64,000 bases of DNA. It comes from Harriotta raleighana. Lineage: Eukaryota. Position numbers and translations under genes: made by a program. Of the stretch, positions 1 to 64,000 are shown one piece after another (position 1 is the first letter of the stretch; every line of letters begins with the position of its first letter). A model generated the notes under the pieces. It was not told the origin of the DNA, made no database searches, and saw only the letters and a program-made list of their open reading frames with translations. The stretch is taken from positions 4,866,810 to 4,930,809 of the forward strand of contig JBNZDD010013708.1 of the NCBI GenBank assembly GCA_050575255.1. The letters run 5' to 3'.

Positions 1-916
1 AAATCCACCAAAATAGACTGGGACAAATAATAACAACAGGTTCAAAATGCAGATGATGTGCAGTAGACAAGAATGTGGCTGAAATGAAAGGTTATTTGTA
101 ATGTGTATCCATTTGTAATCTCAGTTCCTCTGTTGAAGCCATGACTAAGTAATTGGCATTTCCGCAGATAATTGTAAAGCTCTTACGTAGGACATCTACT
201 TCAAGTTTTAATAATGGCTTTCACACGTAGGATTTTGCCTCTAGTTTTGAATCACTCTGCCAGCTGAAGATTTATATTTACCGAAAGAGTAATTAATAGT
301 TGCCCGTAATTAAATCAAGTGAAACACAATGGCGATAACTAACCAAAGTCAGACTCACATGTGGCAAAGTTAAAACTTGCCTTGCAACTGAATTGTGAGA
401 TTTGTGAGGTTTGAAAGTGGATTGTGTTATTACAAGCAGAGTAACCGATTAGGAACATAGGAACAGAGGTAGCCTACTCAGCCCTTCCAGCCTGTTCTGC
501 CATTCTACAAGGTGACCAAAGTGTTGTGGTGCCATTATTATAACAACAACAAAATTACATTTGTAGAATGCCTTTCACATCGCGAAGATGTCCTAAGGTG
601 TGGAATAATCAGGGGTCAGGACCCAAACGTCATAATGTCTAATAAATCTTAAAGATATGAGGAAGAATTAAAGTAATTATTATTAAAATAAATGGTATCA
701 TGACTTTTTAGTCGCTCTGTATTAGATAATGGCTGATGTATACCTCTCCTCCAATTATTTTAATGCAATGGAATTGTGTGCACCAAAAGGTGTTAGAGAG
801 AGAGAGAGCTCTGGATCAGACAGTTTAGATGTAAACTGAACAGATGAGTCAGTTTCTATTAAATAGGAGGCTTATTTTGAGGGCTGTTAAAGGTCTTTGT
901 GGGTTCACACACAAAT

Positions 917-1191
917 GTGGAGTCCTGTAATTCAGTGGTTCCATTCCAGGCAGAGAGAAACCATGGGCAAGTTTCCTTACTCCACACACATGATAATAAT
1001 CCCTCAAGAAAAAAAAATTGGTCATTTCAACCCACATGTTTGTGGGACATTGCTGTGTGCAATTGGATGCCATGTTTCACCCACAAATATACAGTCAATT
1101 CACTTTACAGTATTCACTTTACAGTGAAGCTCTTTGAGACATCTAGAAGATGTGAAAAGTGCTATATCAAATGCAAGGATTATTATTATTA
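917..1191 (+). mobile_element. tRNA-derived SINE (dominant family), internally deleted
   Basis: ggcaagtttccttactccacac, gtttgtgggacattgctgtgtgcaattgg core and atatcaaatgcaaggattattatt tail shared with ~30 copies in the window. Confidence 0.8.
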
Positions 1192-1259
1192 ACTGTGAAG
1201 AAGTCAGACAGTGCTATCATTTCTGATTCTCATTCTCTGGAACTTTATTCTGACTGTAG

Positions 1260-1319
1260 TACTATACATATGAAGGAGAGCAAGGTGAAAAGGGCAACTT
1301 GATTAAGGAGGTAAAAGAG
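1260..1319 (+). CDS. NEB: NEB N-terminal acidic exon [17 protein letters not shown](VKE)
   Basis: ctgtag acceptor; in-frame donors after 1310 (gtaaaa) or 1319 (gtaatt); starts YYT like human exon 4 as recalled. Confidence 0.65.
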
Positions 1320-4300
1320 GTAATTACCTCTTGTATGTCGTCCGAAGACTTGCATGATATATTTGATGTGTGTGTGTGTGTTATATGCATCAAGATAATT
1401 GTTGCTCTATCGGTTTGCATGGTGGGTTTATTCCTCGTGCCCACAAAATATAAAACTAATTTGCTTTGCAGTACATCATGTGAAATGCTTTGAGATGTCT
1501 TAATTACATGATGAGGCTCTAAATGAAATACAAGGATTATTATTATTATTGCCAACACATAAGTGAAAAGTGGAGCATTTCATAGAGTCATACGGCACAA
1601 AAGGAGGCCCATCGAGTCTGTGCCAGCTCTTTAAAAAGAGCAATTTAATCCCACTCCCCAGCTCTATCCCCATAATCTCGCAAATCCGTCCTCCCCAAAT
1701 AAATGTCTACCTCTCTTTTAAAAGTTATTATTGAATCAGCCTCCACCACTGTTTCAGGCAATACATTCCAGATTCAAACAGCTTGCTGAGTCAAAAAAAT
1801 TCTCCTCACCTCCCCTCTGCTTCTTTTTGAAACTATTTTAAATCTGTGACCACGAGTCACTGATACGCCCACCAGTGGAAACAGTTTTTCCCTATCTACG
1901 CTTGTCGAATCCCCTCGTGATCTTAACAACCTCTATTAGGTCTCCTCGCAACCTTCTCTGTTCCAATGAGAATAAACTAGCCTCTCTAGTACGAGTCACT
2001 GATACGCCCACCAGTGGAAACAGTTTTTCCCTATCTACGCTTGTCGAATCCCCTCGTGATCTTAACAACCTCTATTAGGTCTCCTCGCAACCTTCTCTGT
2101 TCCAATGAGAATAAACTAGCCTCTCTAGTCTTTCCTCATAGCTGAAGTCCCTCAATCCTGGTACCATCCTAGTAAATCTCCTCTGCACCCTTTCCAATGC
2201 CTTTACATCCTTCCTAAAGTGTGCTGACCAGAATTGTACATTGTATTCCAGCTGAGGTCTAACCAAAGTTTTCTAGAGTTTAGTCAGAACTTCCTGACTT
2301 TTGTACTCTATGCCCCTATTTATAAAGTCTAGTATCCCATATGGTTTTTTGACAGCCTTGTCTACTTGTCCTGCCACCTTTAAAGAATCACTCACACCAA
2401 ACCCCAGGTCTCTCTGTTCCTTCACACCCCTTAAAATTGTTCAACTTAGCCTACATTGCCTCCTTTCATTTCTCCTCCCAAAATTCATCACTTCACATTT
2501 CTCTACATTAAATTTCATCTGCCATGTGTCTGTCCATTTTACCATTCGGTCTATAGCTTCTTGCAGATGACTACTATCCTCTGTATTTACTATTTTTCCT
2601 AACTTTGTGTCATCAACAAACTTCGAAATGGTACTCCATTATATATTTCTTTGTGTGAACACTGGACTTGTGAATGACAGCCTTATTTTATTGGGATCAT
2701 CCATTATAGTCAAACCCAAACCCTAGTTCTAATCTAGCTATTGCCTCGTAAATGTCACTATAAGTCACTTTGTCAGCCTGGGGAAGGAATAAAACATTGT
2801 CTATTTAAAATGTAACCCTACAATATGTATGAGCCAAACTTTGCTCTTGGAGTTTCCAGGGGACCTGTGATAACTGGTGAAGTAGAGGAGAGGGCAATTT
2901 CAGTGACAATGAGACTACAATGCCATAAGACAGATGTGCTAACTGGTCTTTCAATTCTAGAATTACATAAGAATTACATAACATAAGAACATAAGAATAA
3001 GAAGCAGGAGTATGCCATTCGGCCCCTCGAGCCTGCCCTGCCATTCAATAAGCTCATGGCTGATCTTCTAATCTAACTCCACCTGCCCGCCTTATCCCCA
3101 TATCCCTTAATCCCTTTATCCATAAGAAATCTATCAATTATGGAATATAAAAGCACCGAAGGAGGCCATTTGGTCCATTGTGCCTGAGCTCGCATTTTAT
3201 AATAACTACCCAATCAGTCCCACTGCCCCGCTCCTTCCTCATATCCTTGCAAATTATTTGAGTTTGAAAGAATCCACAATGTAGCGAACTCCTTGGGTCT
3301 CGACCCAAAACAGTGTTGTGTTGCTCAGTCTGGGTAAGAGTGCGCTCAGTCTCTGTCAAGGCGACATGATTTGTGCCTGTCTTGTTGGCCTGCCGACACA
3401 TTTAGTTGGATGCTTTGCCCTTTTGCCTGAGGTTGAATTGTTTCCGAGCATTGAAACATGGCTGATGAGCAGCTCCCACCACTTTGCGATTGGCAACACG
3501 TGGATCGACTTGGGAGCATTGCATTGGAGCCCCGTTTCCAGCGATCAAAGATGATCTGGAGGGCTGGATGGACGAACACATACAGAGATGATTCTAGGGT
3601 TTTATCCTGAGCTTTGGCACCTTCCGGGGGCTGGAATTCCCGCTTCCCACCTTTGTGTGGATCTCGAAATAGAGAACCCCATGTTACAGTCACCTGCTTT
3701 CTGCTGCCGTGTGCATGCCTTGGGTTCAATGCGCAGCAAGCAATCGCAACGTGCTTTGTAAAGGTGCCTTTTGTCGCATGGCCACTTAGTGTGTGGATCA
3801 GCATTTACTGCCGTCAAATGCCAGGGGAATAGTCTGCTGCAGTAAATGTGACACCCTTCATTTAGCTGTTTGATCAACAATTTTTCTTCGCTGCAAGATT
3901 TCGGAACCACGTACAACCATTACAAAGGTTAGGACAGCAATGGTTTTAAAAACATGTTTCAGAACAAACTAAAATGGTGCGGTCAATCAATTTGTGATGC
4001 AAACAAATCTGGTAACATGTTTTAACCAGAACATAGTTCTATTATATTATTTTTCGAATGATATTTTTAACATCAAAAATGAATAAGACAAGAAATACAT
4101 CATTAAAAATAAGACAAGGTTGTTTTCCTACGGCACATCTGTATAGGCTTTTTCTTCAACTGTGAAAAAACTGACGTTTGCGTACATGCTCCAGAAAGCC
4201 CAGAAATTCTGCCTAGTCTCAGCCTTTGTGTCTATTTTGCCTTATTTAAGGTCAGGGAGAATGGTGGAAACATTCTAAAAGAATTTGATCACTCAACCTA

Positions 4301-7300
4301 TGACTGTTTGTGAGCCACTGCTGTGCTCAATTGGCTGCCGTGTTTTACCAACAATATATACAGTAATTTCACTTTACAGTATGTTCTGCAAAGCACTTTC
4401 AGACGTCTCAACAACCTGATCAGGCACTATATCAAATACAAGGATTCTTATCAGTAATATTACTCAAATTTAGCCTTAATTTGGAAATCCGTGTTTTTTA
4501 AGATGTTTTAAAAATTGCCTTCCAAATTAAAACTAACTCAAGAATTTTCCACAATTCTGCCCAATCTTAGGTTTTAAAACAAGATAATCTTGCCAGGCTG
4601 AAACCAGTGGATTTTCTTTTGGTCTCTTGACATTTGCATTTCCATTTTATTTAATGGGATTTGTATGGATTTGCGTATATTGGAGTACTGTACTGCAATA
4701 AATAGTGAGACTGTTGATTGAAGCATCTGCAGATTGCTCAGTGTTGCATACAATTGCAAGAATCCAAAGATTTGTCCTGACAGAGCGAGATTGTTTGCAA
4801 ATGCACTATCTCTCACACTTGATTTAGTGGTTTGGTTATTTTTCTTTCCAACAAGGTTTCGGAACCACGAACGGTCATCAAACGGGTGAGAATATCAATG
4901 ACGTTTAAAACAAAAAGTGTCCTTTGATTAACAAAACACAACATCACAGCTACCTACTAGGCAGTCGAGACAGAGCTGTATACAGCCTGGAGCATGATTC
5001 TCTTGCTTCTTATCATGTTCATGCATCCTTTAGTATCAAAAGCATATCAGATTGGAAAAACATGGCTCAATAGTGGCTTTTTTATTTTTCTTCAAATGGC
5101 CATTTCATGCAAAGCTACATTAAATTATCATTGTTTCCCATGTCACATTTTTGTTGTTGCAAAGGAATTGAGTTGACCTGAAGGTTGTTGTTCTTTCTTA
5201 CTAGGTTTCGGAACCGTCCACGACCTTTACACAGGTGAGACTCTATAAAAACTGTATTGTCCAATGTTGTTGGCATTATGTGCTGGGTGCAAATTAATGC
5301 CGCCTTTTCCTTGGGTGTTTTAAGTCCCAGCAGATCCAATCCGAAGATGGGTTAACTGTACGAAAAGCACGAAAGAAACGGAAGGTTGACACTTCAAAGT
5401 TCATGACACCTTACCTTGAGCACAGTCAGAAGATGCAGAATCTTTTCAGCCAGGTACAGAGTGAATCACGCCTTTTTTGTGTCTCACGGCTGTTTGAGTG
5501 TCTGTTTGTTTTATGTTCTTTTATCATTCCACTCTTTGCCTTGGCTAATTAGTGATAGAAAATAATAATAATTTGGTTGCTTCAATCAATCCATAATTCT
5601 TTGTGGGACGCTGCTATGTGCAATTGGCTGCTGCGTGGTGCCCACGAAATGTTCTGAAAAGTGCTTTGAGATACCACAGCAGCATGATAAGGCACTATAT
5701 CAGTCGCAAGGATTATTCTTCTTTTTATTATTAGTTCACCAGCAGGGCCTATGAAATGTTATACAATTTACCAAGAGTAACAATTCTCAGGAATTTTTTT
5801 TTGGGGGGAAAGAGGAATTAGCCCGGCTTAGTTAGTTACTGTTACTTCGTTCTTTGTGCTTTTATACGTAGAACAAATACAAAGAATTACATGAAAAGGA
5901 AAGAGGAAAATCTTATGCTGTTACCTTGGACACGCCAGAACTTAGGAGGATTCGCAAGGTGCAGAGGCAGCTCAGTGATGTGAGTACAAGAACAAAATTA
6001 TATTTATAGAGTGCATTTCACTTTGGGAGGCTGCTTGTCAAAGTTACGGGCGGGCAATGTTGCTCACACTGCCTGCAATGATGTAAAAATGGCTGGTGTT
6101 TTACCAGATCCATTTTTAATGCTTAATGTTAATGATCCAGACTGCTCATTTACTGACCACAGGATCAGTATCTCAGGACCATCATCTTCCAACAACAACC
6201 ACAACGATGACAACAAATTACATTTATACAGTGCCTTTCACGTCGGGAGGACATCCTAAAGCATTGGATAGTCAAGGAATCGGAATGATTGGAGGGTATG
6301 GAGGGTGGAGGTTAAGGGGAGGAATGAAGAGATGGCGGTTATTCTTCTTTAGTTGGTAAATATACCAGATTTCGGTAAAAGGCACTTATGATGAGACTTC
6401 GATTGATTGGAATTGTTGGACAACAAGGGATGTAATAGGAACCAGCATTGATGTGTTGTGCCTATTACGTTGTGTCCACCGTGTAATGCAAGTGATTTGG
6501 AGAGCCTATCATATGCAATGTGGCTATAGTGTATATAAATGGATACTTCTGCCAATTTCTCCACCCATGTTTGTGTCTCAATGATCCAGGTCAAGTATCG
6601 TATGGAGGGGGACAAGGCGAAGACTGTCAGCCATGTTGATGGACAAGCTCGGGATATTGCCCACGCCAAACACGTTTCCCAGTTAGTCAGCAAGGTAAGT
6701 CCGACATGACTGCCACTGGCCCAGCCAAGCACAGTTCCATAAATACTTACAGCTAGCACGGCTGAGGAGTTACTCGCCACATTGTGTCTGCTTGAGCCAA
6801 CTCTTTTAACATCAATCCAATAATGGTGGTGACTAATGAAAGCCGCACAATACTTAAATTCAAGCATTTCCATTTTCATTGAGGAGCTATATCTGCGCAG
6901 TTGTGGCAAGTTTATGTGGGATGGACTCAAGCTATGCCGGAATAAGGCAAGTATTGAACAGGGTGTCCACAAAATCCTCTTACCTCCCACCCCCGTTACA
7001 AAAAACTACATGGAACTATGGCAAAATGGAAACAAACAGACTATAGTTAAACACTTGGAAAGCAAAGGTCTCAATGTTGGAAAGGCAGGGAAATGGCCTT
7101 GAAGGTTATGCCACCATCTGGAAAAAATAGTGGAAGAGGTTTTTGATGGGGTTATCCTCTTAGTTCTGTACCTGTGTCACTAGAACAGCTACCAGTTTCC
7201 TCAACAGTAACACGTTGAAACAAACAGACCTATAGAAAGAGGAGATTACCATACAATCTGTGGTTTACTAATTGGCATTGCTTCTTAGGTGTGGTGTGCA

Positions 7301-10300
7301 GCTCTGGGTATTGTAGTGGATAGTGCAAGCGAGAGGACTACTGTTTGTGGGATTGCAATTGTCGAAATTGGCTTCGCCCACAAAATATGCAATCAATTCA
7401 ATTTACAGTATAATTAGGCATGTGATTAGACGCTATCTCAAATACAAGGATTATTATTATTTTTATTATTACAGTAGAAATTCAATTCAATGGCATATGA
7501 TGTGGAATTGAAGAGCACTTGAGCTGATTTAATAAGAGTCAAATTTCACAGCCACTCTTATATAAAAAAATCCATCAATGAAACTGACACCACGTCTTGG
7601 CTGAGGGTACCTTGGCTGAGGGTTAACCTTCTGTTACTGAGCTCAGAGTTTCCAATCTTGCAAAGCCATGGTTTTAGCTGGTTAGACTCCAGGAGTTACC
7701 TCAACGCACTCCACGTGAGTGCGTTGGGATAACCTTGGTTGGTTAATAATATTCCTAATACCTTGGATGCATCCCACCAGGGAGGGAGTGCACATTTCAT
7801 TCCAACAATCTATCTCTTGGGATTTCCGTGTGTATGTTGAATGGCTGGTAATTCTTAGTTTGGTTTGGAGACTCTGAAGCAGTTGTGATGGGTTTCCACA
7901 TGTGTTGGACATTGGCTGACCTGCTTTGTTTGTTCCAGGTGTTGTACAAACAGAAGTGGGAGGAATCGAAAGACGTGTACCAGCTGCCCCCGGACGCCCC
8001 TGAGCTTGTGCAAGCTGTGAAGTTTGCCGCAATGTTCAGCCCGGTAAGGCAAGACTTTTAAAGATATTTTTAAACCATCATGTTGACTCCTAGAACGTAT
8101 TAGTTGGAGCACTAGCCTTCGCAAGAGAGAGAACCTGGGTTTGATTCCAGGGCAGATCAAAACTTTAGCAAAGTTTCCTTACACCTCACTCCTTTGTTTA
8201 CCTGGCAGTTAAATAGTTAATCGGTTGTTAGTCGATTGATGAATCGTTTTCTGGTGGTCATAATCACTAAGAAAAATTGAGGCACTCCATCCATGACTGT
8301 TTGGGCAATTGGCTGCCGCGTTTCGCACACAAAATATACAACAACAACAAAATTGTACTTGCATACCGCCTTTCAGTCAATTAACTAACTTTACAATATT
8401 CTGTGAAGTGCTTTGAGATTCGTCAACAACTTGATAAGGAGCTAAATCAAAAGCAAGGATTATTATCATTATTATTATATTATTATATGAGACACTTGCA
8501 ATGGAAACTCTGCTTAAACGTCTTTCCTTTCCATTTTTTCCCCTTGAAGAAATTGTACAAGGAAGACTGGGAACACGACAAAGTCTTCTACTTTCCTTAC
8601 TCTGACAGTCCAGAGCTCAGAAGAGTTGCCAATGCTCAGAAAGTGCTCAGCGATGTGAGTAGCCTTTAGCGCAAGTATATAGGTAAAATTTAGTGGTTTG
8701 TTTGCTTTTTATTGTTCTTGTTGGGAAAAGTGTGTCCCGTAATCAAAAATGGTGAAAAAATAAAACAATAATTTGCTTCAATGAAAACAGAAGTCGCTGG
8801 GAACAAGCAGCAGGTCAGGCAGCATCTATGGAGAGAGGACAATGAGTTAACTTTCAGGCTTTTCGTCAGAACTGAAATTTACTTCCATTGGCTTGTGTGG
8901 TCCAGGGACAGAACAAGTGATACGTCATTCGGGTACGAGGAAGATAAAATTGGAAGGCAAATCTTTACCTCCCAGGCTGGTTTAACTGTGACAGAAGAGC
9001 AGAATTTCCCAATGTCCTCGGTATTCAGCCGAGATGGGGTTGGGTGTTAGCAGTAATAAAAAAAAGGCCAATTAAAATGGTAGATTAGCAATTGTATTGA
9101 ACTCGGCTGTGTTGTAATGATTAGGAAAGTGAGTTACAGCTGGACGGAGCTCTTGTCAGGCTGCACCTAAAGTACTGTATGCACTTCGAATTCAAGATCC
9201 TCATCCTTACCTACAAGGCCATTCACGGCCTTGCTCCCTCCTACCTCTCTGACCTACTATCCCCCTATCTACCTGCCCAGACCCTCCGTTCCTCTGGCTC
9301 TGGTCTGCTGCCCTAACTGCCCTACCATCGGCGGCCGGGCTTTCAGCCGCTCAGCCCCCAGGCTCTGGAACTCCATCCCCCAGTGCCTTCGCCTCGCTTC
9401 CTCCCTTTCCTCCTTCAAGGCCGGTCTCAAGTCCTTTCTCTTCGACCGTGCCTTCAGCTCCCCTCTTGACTCTCTACCCCCTCCTCTCTCCCTCCCTCCC
9501 GTCCCCTCGCCCTGATCATTTCCCCCTGCTCGGGTCCTAAACCAACTGTCCAGAACCTTGGGACGTCCTCCTGACGTGAAACGCGCTCTATACATGCAAT
9601 CTTGTTGTTGTTGTTCTGGTCACCATGGTGTAATGGGGCTAATCAGGTTCTAGAGAGGGAGAGAAAGAAAGTTGATGCCCCTGCATTTGTGGAATGATCC
9701 GAAAGGAACAAACAGACAAGTTGAGTCTCTTCAGTCTTGAATGGAGATATCTCAAAGAGAACTTTATAACTCACTGACAACAGAAGGTATCATTGATAGT
9801 GGAGCTAACGATGCTGTTTCTCGAGGGCTCGTTCCATTCCAGAGGCAGGGAAATTTTTATGTGTAGTTGGCGTGGTTCTGTTGGACCTCTGAGTCCAATA
9901 TGGATTCTCTTGAGCAAGTTTCAGACACCTGTTTCAGCCCCACACCCCCTTCCTCCTTGTTTCTTCCTTTGTAGATTCAGTACAAGAAAGGACATGATGA
10001 GCGAAAGGCCAAGTATACTTCGCTGGCAAACCCACCAGATGTGGAACTTGCCAAAAAGGCTTTCATTCAACTCAGTGACGTAAGTGATCTTTATCACCCA
10101 TTCAAATGAACGTTCAGATTAGTTATGTACAAGCACATATAAAGAAATGGGTCTTATCGGATTCAATTTGCCATCAGTTACTCTCATTGATAAATCCACC
10201 CATCTCTCATTATCATCATTTCTGGATCGTGAGAGCAACCTTGAAAGTTTGGAACTTGTCTGCCCCTGATCTATTCTAAGCGTGAAGTGAATCTGTAATC

Positions 10301-13300
10301 GGATGGCATCCAGCGGAATACGAGCCTCATTTGACGACCACAGAACCAAAAGGAGAGGGGTGCAAATCCAGTCATGTTTAACAAGCTGACAGTCGGTGTA
10401 ACAATTCCTGATACTTGTACCGTGAATGAATTATTGCAATACAGAAAATTCTGAGATGGATTTGGACACCCGTCAAATCTTAGTTCATCACCTGAGCAGT
10501 TTACTGGATTCCCCTTTTGTGCTTTTAATGTCCATGATGAAAAGTATGTTGGTGGATAAAAATTGCCATGCTATATTGGCCAAGAATCATCATCCACACA
10601 GAAGCTAACCTAAAAGCCCAATCTACTGTATTTTCTTTCTTTCAGCTTAAGTACCATGAAGACCACAAGAAAAATAAGGGTAAATGGAGTCAAACTCCTT
10701 GCTATGAAGTTGCTGTCGCCAAAATGAATTCTGACAATTTGAGCACAGTAAGTATGATTATTATTATTAATAATAATAAATAAAAACAGAAATCTCTTAG
10801 AACACTCAGCAGGCAGCACGTATGGAGGGAGAAAAGTGAGTTAACGTTTCAGGTCAATGATATTTTGTCAGAACTCAATAATAATCACAACAATACCAAT
10901 CCTTGAAATGGCAACAGTATCACGGTTAAGTGCTGTCAAGTGTAGTGACTGGGCATTGAGGGCAGTTGTAGGGGTATTTACATTTATGTAAACACTATTG
11001 TGGGGTGGGGGATAATTCATAAAGGTGGAACCTTTATCGAATACATTTCACAATCAACAGATAGAATGTCGGAGGACATCTCAGAGTGCTTCACAGTACA
11101 CTGCACTGCATACACCTTAGAGTGTAATTTGTAGCCAAACTGAATTTGGGAATTAAGGGTCAATGAGGCACACAGAGAATACAGTATATACAACAACAAC
11201 AAAATTACATTTGTATAGCACCTTTCACGTCGGTGAACATCCCAAGGCACTGGACGGTCAATGTTTCTGACCCAAGCTGGGGTCTTGAGGCGGGACTTTA
11301 AGAAGGCTAGGGAGAGGGCAAGGTGGAGGGACTGCGGAATAGAGTTTTAGAGGCTGGGGCAGAGTGCCTGAAGGCTAGCCCGCTGTTGGTGGGGCAGGCA
11401 GGTCAAAGGAAATGGAGTAGGCCAGAGCCTGCTGAGTGAAGGGAGTGGGCAGATTGGTAGGGGGTTAGGAGGTTGCAAAGATAGGGTGGGGTGAGACCAT
11501 GGAGGGCTCTAAAATAAAATAGGGAAATGGGATTAAAAGATCTACATTAAATGGACAGAATAGGCCTGACAGACTGAATGATCTCCTCTTGATCCTGTGA
11601 ATGGAAACGAAGAAACACTAGTTTTCTTCATCTTCTGTACCTCAGGGTTTAAGGGTGTCAAATTCATTCAAAAAGTGAGTGAGACACGAGTAGCAGGATA
11701 CAGAGTGCTCTGTTTGGCAGCTGTGTTAACAGTTTTGTTACAAGCGTGAGTTTCCCATTGTCAGTGTGTGACAAGTGATTTCTTACACCAAATAAACAGT
11801 TCACGTTAAACTCAATGAACTGGTGTTATTCCTGATAGATCAGTAAACAAACAATAACAACTGCATTTATATAGCATCGCACATGCAGTGTAGCGTCTCA
11901 GGGCGCTTGACAATTACAAAGCACAATGGTGAGTGGGGATGGAGGAATAGAGGAAGAGTGTTGGGGCATAGAAGCTGAAAACGCAGCCAGCGATGATGGA
12001 ACACAGGACGTGGAGGAAGCTGGAAACAGTCGAGCGGGAGTGGCAGATAGTGGGTCAAGATGTAAGCGAGGCGCAGAGGTGGGGAGATGCCATGAAGGGA
12101 TGGGATTTGAAGACAAAAAGACGTGTGAAAGGGCTGCGCTATCGGTATTTCTCTGTAGACAATGCAAGGATTTAGAAGCGATGGATCATGCTTCCAAAAT
12201 GTCCTGAAGCATACTTTCTAAATGGAGATGGTTTACATATATGGATCTCTCAGTCTGGCTTGGCCACTCGTGTGGGAGGGATGGATTTCCTGATGTGTCA
12301 AGCACTCGGCGTGACCAAAAGAGCTAAAGAGAAACCATTTTGAACTGCTGTTGACTCAAAAAATAACGAATGCATTTTCTTTTTCTCCACCATCTTAGAA
12401 AAAATATCAGGAGGCTTACGAGGAAATGAAAGACCAAATTTATTTCATGCAAACTGATACTCCTCAATATACCGCCAATAAGAAATCCGGAAATATAGCC
12501 AGCTCGGTAAGTGGTACTCAAAGTGTTCCAAGTTCCTGTTTTTGAGATGAATTATTTCACTTGAGCAGTGATAAAATAAGAATCCTTGCATTTGATATAG
12601 CGCCTGATCATGTCATTGTCATGTCAAAGAGCTTCACAGAATATATTGTAAAATGAATTGAGTGTATATTTTGTGCGAGAAATGTGGCAACTAATTGCGC
12701 ACAGCAATGTCCCACAAACAATCGTAGATTGAGTGACTAATTTTTTTGAGAGAGATTGTTACCCCAGGAAAAGCGATCCTCCATTCAACTAACAACTGGG
12801 TTCCTACTTACTGCTAGATAATCAGAGGCATGTGAAGTAAGGAAACTTAACTAAGACTTTGCCTCGGCCGCGAATCAAACCCGGGTCCTCTCGCTTGCGA
12901 GGCGAGCGCGCTAACCACTCCACTATGGACTTCACAGAAGGTTTAAAGCTCCTCTGATTATTTACATTTTGGATTGTTTAGGTAAAGTACAGGTTGGACT
13001 ATGAGAAGAACAAAGACAAGACCGACTACAACACTCTTCCCGCTACGGAAAATCCTCTTCTTCAGCAGTTGAAATCTGCCGGACAAGCAGTGAGTGATGT
13101 AAGTATCTCCCACCCTCCACACCCCTCTCTCTATTATAAACACAGAAGTCGCTGGGAACAAGCAGCAGGTCCGACAGCATCTATGGAGAGAGGAAAATTA
13201 ATTAACTTTTCAGGTCAATGACCTTTCGTCAGAACTGGGGGATGTTGGAGAGAAACTCCTCTCTCTATACCTCGATTACCCTTCCCAAACCCCCCACCCC

Positions 13301-16300
13301 CATTCGCAACAATATGTTTACACAATCTTTCAAAAAGATCTTTTAATAATCTGACCGCAAATAAAGTCTTTTACCAGGTGTGTCTGAAAGTGGTTGGGCA
13401 AACAGATTCAATAGTAGCTTAACAACAAAATTACATTTATATAGGGTTTTAACGTCAGCGCCTCGCGACGTCCTCCCGACATTAAAGGTGCTCTATCAAT
13501 GCAATTTTACTATTGTTGTCAGGAGGTCTATCAATGCAATTTTACTATTGTTGTCAGAAGGGCATCCCAAGGTGTTGAAAACAAGATTGGATTTGTATTT
13601 TAAAAATAAACCTACACAGAATTATGAGGAAAGAATGGGGGAGTGGGTTGAGTGAGACTAGTTGGGAAGCTCTTTCAAAGAGCCATCATAGGTACGATGT
13701 TCTGAATGGTCTCCTTCTCAGCTGTAATATTCTATGATTGTATTTTGAGTTTCACAGTGGTTCCTTTTGCTTTCTGCAGAAACGTTACAAGCAGGATTAT
13801 GAGCAAGCTCGGGGCAAGAGCATCAACTACTGCGACACTCCCAAGTTCCAGCTTGACAAAGTTTTGAGAAATTACACTGATGTAAGCCATTATTATTGGT
13901 GTTTGTTGATTGCTTATTGAGTGTTTGTGACGTTTGATGGTATGCAGCGCTGTTCGAATGGTTGACGTTAATGTTCGTCCTGTCAACGTTTCAGAAAAAT
14001 TACAAACAAACCTACATGGATAAGATAAGGGGGCACTACATCGGCAGCTACGAGGATCCGTACATGCTTCATTGCTTGAAGGTTGAACAGATGAAAAGTG
14101 GTGTAAGTAGGCCTCCCAAAAAAATCCCTGTTTCAGTAACCATCCTAACTTGTTTGCGCTGGATCAACTAACTCCAATGGGACCAGCCTCTCTGCCCTGC
14201 CCTTTGGAACTCCATCCCACAGTCCCTTTGCCTCCCTCATTCCCTGCCTTCTTCAAGGCATATCTCAAGACCCTCTTCTTTGACCGCTCTTTCGGTTGTC
14301 TTTCTACCTCCAATCCGTACCTTTCCTGCCCTCCTGATCCCAATCTCCCAACCATGCCCCTCACCTCCCAACTTGGGTTTAAATCTCTGATTGTCCAGAG
14401 CCTTAGGACATTCTCTTGCCGTGAAAAACACAATACAAATGTAATTTGATGTAATTGTTGTTGGAATTCACCCTATTCTTAGCTGGTCAGACCTCTGTGT
14501 CTTACATTTCAAGATCACAAAACGTCAAAGCAGAAACAGCACACTCTCTTTCTTGTTTCAGAAAAATTACAAAGCAGATTATGAGCTGGATAAAACATGC
14601 TGCTACTTCCCTCAAACTGTTACTCCAGAGTACGAAGCAATGAAGCACTCTTATAAATGCAAAGATGTGAGTATCCCAAAATGTCATACAGAATCTAAAG
14701 CCNGCACTCTTATAAATGCAAAGATGTGAGTATCCCAAAATGTCATACAGAATTAGCTTCTGTTGTTCTCCTTGGCTCATGTGTTCTCCAACAGTTACCC
14801 CCAACACACACTCTGGGGTTCGCAAGCCTTAACTCTTGGCAACCTGTACTTAATACTTTCCGAAATTAGGTAAGCAGGATCCATCCCTCCAAGGAGAGAT
14901 TCCATTCCAGTAATCCATCTCTGGGATTTCCATGTGTAGGTAGGAAGTCTGAAATTCTACCCAGTCTCGGCCTATAAGACCATTTTGTCTTAACTTTTAA
15001 GATATCAGATGTCCATGACTAAGGGGATAAGGTTTTTAGGGTTACAAATCATGATAAATTGTTGAATTCATTTTGAACTTTGAAGTTTGGTTTCCTGAAA
15101 GAGCTCACCAGAAATCTGGCTTGAAAATAAAACCCAAAAAGCCTGTATTTCAGAATTTGCCAAATTTTCAACGCACTGAAATGCTGCATGAAGGAGAATA
15201 ATTCTAGACTCAGGTGAAATTAATCCCCCTTTGAATGATAAATATATTTATTCATAACACTATGAGGGAAGCATAGCACCACCTAGAGTATAAATAGTGT
15301 CTGACTTAATGTTTCAATGATAGGCCTTGTACAGTTTGGGCTGCAGTACTTCAAAATGACAGAATGACCAGCCTATAGGGACATGTCAATCAATGGGACC
15401 AGGGATGATTCCCAGTTCACTTCTGTTAACTCTGCAAACCAAGGCCCTAATGGGTAGGGTGGTCTTATCCAGAACAGCAGCAGGAAGCAGGCTCGTCAGG
15501 CAATGCTCACTATAGCAAGCTACACTGGATTTAGCTGGTTAGACTCCAGCAGTTACCCCAATGCACACTGTGAGGTTCCCAAGCCTTGGCTCCTATCAAA
15601 CTGCGCCTAATCCACTCTGAGATGAGGTAAGTAGAATGCAACCCATTGGGGGGAGAGAGCGAGCAATCAATTTCGACCACAGGAGTTTCCAACGGAATTC
15701 TCCGTTTGATTTGGGTACTCTTAAGCATGGTGATGAGTTTCCGCATGTGTCTGGCACCTGGCCTATAGCAAAATGAAGGAGAACATTGGAACAAAATAGA
15801 GTATCTTCATCTAACAATTTATTTTCCAATTCCAGCAAGTCTACAGATCCCATCCTGACAAGACCAAGTTCACCCAAGTCACTGACTCTCCTGTGATGGT
15901 ACAAGCCCAGATCAATGCCAAGCAGCTGAGTGATGTAAGTGCCCTTCAATCCTCCAGGGTGTCCAGAGATGCGGTTAGTGATGTGATCAGTCATCTATGA
16001 GAAACCTTCATATTACATGGTTTAATAATTGCCCATATTTTGATCATAGTTTTACAACTAAAACCGCATTCACAGTTTGTTGTCACTCATTCCACTCGCT
16101 GCCCCTTCACAGGAATGAAAAATGCCCAAAGTCCATCCAGTTTGCCTTCCACCATTCTGGCAGTCGCATGTCAGGTCATGCCCCAAATTATTTACTGTAT
16201 CCTGAGATATTATTTCCTAATGAAAATCTATTGAATTTGTCCTTGACAGAACCTACACTTTTTCCTTTCACCGTCTCCCAAGGGGAAATTGTTCCTCATG

Positions 16301-19300
16301 TTTAATACTCGCTCACTGAAGTAGTGTTTCACAGATTGGTTCTGTATTTATTCCCCTATGCTCCCCGCACGATGACCACGCTGTGCTGTCTTTCCCTCCG
16401 CTCAGGGTTTCCTCGAACCTGGACTGCAAACCAAAACAGATAGAGAGCGAATATTCAGCTTGTAGTTATTTAAGATCAAACAGACCTGCTCAGGTGAAAT
16501 CTACACTGTTCCAAAGCACCAGTCCCTGGCAATGCTTATCCTGCAAATCGATTAAGTGATGAGCCACAATCTAGAGAAATTCATGAACATTCAGTAAATC
16601 AATGCCTTTAAGTCAGTCACAATATTGACAATCGTTGTATATGGAGTCACATCAACCCAATGGCCTTGTTTGAAGGCAAAGTTTTTCGGATTTGCTATTT
16701 GAAGTCCTGGATCAGAATGGTCTCACAGACAAGAGGATCTGGGTTCGATTCCCAGGTATAATGAAACCTTAGGCAAGTTTCCTTAAACCACACACCTCTG
16801 TTTACTTAGCAGTAAGTCTGAACCCGGTTGTTAATTGATTGGTAGATCACTTTCCAGGGGGTGATAATCCCTTCAAAAAAATTAAAAGAATAATGATGTC
16901 ATTCAGTCCTCGACTGTTTGTGGGACACTGTTGAGTGCAATTAGTTACCATGTTTTGCCCACAAAATACACAGTTAATGCACATCACAGTGTATCCTGTG
17001 AAGCGCTTAAAGACTCTCAGTGATGTGATAATGCAGATATCAAATGCGAGGGGTATTATTAGGTATCAATAAAATATAGCAATGCATACACAAGTATGCA
17101 TGTCTTTAAAACCCCTTGCACTCACCATATCTAGCTTCTAATGCCCTCCTTTCTTCCAGCTGAACTACAAAGCAGATTACGAGAAGAAAAAATTCAAATG
17201 CACAATACCCCCAGACGATCCTTTCTTCATCCGGTCCCGTGTGAATGCCTACAACTTGAGCGATGTAAGTGCTTGGACTCTCCCTCAGCTCCCTCCCTCA
17301 TTCCCTCCCTTATTCCCTCCCTCCCTCATTCCCTCCCTCCCTTCCTCATTCCCTCCCTCCCGCCCTCATTCCCTCCCTCGCCTCACAAGCGAGGGCACCT
17401 GGGTTCAATTTCCAGGCAGGGCAAAATGCTTAGGCAAGTCTCCTTACTCCCCACGCATGTTTACTTTGTGGTAAGTAGGAACCCAGTTGTTAGTCGATTG
17501 GCAGATTGCTTTTTCCGGAGTAATAATCCCTTTTTAAAAAAGTTATATTTAAAATAATTGGGTCCCTCAAACCACAATTGTTTGTGGGACACTGCTGTGC
17601 ACAATTGGCTGCTGAATTTCACCCACAAAATATATAGGTAACTCACTTTACAGTGTACTCTGTAAAGTGCTTTAAGACGTCTCGAAAGTGTGATAAGGCA
17701 CTAAAGCAAGGATTATTGTTATGAAGTATCCACTGTATGTGGTTGTTCACTCAGGGCCAAGTGCAGGAAAGCTCAATCCCACAGTGATCCATTTCAGAAC
17801 AGACTCTTACTATTTAGGATATCTAAGTTACAGAACTGAATCCCTCTACCCTATGGCATTGATAAAGTATACCTAAGCCAATGCACCATACACACATCCT
17901 TTGCTATCTGCCAATACAATTACCTTGAGGCTGTTAGATTGTGCTTAGCTTGATATTAGGCAAATACAATTAACTCTTGTATTCCTGGGGTAGGAAAGGT
18001 GTAATAGCTGGGTGTTGGAGGGCAGCGAACATCCATTGAAAATGTTACCTTGCACCACCCCCTCAGTAGGATGCGCAGTGGAAGAGGAAGGTCTGGAGTT
18101 GCGGTCTAACATGGGGGAAGAAGGGGGCAAGGCGGAGGGATTGTGGTGGGAGAGAGTTCCAAAGCCTTCAGGGTTTAGTGGCTGAAAGTCGAGCGGAGGC
18201 AGCGGTTAGTGGAGTGGGGAGAAAGCTGGTCAGGAATGAGCTGTCAGAGCGCGAAGTGGTTTGTAGAAGAGTTTTCTGTATTGTAAAGAATGAATCTAAA
18301 GTCATTGATGTGGCAATGTTTATCCGTTCTTATTGCGTTCCTCCTCTCTGTGACTAGAAATGTTACAAGGACAGCTGGGAGAAAGCCAAAGCCAAGCACT
18401 GTGATATCAGACTGGATGCTGTCCCTCTGATTGCAGCCAAAGCACAGAGTATTATCTCAAGCAATGTAAGTACTTCTTGACTGAGATGCAGAGTAAACAA
18501 TATATTTAGTAACCTCACGGAGAGGCGGGGTGGAGATGAGGAAAGAGTCCATTGTGGGGTCTTCTTGGGGAGTTTGCATTGCGTCAGTTCTCTGTGGTGG
18601 TCTCGTCAGTCATGTTTGTGAGCCAAGCAGATCTGTAGTGCTCCAGGGCATTGCTGAGTACAGATAATCCGCCTGGCTCATTGTCAGGACTTGCAGGGAA
18701 AGAGGAGGAGTAGGGATTTGTCCCGTTCAGGTCCTATTAAAGGCAGGGCGGGTGTTCTGGAAGATTGGCCAAAGGGCTTTCTTCACCCAAACCAAATTTG
18801 ATGTCTTGGGAACCCTCTAATGCAATGTGGTCCGAATTGCTTTTGGTTGCCAAGAGCTGCAGCCAAAAATCCGCAGGCTGCATTAACAATATTTTTATGT
18901 TTCCCTTCTAGAAACATAACATTTACCAGTTTTGGAGGAAGAGGGTGGGCCAGATGAAGTGGAGGATGGCGGGGGGGTGGGGGGTGGAGTTGGGTGGGTG
19001 CACAGGCTGCCAGTTGAATTCCCCACTGCTCTAACGAGTGTTGAAATTGTCCTCCGTTCTTAATACTGATGGTAATGCTTCCCCTTTCAGGTCAAATACA
19101 AAAAGGACTACGAAAAATCCCGCGGGAAACATGTGGGAGCTCGGTGTATACAGGATGACCCCAAGATCTTACACTCTATGCACGTGGCTAAGATGCAGAG
19201 CGAGGTGAGTCAACTGCTTGGAAAATGCTGTGTTGTGGTTAGCCAGAGTATCATGGTGAGATAGGGGAAGGGTTCATCCCAGCACTGTATCGAGTGTGAA

Positions 19301-22300
19301 GAGTGCTTGGGGAAGAACTGCATTGTCAGAGGTGCCGCCCTTTGAGTGAGATGTTAAACCAGAGGTCTTGTCTGTGCCTGTTCAGGTGGACATTAAAGAC
19401 CCCTTCTGGGGAATGGGACTAGTTGGCAAGTGCTTTCGAAGAGCCGGCACAGGCACGATGGACTGAATGGCCTCCTTCTGTGTTGTAACATCCTTCTGAT
19501 CTGCAAAGCGCTACCACTAAAATACCAGGAATAATAATATTTAATCGGATTATTATTAATTATAATAGTCATCCTTGAATTCGATATAGTGTTTTTCACA
19601 TTTCCTAGACATCTCAAAGCGCTTCACAGAATATACAGAATTGACTGTAAATAAGTGGGCAAAACACTTCAGGCAATTGCATACAGTGTGTCTCACAAAC
19701 AGTCGTGGATTGAGTGATCAAATTATTACTGTACTTTGTTTTTTTTCTCGAGGGAATATTATCAGGCATTATTCAATTTAGAGGGAAACTTCAATTTAGA
19801 GTATAAAAACAAATCCTGGGGAGAATAAAAAAACATATTTCCTATTTTCTGTTTTCAGCGTGAGTACAAAAAGGACTACGAGAAGACAAAGACCAAATAT
19901 CACTCCCCACTTGATATGATCCAGGTCTCACATGCAAAAAAGTCTCAGGACATTGCCAGCAACCTGGGCTACAAACAGCTGAGAAATCGTTACTTCTTGC
20001 CTCACGACAGTTTGTCTTTGCAACTGGCAAAGAAAGCCTATGGCCTACAGAGTGATGTGAGTGCAGAGTTTAACTGTTTCCTAGTCCAGATACACTGGTA
20101 TTATTCTTTTGATGAGCAGAGAAGATTAAGGGGAGATTTAACTTGCTATTGTTGTTTTTGTTTATAGAGGTGTTCCAAATTGTGAGGGATTTTGATAGAG
20201 TAGACGGGGAAACTGTTTCCTCTGGTGGGTGGGTCAATAATCAGAGGACACAGATTTAAGATTGGCAAAAGGATCAGAGGGGAGACAAGTAGAATTTTGA
20301 TTTTACCAAGGGAGTTGTTACGGTGTAATACACTGCCTGAAAGCATGGTGGGAGCAGATTCGATAATAGTTTTCAGAAGGTACTTGATAGGTACCTAACA
20401 ACTCAAAAGTTGTAGGGGTTGTGGGGTAAGAGCCGGGGAATGGGACTAGTTGGTTAGCGCGTTCGAAGAGCCGGCACAGGCACGATGGACTGAATGTTGT
20501 AAGTTTCTATGATTCCATGGCCAGCCCATTTGATTGATTAATCCGTATTATTATAAGTAATATTGTCAATATTATTTGTTGCAATTGGCTGCATCATCCC
20601 CCCAAAAAAACAATGGATTACTATTGGTCCATTCACAATCTAATGTAATTCCATATTTTTTCAAAGAATAATCTTTCTTAAGGTTCTGATCCATAGCTTG
20701 CATACGCTCCACATTTTATGAGCCTTTTATCACATTAACTTTAATTACTGCATTAAAAATATCTAACTAATTAATTTTTGGATTAATTATTTAATTACTT
20801 AATCTATTAAGCGGTGAATAGTATTTTTAAAAATATCTATGTACGCATTTCTATTTGTTAACAGAATGACTATAGATCTGAATATAACCAGTGGCAGAAG
20901 GGGACTGGCTGGATTCCATTCGGTTCTCTGGATGTTGAAAAGGCCAAGAAAGGCATGGAGATCCTTAATGAAGTAAGTTACAGTGGTATACTGAACAGCA
21001 ATTCAAGCTGAGGGGTGAATGTGCATCCATTCCGGACACAGAGAAATTTCCTTTGTGGAGAAAGTGAGCAGGGATTGAACAGACTCAGTGGAGATGTACC
21101 TGGAAGTGATCCAACTCTGTATGGATGGTTGATGAGTTTTACTGAGTCACCAGTTGGATTTGGAAGATTAGATGTGATCCGGACATATCCTGCATGGGCT
21201 GGCAATGTGTTACCTTTAGTTATATTTAAAATTAGTTTCAAGTCTTTATGAAGAGCTCTGTGACACATAGCAATTTGCCTTGGCTCTTGCCAACCCGCGC
21301 ATTAATATTTTCCAGGATTAGGTAAACAGGATGCTTCTCTCCAGAAAGAGAGTGCATTCCATTCCAACAATCTATCTGTATAATTTCCATGTGCAGGTGG
21401 GATACATAGAAACCTCAGTTTAGTTTGGATGCTCTCTTAAACATGGTGATAGAGAAGTAATCTATGAAATTGAGGTCAACCCAAACTCAACTCTTTGGTG
21501 CAGAGGGTTATTCTGCCCTGGAGATGTACCTGTTGATTCACAAGAGAACCGAAAACCTACATTAATTGAAGCTGACCGAGTGGTCTATGCCAGGATTGTA
21601 CTGAGAGATTTTCCAGCGAAAAAAAAAGAGCATTTTGTGAACTAAATTTGATCAGGATAATCCCAAAGTAAATTTTACTGTTAGGTAGCATACATTAGAT
21701 GGTCTTGAGACCAGATGGGTTCACGTTGTGCAGCATTAATTATTAAATTACAATTAAAAAAAAATAAAAAATTAAATAACNACCAGATGGGTTCACGTTG
21801 TGCAGCATTAATTATTAAATTACAATTAAAATAAATAAATNTTAATTATTAAATTACAATTAAAAAAAAATAAAAAATTAAATAACAAATAATGAAATAA
21901 CTTAAAATAATATTTTAATCCACAATTCTTTTTTTCTTTAAATGCCCCCAAACCAACTCTATATTAGCAGCCAGCCTCGGCAAACCATTCCATGCAAGTG
22001 TACAAGCAAGGTTGCTATATAAACGCACGTTGTTGTGGTTGTTTAAAGCTCTACTGTATAGAGGACAATGCCATTCTATTAATTTTGCTAAACCAGAGCC
22101 TTTCTTTGCAAATCCGTAACAGAAAAAATACCGGCAGCCTCCAGACACCATCAAATTCACGTCGGTTGATAATTCACCAGATGTGGTACTGGCAAAAATT
22201 AACCAGGAACAGAGGAGTGACGTAAGTATACCACCCAACAGGTCAGGATATGCACTGTTGCTCGGTTCAGATTCTAAGAAGAGGTAGATGTGGGTGTTTA

Positions 22301-24859
22301 AACTGTACCNATTCACCAGATGTGGTACTGGCAAAAATTAACCAGGAACAGAGGAGTGACGTAAGTATACCACCCAACAGGTCAGGATATGCACTGTTGC
22401 TCGGTTCAGATTCTAAGAAGAGGTAGATGTGGGTGTTTAAACTGCACCATTTGCAGTCAGACAATGTTTGCTTCTGATTTTAAACAGAGTTGATTTTCTA
22501 GGAATTGTAACCTTTCCAGTAGAGGTTTTAAATCCCACCTTGTCTTAGCCTCAGAGATCATTTGGACTTTAAAATTGAAAGTGGCACTTGTCGACATTGT
22601 TGACTATTCCTTTATTCGGTCTTCGGCAATTCGGCTTCTGCAATTCAGACGAGTTTAAGAAGAAGTTCATACTTTTGAAGACAAAGTTGCCGAAAAAGCT
22701 AAAAATAACTGGAATTCCCAGCCATAGAGACTGAAATAGTGGAAATAAAAATTGCAAGCTTAAATTTAAAAGGTGTGTTAGTTCCTCCCCTCAGGCAGCG
22801 TATTTCCACATTACTTTAACTCCCAAATTAGCCGAAAACTAATTATGTATTTGCAACTTGCCTTTTTTGTGGCAATCCCAAACGTCTCACAAAATGGTTT
22901 GGTTACCAGATGCCAAATTAATTTTTTGTGGTTTGTGAGTACCAAGGCAACTCATCCCCCCTGTGTGGCTTGTATTGTTTCTGTCATCTAGCTCAAATAC
23001 AAAGCGAAAGGAGAGAAGACTCTGCACAAGTACACATACCCACCAGACCTGCCGGAGTTTGTTCAGGCCAGAGTCAACGCTTACAATACCAGTAAAGTAA
23101 GTACAAGCTCAATAGTCTCCAGTTGATCGGCTCAAATACTTAGGGTCTTTCCACCCAAACTGACCAGCCCCATTGTGTTTTTCCATCCCACAGTTCTAAA
23201 TAATCTGAGTCAAATCATCTCAAGACCTTCCTCTTCAACTTCACCTTTGGTCACCCTCCTTTTCCTTCACCCTCCCTGCCCTCTACCCATCCTGATCCCA
23301 ATCCTCAGCTCAGGTTCCAAACCCCTGACTTTCCAGCACCTTAGGAAATCCTGCTGACGTGAAAGGCACTGTACAAATGTAATTCATTACTTGTTGTGAA
23401 CTAAACTATAGATATTTACAGAAAAGAGCTCCTTGATGCTGTAATGTGAGGACAACAACATTGTATTTATTTTGTGCCTTTCACATCGGGAAGATGTCTC
23501 AAGGTACTGAAAGAATGATAGGGTGTGTGGATTTTCTGGAGGGATGAGATCAGATGGTCCGAAGGACCTTCTTCACCCAAACCTATCTTATGATCTTGAA
23601 TGATTGTGTGACAACATGGAAGAAGGCCATTTGATCCATCATGTCTGCTCTTGAAAAGAGCCATCTATTTACCTCTCTTGACCCCTGCAAATTGCTCCTT
23701 TTCCAGGCTATGTTTCTAGCTCCCTCTTGAAAGCCAATATGGACTCTACCTTGACCACTGCCACCTGCAGGCGTTCCATGTCTTCCAAGAACTCTGTGTG
23801 AAATAAAATTCCCCTCCTGATCGCTCTCTCTCTCTTTGCTCCTCTTAAATTTATGCACACACCACACCGACTTACTGACTGGGAGTCTTGCAGCAGAGTG
23901 GCTAGAGCACTCGCCCCACAACTGAGAAGACCTGGGTTCGCTACCCCAGGGTGAAATTTTAGGGAAGATTCTTTAATCCACATACCTCTGTTTACTTAGC
24001 AATAAGTAGGAACCCAGTTGATTGATGGATTGGTTTTCTGGGGGTAATAACCCCATCAAAAAAAATCATAATTTGGTCAATCAATCCACAACTGTTTGTG
24101 GGACACTGTTGTGCACAATTGGCTGCCACATTTCTCCCACAAAATATCCAATACATTCTGTAAAGCATTTTGAGTCTTCTCAAAGAATTGACAAGGCACT
24201 ATATCAAATCCAAAGTTAATTACTATTATTCCTCCAGTTTTTGCTTTAGGTTAAATCACAATTTCCTGGTATTATCTTAGCAAATCCCTCTGTACCTCCT
24301 CATTCACCTTCACATTCTTCCTGGAGTGGGGAGACCAAATGTATGTGACCTCTGACTGAATACTTTAGTTAAAAAGACCACTTTTCTTTACAGAATTGCT
24401 ACACAAATGCTTGGAAAGCGGACATCGCAAAAGGCTATCACCTCACATACGATGCTATCCCGATCCTGGCAGCTAAGGCTGCCCGAAATCATGCCAGTGA
24501 TGTAAGTATCTACATTTTATATTTTCAGTTTTATTTACTTCTTGTTCACATGTATTTCTTTCATGTATCATTCACCCCATTCCTGATAAGTGTTTTAAGT
24601 TTTTTTTCCTAACTCCATTGGGTTGTAGTGCATTGCTGTTTATAGGTTGTTAAATGGCTTTCCCGGGGATAATAATTGCTTCAAATAAAAATACTAATAA
24701 ATTGGTCACTCAATCCAGGATTGTTTGTGGGACATCGCTGTGCTTAATTGGCTGCCACTTTACACCCACAAAATATACAGTCGATTCACTTTGCAGTATA
24801 TTCTGTGAAGTGCTTGAGAAGTCTCGAAGACGTGATAAGGCACCACATCAAATGCAAGG

Positions 24860-24891
<32 letters not shown>

Positions 24892-27800
24892 CACCACTTT
24901 ACAGGTAAAGTACAAACAGGCCTATGAAAAGGCCAGGGGCCATCACGTGGGCTTCCGAAGCCTGCAGGATGACCCCAAGTTGGTCCACTCCATGCATATA
25001 GCCAAGATGCAGTCTGAGCGTGAGTACAAGAAAGGCTATGAGAAGAGTAAGACTAAGTACCACACGCCGCTGGACATGATCAACATCACCGCTGCCAAGA
25101 AGTCCCAGGAAGTGGCCAGCAACATTAGCTACAAACAGCCGATCCACAATTACACCTACCTGCCCGATGCCATGAACGTTCAGCTGTGCAAGAAAATGAT
25201 GAACATCCAGAGTGACGTAAGTGCTTTCTTAGGGATTAAGGGATATGAGGATAAGGCAGTTAGGTGGAATTAGTTTAGAAGATCAGCCATGATCTTATTG
25301 AATAGCGGGGCAGGCTTGAGGGGCCAAATGGCCTACTCCTGCTCCTTATTCTTATGTTCTTAAGGCAATGGAACAAGCAATTTGTCAAGTTTGGCACCTG
25401 AAAAAATGGGAGCAAACTTAGAAGATTGGACAAATTGAGGGTTATTAGGTGATGCTCCTGTTAATGTTGCAAGCCAAATCCCTAATGGGTAGGATGGTCC
25501 TAGCTGGACAAGCAGCGGGAAAGCTTTCCAGACAGTGATACCAATGATAAGCTAAATGGCTCTATCTTCAGCGCCTTGGGACATCCTCCAAATGTGAAAG
25601 GCACTCTATAAATGTAATTTTGTTGTTATTGTTTCTGCTTATAGTCCATCAGTTACCCCAATGCACACTCTGGGGTACTCCAAATCCGCATCCAATACTT
25701 TTCAGATTAGGTAAGCAGGATCTGTCCCTCTAGGAAGAGAGAGAGCGCGCATTCCATTCCAACAAGCTGTCTCTGGGATTCTTTACGTGTTGGTGGGATC
25801 CATGGAATTCTCAGATTGGTTTGGATGCTCTTAAGCACAGAGATGGGTTTCTGCATGTTTCAGCCCCCCTCCCCCGGCTGAACCCCCACCCCAAACATTA
25901 ATAGATATCATAAAGGAATCTTTGGGAGAGTTGAGTAAATAGTGGGGATTAATTGTGGGTGATTGCGATTGCTCGGCGCTAGTTAAGACATACAGGTAAC
26001 CCTGAATTTCTGAAATTGAGGATGTAGATTGTGTGGGTAGAATCAATTTATCTTTTAAAAAACTTTTTAAAGTCCCTGATGAATTGTATTCTGCATCAAA
26101 TTGCTTTCCTACAGATAGGAGACCATCTGCAGAAGTTCCTGTAAAGGGTGTTTGTGCAGATATGTCCACTGCCTGTTTGATGATGCCAAATGAGTGATCG
26201 AATTTTCTCATGTCGTTTTTCTCTCTCTCTATTTTGTCCCTGAAGAACAACTACAAATACGATTACAATAACTGGTTTAAAGGCATTGGCTGGTCCCCGC
26301 ATGGATCAATAGAAGTGGAGAAGGTGAAGAAAGCTGGAGCGGCCCTGAATGAGCATAACTACAGACAGCACCCAGACACCATCAAGTTCACCAGTGTGCC
26401 TGACTCAATGGAAATGGTTCTGGCCAGGGCCAATTCACTGCAGCTGAATGACGTAAGTGTGTCTTAACAACATCTACAGATTGTATTTGTACAGGGCCCT
26501 TCAGGCTGGGCGACATCTCAGAGTGCTTAAGAGTGGTGGTGCCTGTCCCTGAGCCAGGAGGAGGGAGGTGACCGTAAGCACAATCAAAGAGTCAATGGTC
26601 TTCGATTGTGATCTAAAAGAGAGGGAGATTATGAGCTAAAATCTCAGAGAGGGATGCCAGATTTCTTTCTTCCATAACATTTTACATACCCTTTCCACAT
26701 CCCATAGCTTGTTACTTTAACTGGGAGGGACACTTGATGTGGCATGTGCACACAGAGCCGTTCTATGAGTCAGCTGGTATGCAGAATACTTTCTCTCACA
26801 GAAATACACACAGGTCATACCATTTTACAATGGATCATGTATGTGAAGCGCTTTTAGATGTCTCGACGACGTGAAAAGGCCCTGTATCAATTCGCAAGGG
26901 TTGTTATGATGGGTGAGAAAAACTTTTCTGCCATTTTTTCCTCCATTGTGGGTGAAGAATTGCCAGCCTGAAGTGCCTGCTTGCCCAACACTTAGCCCAG
27001 CTCTGTCAATGAAATCCTGGTGCATTGTGACTCATGGCATTCATTGATGTTGTTCCTCAGTTGCAGGCAACCCACTTTTGCCACACCCAGCAGGTACCTT
27101 GTGTTGTTGTTGAGAAAATGGAAGTGTAAACTTGTTCCTGTTAAACCCATACGTTTTTGATGTTACAGAAACTCTACAGATCTGGAGGAGAAAAGATAAA
27201 GCACAAGTACACCTTACCCCACGATGTACCACAGTTCATTCAAGCCAGATACAACGCTGCCAACATCAGTGATGTAAGGAACATCTTCCTTTGCTGTGAC
27301 ATTCTGTTTGTGGGGACCCTGCTGTGTGCAATTGGCTGACGCGTTCCGCCCACAAATATACAGTCAATTCACTTTACAGTATATTCTGTGAAGTACTTTG
27401 AGACGTTGAGACATCTGAGACGTCAAAGCCCTCTGAGACGCCGTCCGGCGTGGAGGGAGCCATATACATCAAAGTTGTTGTTGATAAGATGTGAAAAGCG
27501 CTATATCCAAAAAAATGCAAGGATTATTCTTACATTTTACAATCCTGCCCGTGCGTGCTGACAAAATGGCCTTTCAGGCAAAGGCCAGGTGGAACTTTGG
27601 GTCCTCTGTGTATTTCCAGTCAGGAGTGCAATCTTTATTGCTCCATAGGAAACAGTTCCCAGATGTTTACGAAGACAGTTGGCAATTACTTCGTCATTTC
27701 ATTTGAATTAAAGGTGCTGTTTGTTTCTTTTGCAGACTTACTACAAGGACGCCTGGCAGAAAACACTGGCTAAAGGACCCCATGTGGAGGCGAATGCCAT

Positions 27801-30800
27801 CCCTATTGTTGCAGCCAAAGCATCAAGAAATATTGCTAGTGACGTAAGTACCTAGTAGTATCGAGTCATGAGGCAGAGAATTTCCACGCAAAGTGTGACT
27901 TTGAACTCACAGTCTAGGCTGACACAGCAACATAATGCTGGGGAAGCCTTGCGTCTTCTAAGCTATAAGATTCTAACACTGAAGGAAAGGAAAGTAGATT
28001 CTTTTTATTCCTCATTCTGAAAACAAAAACGTATCTTCATTTCCCCGCCACCTCTCCCCACCCCACATCCGCTTCCCCCTCTCCACCTCTTCAATGAATA
28101 TCAATTATCAATAGACATTTTCTTTGGGTGTTGGAAAAGTTATGGGTTTGACTAGAGCTATCCTAAACTCAAACGCTAGTAAATCTCAATGGGGAATCTA
28201 AAGATCCTGTAGCTTATTGGTTAGAGTACTCCCAATCCTCTATTTACCTAACAGTAAGTAGAAACCCGATTGCTAGTCAATTGGCAGTTCACTTTACCAG
28301 GAGTAATAATCCCTTCCAAAAAAAACACATTTGGTCACTCATTGCATGAATGTTTGTGGGACACTCCTGTGTGCAATTGGCTGCCGCGTTTTGTCCACAG
28401 AGTATACTGTCAATTCACTTTACAGTATATTCTGTGAAGCGCTTTGAAAAGTCTAGAACATAGGAACAGGAGAAGGCTATTCAGCCCGTCGAGCCTGTTC
28501 CGTCATTTAATTAGATCGGGTCTGATCTGTACCGCTACTAATCCTTTCAATTCTAATTTCCCGCTTTCTCCGTATTCCTTAATATCCTAACCTACCAAAA
28601 ATTTATCTACCTCACTTTTGAAGGTGTTAAGGATCCAGCATCCACAACCTTTTGGGGGAGAGAATTCCAGATTTCTACCACCCTTCGAGGGGAAAAATGC
28701 TTTCTGATTTCACTCTTAAGTGGCCTGGTTCTAATTTTAAGACTATGTCCCTTTGTTTTGCATTGCCACACCAGAGGAAATAACCTCTCTATCTACCCTC
28801 TCAAATCCCTTTATCATCTTAAATACCTCCTTCAAATCACACCTCAAACTTCTAAACTCAAGGGAATACAATCCAAGTTTGCGCATTGCAACTTAACCCT
28901 TTTAGTTAGGCCTGGTAACATTCTCGTGAACCTATGTTGTACCCCCTCCAGGACCAATATATCTTTCCTGAGGTGCCCAACACTGAACACAGTATTCCAG
29001 ATGGGGTCTGACTAATGCTCTATACATCTGAAGCTTCATTTCTTCTTTGTATTCCAGGGCCCTCGAGATCCAAATCTTTTTGCTCCTCCACAGTTTTTAA
29101 TTTCTCCCCATTAAGAAAATATTCTGAAGACATGATAGACGCTTTATCAAATGCTAGGATTATTATTATTCACAAAAAAATGTAGTCGTAGAATGTAAAA
29201 TGAATTCTGGTCAATGATTGTTTTGTTTATTATTAATCATTATTATTATTTATTCCAGTACAAATACAAACAGGCCTATGAAAAGGCCAGGGGCCATCAC
29301 GTGGGCTTCCGAAGTCTGCAGGACGACCCCAAGTTGGTCCACTCCATGCATATAGCCAAGATGCAGTCTGAGCGCGAGTACAAGAAAGATTACGAGAAGA
29401 GTAAGACTAAGTACCACACTCCAGCGGACATGGTTAACATCACCGCTGCCAAACAGTCCCAGGACATCGTCAGCAACATCAACTATAAAAAACGGATCCA
29501 TCACTACACCTACCTGCCTGACGCCTTGAACCTAGAGCTATCGAAAAACATGATGAACATCCAGAGCGATGTAAGTGCCCATAAAAATACAAATCTTGAA
29601 ATTACAAATTGAAAGTAGCTTTCAAAAGGCAACTTGGTATAGGTCCTTGAGAAGGAAACATTTACAAGACTATGGGGTAAGAGTGGGGGAGCGGGTCTAG
29701 TTAGTAGATCTTTCAAAGAGCCGGCACATGTGTGATGGGCTGAATGGCTTCCTGTGCTGCAAGATTCTCTGATCTATCTTCCAGTTGTGTCCATGTGATG
29801 ACCGCACTCGTACTCTAACCACAGGCCAAGTATTAGTATTATATGATACTTGTGATGAATTCAGGGGCTTCTGAGTTCTTCCTAGATACAAAAACTTGGA
29901 ACATTTACTGCAATATCATTGGCAAGCTATGTGGTTTTACCTTGTCAGACTCCAGCAGTTACCCCAATGCACACTCTGAGGTCCCCCTAGCCTTGGCGTT
30001 TGCCAACCTACGCCTAATACCTGCCGGAATTAGGTAAGCAGAATGCGCCCCTCTGGAGGAGAGAGACAGCGCATTCCATTCCAACAAACTATCTCTGGGA
30101 TGTCCATATGTAGGCAGGATGCATGGAATTCTCAGTTTGGTTTGGATACTCTATTTGGATAAGTATGGTGATGGGTTTCCGTAAGCGTCAGACACCCACC
30201 TGACCAAATCAAAAAATGTTTTCAACTGCAATAGTTGCAGCGAAGTTCTCATAAAAGGTTTCGTCAATTCTTTCAGTGCTTCGGGATATCCTCCCGACAT
30301 GAAAGGTGCTATACAAATGTAATTTTGATGTTGCTCCGCCAGAATTTGTACAAACAAGATTACAATCAATGGGTGAAGGGTTCGGGCTGGATACCAATCG
30401 GCTCACTGGATGTGGAGAAAGCCAAGAAGGCTGGAGAGGTCCTGAATGAGCATAAGTACAGACAACACCCAGACACTGTAAAGTTCACCAGTGTGCCTGA
30501 CTCGATGGAAATGGTTCTGGCCACAAGCAACTCCAAACAACTCAGTGATGTAAGTGCCCTTTCTTCAGCCTCATAACCCTATTGTATGGTCTCTACCTTA
30601 CTTTGTGTAATGTTTTGATCCTTCCGGTCGTTTCCAGCTTCCCTTTCTCTTGNTGTATGGTCTCTACCTTACTTTGTGTAATGTTTTGATCCTTCCGGTC
30701 GTTTCCAGCTTCCCTTTTTCTTGTCCAGCACCTTTCGACTTGCCCCTCCCCCCCCCCGCACCCCCCCCACAGTAATTTGTTGTTGTTGTATAGTGTCTAA

Positions 30801-33800
30801 CTCTGCACTGCGTAGTCCTGCGAGGTGCTCTACCCTGCGNTGCCCCTCCCCCCCCCCGCCCCCCCCCCCCCCCCACAGTAATTTGTTGTTGTTGTATGGT
30901 GTCTAACTCTGCACTGCGTAGTCCTGCGAGGTGCTCTACCCTGCGTAACATGTGCTATACAAATGTGAGCTGTTTTTGCTGTGGGGAGGGGGAAACTTAC
31001 AAGTGTTGAATTATGGCCTGCAATGCATATTTGGTGGATTCTTTCAGCTTGGTTTAGTTGGTTGTCGCTCTAGCCTCTCAGGCAGGCGGCTGTGGGTTCA
31101 AACTCCTTGTTAATCTGTGAGTTCATAAGGCAGGCTGAGGCACCAGTGCAGGACTAGGGAGGGTGCTGCAGTATTGGAGATGTTTTCCTTCAGATTTATT
31201 ATGGACGCACAGTTATTGAACTGATGTTCTTCAAAAGGATTTTTAAAAAATATTTCCCCGCAAACGAGAAGATCCAGGTTTGATTCCCAGCCAGGGTGAA
31301 ATCTTCAGCAAGTTTCCTCACTCCACACTCCTCTGTTTACCTATCAGTAAGTAAGAACCTGGCTGTTAGTTGATTGGTGGACTGCTTTCCAGGAGTAATC
31401 ATCCCTCTTCACAAAATAAAAAAAAATTAGGTCACTCAATCTTTGGGTCACTCAATCCACAGTGTATTGTGGGACACTGCTATGTGCAATTGGCTGCCCA
31501 CAAATACACAGTCAATTCACTTTACAATAACATATACAGTAATAATGATCTGTCCATTTGATACAGCGCGGAGTAATCATCCCTCTTCACAAAATAAAAA
31601 AAAATTAGGTCACTCAATCCACAGTGTATTGTGGGACACTGCTATGTGCAATTGGCTGCCCACAAATACACAGTCAATTCACTTTACAATAACATATACA
31701 GTAATAATGATCTGTCCATTTGATACAGCGCTTTTTAAGTCTTCTAGACGTCTCAAAGTGCTTCACAGAATGTACTGTAAAGTGAATTGACTATATTTGT
31801 GGGAAAAACTTTTTGCTCACAGCAGTGTGCCACAAACAGTCGTGGATTGAGTAACCAGATTATTGTTATTTTTCTTGAGGTGATTGTTATCAGGCTTGTG
31901 GAGTAAGGAAACTTCCAAAGGTTTTGCCCTGCCGGGAATCAAACCCACGTCTCTCGCTTGCAAGGAGAATTCTCTAACTACTGTGCTAAGCTGCAGAACT
32001 CCCCTGCCCTTCCCAATATATTCTGTGAAGTGCTTTGAGACATCTCAATGATGTGATAAGGCGCTATATCAAAAGGAAGGATTATTATTTTGTGGGTTAA
32101 TCATCCCTAGTTAATTCTCGTTTTCTCTTCTCTTTCAGCTGAACTACAGGAAATCCGGTGAAGAGGTGAAGCATAAGTATACACTGAATCTCGACTATCC
32201 AGCTTTCCTACAGGCAAAGGTCAATGCTTTCAACTTGAGTGAGGTACGTAATTCAATTGCAAATTTGGGTTTAGTATTGTTATGCTTGGAGCCTTTTGTT
32301 TACACCCGTCGCTATTTGGTTGTAAAGTAATCTTCCTACTTTCTCTTTTGAAGAATCGCTATAAGCAAACTTGGCAGAAATCCCTGGCTAAAGGCTATGA
32401 TTTGCGATCCGATGCCATTTCGATCAAAGCCGCCAAAGCTTCAAGAAACATTGCTAGCGATGTGAGTACAATGGTTTCTCTTCCCTCCTTCACCCACTCC
32501 GAAACCTCCCTCACTCACCTCTCAATCAAATTGATCACTTAGTAACTTGGTACTCAGTAAATCACTAAGTAAAGATTTTTTAAAAATAAAATTGTCTTAA
32601 AATCCCCCAAAACAATCCATTGTGTAATCTTCTTCAATCAAATTAATTTTAATAAGGAATATGTTTCCTTGTGGTAAATCGAAGGCACTGTTTAACCATG
32701 CACTTTATGTTATCAAATGTTTGGAGTCCAGTAGCATATTGGTAGGAGCACTCGGTTCCCAAGCGAGAGAACCTGGATTTGATTCCTAGACAGGGTGAAA
32801 TCTTGGCAGGTTTCCAGACTGCACAGGCCTCTTTGAACCTTGCAGTAAGTCGGAACCTGGTTGTTATTCGATTTGTGGGGTTCCAGGGGTAATAATTCCT
32901 TCAAAATAATAATTTGGACACTCAATCCATAGCTGTTTATGGGATATTACTGTGCGCAAATGGTTGCCGCGTTTCATCCACAAAATATACAGTCAATTCA
33001 CTTCACAGTATGTGCTGCTGCGCTTCGACACGTCTCACCAATGTGGTGAGGCGCTGTATCAATTGCAAGGATTGTTGTTATTATTGAATAGCATTTGTTA
33101 GGCTCAAGAAGAAATGCCAAAGTTATCATGCAGCATTAATGTAACAACATATCATTCCAGTACAAGTACAAACAGGCCTACGAAAAGGCCAGGGGCCATC
33201 ACGTGGGCTTCCGAAGTCTGCAGGACGACCCCAAGTTGGTCCACTCCATGCATATAGCCAAGATGCAGTCTGAGCGCGAGTACAAGAAAGACTACGAGAA
33301 GAGCAAGACTAAGTACCACACTCCAGCGGACATGGTTAACATCACCGCTGCCAAACAGTCGCAGGACATCGTCAGCAACATCAACTACAAAAAACTGATC
33401 CACAACTACACCTACCTGCCCGACGCCATGAACCTGGAACTGTGCAAGAAAATGATGAACATCCAGAGCGACGTAAGGAACCCCCTTTCATGGCATGTGA
33501 AATAAATTATGGATGTGTCCCGTTCCTCTGTTGGAAAGTATCACTCTTTTTCATCACTATAAAGTAGTGGTTAGCCCGCCCCTGCTCACAAGCAAGAGGA
33601 TCCAGGTTCAATTCCCACTCTTATTTAAGGGTGGGCAAAACCTTAAATAAATTTCCTTATTCTACATGCCTCTATTTAACTAGTCGTTAACAGGAACCTG
33701 GTTGTTCATTGATTGGTGGATCGCTTTTTCAGGGGTAATAATCCTTCCAAATAATAAAAATTTGGTCACTCGATCCTCGACTGTATGTAGGACAGTTTGT

Positions 33801-36800
33801 GTAAGACGCTTGTGTGCCATTAGCTGCTGTGTTTTTCCCACAAATACACATGTCACTCAATTTTTTGATATATTCTGTGAAGTGCTTTGGGATGTTTCAA
33901 TGACGTGATAAGGCGCTGTATCAAATGCAAGGATTATTATTATTGTAATCATTATCGTGTGCTACATTTTTCTTTTCAATGTGTCCTGCCTTCACCCTCA
34001 CTTCCCCTGCAGAACAACTACAAATCTGATTACAATAACTGGCTCAGAGGCATTGGATGGCTCCCAACCGGTTCTTTGGATGTTGAAAAGGCCAGGAAAT
34101 CAACGGACATAGCAAGTGAGACGAAATACCGACAGCACCCAGATATCTTTCCTTTTACAAGTGTCACTGATTCAGTTGAACTTGTTCTGGCCAAAGCTAA
34201 TGCGGATAATATGAACAAGGTGGGTATCCAATTTTGGGACGTGGAAAGTGCACTCAGGCTAATGCAGTTAATGCCAGGTTTATTGAGATCCGTAGCTGTT
34301 TGTAGCATACATGTGGGAGAAGGAAATAGTGGGGAATTGGAGAAGAAATTAAGAGGGTTGCAAGCTTGATTTCAGTATGAATATTGAAACTGACTGTTTG
34401 AGTGGAATGGTATGTTTTCACGCTGTAACATTTGGCCACAAAATACACAGTCAATCCACTTTACAATATAATCAGTGAAGTGATTTGAGACATCTCAACG
34501 ATGTGATAAGGCGTACGTCAAATGCGAGAATTATTATTACTGACGAGACAAGAGAGTTTGCAGATCAATGGTACGGTGAGCTAAGGGGGTAAAGTTTTCA
34601 GGATGTTGAAGAAGATTGTCAAAGTTGTACTCTTCCACAAGCTCTGTGCCATGGCGCTAACACTTCTGACTTCTTTGTTGACAGAAATTATACACTGGAG
34701 CATGGGAAAAAGATAAGACCAAGATCCATATCACGCCGGACGCACCAGAGTTTGTGTTGTCCAGATATAACCAGCACAACATAAGTGAGGTATGTGACTG
34801 GTGTAACATTCAACTCACATTGTCATAAAGGTAGCAGATGCTTATGATAAGTCATCTCGCAAAGTGATTAATTTGCATGTGAACTATCAATGGTACAGTA
34901 AAACTCACATAAGTGTGATCTCCATAAATTGTACACAACTAGTACACAAAAATACAGTCAATTCTGGCTTTGCAGTACATTCTGTGAAGAGCTTTGAGAC
35001 ATCTCGAAGACATGATGAGATGCCATATCAAATGCCAGGATTACTATTATTATTATCATCCACCCAAATTTCATTGAATTTCTTGTAACTCATGCTTTGC
35101 ATGGTCGCAATTGATATGACGTGTGCAAGGTTTACTGTAAAAGAAAATATTCTTATGATCTTGTTGACTTGTTGGCTCAAAGTGATGGTGCTCATTGTAT
35201 CCATCGTCGTTTCCCATTAGAAACTGTACAGATCAGGTTGGGAAGAATCGAAGAAGAAGGGCTACAACCTGAAACCTGACGCCATTTCAATACTGGCTGC
35301 AAAGAAAACAGGGGACATTGCTAGCAATGTAAGTTTCCTTCAGTAACTTTGCTCCAAAAACGCAGCGGATATCACAAATGTTGTGACTCAATTGAAAACT
35401 TCCTGCAAGGATTATTCTTGTTATTATTATCAACATTAAATATTCCCCATATATTTAACTGATATATGGCACAGAAAAGTTTCCATATGCATACGCACTT
35501 GGAACTTTCAGTCTGGTCTTGAGACCCCCTTTTTGATCATGACTTTGATCATCTTCCCTCTTCCATCCTGCCGTGCCCTCTACCCCTTTGATCATAACCT
35601 GCAACTCAGTTACAAACCCCTCATTGTCCATCGCCTTCGGATGTCCTTCTGCTGTGATCGGCATTATATAAATGCAATTTTTTGGTGTTCATGTTGGTCT
35701 GGATAGTGTTAAACACGAGTGATGGGTTTCCACGTGTGTCAGGCACTGCAAGTTGTAGTTGTGGGATCTGTTTCAGTTCAGAACTGATCTTTGCTGTTGA
35801 TTTCAGTATAAATACAAGCTGGCATATGAGAAGGCGAAGGGCAAGCACATTGGTTTCCGTAGCCTGCAGGACGACCCCAAGCTTGTACACTTCATGCAAG
35901 TGGCCAAGATGCAGTCGGATCGCGAATACAAGAAAGCTTATGAAAAGACTAAAACCAAGTACAACACCCCCATGGACATGTTCAGCATTACAGCTGCAAA
36001 GACCTCCCAGGATCGGGTCAGCAACATTTACTACAAGAAGCTTATCCACAATTATATGGTCTTACCTGATTCTGTAAGCATGCGACTAGCGAGGAACAGG
36101 ATGAACATACAGAGTGATGTAAGTAACTAAGTGGGGAGGGGATGTGGGGTAAGAGGGCTTTTCCTGGGCTGTGTGTAGTTTGGAAGATTTAAGGGCACAA
36201 GATGACAAAATTGATTTGGATGAAAGAGGTATAGTACTTTGGCACATCTTAGATCAGGAGCTACGGTTGGGGGAGGGAGAGTATTTTTCCATTTGAGCAC
36301 CAAGAGTTTGACAATAGATTTTAAAACCCCCAAAATGTGTAGAATATGAATTAAGTAGTCTTGGTTATACCAGCCTGCACAGTTTTGTTATATCAGACAT
36401 GGATTTTGCTCGTTCTTATTTTTTTCATTGCAATGCAAAGATGGGATAGGGTCAGCAAAATATCAATAACTTTGTTAATTTGGGGTCAAACTTCATAAAT
36501 CTGCTATTATTTTGTCAGATACACTCTACTTTTCAATAATAATACAACTGATGTACAATTCATATGACAGTGACATCATAGGGAAAAACATCATAGAAAA
36601 CATCAAATATTTGATCTCCTTCCTCCAATCCACTCTCTCTCCCATCATAGCAACAAGGTTTTTTTTAAAAGAAAATGAGTCCCCATGTCCTATTCTCAAC
36701 AGCCCTTCCTGGCAATCAACCTGTTCCAGCAGTTAATTACCTTCTCAGTAAAGAAAAACATCCTGGTGTCTGTCCCAGTAATTGTCTGTTGCAACTCTAA

Positions 36801-39800
36801 ACCCAAATCCTCTCGTTTGACTGTCTGAGTGCATCGGAATAACTTGAATTGGGTTTCCTTTTTCAATTCCATTCAAAATTTTATACACTTTCTACATGGT
36901 CCCACTGGAATTGAGGTACAGATCAAACATGATCGAATAGAATGCTGGAACAGGCTTGAAGGGGCTAAATGTCCTCCTCCTATTCCTATGTTCCCCTTCT
37001 GAATTATCTTCCCTGCTAAAATAATGCGGAAAGAGGAGGAAAAGGAATGAAATCTCAGGGGCAATAACACTCCAAGAATGCTATTGTTAAACCTTTCCCT
37101 TTGGTGTTTCAGAACCTCTACAAGTCAGAGTACAACGACTTCATAAAGGGCCTTGGCTGGGCCCCCAATGGCTCCCTGGATCATGAAAAGAACAAGAAAG
37201 CGTCAAGTATCATTAGTGACAAACACTACCGACAGCATCCGGAAAAATTCAAGTTCACTATCCTGACTGATTCCATACCCTTTGAGTTGGCCAAATCCAA
37301 CAGCCAGATTATGAATGCGGTAAGTAGCAATAATAATATAACAATTGATGATTTATAGTAGTGTTAGAATCCACAAAAATAATATAATTTATAATAATAT
37401 ATAATAATTTATAATATGATATAATAATATAATTCTAATATATTATCATAATATATTATAATAACATGATGACATGATAATAATAAAAATAATATAATTT
37501 TTTTCTTTCTCTCTCCCCCCTCCCCACCCACTTCAACACCTCTCTTGATGTTTTTTGCCCCCTCCCCCTCCCACCCCCGCAGCAATCATACAAAGTTGCT
37601 TGGGAGACGGACAAGACTAAGATTCATGTGATGCCTGACACTCCTGAAATCATTCTCGCCAAAGCGAACCAAATCAACATGAGTCAGGTAAGAGGAGAGG
37701 CGATGCTGAAAGGAAAGCACTGCTCTTGCATTGCATATATTGGTTCTATTTTGAGTACTCTCCAATCCTGTTATAAGAATTGCTAGATGAAAAAAGACCC
37801 AAAAGTTCACCTTCTGCCATCCTGCCCGTTGCGTGACATGTCATGTCCTAAACTATATACTGTATCCTGGGATATTATTTCCTAACAAAAATCTATCTAA
37901 TTTGGTCTTGAAAGAAGCAACAACTGTCTGCTTCCACTGTCTCCCTAAAGAGCCTGTTCCATATGTTTATTACTTGCTCAGTGAAGTAGTGTTTCCACAG
38001 ATTGTACTGTATTCTGAATTTACCCCCTTTCAATTGCAATCCGATTATATTATCCTATATTATAGTACAATGTTATATCATGCTTCAGTACAATGATTTA
38101 AGTTATTCTGCAAAAGGTACTACACTGCTAGCTTGTGATGCAGAAAGCCTTCTGGGATCTGCAAGCAATAGTTGCCAGCTTCCTGACAAACTGCGATCGA
38201 TGAGTCTCCGTTGATCCAAATGTGTTGATCCCGATGTGGCCATTTTGTTTACTGCCAACCAAGGGATGTGTTGTGTTACCTCTGGAGGCCCATCGACTGC
38301 CCTTTGGCATAGTAATAGCTGCTCCACGAGGCTCTTTTGCGACCCCATGGCAGCCACACGCAATGCGGAGGGATGTATTGTTGCATATTGGGCTAGTTCT
38401 GGTCACTCTATTTTGATCCATTGCCTGTCTTACAGAAAATGTATAGACAAAGTATGGAAGACTCAAAGAAGAAGGGTTACAACCTGCTTGCGGACGCCAT
38501 CCCTATCAAAGCTGCCAAAAAATCGAGAGATATCGCTAGTGACGTAAGTGACAACATTCTACTCACAGAACATGTCACTCCAGAGATGCAGGGGAAGAGT
38601 TGGGTGGGAGTAGGGGATATCTGTACTGTTCGAGGTATTATCCTTCAGATAAGATATTAAACTGAGGTCCCATCTGGGCTGCCTGTCTAGGTGGACATTT
38701 AGAGATCTCAAAAAGAGAAGGGAGTTTCTCCCAGTGACCTGGTCAGCAATTGCATCCCAGATAAAATTGGAAATTCACTTTGTTGGAGAGCATTGCTGGA
38801 CATGAATTGGCTGCTGTGTTCACATGCAAATTACAGTCATAGATGTCACAGTAAATCCTGTGAAGCCAATTCAGATGATGGCCTAATGTGAAAGGCACTG
38901 TATGAAATGTAAGAAATATAATTATTCTTATTTTATTGCAGTTTTGATCACCCCATAGATGTAGTTTCTGAGTGGTGTTCAGTGATGGGACAGTCAGACC
39001 AACAACAGTGACATATTACTCTTGAATGGATGTTACATTTCTTAGTATGTTTGAACTTCCAGAAAATAGCTATTTTCTGTTGGATGTGAACATTTTGTGC
39101 ACCGAGCATTTTATCAAACCATTTCTGAATTGTCTTATTAACAGTCCTCATAGTCCTTGCACCAATGATTATAGGAACTATACTCACCCTTATTGTTGTA
39201 ATTATTACAATTATTACTATTATTGTTTGCCCAAACCAAAATTCAACACCTTGAGGCTTGATGGAGCTTGAAAAATTTGTGAATCTTTGTGAATCTAACT
39301 CCTTATGATCTCTGATTTCTCACAGTACAAATATAAGCGCGCTTACGAAAAGGCCAGAGGAAAGCACATTGGTTTCCGCAGCCTGCAGGACGACCCCAAG
39401 CTGGTCCATTACATGAACGTTGCCAAAATGCAGTCGGACCGTGAATATAAGAAAAACTATGAGAAGAGCAAGACCCGGTACCACACGCCGGTGGACATGC
39501 TCAGTGTGATCTCTGCCAAGAAGTCTCAGGAAGTGGCCACCAATGCCAACTACAGGCAAGACTTCCACAAGTATACCTACCTGCCCGATGCCGTGAACCT
39601 GCTACTCTGCAAGAACATGATGGCAATACAGAGTGATGTAAGAAAAATGCCCATATTTTGACCAGTTGTTTTGACTCCTTTTTGAGTGTCCTTATTTGGC
39701 GGAGGAGGGTGGTGTGCAGTTTGGGGGATGGAGGCGCCGAGGGAGGCTGAGCTGAGTTCTCCTCATACATCCTGATTACATTTTGCTAACGAATGTAGAG

Positions 39801-42800
39801 TGAGGGAGTGAGTGTGTGTGTGTGGGGGGTGGAGTTCTCTGTCTGTCTGGGTGTATGTGGGTGGGTTGGGATTGTGTTTCGTTATTTCCTGCTGCTTGTC
39901 CCTACCCATTAAGGCTTTGGCTGGCAAAACTGCTTGTGTTGCCATCAGCAGTGCCTTGGAATACTGCAGACCCATCTGGCTCAGGAACTGGACTAGAGTC
40001 TGCTGCAGAGGGCTGGCTCGATTCCGAACCTTCCATTGTAACGCAGATCACCTTCGAGCTAATTAGCTCCAAGGAAACACCACTTAACTCCCCCCCACCT
40101 GAAAGGTGGATAGTCACTAGTTGGTCGTTCAATAGATTGGTGGTGAGGGTGGTAGTGATGGGGTGGGAGGGGGTTAGGACTGAGACCTCCCTAGCCCTTA
40201 CTACCCACTACCTATGGTTGCCAGCACATTTAGCATTCAGATTAAATGCCTAGCTGTCATTCAATATTAGTTGATGTTCAGCATTAGCAATTTAAAGCAT
40301 TGACTAGGTATTGCATTATCCATGAACCTACTCATCTTATCTAATAATTGTAGAGATTACGGACTGTCAAGTGCTGTTTTGTTGTCTTTGTGTTGCCAGA
40401 ACAAATACAAGACGGACCTCGAGTGGCTGAAAGGCATTGGGTGGAGCCCAGTCGGTTCCCTGGATGTTGAAAAGGCTAAGAAGGCGACCGAGATCATCAG
40501 TGATAAAAACTATAGGCAGCGACCAGATAGTTTCAAGTACACCTCCTTGACTGATTCTGTGGATTTGGTCCTGGCAAAAAGTAATTCAGAAGCGATGAAG
40601 AAGGTAGGGCATCACAGAAAGTGCTCCATATTGATGCAAGAGACAATTGAAAGTCGAAAGGAACCAACTGAAGCTAATTTAAATATAAAATCCAGTGGAA
40701 TCCCATAGCCTAGCGTTTAGTGCGCTTGCCTCAGAAGCGGGAGTATCTGGCTTCAATTCCTGGGCTGGGCAGTACCTTAGGCAAGTTTCCTTACTCCCCA
40801 CTCAACACTTAGACAATTGGCAGATTGCTTTCTGTTGGTAATAATCACATAAAATTCAATCCAAGACTGTTTGAGGGACACTGCTGTGTGCAATTGGCTG
40901 CTGGGGTTCCTCCGTAAAAATTGCTAGGCTTTACAAGATATTCTGTGAAGCGCTGTGAGACATCTCACTTGATAAGGCGCTATATATAAGGCACTATATG
41001 AAATAGAAGGATTATTATAATTATTATTAGAATCTCAGCAATAATGGTACACTTTTCTGATAAAGAATGGGAATTAATTCCAGTTGAATCTTTTCTGGAT
41101 TTCAGGAAATGGTTCAAGAGTCACTTGTTTATCCTTCTTTTTTAACACACAGAACCAGTACACACAAGCCTGGGAGAAAGACAAGATCAAGGTTCACATG
41201 ATGATGGACACTCCAGAGATTGTACAAGCCATTGCTAATAAAATCACCTACAGCAACGTAAGGCAAACTCAGGAAACAAATCTTTGAAATGACTGACGGA
41301 TTTTAAGATTCAAATCCGCAACAATTAATCCACACAATCTTTTCCCTTTTGTCCCTTTTGCAGAATTTGTACAAACAGGCTTGGCTGGAATCAAAGAAAA
41401 AGGGATATGTCCTGACACCTGAAGCTATCTCAATAAAGGCAGCCAAAGCCTGCCAAGATATTGCAAGTGATGTAAGTCAAATCAAGCTTTTCCATTTGGG
41501 AATCGCTGGGAATCACTATTGCATTCCAGGGTCTGATCTGAAGGCATCTTCCTTAGTCAATTCACTATCAACTGAAATACTGTTGAAAGTACAATACGTT
41601 ACAATTTACATTCATGTAATCTAGTCAAAGAGGTACACCCACATTTCTCGCACATATACACAGTCAATTCACTTTACAGTACATTCTAAGTGCTTTGAAG
41701 CGCTTTGAGACATCGAAAAGATGTGTTAAGGCACTATATCGAATTCAAGGATTATTTTTATTATTATTAGGGATGGGGTGATTTGTGTAACCCTGAAACG
41801 CAAAACCTGGCTGGCGATGTTGGGGCAGATAGTGCGGTGTGCAAGTAACAGGCTGGAGTTTACTGTGTGAAGGGAGCAATAGGGTTGGTGGAGTTTAAGG
41901 CGGGTGCAGAGGTAGGGTGGAGTTGAAACCATAGAGGGATTGGAAACATGAAATCGTGGGTCTTGAACTCAATCTGCTTGATGAACATGTGGAAGAGTTC
42001 GTGGCAACTGAAAAGGATGGGGGTGGGTGGGGGTAGAGGTAGCACAGATATCCATTGAAAAGCATGTCCACACCCAAGGAATTCAGTCTCAATTAACTGT
42101 TTTTCTATGATGAAAGATAATGAATGACTTTTCCAGTGAGAACTGGGCTTGCTCATGAGATTGACAAAGTCGGCTTGATTGCTTTACTGGTCAAGTAGCA
42201 GTGAATATTTACAATTGTGTTACAGCACAAGTACAAGACAGCTTACCGCAAGCAGGTGGGTCACCACGTGGGATGTCGTAGCATTCAGGACGACCCCAAG
42301 TTGGTTTGGTCGATGCACGTGGCCAAGATTCAGAGCGACAGGGAGTACAAGAAGGACTTTGAGAAGAGCAAGACCAAGTTCAATGTTCCAGTGGACATGC
42401 TGGACATCCTGTTGGCCAAGAAATGCCAGACTCTGGTCAGCGACATTGACTACAGACACCACCTGCACCAGTGGACCTGTTTGCCCGACCAGAATGATGT
42501 GATCCAGGCTCGGAAGGCCTACAACTTGCAGAGTGATGTGAGTTATTTGAATCAAACTTTACACAGTACATGTGTAATTTGAGACCTGACAAGGTGGAAT
42601 GCTTGGAAGAACAAGGCATTTTTGGATTGAAGGTTCACAAAGCTTTCCACTGTGATGGTAGACTAAATCATACAGAATTAATTGCTATCAACATCTCCAT
42701 TATTGTCACATGCGACTACCAGGGTAAAACTCTGGAACACTCTTTCTCAATCCCTCCACTTTGCCCATTCCTTCCCCATCTTCTGGTCGCTATTTATTTT

Positions 42801-45800
42801 TTGCGGTGTATTCAGACTAAGGTACAGCATAAAGACTAATAGTTTGCCTTGTGTGCTTGCAGAACTTGTACAAACTTGATCTGCAGTGGCTGAAGGGTAT
42901 TGGCTGGAGTACTATAGGATCGATAGATGTGGAAAAAGCCAAGAAAGCTGGAGAGATCCTGAGCGAGCATAAATATCGGCAGCACCCGGACACCTTGAAA
43001 TTCACCAGTGATCCTGAATCAATGGACCTGGTCCTAGCTAAGACTAATGCTCTTTTAATGAACAAGGTAAGAGCGTCGTTTGTCAGTTGGACATTAACTC
43101 CAGTAAGATTTTGCCATTGAAAGTAACTTGTTGATCATTTCACTTGATGATCAGCAGTTTCTTTGTCTATGTGCTAGGAGCAATGATAGCAGTAATGCTT
43201 TGGGACGCTATCCTATGTGAGGGGCATTATATAAATGTTTGTTGTTGTTCTTGTTGCTGTTGTTGTCGACATGCTACCACAGAGGTTTAGACAATCTGTA
43301 GTTTTTGTGGTGATTCACATTTCCGTTATACATACCTTCCATCCTAATGGCATTTTTGTCTCGGGGTCAGAAAGCTGTGGGTTGAATCCCTGCATCTCGT
43401 CTCCTAGCCAATAATGCCCCAGATAACTTAATCATAGCTGTTTATTGGACATTTCAATGTGAAAACCGGTTGTTGCGTTTCCCCAAAACACACAGTCACT
43501 ACACTTTATAGCAACACATGTGAAGTATTTTTAATATAATAGTTACTTTATCAAATATGAAAATGATTATTATCATTAATGTATATATTATAGTATATTT
43601 TTATCATTATTATTTTGTCATTACAATTTAAATCACTCTGTAGAGGTAGTTTCTAGATAGTTTTCAGTGGTGGATCACCAGACAAATGACTCTGCCACAT
43701 TAAACATGAATGGATATTGCTTAGTATGTTTGAACTGCCCGAAGTAGCTACTTTTTTTGCAGCAAGTTGATTTTTTTTGTTCATCATACTTTGTCATACA
43801 ATTTCTGAATAGTCTTATTTTCAGTTATTAATAATTCTCTTATTATATTCTTCTTTAGGGTAATCTGCTGGGCTTGATAACAACAGTTATTGTTAATGAT
43901 ATGCTGTACATAGACAAGGGACAGCATTGCCCTGTGTCTGTTGAATACCATTGTGATTTATTTTTTCCTTCACATTTTGCAACAGAAACTTTACACAAAG
44001 GCCTGGGAGAAAGACAAGACACGGGTTCACATCACAGCTGATGCTCCTGAGATCGTTCTGGCAAAAGCAAACGTTGCTAACATTAGCGATGTAAGTGTTT
44101 GAGTGATACGGGTTTGTACAATTTGAGGTGAATTTAGGATTAGGTGGGGCAGGTGGGCCAGGCAGGAGTTAGCTTAGTCTCCCTGTTATACTGTAAAGTG
44201 TATTAACTTTGTGTTTCACCACACAATAAACAGTCAATTCATTTTACAGTATATTCTGTAATATACTGTAATTCTTTGAATGTGATTCTTTTAATGTGTG
44301 CAATTGCACACATTAGTATCCCATAAACAGTCGTGAATTGATTGACTAATCAATAGATGTCTGGATAACGTAATAAGGCGCTAATTCAATGCAAGGATTA
44401 TTATTAGTAGGAAGCGCTGGCTGATGCTACATTGCTTGAAGATCGCTATATAAATGCAAGTTGTCGATTTTGTTAATATTATTATATCAAATACTATTAT
44501 TGATTTTATACCAGTACATAAGCTAAACTTCACACAGAGCAAATCATACTTTCTTTATGTCTGCAAATGTTCACCCTGGAAATCTCAGCTAGTCTCAGGC
44601 AGTGGGAACATTTTGGCTAAAGAATTTAAGACGATGAGCAGAATTGTGGAAAATTCTTAAATGAGTTTTTCAGAAGCTTGAGAGCCTTTAAATAAAATTT
44701 AGTCAATTAATTCACGACTGTTTATGGGATACTAATGTGTGCAATTGGCTACCGCGTTTCATCCACAAAATCTACAATCAATTTATTTTACTGTAGTTTC
44801 TGTGAAGCACTTTCAGACTTCTCAACAATCTAATAAAGCACTATATCAAATGCAAGGAATAGTATTACAAAATTTTACCTGGACTCTCTTTGAGCAACTG
44901 TAAAAAAAAAATGGCTTCCATATTCAGACTGTATTTAAGATTTGTCCACAGTTTTAAGAGAAGAAATAAATTGGATTTGCAGGATGAAACCAGGTGGTGT
45001 TTCAGATCTTGGTGCATCCAATAACTAAACTCAATTAATACCAAACTGTTCAATGTGTCTGACAGAAAGTATACAAAAAGGGATATGAAGAATTGAAGAA
45101 GAAAGGCTACGATCTCACGAAAGATGCCATTTCCATCAAACTCGCAAAGGCTTCCAGGGACATCGCCAGCGATGTACGTAAGAGCAGGTTTCATGTCAAT
45201 TTTTACCTCCATTGCCATTCTGTGAGCAAATCAATGTTGATACCACACCTTGACATTCTCTCACTGTGCAGTACAAGTACAAGACGGGTTATCGCAAGCA
45301 GGTGGGTCACCACGTGGGATGCCGTAACGTTCAGGACGACCCCAAGATGGTTTGGTCGATGCACGTGGCCAAGATTCAGAGCGACAGGGAGTACAAGAAG
45401 GACTTTGAGAAGAGCAAGACCAAGTACAACATACCAGTGGACATGCTGGATATCCAGTTGGCCAAGAAATGCCAAACCCTAGTCAGCGACATTGACTACA
45501 GACACTACCTGCACCAGTGGACCTGTCTGCCCGACCAGAACGATGTGATCCAGGCTCGGAAGGCCTACAACTTGCAGAGCGATGTAAGTTAGTTGGAAGA
45601 AATGTGGGTTGCTTGCAAATGATTGACAAAGTTGGAGGCAAATAATGTTAACGCCAAATGCAAACTGATGCATGCAATTCCAAACCAAGTTACAAGTGCT
45701 GTTCTGTACAGCAGGACAACTCTCCTGTATCCTCACACTGTAAAGGGTTCCCTACCATTTCCTATCCAATTTCACTGTAGAAAATCTTTCGGATTTGTAT

Positions 45801-48800
45801 ATAGGTGATGTGATGTTACTACTTAAATGAGCAGGATGCTTTATTGTTTGTTGTCTTGTAGATGGCAAGATACTGATATGATTCTTTGAATGCCTACTTC
45901 TGATCTAAGCGTAAAGTAATTTGCACTTGTACATTTATATTTCTGAGCACAGCGGGCATAGTCTATCATTGCCAGTATTCAACCAACGAAAACAGAAAAG
46001 TGTGTAGAAAAGGATAAAGTTTATGATATTCCTTATTCAGTTCCTTCATTAGTTTCTTCAATTGAGTTAAGGAACACATGAAAGACTGCTACAAATATTA
46101 TCCTTTTCCTTTTCAAAATCCATTTTCTTTGGATTCAGTTGATTAAAATGTTAGCAAGTGAGGAGTGAATATGGGTTGCATTTGTAGCATTGAAAAGTTC
46201 ATGTCTAATAATAGAACTATATAGCACAGAAGGAGGCCATTCAGCCCATCATGTCTGTTCTGGCTCTTTGAAAAGCATTGTCCAAATGAATCCCCCACCC
46301 CCCCCACCACTATCACTCCATCGGCCTGCAAGCTTGTCCTCCGTAAATAATTAGCGACTTATCTCTTAAAAGTTGTTATCGAATCGGTTTCCAGTATCCT
46401 TTCAAGCAATGCATTCCAAATACAATTCACCAGAAGAAAAAATTTTGTCCTTACCTCCTGTCTGTTTCTTTTAACAACTATTTTAAATCAGTGTCCTCAG
46501 GTAATTGACTCACCTGTCAGTTGAAAATTGTTTGTCTTGTGCAAGGACACAACACCCCATTCACACTTTCACCAGGGAATGGGCTGCCAATTGCAAATAG
46601 CCACCAACCTCTTATGGATATATAACAAATTAAATTGAAGTTAAATGACCTGTGTACATTTATTTGGAGATAATGTATGCATCACATTACAGCATCTTCT
46701 TAACCTTGTAATTGCCAGTTTACCCAATCAATATACCAGCACATCCATTTATCTAATAGTAAGTAGGATCAGGGTTGTTAGTTGATTGATGGATCACTTT
46801 TCCAGAGTAATAATCCCTTAAAAGAAATTAAGAACACTCAAGTCACTCAATCCACGACTATCTGTCGGAGCTGCTGTTCTCAATTGGCTACTGCATTTCT
46901 CCCACAAAATATACAATCAGTTCAATTTACATTCTATTCCATGAAGCGCTTTGAGACGTCTGGAAGACATAAGGTGCCATATCAAACAAATATCATGATT
47001 ATTATTGTGATAGACATGTTCCTGTCACTTCATACAACCCTGAAATGGCATAATAAAGGCATTGGTTAAATTGTTTTGTTGTGTGCGCTTGCAGAATCTA
47101 TACAAACTGGATCTGCAGTGGCTGAAGGGCATCGGCTGGAGTCCGATTGAATCGCTGGATCTGGCAAAGGCCAAGAAAGCCGGAGATATCATCAGGGAGA
47201 GTAAATATCGCCAAAAACCGGATATCTGGAAATTCACCAGCGTGCCCGACTCTATGGAACTAGTCCTGGCTAAGAACAATGCACAGATGATGAACAAGGT
47301 AAGAGCATCTCACACTGGTTTGACCTGCTGTTAAGTCCATGGTTGTTGTACCCTTATGTGAAAGCCCCCCACCCAACCCTCAAACTTTGCGACTTTCTGA
47401 AAAGCAGCAGTGACCAATGTCAATCCTGCACCCATGTTAAAATGCGTGTTAACATTTGATTTGAGTACCAGATTTATCCATAAATTAAGTCAATGAGTTG
47501 GATTGTAAAGACTCAACAGTGGAGTTCTTTGCAGCTCACCACAAGACTGGTCACGCCTTGTGTGTTCAGCACTTGTGTGGATCCTCCTGTCATAGATGTC
47601 GGTGGGTGTGATATGCTTTCGGCGCTCACAGGCTCATTCCCAACGAGTGACATACATGTCCGCTATGCACAGAAAGCGCTGTGCTGATCATCACCGCTGA
47701 TCTAAGGACCCGGAAGTGCTGACAGGTTGCCATTTTCTTTTTACATTGCCCAATTTTAAAACAAGACGTAGGTTCATAAGGTTATAACGAAGTTAGACAA
47801 CAAGTTTTTTAAAAATATATTTATTTACCCCATGTCTGATTTATACCATACACTCCACTTTGCACCTGGGATTTTAAATGCACCCGATTTCAACATTCCC
47901 CACATGGAGTTCTTTAAAATGTTTAATACCTTGGATAATTACTACACTTCTATGTGGTTGAATGCCATTGTGATTTATTTGTCTCACACCCTCCCCCGCT
48001 TCTCTTTTGCAACAGAAAAGTTACATAGAGGCGTGGGAGAAGGACAAGACACAGATTCACGTCATGCCTGACACCCCTGAGATTGTCCTAGCTAAAGCGA
48101 ACACTGTCAACATTAGCGATGTAAGTGCTCTCAGGAGAATGTTCTATGAGAATTTGATGGGTCTTCAACTGTCAACCTCTGAAACGGCACTACTTAATAA
48201 AATTACGTTTTATGAAATGTTTTGCCCACAATATAGTTAATTCACTTTACAATATTGTCTGTAAAGCACATTGAGACTTCTTGAAGACATGACAAGGCAC
48301 TTCATCAAATGCAAGGATTACTATTATCATCATGTTCAAGAACCCAATTAAATTGTCTAGTGTGGTCCCGGCCAACATTTTCCAACTGCACCACCCCGAT
48401 AAAATACCTTCATGGCTGTTTGTGGGACATTTGTGTATGCAAACTGGCTGTTGCATTTCACAGTGAATGGTGTAAAGCACTTTCACGTCCTCCTGATTTG
48501 AAAGATGCCACATCAATTGCAAGGAACATTTTATTTCCAACGCTCACTTGGGGGTAGAAAGTTCACCGGGGTCTACACCATCTTTCTTAGCATTTCAGAG
48601 CCTCCAGAATTTGGCAGATTATTGATGATTCCAGTCTTATGTAAATTCCTTCAAAGAACTGCAAAAAAAACAGCTTCATAGTTAAGACTAAACTGAACAA
48701 TTATAATCAGTGAGTTGCTAACAGTAACAATTCTCCGAAGTGTTTTAACATGTCAATCAATCAATCCAAAAAATCATTATTGCATTTATATAGCACCTTT

Positions 48801-51800
48801 CACGTCGGGAGGACGTCCCAAGGCGCTGAACGATATGTCTCAACAATATGACAAAAAGCTATATCAAATGCAAGGAATATTATTATTGCTATTATGTCAC
48901 TGATACCATGTATCCTTCCTTATTCAATGCGTCTGACAGAAAATGTACAAAATGGGATACGAAGAATTAAAGAAGAAAGGCTACGATCTCACGAAAGATG
49001 CCATTTCCATCAAACTCGCAAAGGCTTCCAGGGACATCGCCAGCGATGTACGTAAGAGCATGTTTCATGCCGATTTTTAATTCCATTGACAATCTGTGAG
49101 CAAATCAATGTTGATAACACACCTTGACATTCTCTCACTGTGCAGTACAAGTACAAGACGGGTTATCGCAAGCAGGTGGGTCACCACGTGGGATGCCGTA
49201 ACGTTCAGGACGACCCCAAGATGGTTTGGTCGATGCACGTGGCCAAGATTCAGAGCGACAGGGAGTACAAGAAGGACTTTGAGAAGAGCAAGACCAAGTA
49301 CAACATACCAGTGGACATGCTGGACATCCAGTTGGCCAAGAAATGCCAGACTCTGGTCAGCGACATTGACTACAGACACTACCTGCACCAGTGGACCTGT
49401 CTGCCTGACCAGAACGATGTGATCCAGGCTCGGAAGGCCTATGACTTGCAAAGCGATGTGAGTGTGTGCAGTTTTTAAAGCTTAATGCTGTATCTGTGAT
49501 AAATTAGTCCAGTCCTTTAATAATCTTGTGTCATGTGAGAAAGTTACGTGCAGAAGGTTATGAATTCAAGCCACATATCTGGGCATTGAGTTCATAGTTT
49601 AGGCCAGAGTTGCCGAATTGATGGCAACCAATTCACTCCACACCCCCACTCTCCCTCCCCTCCCCCGCTCCCGCCATTTTTATCTGGCCCAAGGTAGAAA
49701 TCATCTATCTGTCCCTGAGCAGCCAAAAGTTTGGACCTTCCTGGTCTAGGCTGATTTCTGGGAGAACAAAAGTTCAGTTTAACTATCTCTGGCAGAATGG
49801 TTGACTGCAACTCTGGATAACTCTGAGGTTATCTATTTGTCAAAGTGTGTCTGGAAATAATGAAATGCCAACAAGCTGTGTTTTGGTTACAGAATTTGTA
49901 CAAACTGGACCTGCAGTGGCTGAGGGGCATTGGCTGGAGTCCAACTGAATCACTGGATGTGGCAAAGGCCAAGAAAGCCGGAGATATCATCAGCGAGAGT
50001 AAATATCGACAAAAACCGGACATCTGGAAATTCACCAGTGTGCTCGATTCTGTGGATCTGGTCCTGGCTAAAGCTAATGCACAGAATATGGACAAGGTAG
50101 AACAACCGTACTTTTAGTGTAACCTTGTTTAGTTGTGTTTGTTTTTGTTAAGAAATCTGGCCCAGATTAATACCCTGTGTGAGGCTAGCTATATAAATGC
50201 AATTGGTTGTTGTTGTTGTTGTTCAAACCGCTTTACTCCCTGGCACCTCTCCACCTGTCTAACATGCTCACTCAATCTCCAATCTACTACCCAGCGTCTC
50301 CATTAACTTGCATCGATCTCCTGCTTGTCCCTCTCACCTTCTGCTCCACTACTGAAGATTGCGCATTCAGCCACTACATTCCGAAACCCTGTAACACTCC
50401 CTCAATCCTGCTGCTTTACTCCCCCAATCCTGCTGCTTTACTCCCCCAATCCTGCTGCTTTACTCCCCCTCTCCCTTTTTTCAAGTCCCGCCTGAAAATC
50501 TTTCTTTTTGACCATGGTTACCGCCACCTCCCCACCCTTGCCTTGGAATCAGGCTCTGTCACTGTTGAGCGCTTTGAGATGTTACCTTGCGTGGAAGGCG
50601 TTATATAAGTGCAAATTATTCTTTGTTGTTGTTGTTTATGTTGTGTGACCTCAGTTACCAACCCCAATCTTTTCTATTTACATAGAATGCGTACATAAAA
50701 GCCTGGGAAGCAGAGAAGACTAACATTCATGTCATGCCAGACACCCCAGAAATACTATTAGCGAAACAGAACCAGATTACGTGCAGTGAGGTAAGAATGG
50801 ATAGCCGTCTTCAAGAGGATTCTGTGTGATAGATGTTCACTGTGTGATGGATGCTTTCTAATTAAAACCCAGGTTAAAGCCTGGCTGTGGTGGTAGCACT
50901 CTGACCTGTGAGGCGAAAGGTTGTGAATTCAATCACCTCATCATGTCGTAGACTCCACATTGTCTAGACTGATGCTCCAACGCAGTGCTCAGAAGTGCCA
51001 TCCTTCAGATGAGATGTTAGACTGAGAGCATGTTTGCGTGCCCAGATGGACATTTGTGATCCCTCGACAAAAAAAGGCAGAGGTTTTACTTGGTTCCCTG
51101 GTCAAAAACCCACAGATTAAATTGGTCACTCTGTCACTCTGCGGGATATTGTTCTGTGCAAATTGTCTGCCGCGTTCACCCACAAAATACACATGATCAC
51201 TCTACTTCACACTATATCCTGTGAAGCAGTTTGAGACGTCACCTGAATGTGATAAGGTGCTACAGCTAATGGATGTATTATTATTGTTGTTTATTATAAA
51301 TGAAAGGAAATATTATTTGGAAAAATAGGGAAAAGATTTTTGATCTTGAAAGAAGGGAAGGACAAATGCTGAAATAATGAATCCATAAGGGAACATCTCT
51401 GAGCTGACCAGAACGTGGAAGGACATATTATGTGTTGAAGGTGGCACTGAGAACATTTTTACTTTGTTGTTTCAGAAACAGTATAGGCTTGCATTGGAGG
51501 AATCAAAGAAGAAGGGTTATCACTTAACAAGTGACGCCATAGCGATAAAGGCTGCAAAAGCTTGCAGAGATATAGCCAGTGATGTAAGTTCTCATGCTTT
51601 GTGTTTTCCCAGTGAAGACTCCTGTACTAAGAGATACTTTTACTTGTGCCCTCTTGTCAACTCTCCCTCGTTTTCATACAATAATATATTAGTAATACAT
51701 AATAAATATTAACATATCGATCACTCAAACCACGACTGCTTGCAGGACATTGCTGTGCGCAATTGGCTGTTGTGTTCACCCACAAAATATACAGTCAATT

Positions 51801-54800
51801 CACTTACAGTACATTATATGAAGCCGTTTGAGATGTTTCGAAGAGTTTTAAGGGGCTGTTTTACATGCAAGGATTGCTATTATTAGTAGTAGAAGGGCTG
51901 ATTGACTAAGAATTGCTTGATATAAATGTAATTTTGTTGTTGTTTGTTGTTGATACACTTTGTCACACAACCTATTTCCCAAAGCAAATAGACTTTTTTT
52001 TTACACAATCAATTCTTTCCTCAACGTTCATTGTTAATCTGGTGTTACCAGTATAGCTTATACTCTAGAAATGTTCTTTGCTACTAAATTATGCTCTGTG
52101 ACCAATGTAAAAACGATCCTCATTTGGCTCCAACCAGTACAAGTACAAGACGGGTTACCGCAAGCAGGTGGGTCACCACGTGGGATGCCGTAACGTTCAG
52201 GACGACCCCAAGATGGTTTGGTCGATGCACGTGGCCAAGATTCAGAGTGACAGGGAGTACAAGAAGGACTTTGAGAAGAGCAAGACCAAGTTCAATGTTC
52301 CAGCGGACATGCTGGACATCCTATTGGCCAAGAAATGCCAGACTCTGGTCAGCGACATTGACTACAGACGCTACCTGCACCAATGGACCTGTCTACCCGA
52401 CCAGAATGATGTGATCCAGGCTCGGAAGGCCTACAACTTGCAGAGCGACGTGAGTACATTTTTACAAAAACCACTGTAAAATGGCAGCTGATGTCGCATT
52501 GATGTCGTCTGCAGCAAGCTGTCTCCCAAATTCGAAAACAATTGGCAAATTTTTGCTATTCCTGTATCATCGTAGCTTGTAAGGAAAAATATGGTTTTGT
52601 TGGCCCAGGCAGGAGGGAGTCATGTTTTACAGATCATAATTAAGGTATATTTCACCTGCAAAACATAGTTAATTCACTTTACAGTATACTTTATGAAGTC
52701 CTTTGAGATATCTCAAAGACGTGATAAGGTGGTGTATCAAGTGCAATGATTATTATTACCCTTCCCCTTACCCCCGACTCCCCACCACCCCACTCGGGTC
52801 CCAACCTGACTGTTCAGAGCTTTGGGACGTCCTCCAGATGTGAAAGGCACTATACAAATGTAATTTTGTTATTGTTATATTATATGTCACATCTATTATT
52901 ATTCCGTGTATGGGCCTGGTATAATGAAAGAAATATCATTCTGTACCAGGGGTGTCAAACATACATCGAACAGTCATGTTGCGCAGTGATTAGCTTGCTT
53001 GACTCGCAAGTGGAATGATTTGGGTTTGATTCCCAGGTGGGGGTGGGGGGGAATGAAACCTTAGACAAGTTCTTTGAGATGCCTTAACAATATGACGAGG
53101 CATTGTATCAAATACAAGGAATCTAAGGATTATTATTTCTTTGATAAATAGTGGCAAGTCAAGCAGCATTCTGAACATTTTCCCTTGTGCTCTGACAGCT
53201 CCAATACAAGAGTGACCTCCAGTGGCTAAGAGGCATCGGATGGATCCCTCATGGTTCTCTGGAAGTTGAGAAGGTCAAGAAGGCTGGAGACATCCTCAGT
53301 GAGAATAAATACCGCCAGCACCCTGCCAACTTCAAGTTCACCAGCTTGATGGATTCAGTACCCATGACATTGGCAACGGCTAACTCACAATTGCTCAACC
53401 AGGTAAGTTGCTCGTGAATGCGAGCAATTCTTTCCAACTCTACGGGATGTGGAGTCCTGGAACATATTCACTAGAACACTCACCTATAAGCAAGAGGACC
53501 TCAGTTTGATTCCCGGGCAGAGCGAAACCTTAGGCAAGTTTCTATACTCCACACGCCTCTGTTTACCTAGCAGGAAGTATGAACCCAATTCTTAGTCAAT
53601 TGGCAGATAATTTTTTGGTCGGGTAATAATCAATTAAAAAAAAATTGGTCACTCAATCCATGACTATTTGTGCAATTGGCTGCTGCGTTTTGCCCACAAA
53701 ATATACAGTCAATTAACTTTATAGTATATTCTGTGAAGCACTTTGAAAAGTCTAGAAGATGTGATAAGGCACTATACCACATGCAAAGATGATTAATATT
53801 GTCTTCAAATGGATTGGCAATATTAAATAAAAGCACTATTATTATTAATATTCTGGGTAATAATTGTTAGAAAGTGAGTTAAGTGAATATTTTGGTCAAA
53901 TATAAGCAAAGTAAGTTTTCGGACGACTACAATAAAGATCTGTGCATGCTTAATTTTTTCCCCAGCATCTCTACACTGAAGCATGGGAAAAGGACAAGCT
54001 GAATATTCACATTATGCCAGACACACCAGCGATTCTGCTAGCAAGCCAAAACAAAATCAATTTCAGCGAGGTTTGTATGCCACATTGGATTTAATTGATG
54101 TTATAACATGGGCCATTCAGCCCAACAAGTTGTTGCTTATGTTTATACACCACATAAGCCTCCACTCCTCTATTCCATTCCCCCTTGTTTATCCCAGTGA
54201 GAAACATGAATTAATACGTTCATGCTTTTTGCTTCAAACACAGTTTACGGTGGGTAGTAAGTTCCACATTCCTTTCTCCACTCCCCCCACCCTGCCTCTG
54301 TGTAAAGAAGTTCCTTCTAAAGTCTGTTTTGCTCACATCCCTTTTGCCTCCATTAATACACAGTCAATCCACTTCAAAATATATTCTGTGAAGTCCTTTG
54401 AGACGACTCAACAACGTGACAAAGCCCTGTAACAAACGCAAGGATTATTATTTTAGAGTTGCTCCTGGCTATCTTATGTCTATGCTTGCTTTGTTTTAAA
54501 ATCAGCAGAAATTGTCTATCTATTGAACAATCATAATTTAAAACGGCTCTATTTGGGACCCCATTCAAACATCGAATCTGCTCGGTAAAAGCAACAATCT
54601 CTCACACATTCCAAGCTCAGCACTCTGAAGCCTGCTTTGTCCTACACAGAAACAATACCGACTTGCGATGGAAGAATCAAAGAAGAAGGGATATGATCTG
54701 AGAGCGGATGCTATCTCCATCAAGGCGGCCAAAAAATCCAACGACATTGCCAGTGACGTAAGTCGACATTTATACAATCCGCTTCACTCACACTCAGCAA

Positions 54801-57800
54801 ATTTTTACCTGCCAACCAGCACTAACAAATATTGCACGTTCTTACAGTACAAGTACAAGACGGGTTATCGCAAGCAGGTGGGTCACCACGTGGGATGCCG
54901 AAACGTTCAGGACGACCCCAAGATGGTTTGGTCAATGCATGTGGCCAAGATTCAGAGCGACAGGGAGTACAAGAAGGATTTTGAGAAGAGCAAGACCAGG
55001 TTCAACATACCAGTGGACATGCTGGATATCCAGTTGGCCAAGAAATGCCAGACCCTAGTCAGCGACATTGACTACAAACACTACCTGCACAAGTGGACCT
55101 GTCTGCCTGACCAGAACGATGTGATCCAGGCTCGGAAGGCCTACGACTTGCAGAGCGATGTGAGTGTGTGCAGTTTTTAAAGCTTAATGCTGTATCTGGG
55201 ATAAGTTAGTCCAGTCCTTGTGTCATGTGAGAAAGTTACATGCAGAAGATTATGGATTCAAGCCACATATCTGGGCATTGAGTTCATAGTCTAGGCCAGA
55301 GTTGCCCAATTGATGACAACCAATTCACTGCACACGCCCCCTCCCCTCCACACACTCCCTCCCCTCCCCACTCCCCCCCACCGATTTTTATCTGGCCTAC
55401 CCACTCCCTCCATAACTCATACATGTTCTGTTTCTAGAAATGAAACGCAAAGATATTGCTTATGTGGCCTGCAGACATTTCTCAAGTAGGACATCCATCC
55501 CTCAGCAGCCAAAAGTTTGGACCTTCCTGGTCTAAGCTGATTTCTGCGAGATCACTATATATTCGGNTTAGTCCAGTCCTTTAATAATCTTGTGTCATGT
55601 GAGAAAGTTACGTGCAGAAGGTTATGAATTCAAGCCACATATCTGGGCATTGAGTTCATAGTTTAGGCCAGAGTTGCCGAATTGATGGCAACCAATTCAC
55701 TCCACACCCCCACTCTCCCTCCCCTCCCCCGCTCCCGCCATTTTTATCTGGCCCAAGGTAGAAATCATCTATCTGTCCCTCAGCAGCCAAAAGTTTGGAC
55801 CTTCCTGGTCTAAGCTGATTTCTGCGAGATCACTATATATTCGGAAGTTCAGTTTAACTATCTCTGGCAGAATGGTTGACTGCAACTCTGGATAACTCTG
55901 AGGTTATCTATTTGTCAAAGTGTGTCTGGAAATAATGAAATGCCAACAAGCTGTGTTTTGGTTACAGAATTTGTACAAACTGGACCTGCAGTGGCTGAGG
56001 GGCATTGGCTGGAGTCCAACTGAATCACTGGATGTGGCAAAGGCCAAGAAAGCCGGAGATATCATCAGCGAGAGTAAATATCGACAAAAACCGGACATCT
56101 GGAAATTCACCAGTGTGCTCGATTCTGTGGATCTGGTCCTGGCTAAAGCTAATGCACAGAATATGGACAAGGTAGAAATCGTCTTCTGTTTAATGAGCAA
56201 CCATACATTGAATGTAACACTTCACACTGGTGAATTTGTTTGGCCTTTGATACCAATGCCAATGTTTTCTCTTTGCCCAGCATGCATACGTAGAAGCCTG
56301 GGAAGCTGAGAAGACTAAGATTCACATCATGCCAGACACCCCGGAAATATTGTTAGCGAAACAGAACCAGATTATATGCAGTGAGGTAAGAATGGATAGC
56401 TGTCTTCAAGAGGATTCTGGTTCACTACGGAATAGATGCCGCTTAGGTACAAGTTATCTTCTGTACCCAAACAGGCTCCCAAGATGAGACGAAGCAAGCA
56501 GATAGTTTTGATTCTTTCAAAAGAAAATGAGATAGATTTATTTTAGGAAATAATATCTTGGGATACAGTATATACTTTGGGAAATGATATGAGAATGCAA
56601 CTGCCAAGATGGTGGAAAGTGACCTGGATGGAGCTTGGACTTCCTTCGTCTAGCAATTCTTATGTTCTTAGGAGAAAATTGGATAGGTGCTTGTTAAAAA
56701 CAAGAAAATTAATGAGATAGGCAATTAGACTGGATGTCTTTTGTTCAATAATTATACCAGAACAGGTGTGACTGTGTGTTTTTGTTGTGAATCTAAATAT
56801 ATGAATCCATGAGATCAGAGAGCCCACTGAAACAACAGACTAAATAAGACTAAATAAGATTAAGTTTTGCCCACAAAATACAGTTAATTCACTTTACAGT
56901 GTGTTCTATGAAATGCTTTGGGATGTCTCAATGACTTTAATAATGTGCTATATCAAATGCATGGTTTATTGTTATAAATCCATAAGAATGAAAGGTCGAG
57001 CAGAAAGATGTTGCAAACCTAACCGGTGGGAGGTGAACTTCTGAAACGTGAATGAAAGTCAGAGACTAAAATAAAGGGAAAACTTTTATCTCAAAAAAAG
57101 CTCTCAACAACAACAAAATTATATTTGTACAGCGCCTTTCACGTCGGAAGGACGTCCCAGGGCGCTGGACAGTCAGTGTTTCACACCTGAGCTGGGGACG
57201 GGATTGGGGAGGGTGCAGGGAAGGGGAATGACCAATGGCATGGGTGAAGAGGAGGGTTTTGAGCAGCACTTGAAGGAGGCTAGGGAGGGACGAGGTGGAG
57301 GGATTGCGGGATGGAATTCCAAAGATTGGGGGCAGAGTGGCTGAAGGCTCGCCTGCCAATGGTGGGATGGGTGGATCGGTGGACAAGGAGCAGGCCGGAA
57401 CAAGCTAACGTAAGCATTTAGGGTGTATAGTGGAATTGAAGGTGGCAGTATGCCCCTTTTCACTCCACACATTCAAACCCTGCCTAAAGATCTTCCTTTT
57501 TGATCGTGCTTACGATCTCCCCTTGGCTCGGTGTCAGACTTTGCCACTGTCAAGTGCTCCAGGACGCTACCTGTGTGAAGGACACTATATATAAATGTAA
57601 ATAGTTGTTGAGAACCTTTTCTTTGGTATTTCAGAAACAGTATAGACTTGCCTTGGAGGAATCAAAGAAGAAGGGCTACCACTCACGAAGTGACGCCATA
57701 TCAATTAAGGCTGCAAGAGCTTCCAGAGATATAGCCAGTGACGTAAGTTCTCCTGCTTTATGTTTTCCAGTGGAGTCTCCTGTACTGGGAGACACCTTTA

Positions 57801-60800
57801 CTTCTGCCCTCTCCTTCACATTCCTTCATTCTCATACAGCAAAGCCAATTGATCGAGAATTGATTGAGATGCATTTGCAATATATTTCTCACTGGAATAT
57901 AGGAACAGCAGTGAGCCATTCAGCCCTTTGAGCCTGTCCCGCTATTCTAATCGATCATGGCTGATCTGTACTTCAACTCCAAATACCCATTTCACCTATA
58001 AAATGAGCAGTGAACTCATTTTCCAGTATATTCTGTGTAGCGCTTTGAGACATCTCAATAATGTGATAAAACCCTATATAAAATGCTAGGATTATTGTTA
58101 TTATTATTTGCCCCCTATCCCTTGATACCCTGACCTAACAAAACCTGTTCACCTCTGTCTTGAAAATTTGAATGGAACCAGAATCTACAGCCTTTTGGGG
58201 GAGAGAGTTCCATATTTCCGTGTTGTGGAAAAAAACATATTGCCTGATTTCACTCCTAAATGGCCTAGCTCTACTTTTAAGATGATGTCCCCTTGTTCTG
58301 GATTCCCCACCTGTGTAAAGAGATTTTTAAATTTACAAATCAATTCTGTCCTCAACATTCACTGTTAAACTGATTTTTCTAGTAAAAGCTTATTAACTGG
58401 AATTATTCTTCACCACAAAATGATGGTCTGTGATCAATATAAAAACAATCCTCATTTGCCTCCAACCAGTACAAGTACAAGACGGGTTATCGCAAGCAGG
58501 TGGGTCACCACGTGGGATGCCGTAACATTCAGGACGACCCCAAGATGGTTTGGTCGATGCACGTGGCCAAGATTCAGAGCGACAGGGAGTACAAAAAGGA
58601 CTTTGAGAAGAGCAAGACCAAGTTCAATGTTCCAGCGGACATGCTGGACATCCTATTGGCCAAGAAATGCCAGGACCAGATCAGCGAAGTGAACTACAGA
58701 CACCACCTGCACCAGTGGACCTGTCTGCCCGACCAGAATGATGTGATCCAGGCTCGGAAGGCTTACGAGTTGCAGAGTGATGTAAGTATGGCCTGAAAGT
58801 TCTTAGAGATCTATCAGAAAATTGTGACCAAAGCTTCTTGGAGTGAGAAAGTTGGGTTATAGGAAATAGTGATTATTGTTGGTTGGTTGGTTAGTTGACT
58901 CAAATATTCCTTGAATGTACAATAGGTTGGAATCAACTAGCAAAAGTTATGCTTAAATTTGTTTCATTGCATGTTGTATTAAATTGGGTACCAGTTGTCA
59001 CTGTATCTGTTCTCTTTAGTGTGGAGACTCAATCAAGTACAAGTGATATCCTTGCAAATGAGCCGGTTTTGGGAGTGCGGAGAGCATGGTGGGAGGGGGC
59101 CATGGTGCTTCCTGGCAGGAGGGGAGATCTGTTGTTCTGTAGCACACTAACTATTGACTGTCTTTGTAACTTTAAGCATGTATACAAAGCGGATTTGGAA
59201 TGGCTTCGAGGAATTGGATGGAGCCCTGTTGACTCCCTAGATGTTCGGAAGGCTAAGAAGGCTGGAGAGATCCTCAGTGAGAAAAGTTATCGACAACCTC
59301 CTTCCAAGATACCGTTCACATGTATCACTGACACTCCTGAGCTTGTATTAGCCAAGAGTAACGCCCAGCAGCTCAACAAAGTGAGTAGTTTTCTGGGTGA
59401 TTAAGATCAACAGAGCTTTTATATTCATTGGGCTATGGGGCAGGAAAGGGGCATGTCGCTAATTAAATAGTTATTTATAATAGCCGGCACAGGCCTGATG
59501 GGCCGAATGGCCATCTTCTGTGTGGTAAGATTCTATGATTTGAGCAATTTTTTTTGCAATATATGTTGAGATTTTAGGACTTATTATCCCTGTTCTCAAG
59601 TGCATAGATTTGGAGGATTCCGGGAATTTAAAATTTTAACACCTAGAGCTAGTTAAAAAGTAAGGAAGTAACTGTTGTTGACTCACATGGTTGTTCTATA
59701 ATATTTCATTATATTTAATTTAAATCCAAAGGTTTCTCTGTGTCAGTAACCAGAGGACACAGATTTAAGATAATTAGCAAAAGAACCAGATGGGAGACAA
59801 AGATAACCTTTTCTACCCAGAGAATTGTAAAGCTGCCTGAAAAGGTACTGGAAGCAGGTTCGATAGTAGCTTTCAAAAGTGAATCAGATAGGTACTTAAA
59901 AAGGAAAGATTTGTGAGGCTATGGGGTAAGAGCAGAGAGTGGGATAAATTGGGTAGCTCTTTGAAAGAGTCAGCATAGGCAGGATAGGCCCAAATCACTG
60001 TTTCTATGCTGTACGGTGTTTCTGTGATGTATGATTCTATGAAAGCTACTTGTGCCATAGTTATCGGTGATAGCTAATCAAATTTGCCTTTGGTTTCACT
60101 TTCAGCGCTTGTACACAGAGGCTTGGGATACAGACAAAACCAGTATTCATGTAATGCCAGACACTCCAGAAATCGAACTGGCAAAAGTCAACTCAGCTAA
60201 CATCAGCCAGGTAACAATATTTGCAACGCAAAACAAGAGATCGAGGTTTTAATCGGAAATTGCACCGATTTCACTCCTCACGTCACTCCTGCGTTTTCCT
60301 CTTTAGAATCTGTACCGCAAAGCTTGGGAGGAATACAAACGCAAAGGTTATGACTTGCGAGTGGATGCTATTTCAATCAAGGCTGCACGAGCTTCCAGAG
60401 ATATCGCCAGCATGGTAAGGATTGGTTCATAAGCCTGTTCACAGTATCCCTCTTTGTTGTTCATTGAACCAAATTGAAACGTGACCCAGTGTTTGTGTCA
60501 TCAATCCACAGTATAAATACAAAGCTGCATATGAGAAATCGAGAGGTCACCACGTGGGATGCCGTAACATTCAGGACGACCCCAAGATGGTTTGGTCAAT
60601 GCACGTGGCCAAGATTCAGAGCGACAGGGAGTATAAGAAGAACTTTGAGAAGAGCAAGACCAAGTACAACATACCAGGGGACATGCTGGACATCCTATTG
60701 GCCAAGAAATGCCAGGACCAGATCAGCGAAGTGAACTACAGACACCACCTGCACCAGTGGACCTGTCTGCCTGACCAGAATGATGTGATCCAGGCTCGGA

Positions 60801-62701
60801 AGGCCTATAACTTGCAGAGCGATGTGAGTACTGTATTTATATCTCATTGAGAACTGTTTCATTCATTTTATCATTTGTAGTTTTAGATGACCCCACCTTC
60901 GGTGGATTGGGCATTCAGTGACTCTGCTCCAACCCTTTGGAACTCCATCCCACAGTCCCTTCCCTTACTTCTTTCAAGGCCCTTCTTTTCAAACATGTAT
61001 TCAGTCACCCTCATTCCCCCACTCTCTGTATCCCTACCCCGCATATTGAATTGATTTCACCCCTAATTTGAGCGCAAATCCTTGGCCATCCAGTGCCTTG
61101 GAACATCGTCCTGATGTGAAAGGCACTTTATAGATGTAATTTAGTGTTTAGACCATGAACTTTGATCAATTATGAATTGATTGTCAGATTGCTTTCTGAA
61201 AGTAATAAACCGTTCCCCTCCCCCCACCCCAAATAATAATAATTTGGTCATTTAATCCATGGACATTTGTGGGACTCCGTGCACAATTGGCTGTTGTGTT
61301 TTTGCCTACAAAAACACAGTTAATCTACTTTACAATATATTCTGTGAAGTGCTTTGAGATATCTGAACAACATGATAAGGCACTATATCAAATGCAAGCA
61401 TTATTTTTATTATTCCAATACATAAATACGGTTGAATTTTTGTCCCCAAATGGATCCAATGTTGTGTTTCTATGGGATTAATTTAACATGTGGGTAATTA
61501 TGGTTCAGAGTGTGACCTGTTTTGTTTGTTTTGTTTTAACCTGTTTTGTCTGTCAGTGGCTTTACAAGTCTGATCTAGAATGGATCCGCGGTTGCGGATG
61601 GTTGCCTCATGGATCCATTGACGTCAACAAAGTGAAGAAAGCCCAGGAGATCCTCAGTGAGCACCACTACCGTCAGCCTGTCGATCGGATCAAATTCACC
61701 AGCATCACTGATCTCCCCAGCATCGTCCTGGCTAAAACCAATGCAGAACAACAGAGCGATGTAAGACATTTTCATGCATTGTCTTTCACTCTCATAGAAG
61801 CAAGGAAAGGCTATGCTGCCCCTTGAGCCTGTTTGGCCATTTTATGATATCATGGCTTATCTCTACCTCAAGTCAACATATCCGCCCATGGCCCATATCC
61901 CTGACCTACCAAATATCTATCTTGAAAATGTGAATGGATTCAGCATCCCCTACCTTTTGGAGGAGAGAGTACCAGATTTTCACTACCCTCTGAGTGAGGA
62001 TCTGCCTTCTACTTTCACTCCTCAATGGCCTAGCTCCACTTTTAAGATTATTCCCCCTTGTTCTGGAATCACTGACAAGAGGAAATAGTTTCTCTCAATT
62101 GCTTTCTTCAAAAAATACAACAACCCTGTGTTCGACTCCCAAATATAATAATTGACTAAAACCAATACCTTTTCTGGTGACCATTCCATGAATATACTCA
62201 AACCCTCATTCTTGCACAGCTTCACTGGCTCCCCACCCCTCAGAGAATCGAGTGCAAAACTCTCGTTCTCACCTTCAAAGACCTCCGTGGTTTGATTTCT
62301 CCATACCTCTCCATTCTCCTAACCCCATAGCAGCCTATCGGCTCTGTCTGCTGGGTGGTCAACAGCATGCTTCAAGGCCTCCGCACTCCCCACCCCACGA
62401 ATGATGGTTGGGCATTCAGTATCTATTGACCCACACTCTGGAACTCTATCCCGCAATCCTCCACCTCCCCCCACTCTCTTGACTCCTTCAAGTCACTTAT
62501 CAAGACCTTCCTCTTCGACCACACTTAGGCGCTATACCAAATGCAAGGATTATTACTAATATAATTAACTATACCCATTGTTTTCCCCATCTGCAGCGTT
62601 TGTATCACAGTGCTTGGGAAAAAGACAAGACCTCAATTCACCTTCCAAATGATACCCCGGAAATGGTGCTGTCCAAGCAGAACGCTATCAACATCAGCTC
62701 G
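1260..62701 (+). CDS. NEB: Nebulin gene, partial multi-exon CDS (72 exons in window, both ends outside)
   Basis: Spliced exons give ~35-aa modules with SDxxYK at the junctions and W(L/F)KGIGW once per 7 modules. N-terminal peptides ([60 protein letters not shown]) match the vertebrate nebulin N-terminus. All exons are phase 0 with AG/GT ends. Confidence 0.97.
1580..2640 (-). mobile_element. CR1-type LINE, 5'-truncated (ORF2 C-terminus and 3' UTR)
   Basis: Minus-strand ORF 2075-2266 [37 protein letters not shown] is a typical CR1 ORF2 C-terminal motif. Confidence 0.9.
1852..2129. repeat. 139-bp perfect tandem duplication inside CR1
   Basis: 1852-1990 equals 1991-2129 (acgagtcactgatacgccc...cctctctagt). 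Confidence 0.9.
2965..3260 (-). mobile_element. CR1-family 3' end fragments
   Basis: acataagaacataagaat...gcaggagtatgccattcggcccctcgagcctg; reverse copy at 25240-25362. Confidence 0.65.
3898..3927 (+). CDS. NEB: NEB 30-nt microexon [11 protein letters not shown]
   Basis: tttttcttcgctgcaag acceptor, gttagg donor; paralogous to B and C. Confidence 0.7.
4856..4885 (+). CDS. NEB: NEB 30-nt microexon [11 protein letters not shown]
   Basis: tttttctttccaacaag acceptor, gtgaga donor. Confidence 0.75.
5205..5234 (+). CDS. NEB: NEB 30-nt microexon [11 protein letters not shown]
   Basis: ttctttcttactag acceptor, gtgaga donor. Confidence 0.75.
5325..5453 (+). CDS. NEB: NEB exon ...[33 protein letters not shown]
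   Basis: Nebulin N-terminal motif; three possible in-frame acceptors (5325/5331/5334); gtacag donor. Confidence 0.88.
5872..5979 (+). CDS. NEB: NEB exon 108 nt [36 protein letters not shown]
   Basis: tag / gtgagt; nebulin module. Confidence 0.95.
6590..6694 (+). CDS. NEB: NEB exon 105 nt [35 protein letters not shown]
   Basis: cag / gtaagt. Confidence 0.95.
7672..7905 (+). repeat. Unclassified dispersed repeat X, copy 1
   Basis: agactccag-agttacc...cattccaacaatctatctc...gggatttcc...agtttggtttgga...gtgatgggtttcc shared with copies at ~14790, 15440, 21275, 25465, 29920. Confidence 0.75.
7939..8043 (+). CDS. NEB: NEB exon 105 nt [35 protein letters not shown]
   Basis: cag / gtaagg. Confidence 0.95.
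8088..8487 (+). mobile_element. tRNA-derived SINE, near full length
   Basis: tRNA-like head with B-box-like gggtttgattcc, family core, (TTA)n tail. Confidence 0.85.
8550..8654 (+). CDS. NEB: NEB exon 105 nt [35 protein letters not shown]
   Basis: aag / gtgagt. Confidence 0.95.
8780..8875 (-). mobile_element. Penelope-type short repeat with degenerate hammerhead-like motif
   Basis: aaaacagaagtcgctgggaacaagcagcaggtcaggcagcatctatggagagag; related copies at 10782 and 13138. Confidence 0.55.
9186..9616 (+). mobile_element. L2-type LINE 3' fragment inserted in an old CR1 fragment
   Basis: [24 protein letters not shown]...[17 protein letters not shown]...[14 protein letters not shown] and (TTG)n tail; the flanks join into CR1 [12 protein letters not shown]|WSP. 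Confidence 0.85.
9975..10079 (+). CDS. NEB: NEB exon 105 nt [35 protein letters not shown]
   Basis: tag / gtaagt. Confidence 0.95.
10646..10747 (+). CDS. NEB: NEB exon 102 nt [34 protein letters not shown]
   Basis: cag / gtaagt. Confidence 0.95.
10782..10876 (-). mobile_element. Penelope-type short repeat with degenerate hammerhead-like motif
   Basis: Reverse complement reads GAGTT CTGACAA A ATATC ATT GACCT GAAA CG TT AACTC. Confidence 0.55.
11190..11515 (-). mobile_element. L2-type 3' fragment
   Basis: caacaacaacaaaattacatttgtatagcacctttcacgtc tail plus reverse similarity to 9186-9616. Confidence 0.7.
12399..12506 (+). CDS. NEB: NEB exon 108 nt [36 protein letters not shown]
   Basis: tag / gtaagt. 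Confidence 0.95.
12573..12931 (-). mobile_element. tRNA-derived SINE, full length, antisense
   Basis: Reverse complement of family consensus including head (gaatcaaacccgggtcctctcgcttgcgaggcgagcgcgctaaccact). Confidence 0.9.
12982..13098 (+). CDS. NEB: NEB exon 117 nt [39 protein letters not shown]
   Basis: tag / gtaagt. Confidence 0.95.
13138..13262 (-). mobile_element. Penelope-type short repeat with the most intact hammerhead-like motif (13200-13236)
   Basis: Reverse complement AGTT CTGACGA A AGGTC ATT GACCT GAAA AG TT AATT. Confidence 0.6.
13780..13881 (+). CDS. NEB: NEB exon 102 nt [34 protein letters not shown]
   Basis: cag / gtaagc. Confidence 0.95.
13995..14102 (+). CDS. NEB: NEB exon 108 nt [36 protein letters not shown]
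   Basis: cag / gtaagt. Confidence 0.95.
14562..14666 (+). CDS. NEB: NEB exon 105 nt [35 protein letters not shown]
   Basis: cag / gtgagt. Confidence 0.95.
14790..14962 (+). repeat. Dispersed repeat X, copy 2
   Basis: cagttacccccaacacacactctggggtt...attaggtaagcaggat...ccattcca...ctgggatttccatgtgtagg. Confidence 0.75.
15440..15760 (+). repeat. Dispersed repeat X, copy 3
   Basis: ccctaatgggtagggtggtc...agactccagcagttaccccaatgcacact...cttaagcatggtgatgagtttcc. Confidence 0.75.
15836..15934 (+). CDS. NEB: NEB exon 99 nt [33 protein letters not shown]
   Basis: cag / gtaagt. Confidence 0.95.
16700..17062 (+). mobile_element. tRNA-derived SINE, near full length
   Basis: gggttcgattccc B-box, family core and tail. 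Confidence 0.85.
17160..17264 (+). CDS. NEB: NEB exon 105 nt [35 protein letters not shown]
   Basis: cag / gtaagt. Confidence 0.95.
17281..17380. repeat. (CCCT/CATT) low-complexity tract
   Basis: repeated ccctccctcattccctccc. Confidence 0.8.
17375..17722 (+). mobile_element. tRNA-derived SINE
   Basis: family head, core and tail. Confidence 0.88.
18358..18465 (+). CDS. NEB: NEB exon 108 nt [36 protein letters not shown]
   Basis: tag / gtaagt. Confidence 0.93.
19091..19204 (+). CDS. NEB: NEB exon 114 nt [38 protein letters not shown]
   Basis: cag / gtgagt. Confidence 0.95.
19290..19403 (+). mobile_element. Older DeuSINE (SacSINE1/AmnSINE1-like) fragment
   Basis: ctgcattgtcagaggtgccgccctttgagtgagatgttaaaccagaggtcttgtctg...caggtggacattaaagaccc resembles the Deu-domain consensus as recalled. 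Confidence 0.65.
19556..19750 (-). mobile_element. tRNA-derived SINE 3' half, antisense
   Basis: catctcaaagcgcttcacagaatata...cacaaacagtcgtggattgagtga. Confidence 0.8.
19859..20056 (+). CDS. NEB: NEB exon 198 nt [20 protein letters not shown]...KKAYGLQSD
   Basis: cag / gtgagt; two modules. Confidence 0.95.
20160..20515 (+). mobile_element. CR1-type LINE 3' fragment
   Basis: gatagagtagacggggaaactgtttcctctggtgggt...agaggacacagatttaag...gagccggcacaggcacgatggactgaatg; similar copy at 59740-60040. Confidence 0.75.
20865..20972 (+). CDS. NEB: NEB exon 108 nt [36 protein letters not shown]
   Basis: cag / gtaagt; WxKGxGW motif. Confidence 0.95.
21275..21450 (+). repeat. Dispersed repeat X, copy 4
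   Basis: ccttggctcttgccaacc...ggattaggtaaacaggatgc...gcattccattccaacaatctatct...cttaaacatggtgat. Confidence 0.75.
22123..22221 (+). CDS. NEB: NEB exon 99 nt [33 protein letters not shown]
   Basis: cag / gtaagt. Confidence 0.95.
22992..23096 (+). CDS. NEB: NEB exon 105 nt [35 protein letters not shown]
   Basis: tag / gtaagt. Confidence 0.94.
23880..24230 (+). mobile_element. tRNA-derived SINE, full length
   Basis: gagtggctagagcactcgcc...gggttcgctaccc head, core, tail. Confidence 0.88.
24394..24501 (+). CDS. NEB: NEB exon 108 nt [36 protein letters not shown]
   Basis: cag / gtaagt. Confidence 0.95.
24640..24891 (+). mobile_element. tRNA-derived SINE 3' part with long (TTA)n tail abutting an acceptor
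   Basis: core and about ten TTA units ending 13 nt before exon 24905. Confidence 0.85.
24905..25216 (+). CDS. NEB: NEB exon 312 nt [25 protein letters not shown]...MNIQSD
   Basis: cag / gtaagt; three modules. Confidence 0.96.
25465..25860 (+). repeat. Dispersed repeat X, copy 5 (interrupted by an L2-tail fragment at ~25568-25635)
   Basis: ccctaatgggtaggatggtcc...cagttaccccaatgcacactctgggg...cattccattccaacaa...cttaagcacagagatgggtttc. Confidence 0.75.
26246..26452 (+). CDS. NEB: NEB exon 207 nt [16 protein letters not shown]...LQLND
   Basis: aag / gtaagt. Confidence 0.95.
27169..27273 (+). CDS. NEB: NEB exon 105 nt [35 protein letters not shown]
   Basis: cag / gtaagg. Confidence 0.95.
27736..27843 (+). 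CDS. NEB: NEB exon 108 nt [36 protein letters not shown]
   Basis: cag / gtaagt. Confidence 0.95.
28455..29120 (-). mobile_element. CR1-type 3' fragment inserted in a + strand SINE (28200-28455, resumes 29125-29170)
   Basis: aacataggaacaggagaaggctattcagccc end; cactgaacacagtattccagatggggtctgactaa is the reverse of an [11 protein letters not shown]-like motif. Confidence 0.78.
29259..29570 (+). CDS. NEB: NEB exon 312 nt [16 protein letters not shown]...MNIQSD
   Basis: cag / gtaagt. Confidence 0.96.
29920..30190 (+). repeat. Dispersed repeat X, copy 6
   Basis: agactccagcagttaccccaatgcacactctgagg...attaggtaagcagaatgc...tatggtgatgggtttcc. Confidence 0.78.
30343..30549 (+). CDS. NEB: NEB exon 207 nt [16 protein letters not shown]...KQLSD
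   Basis: cag / gtaagt. Confidence 0.95.
31255..32090. mobile_element. Nested SINEs: + copy interrupted by a full-length - copy (~31700-31995), with tandem duplication 31392-31569/31570-31731
   Basis: + SINE breaks at cactttacaata and resumes at caatatattctgtgaag (~32014); inverted SINE in between. Confidence 0.8.
32139..32243 (+). CDS. NEB: NEB exon 105 nt [35 protein letters not shown]
   Basis: cag / gtacgt. Confidence 0.94.
32354..32461 (+). CDS. NEB: NEB exon 108 nt [36 protein letters not shown]
   Basis: aag / gtgagt. Confidence 0.95.
32722..33086 (+). mobile_element. tRNA-derived SINE, full length
   Basis: head, core, tail. Confidence 0.88.
33161..33472 (+). CDS. NEB: NEB exon 312 nt [16 protein letters not shown]...MNIQSD
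   Basis: cag / gtaagg. Confidence 0.96.
33560..33945 (+). mobile_element. tRNA-derived SINE, full length
   Basis: gtagtggttagc A-box-like, ggttcaattccc B-box-like, tail. Confidence 0.85.
34013..34219 (+). CDS. NEB: NEB exon 207 nt [16 protein letters not shown]...DNMNK
   Basis: cag / gtgggt. Confidence 0.95.
34685..34789 (+). CDS. NEB: NEB exon 105 nt [35 protein letters not shown]
   Basis: cag / gtatgt. Confidence 0.95.
35221..35328 (+). CDS. NEB: NEB exon 108 nt [36 protein letters not shown]
   Basis: tag / gtaagt. Confidence 0.95.
35807..36118 (+). CDS. NEB: NEB exon 312 nt [25 protein letters not shown]...MNIQSD
   Basis: cag / gtaagt. Confidence 0.96.
37113..37319 (+). CDS. NEB: NEB exon 207 nt [16 protein letters not shown]...QIMNA
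   Basis: cag / gtaagt. Confidence 0.95.
37375..37500. repeat. AT-rich low-complexity tract
   Basis: degenerate (ATAAT)n. Confidence 0.75.
37583..37687 (+). CDS. NEB: NEB exon 105 nt [35 protein letters not shown]
   Basis: cag / gtaaga. Confidence 0.95.
38436..38543 (+). CDS. NEB: NEB exon 108 nt [36 protein letters not shown]
   Basis: cag / gtaagt. Confidence 0.95.
38575..38935 (+). mobile_element. Older DeuSINE-like element
   Basis: ccttcagataagatattaaactgaggtcccatctg...ggtggacatttagagatc...gggagtttctcccagtgacctggtc...attggctgctgtgtt. Confidence 0.6.
39326..39637 (+). CDS. NEB: NEB exon 312 nt [16 protein letters not shown]...MAIQSD
   Basis: cag / gtaaga. Confidence 0.96.
40400..40603 (+). 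CDS. NEB: NEB exon 204 nt [15 protein letters not shown]...EAMKK
   Basis: cag / gtaggg; canonical WLKGIGW. Confidence 0.95.
40700..41030 (+). mobile_element. tRNA-derived SINE
   Basis: head, core, tail. Confidence 0.82.
41153..41257 (+). CDS. NEB: NEB exon 105 nt [35 protein letters not shown]
   Basis: cag / gtaagg. Confidence 0.95.
41364..41471 (+). CDS. NEB: NEB exon 108 nt [36 protein letters not shown]
   Basis: cag / gtaagt. Confidence 0.95.
42226..42537 (+). CDS. NEB: NEB exon 312 nt [16 protein letters not shown]...[22 protein letters not shown]
   Basis: cag / gtgagt. Confidence 0.96.
42863..43066 (+). CDS. NEB: NEB exon 204 nt [15 protein letters not shown]...LLMNK
   Basis: cag / gtaaga. 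Confidence 0.95.
43986..44090 (+). CDS. NEB: NEB exon 105 nt [35 protein letters not shown]
   Basis: cag / gtaagt. Confidence 0.95.
45066..45173 (+). CDS. NEB: NEB exon 108 nt [36 protein letters not shown]
   Basis: cag / gtacgt. Confidence 0.94.
45272..45583 (+). CDS. NEB: NEB exon 312 nt [16 protein letters not shown]...AYNLQSD
   Basis: cag / gtaagt. Confidence 0.96.
47095..47298 (+). CDS. NEB: NEB exon 204 nt [15 protein letters not shown]...QMMNK
   Basis: cag / gtaaga. Confidence 0.95.
48016..48120 (+). CDS. NEB: NEB exon 105 nt [35 protein letters not shown]
   Basis: cag / gtaagt. Confidence 0.95.
48940..49047 (+). CDS. NEB: NEB exon 108 nt [36 protein letters not shown]
   Basis: cag / gtacgt. 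Confidence 0.94.
49146..49457 (+). CDS. NEB: NEB exon 312 nt [16 protein letters not shown]...AYDLQSD
   Basis: cag / gtgagt. Confidence 0.96.
49893..50096 (+). CDS. NEB: NEB exon 204 nt [15 protein letters not shown]...QNMDK
   Basis: cag / gtagaa. Confidence 0.94.
50403..50469. repeat. 22-bp unit x3 (caatcctgctgctttactcccc) inside an old L2 fragment (~50220-50635)
   Basis: read directly. Confidence 0.85.
50686..50790 (+). CDS. NEB: NEB exon 105 nt [35 protein letters not shown]
   Basis: tag / gtaaga. Confidence 0.95.
50880..51295 (+). mobile_element. Older DeuSINE (SacSINE1-like), near full length
   Basis: ggtagcactctgacctgtgaggcgaaaggttgtgaattcaa head, gtgccatccttcagatgagatgttagactgag, gcgggatattgttctgtgcaaattgtctgccgcgtt. 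Confidence 0.7.
51476..51583 (+). CDS. NEB: NEB exon 108 nt [36 protein letters not shown]
   Basis: cag / gtaagt. Confidence 0.95.
52138..52449 (+). CDS. NEB: NEB exon 312 nt [16 protein letters not shown]...AYNLQSD
   Basis: cag / gtgagt. Confidence 0.96.
53199..53402 (+). CDS. NEB: NEB exon 204 nt [15 protein letters not shown]...QLLNQ
   Basis: cag / gtaagt. Confidence 0.95.
53450..53800 (+). mobile_element. tRNA-derived SINE, full length
   Basis: head, core, tail. Confidence 0.88.
53966..54070 (+). CDS. NEB: NEB exon 105 nt [35 protein letters not shown]
   Basis: cag / gtttgt. Confidence 0.93.
54650..54757 (+). CDS. NEB: NEB exon 108 nt [36 protein letters not shown]
   Basis: cag / gtaagt. 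Confidence 0.95.
54848..55159 (+). CDS. NEB: NEB exon 312 nt [16 protein letters not shown]...AYDLQSD
   Basis: cag / gtgagt. Confidence 0.96.
55968..56171 (+). CDS. NEB: NEB exon 204 nt [15 protein letters not shown]...QNMDK (appears identical to 49893-50096)
   Basis: cag / gtagaa. Confidence 0.92.
56281..56385 (+). CDS. NEB: NEB exon 105 nt [35 protein letters not shown]
   Basis: cag / gtaaga. Confidence 0.95.
57105..57400 (-). mobile_element. L2-type 3' fragment
   Basis: caacaacaacaaaattatatttgtacagcgcctttcacgtc tail; gatggaattccaaagattgggggcagagtggctgaagg. Confidence 0.75.
57635..57742 (+). CDS. NEB: NEB exon 108 nt [36 protein letters not shown]
   Basis: cag / gtaagt. Confidence 0.95.
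58470..58781 (+). CDS. NEB: NEB exon 312 nt [16 protein letters not shown]...AYELQSD
   Basis: cag / gtaagt. Confidence 0.96.
59177..59380 (+). CDS. NEB: NEB exon 204 nt [15 protein letters not shown]...QQLNK
   Basis: aag / gtgagt. Confidence 0.95.
60106..60210 (+). CDS. NEB: NEB exon 105 nt [35 protein letters not shown]
   Basis: cag / gtaaca. Confidence 0.95.
60307..60414 (+). CDS. NEB: NEB exon 108 nt [36 protein letters not shown]
   Basis: tag / gtaagg. Confidence 0.94.
60512..60823 (+). CDS. NEB: NEB exon 312 nt [16 protein letters not shown]...AYNLQSD
   Basis: cag / gtgagt. Confidence 0.96.
61170..61413 (+). mobile_element. tRNA-derived SINE 3' part
   Basis: core and tail. Confidence 0.8.
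61557..61760 (+). CDS. NEB: NEB exon 204 nt [15 protein letters not shown]...EQQSD
   Basis: cag / gtaaga. Confidence 0.95.
62597..62701 (+). CDS. NEB: NEB exon 105 nt [35 protein letters not shown]
   Basis: cag / gtaaga. Confidence 0.95.
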
Positions 62702-62720
62702 GTAAGAAACACACAACAGC

Positions 62721-63181
62721 GTCTCCCAGAGGAATGAATTCAAGATCCTCATCCTTACCTACAAGGCTATTCACGGCCTTGCTCCTTCCTACCTCTCCGA
62801 CCTACTATCCCCCTATCTACCTGCCCGTATTCTCCGTTCCTCTGGCTCTGGTCTGCTCCACATCCCCTGCCCCAACCGTCCTACCATTGGCGGCCGGGCT
62901 TTCAGCCACTCAGCCCCCAGGCTCTGGAACTCCATCCCCCAGTGCCTTCGCCTCGCTTCCCCCCTTTCCTCTTTCAAGGCCGGTCTCAAGACCTTTCTCT
63001 TCGACCGTGTCTTCAGCTCCCCTCTCGAGTCTCTACCCCCTCCTTGCTCCCACCCTCCCCCCCCCTCGCCCTGAACATTTCCCCCTGCTTGGGTCTTAAA
63101 CCAACTGTCCAGCGCCTTGGGACGTCCTCCTGACGTGAAATGCACTCTATAAATGCGATTTTGTTGTTGTTGTTGTTGTTG
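62721..63181 (+). mobile_element. Young L2-type LINE 3' fragment
   Basis: [46 protein letters not shown]...[18 protein letters not shown]...LKTFLFDRVF, (TTG)n tail; highly similar to 9186-9616. Confidence 0.88.
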
Positions 63182-64000
63182 ACAACTTACATTTATATAG
63201 CGGTAGGGAAATCTAGAGATCGGGGCAGAGAATCCAAAAGCTCAGCCAGCAACAGTGACACAAATAAGTGATTCAGGATGAAGGGTACACACAGAATTAA
63301 CTGAGTGGAGTGGTAAAGCAGAGGACAGGAGTGAGAGAAGATAGGCAAGATTGAGGATATGAAGGGATGAGAGTGAAGACCTTGAAATCAATCTTCTTGG
63401 AGCTATTGGATTGCAGTGAAGGTAGAGTGATGGACATGTAGAGTTTGGTGAGGGTGCAGGTGGAAGAGTTTGGGATAAGTGGGACTTTATGGATGGTGAT
63501 GCTAGGGAGAACAGCGAGCTAATTGAAAAGCCCAGGCAACAGCAACAACAACTTGCAATTATACAGCACTCCTCATGCTGGGTAGCGTCACAGAGTAGCT
63601 TGATAGTGGCGGAGCCTGAAGCCGAATCGGGGGGGGTGGGGGTGGGGGGGGTGGGGGTGGGGGGGGAGGTGACTGTAAGCATAGTTGAAGAGGAAGGAGG
63701 GGGCAAGATGGAGAAATACAGGGATAGAGTTTCAGAGTTTCATGGGGTAGTGGGTGAAAGTGTGGCTGCCAATAATAGAATGGAGGGCATGAAAAACAGG
63801 CAGGTGGATCGAGCCAGTCGAGCTGAGGCAATTAGTAGTGGGTTGTGGAGTAAGCAGGCTGGAGAGGTGAGCAGGTGCCAGGGCATGAAGGAATTTGGAG
63901 TGTGAGGAGGAGGTAGGTAAGGTATAGATATCCATCCATCCTTTGTAGTTGAAGAAGATCCTGTAATATCAGAATATCTTTTATTACCAATCAGATGTTC

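Follow-up and report, generated by a model that had tools for sequence, protein, structure and literature searches.

Vertebrate nebulin heads have a common layout, in which an acidic tip, a linker rich in threonine and serine and a basic hinge precede module M1. This unique N-terminal region comprises 77 residues in human nebulin (PMC7109182), and in a survey of 53 vertebrates the head ranges from 32 residues in zebrafish to 112 residues in the thorny skate (PMC7754682). As far as the accessible text of the nebulin literature goes, the unique head is given no function of its own, and splice-variable regions are listed only for the super-repeats and the Z-disc end. Read-through open reading frames (ORFs) of mammal-, bird- and lizard-like type hold linker and hinge together in one exon of 67-98 codons, inside which repeats account for the variation in head length, whereas three separate microexons are found at the locus described here; a teleost locus (L005) has one 45-nt linker exon adjoining the hinge exon. 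The original prediction had given one larger exon for this region in human NEB, and five mammal-like read-through ORFs, human itself aside, agree with it (~67 codons including the hinge).

Sarcomeric proteins with tandem arrays of small exons in their variable termini are already known, and nothing at this locus points to a new mechanism. The P exons of avian troponin T, for example, are lineage-restricted small tandem exons that extend the variable N-terminal region of a thin-filament protein by repeated short peptides. Adult pectoral muscle switches the P exons on, and they bind metal ions or Ca2+, whereas the units in nebulin are near neutral, rich in Ser/Thr and apparently mostly included. 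The SRRM3/4-dependent neural microexons (3-27 nt) are likewise very short, frame-preserving and conserved, but the nebulin units, at 30 nt, exceed the 27-nt limit and belong to a muscle gene. SRRM4 binds near the 3' splice site, and UGC in this position is its motif. As TGC lies near the acceptor in only one of the three segments (A), compared with 28 of 67 ordinary module exons, the SRRM3/4 neural programme finds no support here. By size, 30 nt falls within the microexon definitions in use of 3-30 nt or up to 51 nt (PMC13676984) and outside the strict 3-27 nt class.

A close counterpart is the nebulin of the elephant shark, Callorhinchus milii, for which RefSeq XP_007894492.2 (isoform X6; P0030) was our reference. 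Its head carries the same decapeptides, likewise ordered and positioned, with the same flanking exons, and 817 of 911 residues are identical across the first module exons; it differs in coming from another species, at 10% divergence, and in that its models name no microexon array. RefSeq and UniProt models therefore already contain the peptides, and databases had these exons before. We found no published description of a head microexon array in the accessible text; Data S1 of PMC7754682, whose N-terminal alignment has elephant shark, thorny skate and whale shark among its species, may show the repeats.

Head exons of the Harriotta raleighana nebulin gene

The window is a stretch of 64,000 nucleotides from Harriotta raleighana (GenBank assembly GCA_050575255.1, contig JBNZDD010013708.1, positions 4,866,810 to 4,930,809). 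It belongs to the NEB orthologue, which has 67 module exons in a repeating 99-312 nt pattern, tandem PF00880 modules of ~35 residues, seven-module super-repeats and 89.6% identity to C. milii nebulin. Its N-terminus is of the acidic, unique nebulin type and not the LIM domain that NRAP carries (PMC7370890), as 20 of 21 residues of the ATG exon, whose coding part lies upstream of the window (L002:6138-6200), are identical to the start of C. milii nebulin. Both the Pfam modules and the exon match to C. milii bear out the earlier assignment of the region to the non-modular nebulin head.

All head exons lie on the + strand. The second coding exon (1260..1310; 17 codons, phase 0) corresponds to P0030 residues 22-38, with 10 of 17 identical. 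An alternative donor at 1319, which scores equal to 1310, would give 20 codons; the upstream junction had been placed there, but it is donor 1310 that agrees with the C. milii model, and donor 1319 is absent from the C. milii models. Downstream follow three 30-nt, phase-0, stop-free segments, exactly where they had been predicted and with the translations claimed: A (3898..3927; P0030 residues 39-48, 9/10 identical), B (4856..4885; residues 49-58, 10/10) and C (5205..5234; residues 59-68, 8/10), the copy that has diverged most. Together and in order they match residues 39-68 with 27 of 30 identities. A 90-nt intron with an in-frame stop (5235..5324) separates C from the hinge exon (5325..5453), whose 43 codons (residues 69-111, 34/43 identical) encode the basic stretch and the start of the first nebulin module; two more AG acceptors lie in frame, at 5331 and at 5334. 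The first regular module exon (5872..5979; residues 112-147) reaches PF00880 above the cut-off. The window exons thus tile P0030 without gaps (22-38, 39-48, 49-58, 59-68, 69-111, 112-147), and the C. milii protein requires no fourth copy. Used alone as a query, the hinge exon gave no match among proteins of 77-2000 residues or against PDB sequences. The segments do preserve the frame, as proposed, but this is unremarkable, since all 72 mapped exons of the gene have lengths divisible by three in a mapping that sought phase-0 exons only and in which exons tiled the protein.

Each segment has the expected pyrimidine tract and AG before it and GT after it. We scored these signals with matrices built from the 67 module exons of the same gene, using intronic positions only. 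By this measure the acceptors of A, B and C stand at the 45th, 43rd and 51st percentile, which is average; their donors are weak, at the 6th, 16th and 16th. We compared them with 1812 AG..GT candidates, 9-60 nt long, from the introns: 13 reach the score of A and 4 that of B, and none equals C, the best of the three. One intronic 30-mer (2142-2171) outscores both A and B, so that splice signals alone leave A's status as an exon unproven.

The 10-mer shared by A, B and C occurs three times in the window against 0.024 occurrences expected (+ strand, second-order Markov model), and AG-RTTTCGGAACC-19 nt-GT has three matches in the 1.1-Gb genome, which are exactly A, B and C and span 1.34 kb; the reversed control has 18. 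The whole genome holds no fourth copy with the same core; more diverged copies are possible. In nucleotide sequence the segments are pairwise identical at 20-22 of 30 positions, and they are equal in length and phase. Moreover, the flank upstream of A (3838..3897) is homologous to that upstream of B (4796..4855), close to the splice sites: these 60 nt align with a score of 51 against a null maximum of 38, reached by 0 of 276 null exon pairs, and still beat all 276 without the last 20 nt. The score of the 45 nt downstream is reached by 4 of 276 null pairs; farther out, A/B similarity is at null level, and the flanks of C do not rise above it. The shared flanks noted for A and B are thus beyond chance near the splice sites, which, with a repeated exon sequence unique to the locus, supports the tandem microexon duplication that had been proposed.

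The C. milii records show how the units are combined. We retrieved 18 proteins (15 from a 54-member cluster and 3 singletons), of which 17, one of them a UniProt entry, contain all three units; RefSeq XP entries are predicted models, whose counts do not measure inclusion. In the exception, isoform X9 (XP_007894495.2), a block of 37 residues is missing that comprises A, B and the 17-codon exon before them. C is in 18 of 18, and no single-unit skip occurs among these 18 records, although such skips are possible among the others. Mutually exclusive use of the duplicated exons is rejected by the 17 proteins with all three.

Distribution of the units among vertebrates

The nebulin of the horn shark Heterodontus francisci (XP_067892361.1) has four related units. 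In comparison with the window units, three of them score higher than every one of the 6921 other 10-mers in the protein, the fourth is reached by one, and B is identical to the second at 7 of 10 positions. As in chimaeras, tandem S/T-E-P-x-T/M units run from the acidic tip to the hinge; the differences are that there are four, that two are spaced by 13 residues and not 10, that acidic endings are more frequent, and that no clear one-to-one match to A, B and C exists. The horn shark, the only named elasmobranch retrieved, is known from a protein model alone, so that the proposed survey of sharks for such units yields a copy number of four but no readable exon borders. The four units make the array common to chimaeras and sharks. 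Among the 352 long nebulins fetched, only those of C. milii and the horn shark have a tandem array; the claim of lineage specificity thus holds at the level of cartilaginous fishes and nothing narrower. The microexon array would explain the finding of the 53-species survey that heads are longest in cartilaginous fishes. A metagenome scan returned a teleost-like locus (L005) as well as a weak match (L006), and no cartilaginous-fish DNA.

Homology of the units to bony-vertebrate heads was rejected as a general claim: the best 10-mer beat shuffles at p<0.05 in 2 of 29 species, and in none after correction. A register-fixed test of the last 10 codons of a skippable fish head exon, picked after the match was seen and to be taken as a lead only, gave p values of 0.0013 in seabass, 0.006 in Archocentrus, 0.14 in gar and 0.58 in coelacanth. 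Models of a short-head isoform are found in coelacanth (1/15), gar (2/17), seabass (1/17) and cichlids (1/15). In addition, read-through ORFs P0001/P0026 contain a related unit, a putative 99-nt intron and a hinge exon, in the same order as in the window.

Probable spacer exons, mostly included, and the alternatives

With a probability of roughly 0.75, we favor the explanation that the segments are old tandem copies of one microexon, mostly included, that encode a disordered spacer. The three exons were likely copied in tandem from a single ancestral cartilaginous-fish microexon, and A, B and C are likely present in most transcripts; their splicing in H. raleighana is supported indirectly, by the orthologous protein models. 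The units would form a Ser/Thr-rich spacer, predicted to be disordered, that separates the acidic tip from the first actin-binding module. The weak donors may allow a minor isoform in which the block is skipped and the head is 37 residues shorter, paralleling the small head exon skipped in gar, coelacanth, seabass and cichlid models. Such a spacer would alter only the reach of the acidic tip and not the length of the actin-binding ruler, and at 0.36 nm per residue for a stretched chain the change would be at most ~11 nm, fully stretched. FoldIndex gives -0.24 for the C. milii head and -0.06 for the three units, and the net charge runs from -12 in the tip through +2 in the units to +4 in the hinge; against a disordered spacer, the horn shark units score +0.07, slightly on the ordered side. 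The variation in head length reported across 53 vertebrates (PMC7754682), as far as the accessible text goes, is what would be expected of a spacer.

The feature is real and mostly ordinary, and its importance is modest. It provides an exon-encoded, conserved head repeat that, together with short-head isoform models in five fish lineages, offers natural long and short forms to compare.

Module-level conservation and a fixed S-E-P-x-T core exceed what a pure spacer needs. The units are 90% identical to C. milii (27/30), like the modules (3247/3622, 89.6%), which leaves room for a binding motif; the flanking head stretches reach 57% (20/35; Fisher p 0.005, with the boundary set after seeing the data). 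It is therefore conceivable, though doubtful, that the units are an array of S-E-P-x-T short linear motifs that bind a pointed-end partner or bear regulatory phosphate or O-GlcNAc, with copy number setting avidity. An S/T-E/G/D-P-x-T/M core is present in all 8 independent units, and in both lineages a basic residue stands 2-3 positions before the next serine (K-R-V-S in chimaeras, R-E-V/I-S in horn shark). In chimaeras, K-R-V-S at the junction of B and C makes a putative PKA-type motif, which the horn shark head lacks; no unit has an S/T-P site. Ser/Thr phosphorylation of mouse nebulin rises with beta-adrenergic stimulation (PMC7109182), but the same source, in its accessible part, assigns tropomodulin binding to modules M1-M8 and not to the unique head. 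Furthermore, none of the other 333 long nebulins that we fetched has such an array, a lone similar 5-mer in one vole aside, so that bony vertebrates could do without any partner site. RNA-level constraint may also account for some of the conservation, as the TCG codon and the first 10 nt are kept in all three segments; TCG is rare and makes up 22 of the 263 Ser codons of the module exons. A functional role for the units, which we consider unlikely, would, if true, be the first assignable function for the unique head of nebulin, and the skippable head exon of bony fishes may then be a single-copy relative.

We consider it somewhat less likely still that the exons are independently regulated cassettes, which, in the manner of the avian troponin T P exons, add 0, 10, 20 or 30 residues according to tissue or stage. 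The weak donors and the loss of part of the array in isoform X9 speak for this, as does the MBNL-type word YGCY, one of several motifs scanned, which occurs six times in the 150 nt preceding A, compared with a mean of 1.8 before module exons. However, no 150-nt flank contains an RBFOX or QKI word, and long reads of mouse Neb place muscle-type splicing differences in the 3' half only, in the accessible text of PMC7370890. The original prediction of a free set adding 0-30 residues also finds no support in the 18 C. milii proteins retrieved, where all three units are the rule, the one loss is a block and C is never missing.

Finally, that the segments are intronic repeats or pseudo-exons is very improbable and appears largely refuted by the orthologous protein models already: A's total splice score is matched by 13 intronic candidates, but the peptides recur in order in C. 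milii and in related form in the horn shark, their amino acids are conserved at module level, and the pattern is unique to this locus genome-wide.

Three probable coding microexons in the nebulin head

The window holds the 5' part of the nebulin gene on the + strand (G000:C13708:4866810-4930809; 1.10-Gb genome), and 72 of its phase-0 exons map onto P0030, Callorhinchus milii nebulin (XP_007894492.2, isoform X6). The nebulin head starts in the ATG exon, located in L002, just upstream of the window. Over the first module exons, identity to C. milii is 817/911, compared with 688 for the horn shark and 585-651 for five bony vertebrates, which makes a chimaera other than C. milii the likely source. 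The window sequence bears out the originally predicted positions, translations and splice dinucleotides of three 30-nt segments, A (3898-3927), B (4856-4885) and C (5205-5234). Their decapeptides (here, units) correspond to residues 39-48, 49-58 and 59-68 of P0030, with 27 of 30 residues identical, and on that protein they bridge the stretch from the 17-codon exon (1260-1310) to the hinge exon (5325-5453) exactly. Judged by this correspondence, A, B and C are coding exons in the model of the orthologous protein.

All three units are present in 17 of 18 C. milii proteins (15 from a 54-member cluster and three singletons, all predicted models rather than reads), which does not support the original idea of a free cassette rheostat adding 0-30 residues. 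In isoform X9 (XP_007894495.2), C is retained, and the 17-codon exon is missing along with A and B. Three tiny exons without bony-fish counterparts, together with a skipping isoform, most likely reached such models from RNA evidence, as would be expected of the annotation pipeline. The upstream junction had been predicted at 1319. This donor scores the same as 1310, but the C. milii model ends the exon at the 1310 equivalent; the horn shark model has, in the corresponding position, the three residues that 1319 would add. Because of the equal scores and these extra residues, both donors may be used. Both are in frame on this 17/20-codon exon, and the hinge exon has three in-frame acceptors (5325, 5331 and 5334), so the sequence next to the array may vary finely, by 2-3 residues, at each end.

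The 10-mer shared by A, B and C occurs three times on the + strand of the window, against 0.024 expected. In the genome as a whole, the full pattern, acceptor and donor included, is found in three places, exclusively A, B and C, while the reversed control pattern gives 18 matches. Compared with 67 module exons from this gene, the acceptors have average scores and the donors low ones. Since 13 of 1812 intronic candidates score at least as high as A (4 for B, 0 for C), the signals are good, yet insufficient alone as proof of exon A. One intronic 30-mer without a stop (2142-2171) exceeds both A and B; it is unrelated in sequence to the units, is not in the C. milii protein and is likely a decoy inside a repeat remnant. 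The intron preceding A also carries a 139-bp repeat in two perfect tandem copies (1852-2129), either duplicated very recently or produced by misassembly. The hinge exon donor (5454-5459) is among the gene's weakest (4th percentile); the exon is in all C. milii proteins seen.

Distribution and origin of the array

Four related units stand in the horn shark model XP_067892361.1. Scored against the window units, three of them rank above every other 10-mer of that protein (6921 in all), and a single other 10-mer scores as high as the fourth. In the read-through ORFs P0001 and P0026, an acceptor-like stretch is followed by a related unit, 33 codons of inferred intron and the hinge exon, the layout of C and its 90-nt intron. 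Of 352 long nebulins (from the top lists of 1947 and 465 matches plus cluster members, with many isoforms per species), those carrying the motif come from C. milii (18 proteins), the horn shark and, with a single occurrence, a vole. A shuffle test for the unit on 29 bony-vertebrate heads gave p < 0.05 in two, none after correction. On these comparisons, the array is common to chimaeras and sharks, represented by one named elasmobranch (horn shark), and not seen elsewhere among the matches listed. The label "lineage-specific" thus holds for cartilaginous fishes among the nebulins compared, but not more narrowly, as the horn shark also has units.

Elsewhere the linker is built differently. The teleost-like locus L005 has a single 45-nt linker exon adjoining the hinge exon, also a small head exon of the skippable type (L005:93-137). 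Amniote-like read-through ORFs hold linker and hinge together in a single exon of 67-98 codons (two of nine without a visible acceptor), supporting the original statement of one larger exon in human NEB. In the amniote heads P0022, P0018, P0065 and P0115, this linker has grown through repeats within a single exon, with tandems of 10 residues in a bird-like ORF and of 5 residues in mammals, a convergent lengthening via a different route. Six sauropsid heads (P0012, P0037, P0011, P0046, P0063, P0142) carry an E-P-x-x-I/V-I/V-x-E stretch spanning an exon junction; its resemblance to shark units (p 0.02-0.09, the six not being independent) is probably chance.

Tandem exon duplication, as originally proposed, is supported by pairwise identities of 20-22/30 nt and by the A and B flanks, alike over ~60 nt upstream (0/276 null pairs reach the score) and ~45 nt downstream (4/276). 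Further out, A and B show no similarity, and the flanks of C do not resemble those of A or B above null. Because each copy has its own C. milii counterpart, the duplications are older than the split of the two chimaeras. The rare codon TCG (22/263 Ser codons in module exons) is kept in all three copies, and this, with flank similarity being only splice-proximal, suggests constraint on splicing signals. The alternative is the slow evolution of chimaeras (PMC12241362). A weak lead to the ancestry of the unit is the skippable fish exon, whose last 10 codons resemble it in two percomorphs (p 0.0013 and 0.006, post hoc), and not in gar or coelacanth in the same post hoc comparison.

Of the systems compared, the P exons of avian fast troponin T come closest as an array of small exons; that array is regulated and binds ions (PMC7581897). 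At 30 nt the units are microexons by the 3-30 and 51-nt definitions, and fall outside 3-27 (PMC13676984). Known nebulin splicing concerns the super-repeats and the Z-disc end (PMC7109182, PMC7370890, PMC11153343). No published description of the array was found among titles and abstract starts on the nebulin head, microexons, sharks, Callorhinchus and exon duplication, a search mostly outside the subscription literature; the peptides may already be in print, in Data S1 of PMC7754682. The array is real, conserved across cartilaginous fishes and already within database protein models; as an array, it is apparently undescribed.

Head layout and proposed role

The head begins with an acidic tip (net -12), followed by the units (+2) and then a basic hinge (+4) that leads to M1, the first nebulin module. 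Its FoldIndex is negative, and Ser/Thr make up 12 of the 30 unit residues in C. milii. Vertebrate nebulin heads range from 32 to 112 residues (PMC7754682). The units' function is most likely that of a spacer within the head, where they would be mostly included. X9-type skipping would make the head 37 residues shorter and leave the actin-binding modules untouched, so that the ruler, at 5.5 nm per module, would keep its length.

Alternatively, the units may carry a motif role rather than act purely as a spacer. They are as conserved as the modules between window and C. milii (90% vs 89.6%), and more so than neighbouring head stretches (20/35; p 0.005, with a post hoc boundary). By consensus, a PKA-type motif arises across the B/C junction in chimaeras, replaced by R-x-x-S motifs in the horn shark, and no S/T-P site lies within the units. 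The evidence does not support a link to tropomodulin, because its binding is assigned to M1-M8 (PMC7109182) and there is dispute over whether it colocalises with the nebulin N-terminus (PMC7109182, PMC2878950).

Short-head models are seen in coelacanth (1/15), gar (2/17), seabass (1/17) and cichlids (1/15), and not in anoles (0/16), bichir (0/15) or paddlefish and sturgeon (0/15). From such models, a short-head isoform may be widespread in fishes; the nebulin literature examined yielded no mention of it. Seabass, a cichlid, gar and coelacanth (P0361, P0370, P0205, P0172) each have one isoform model that skips a small head exon, 15-17 codons long.

Further along the gene, several super-repeat exons (42226-62701) have best matches in C. 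milii nebulin that recur and fall out of order, and these exons are near-identical among themselves, which suggests recent super-repeat duplication or homogenisation in Harriotta raleighana.
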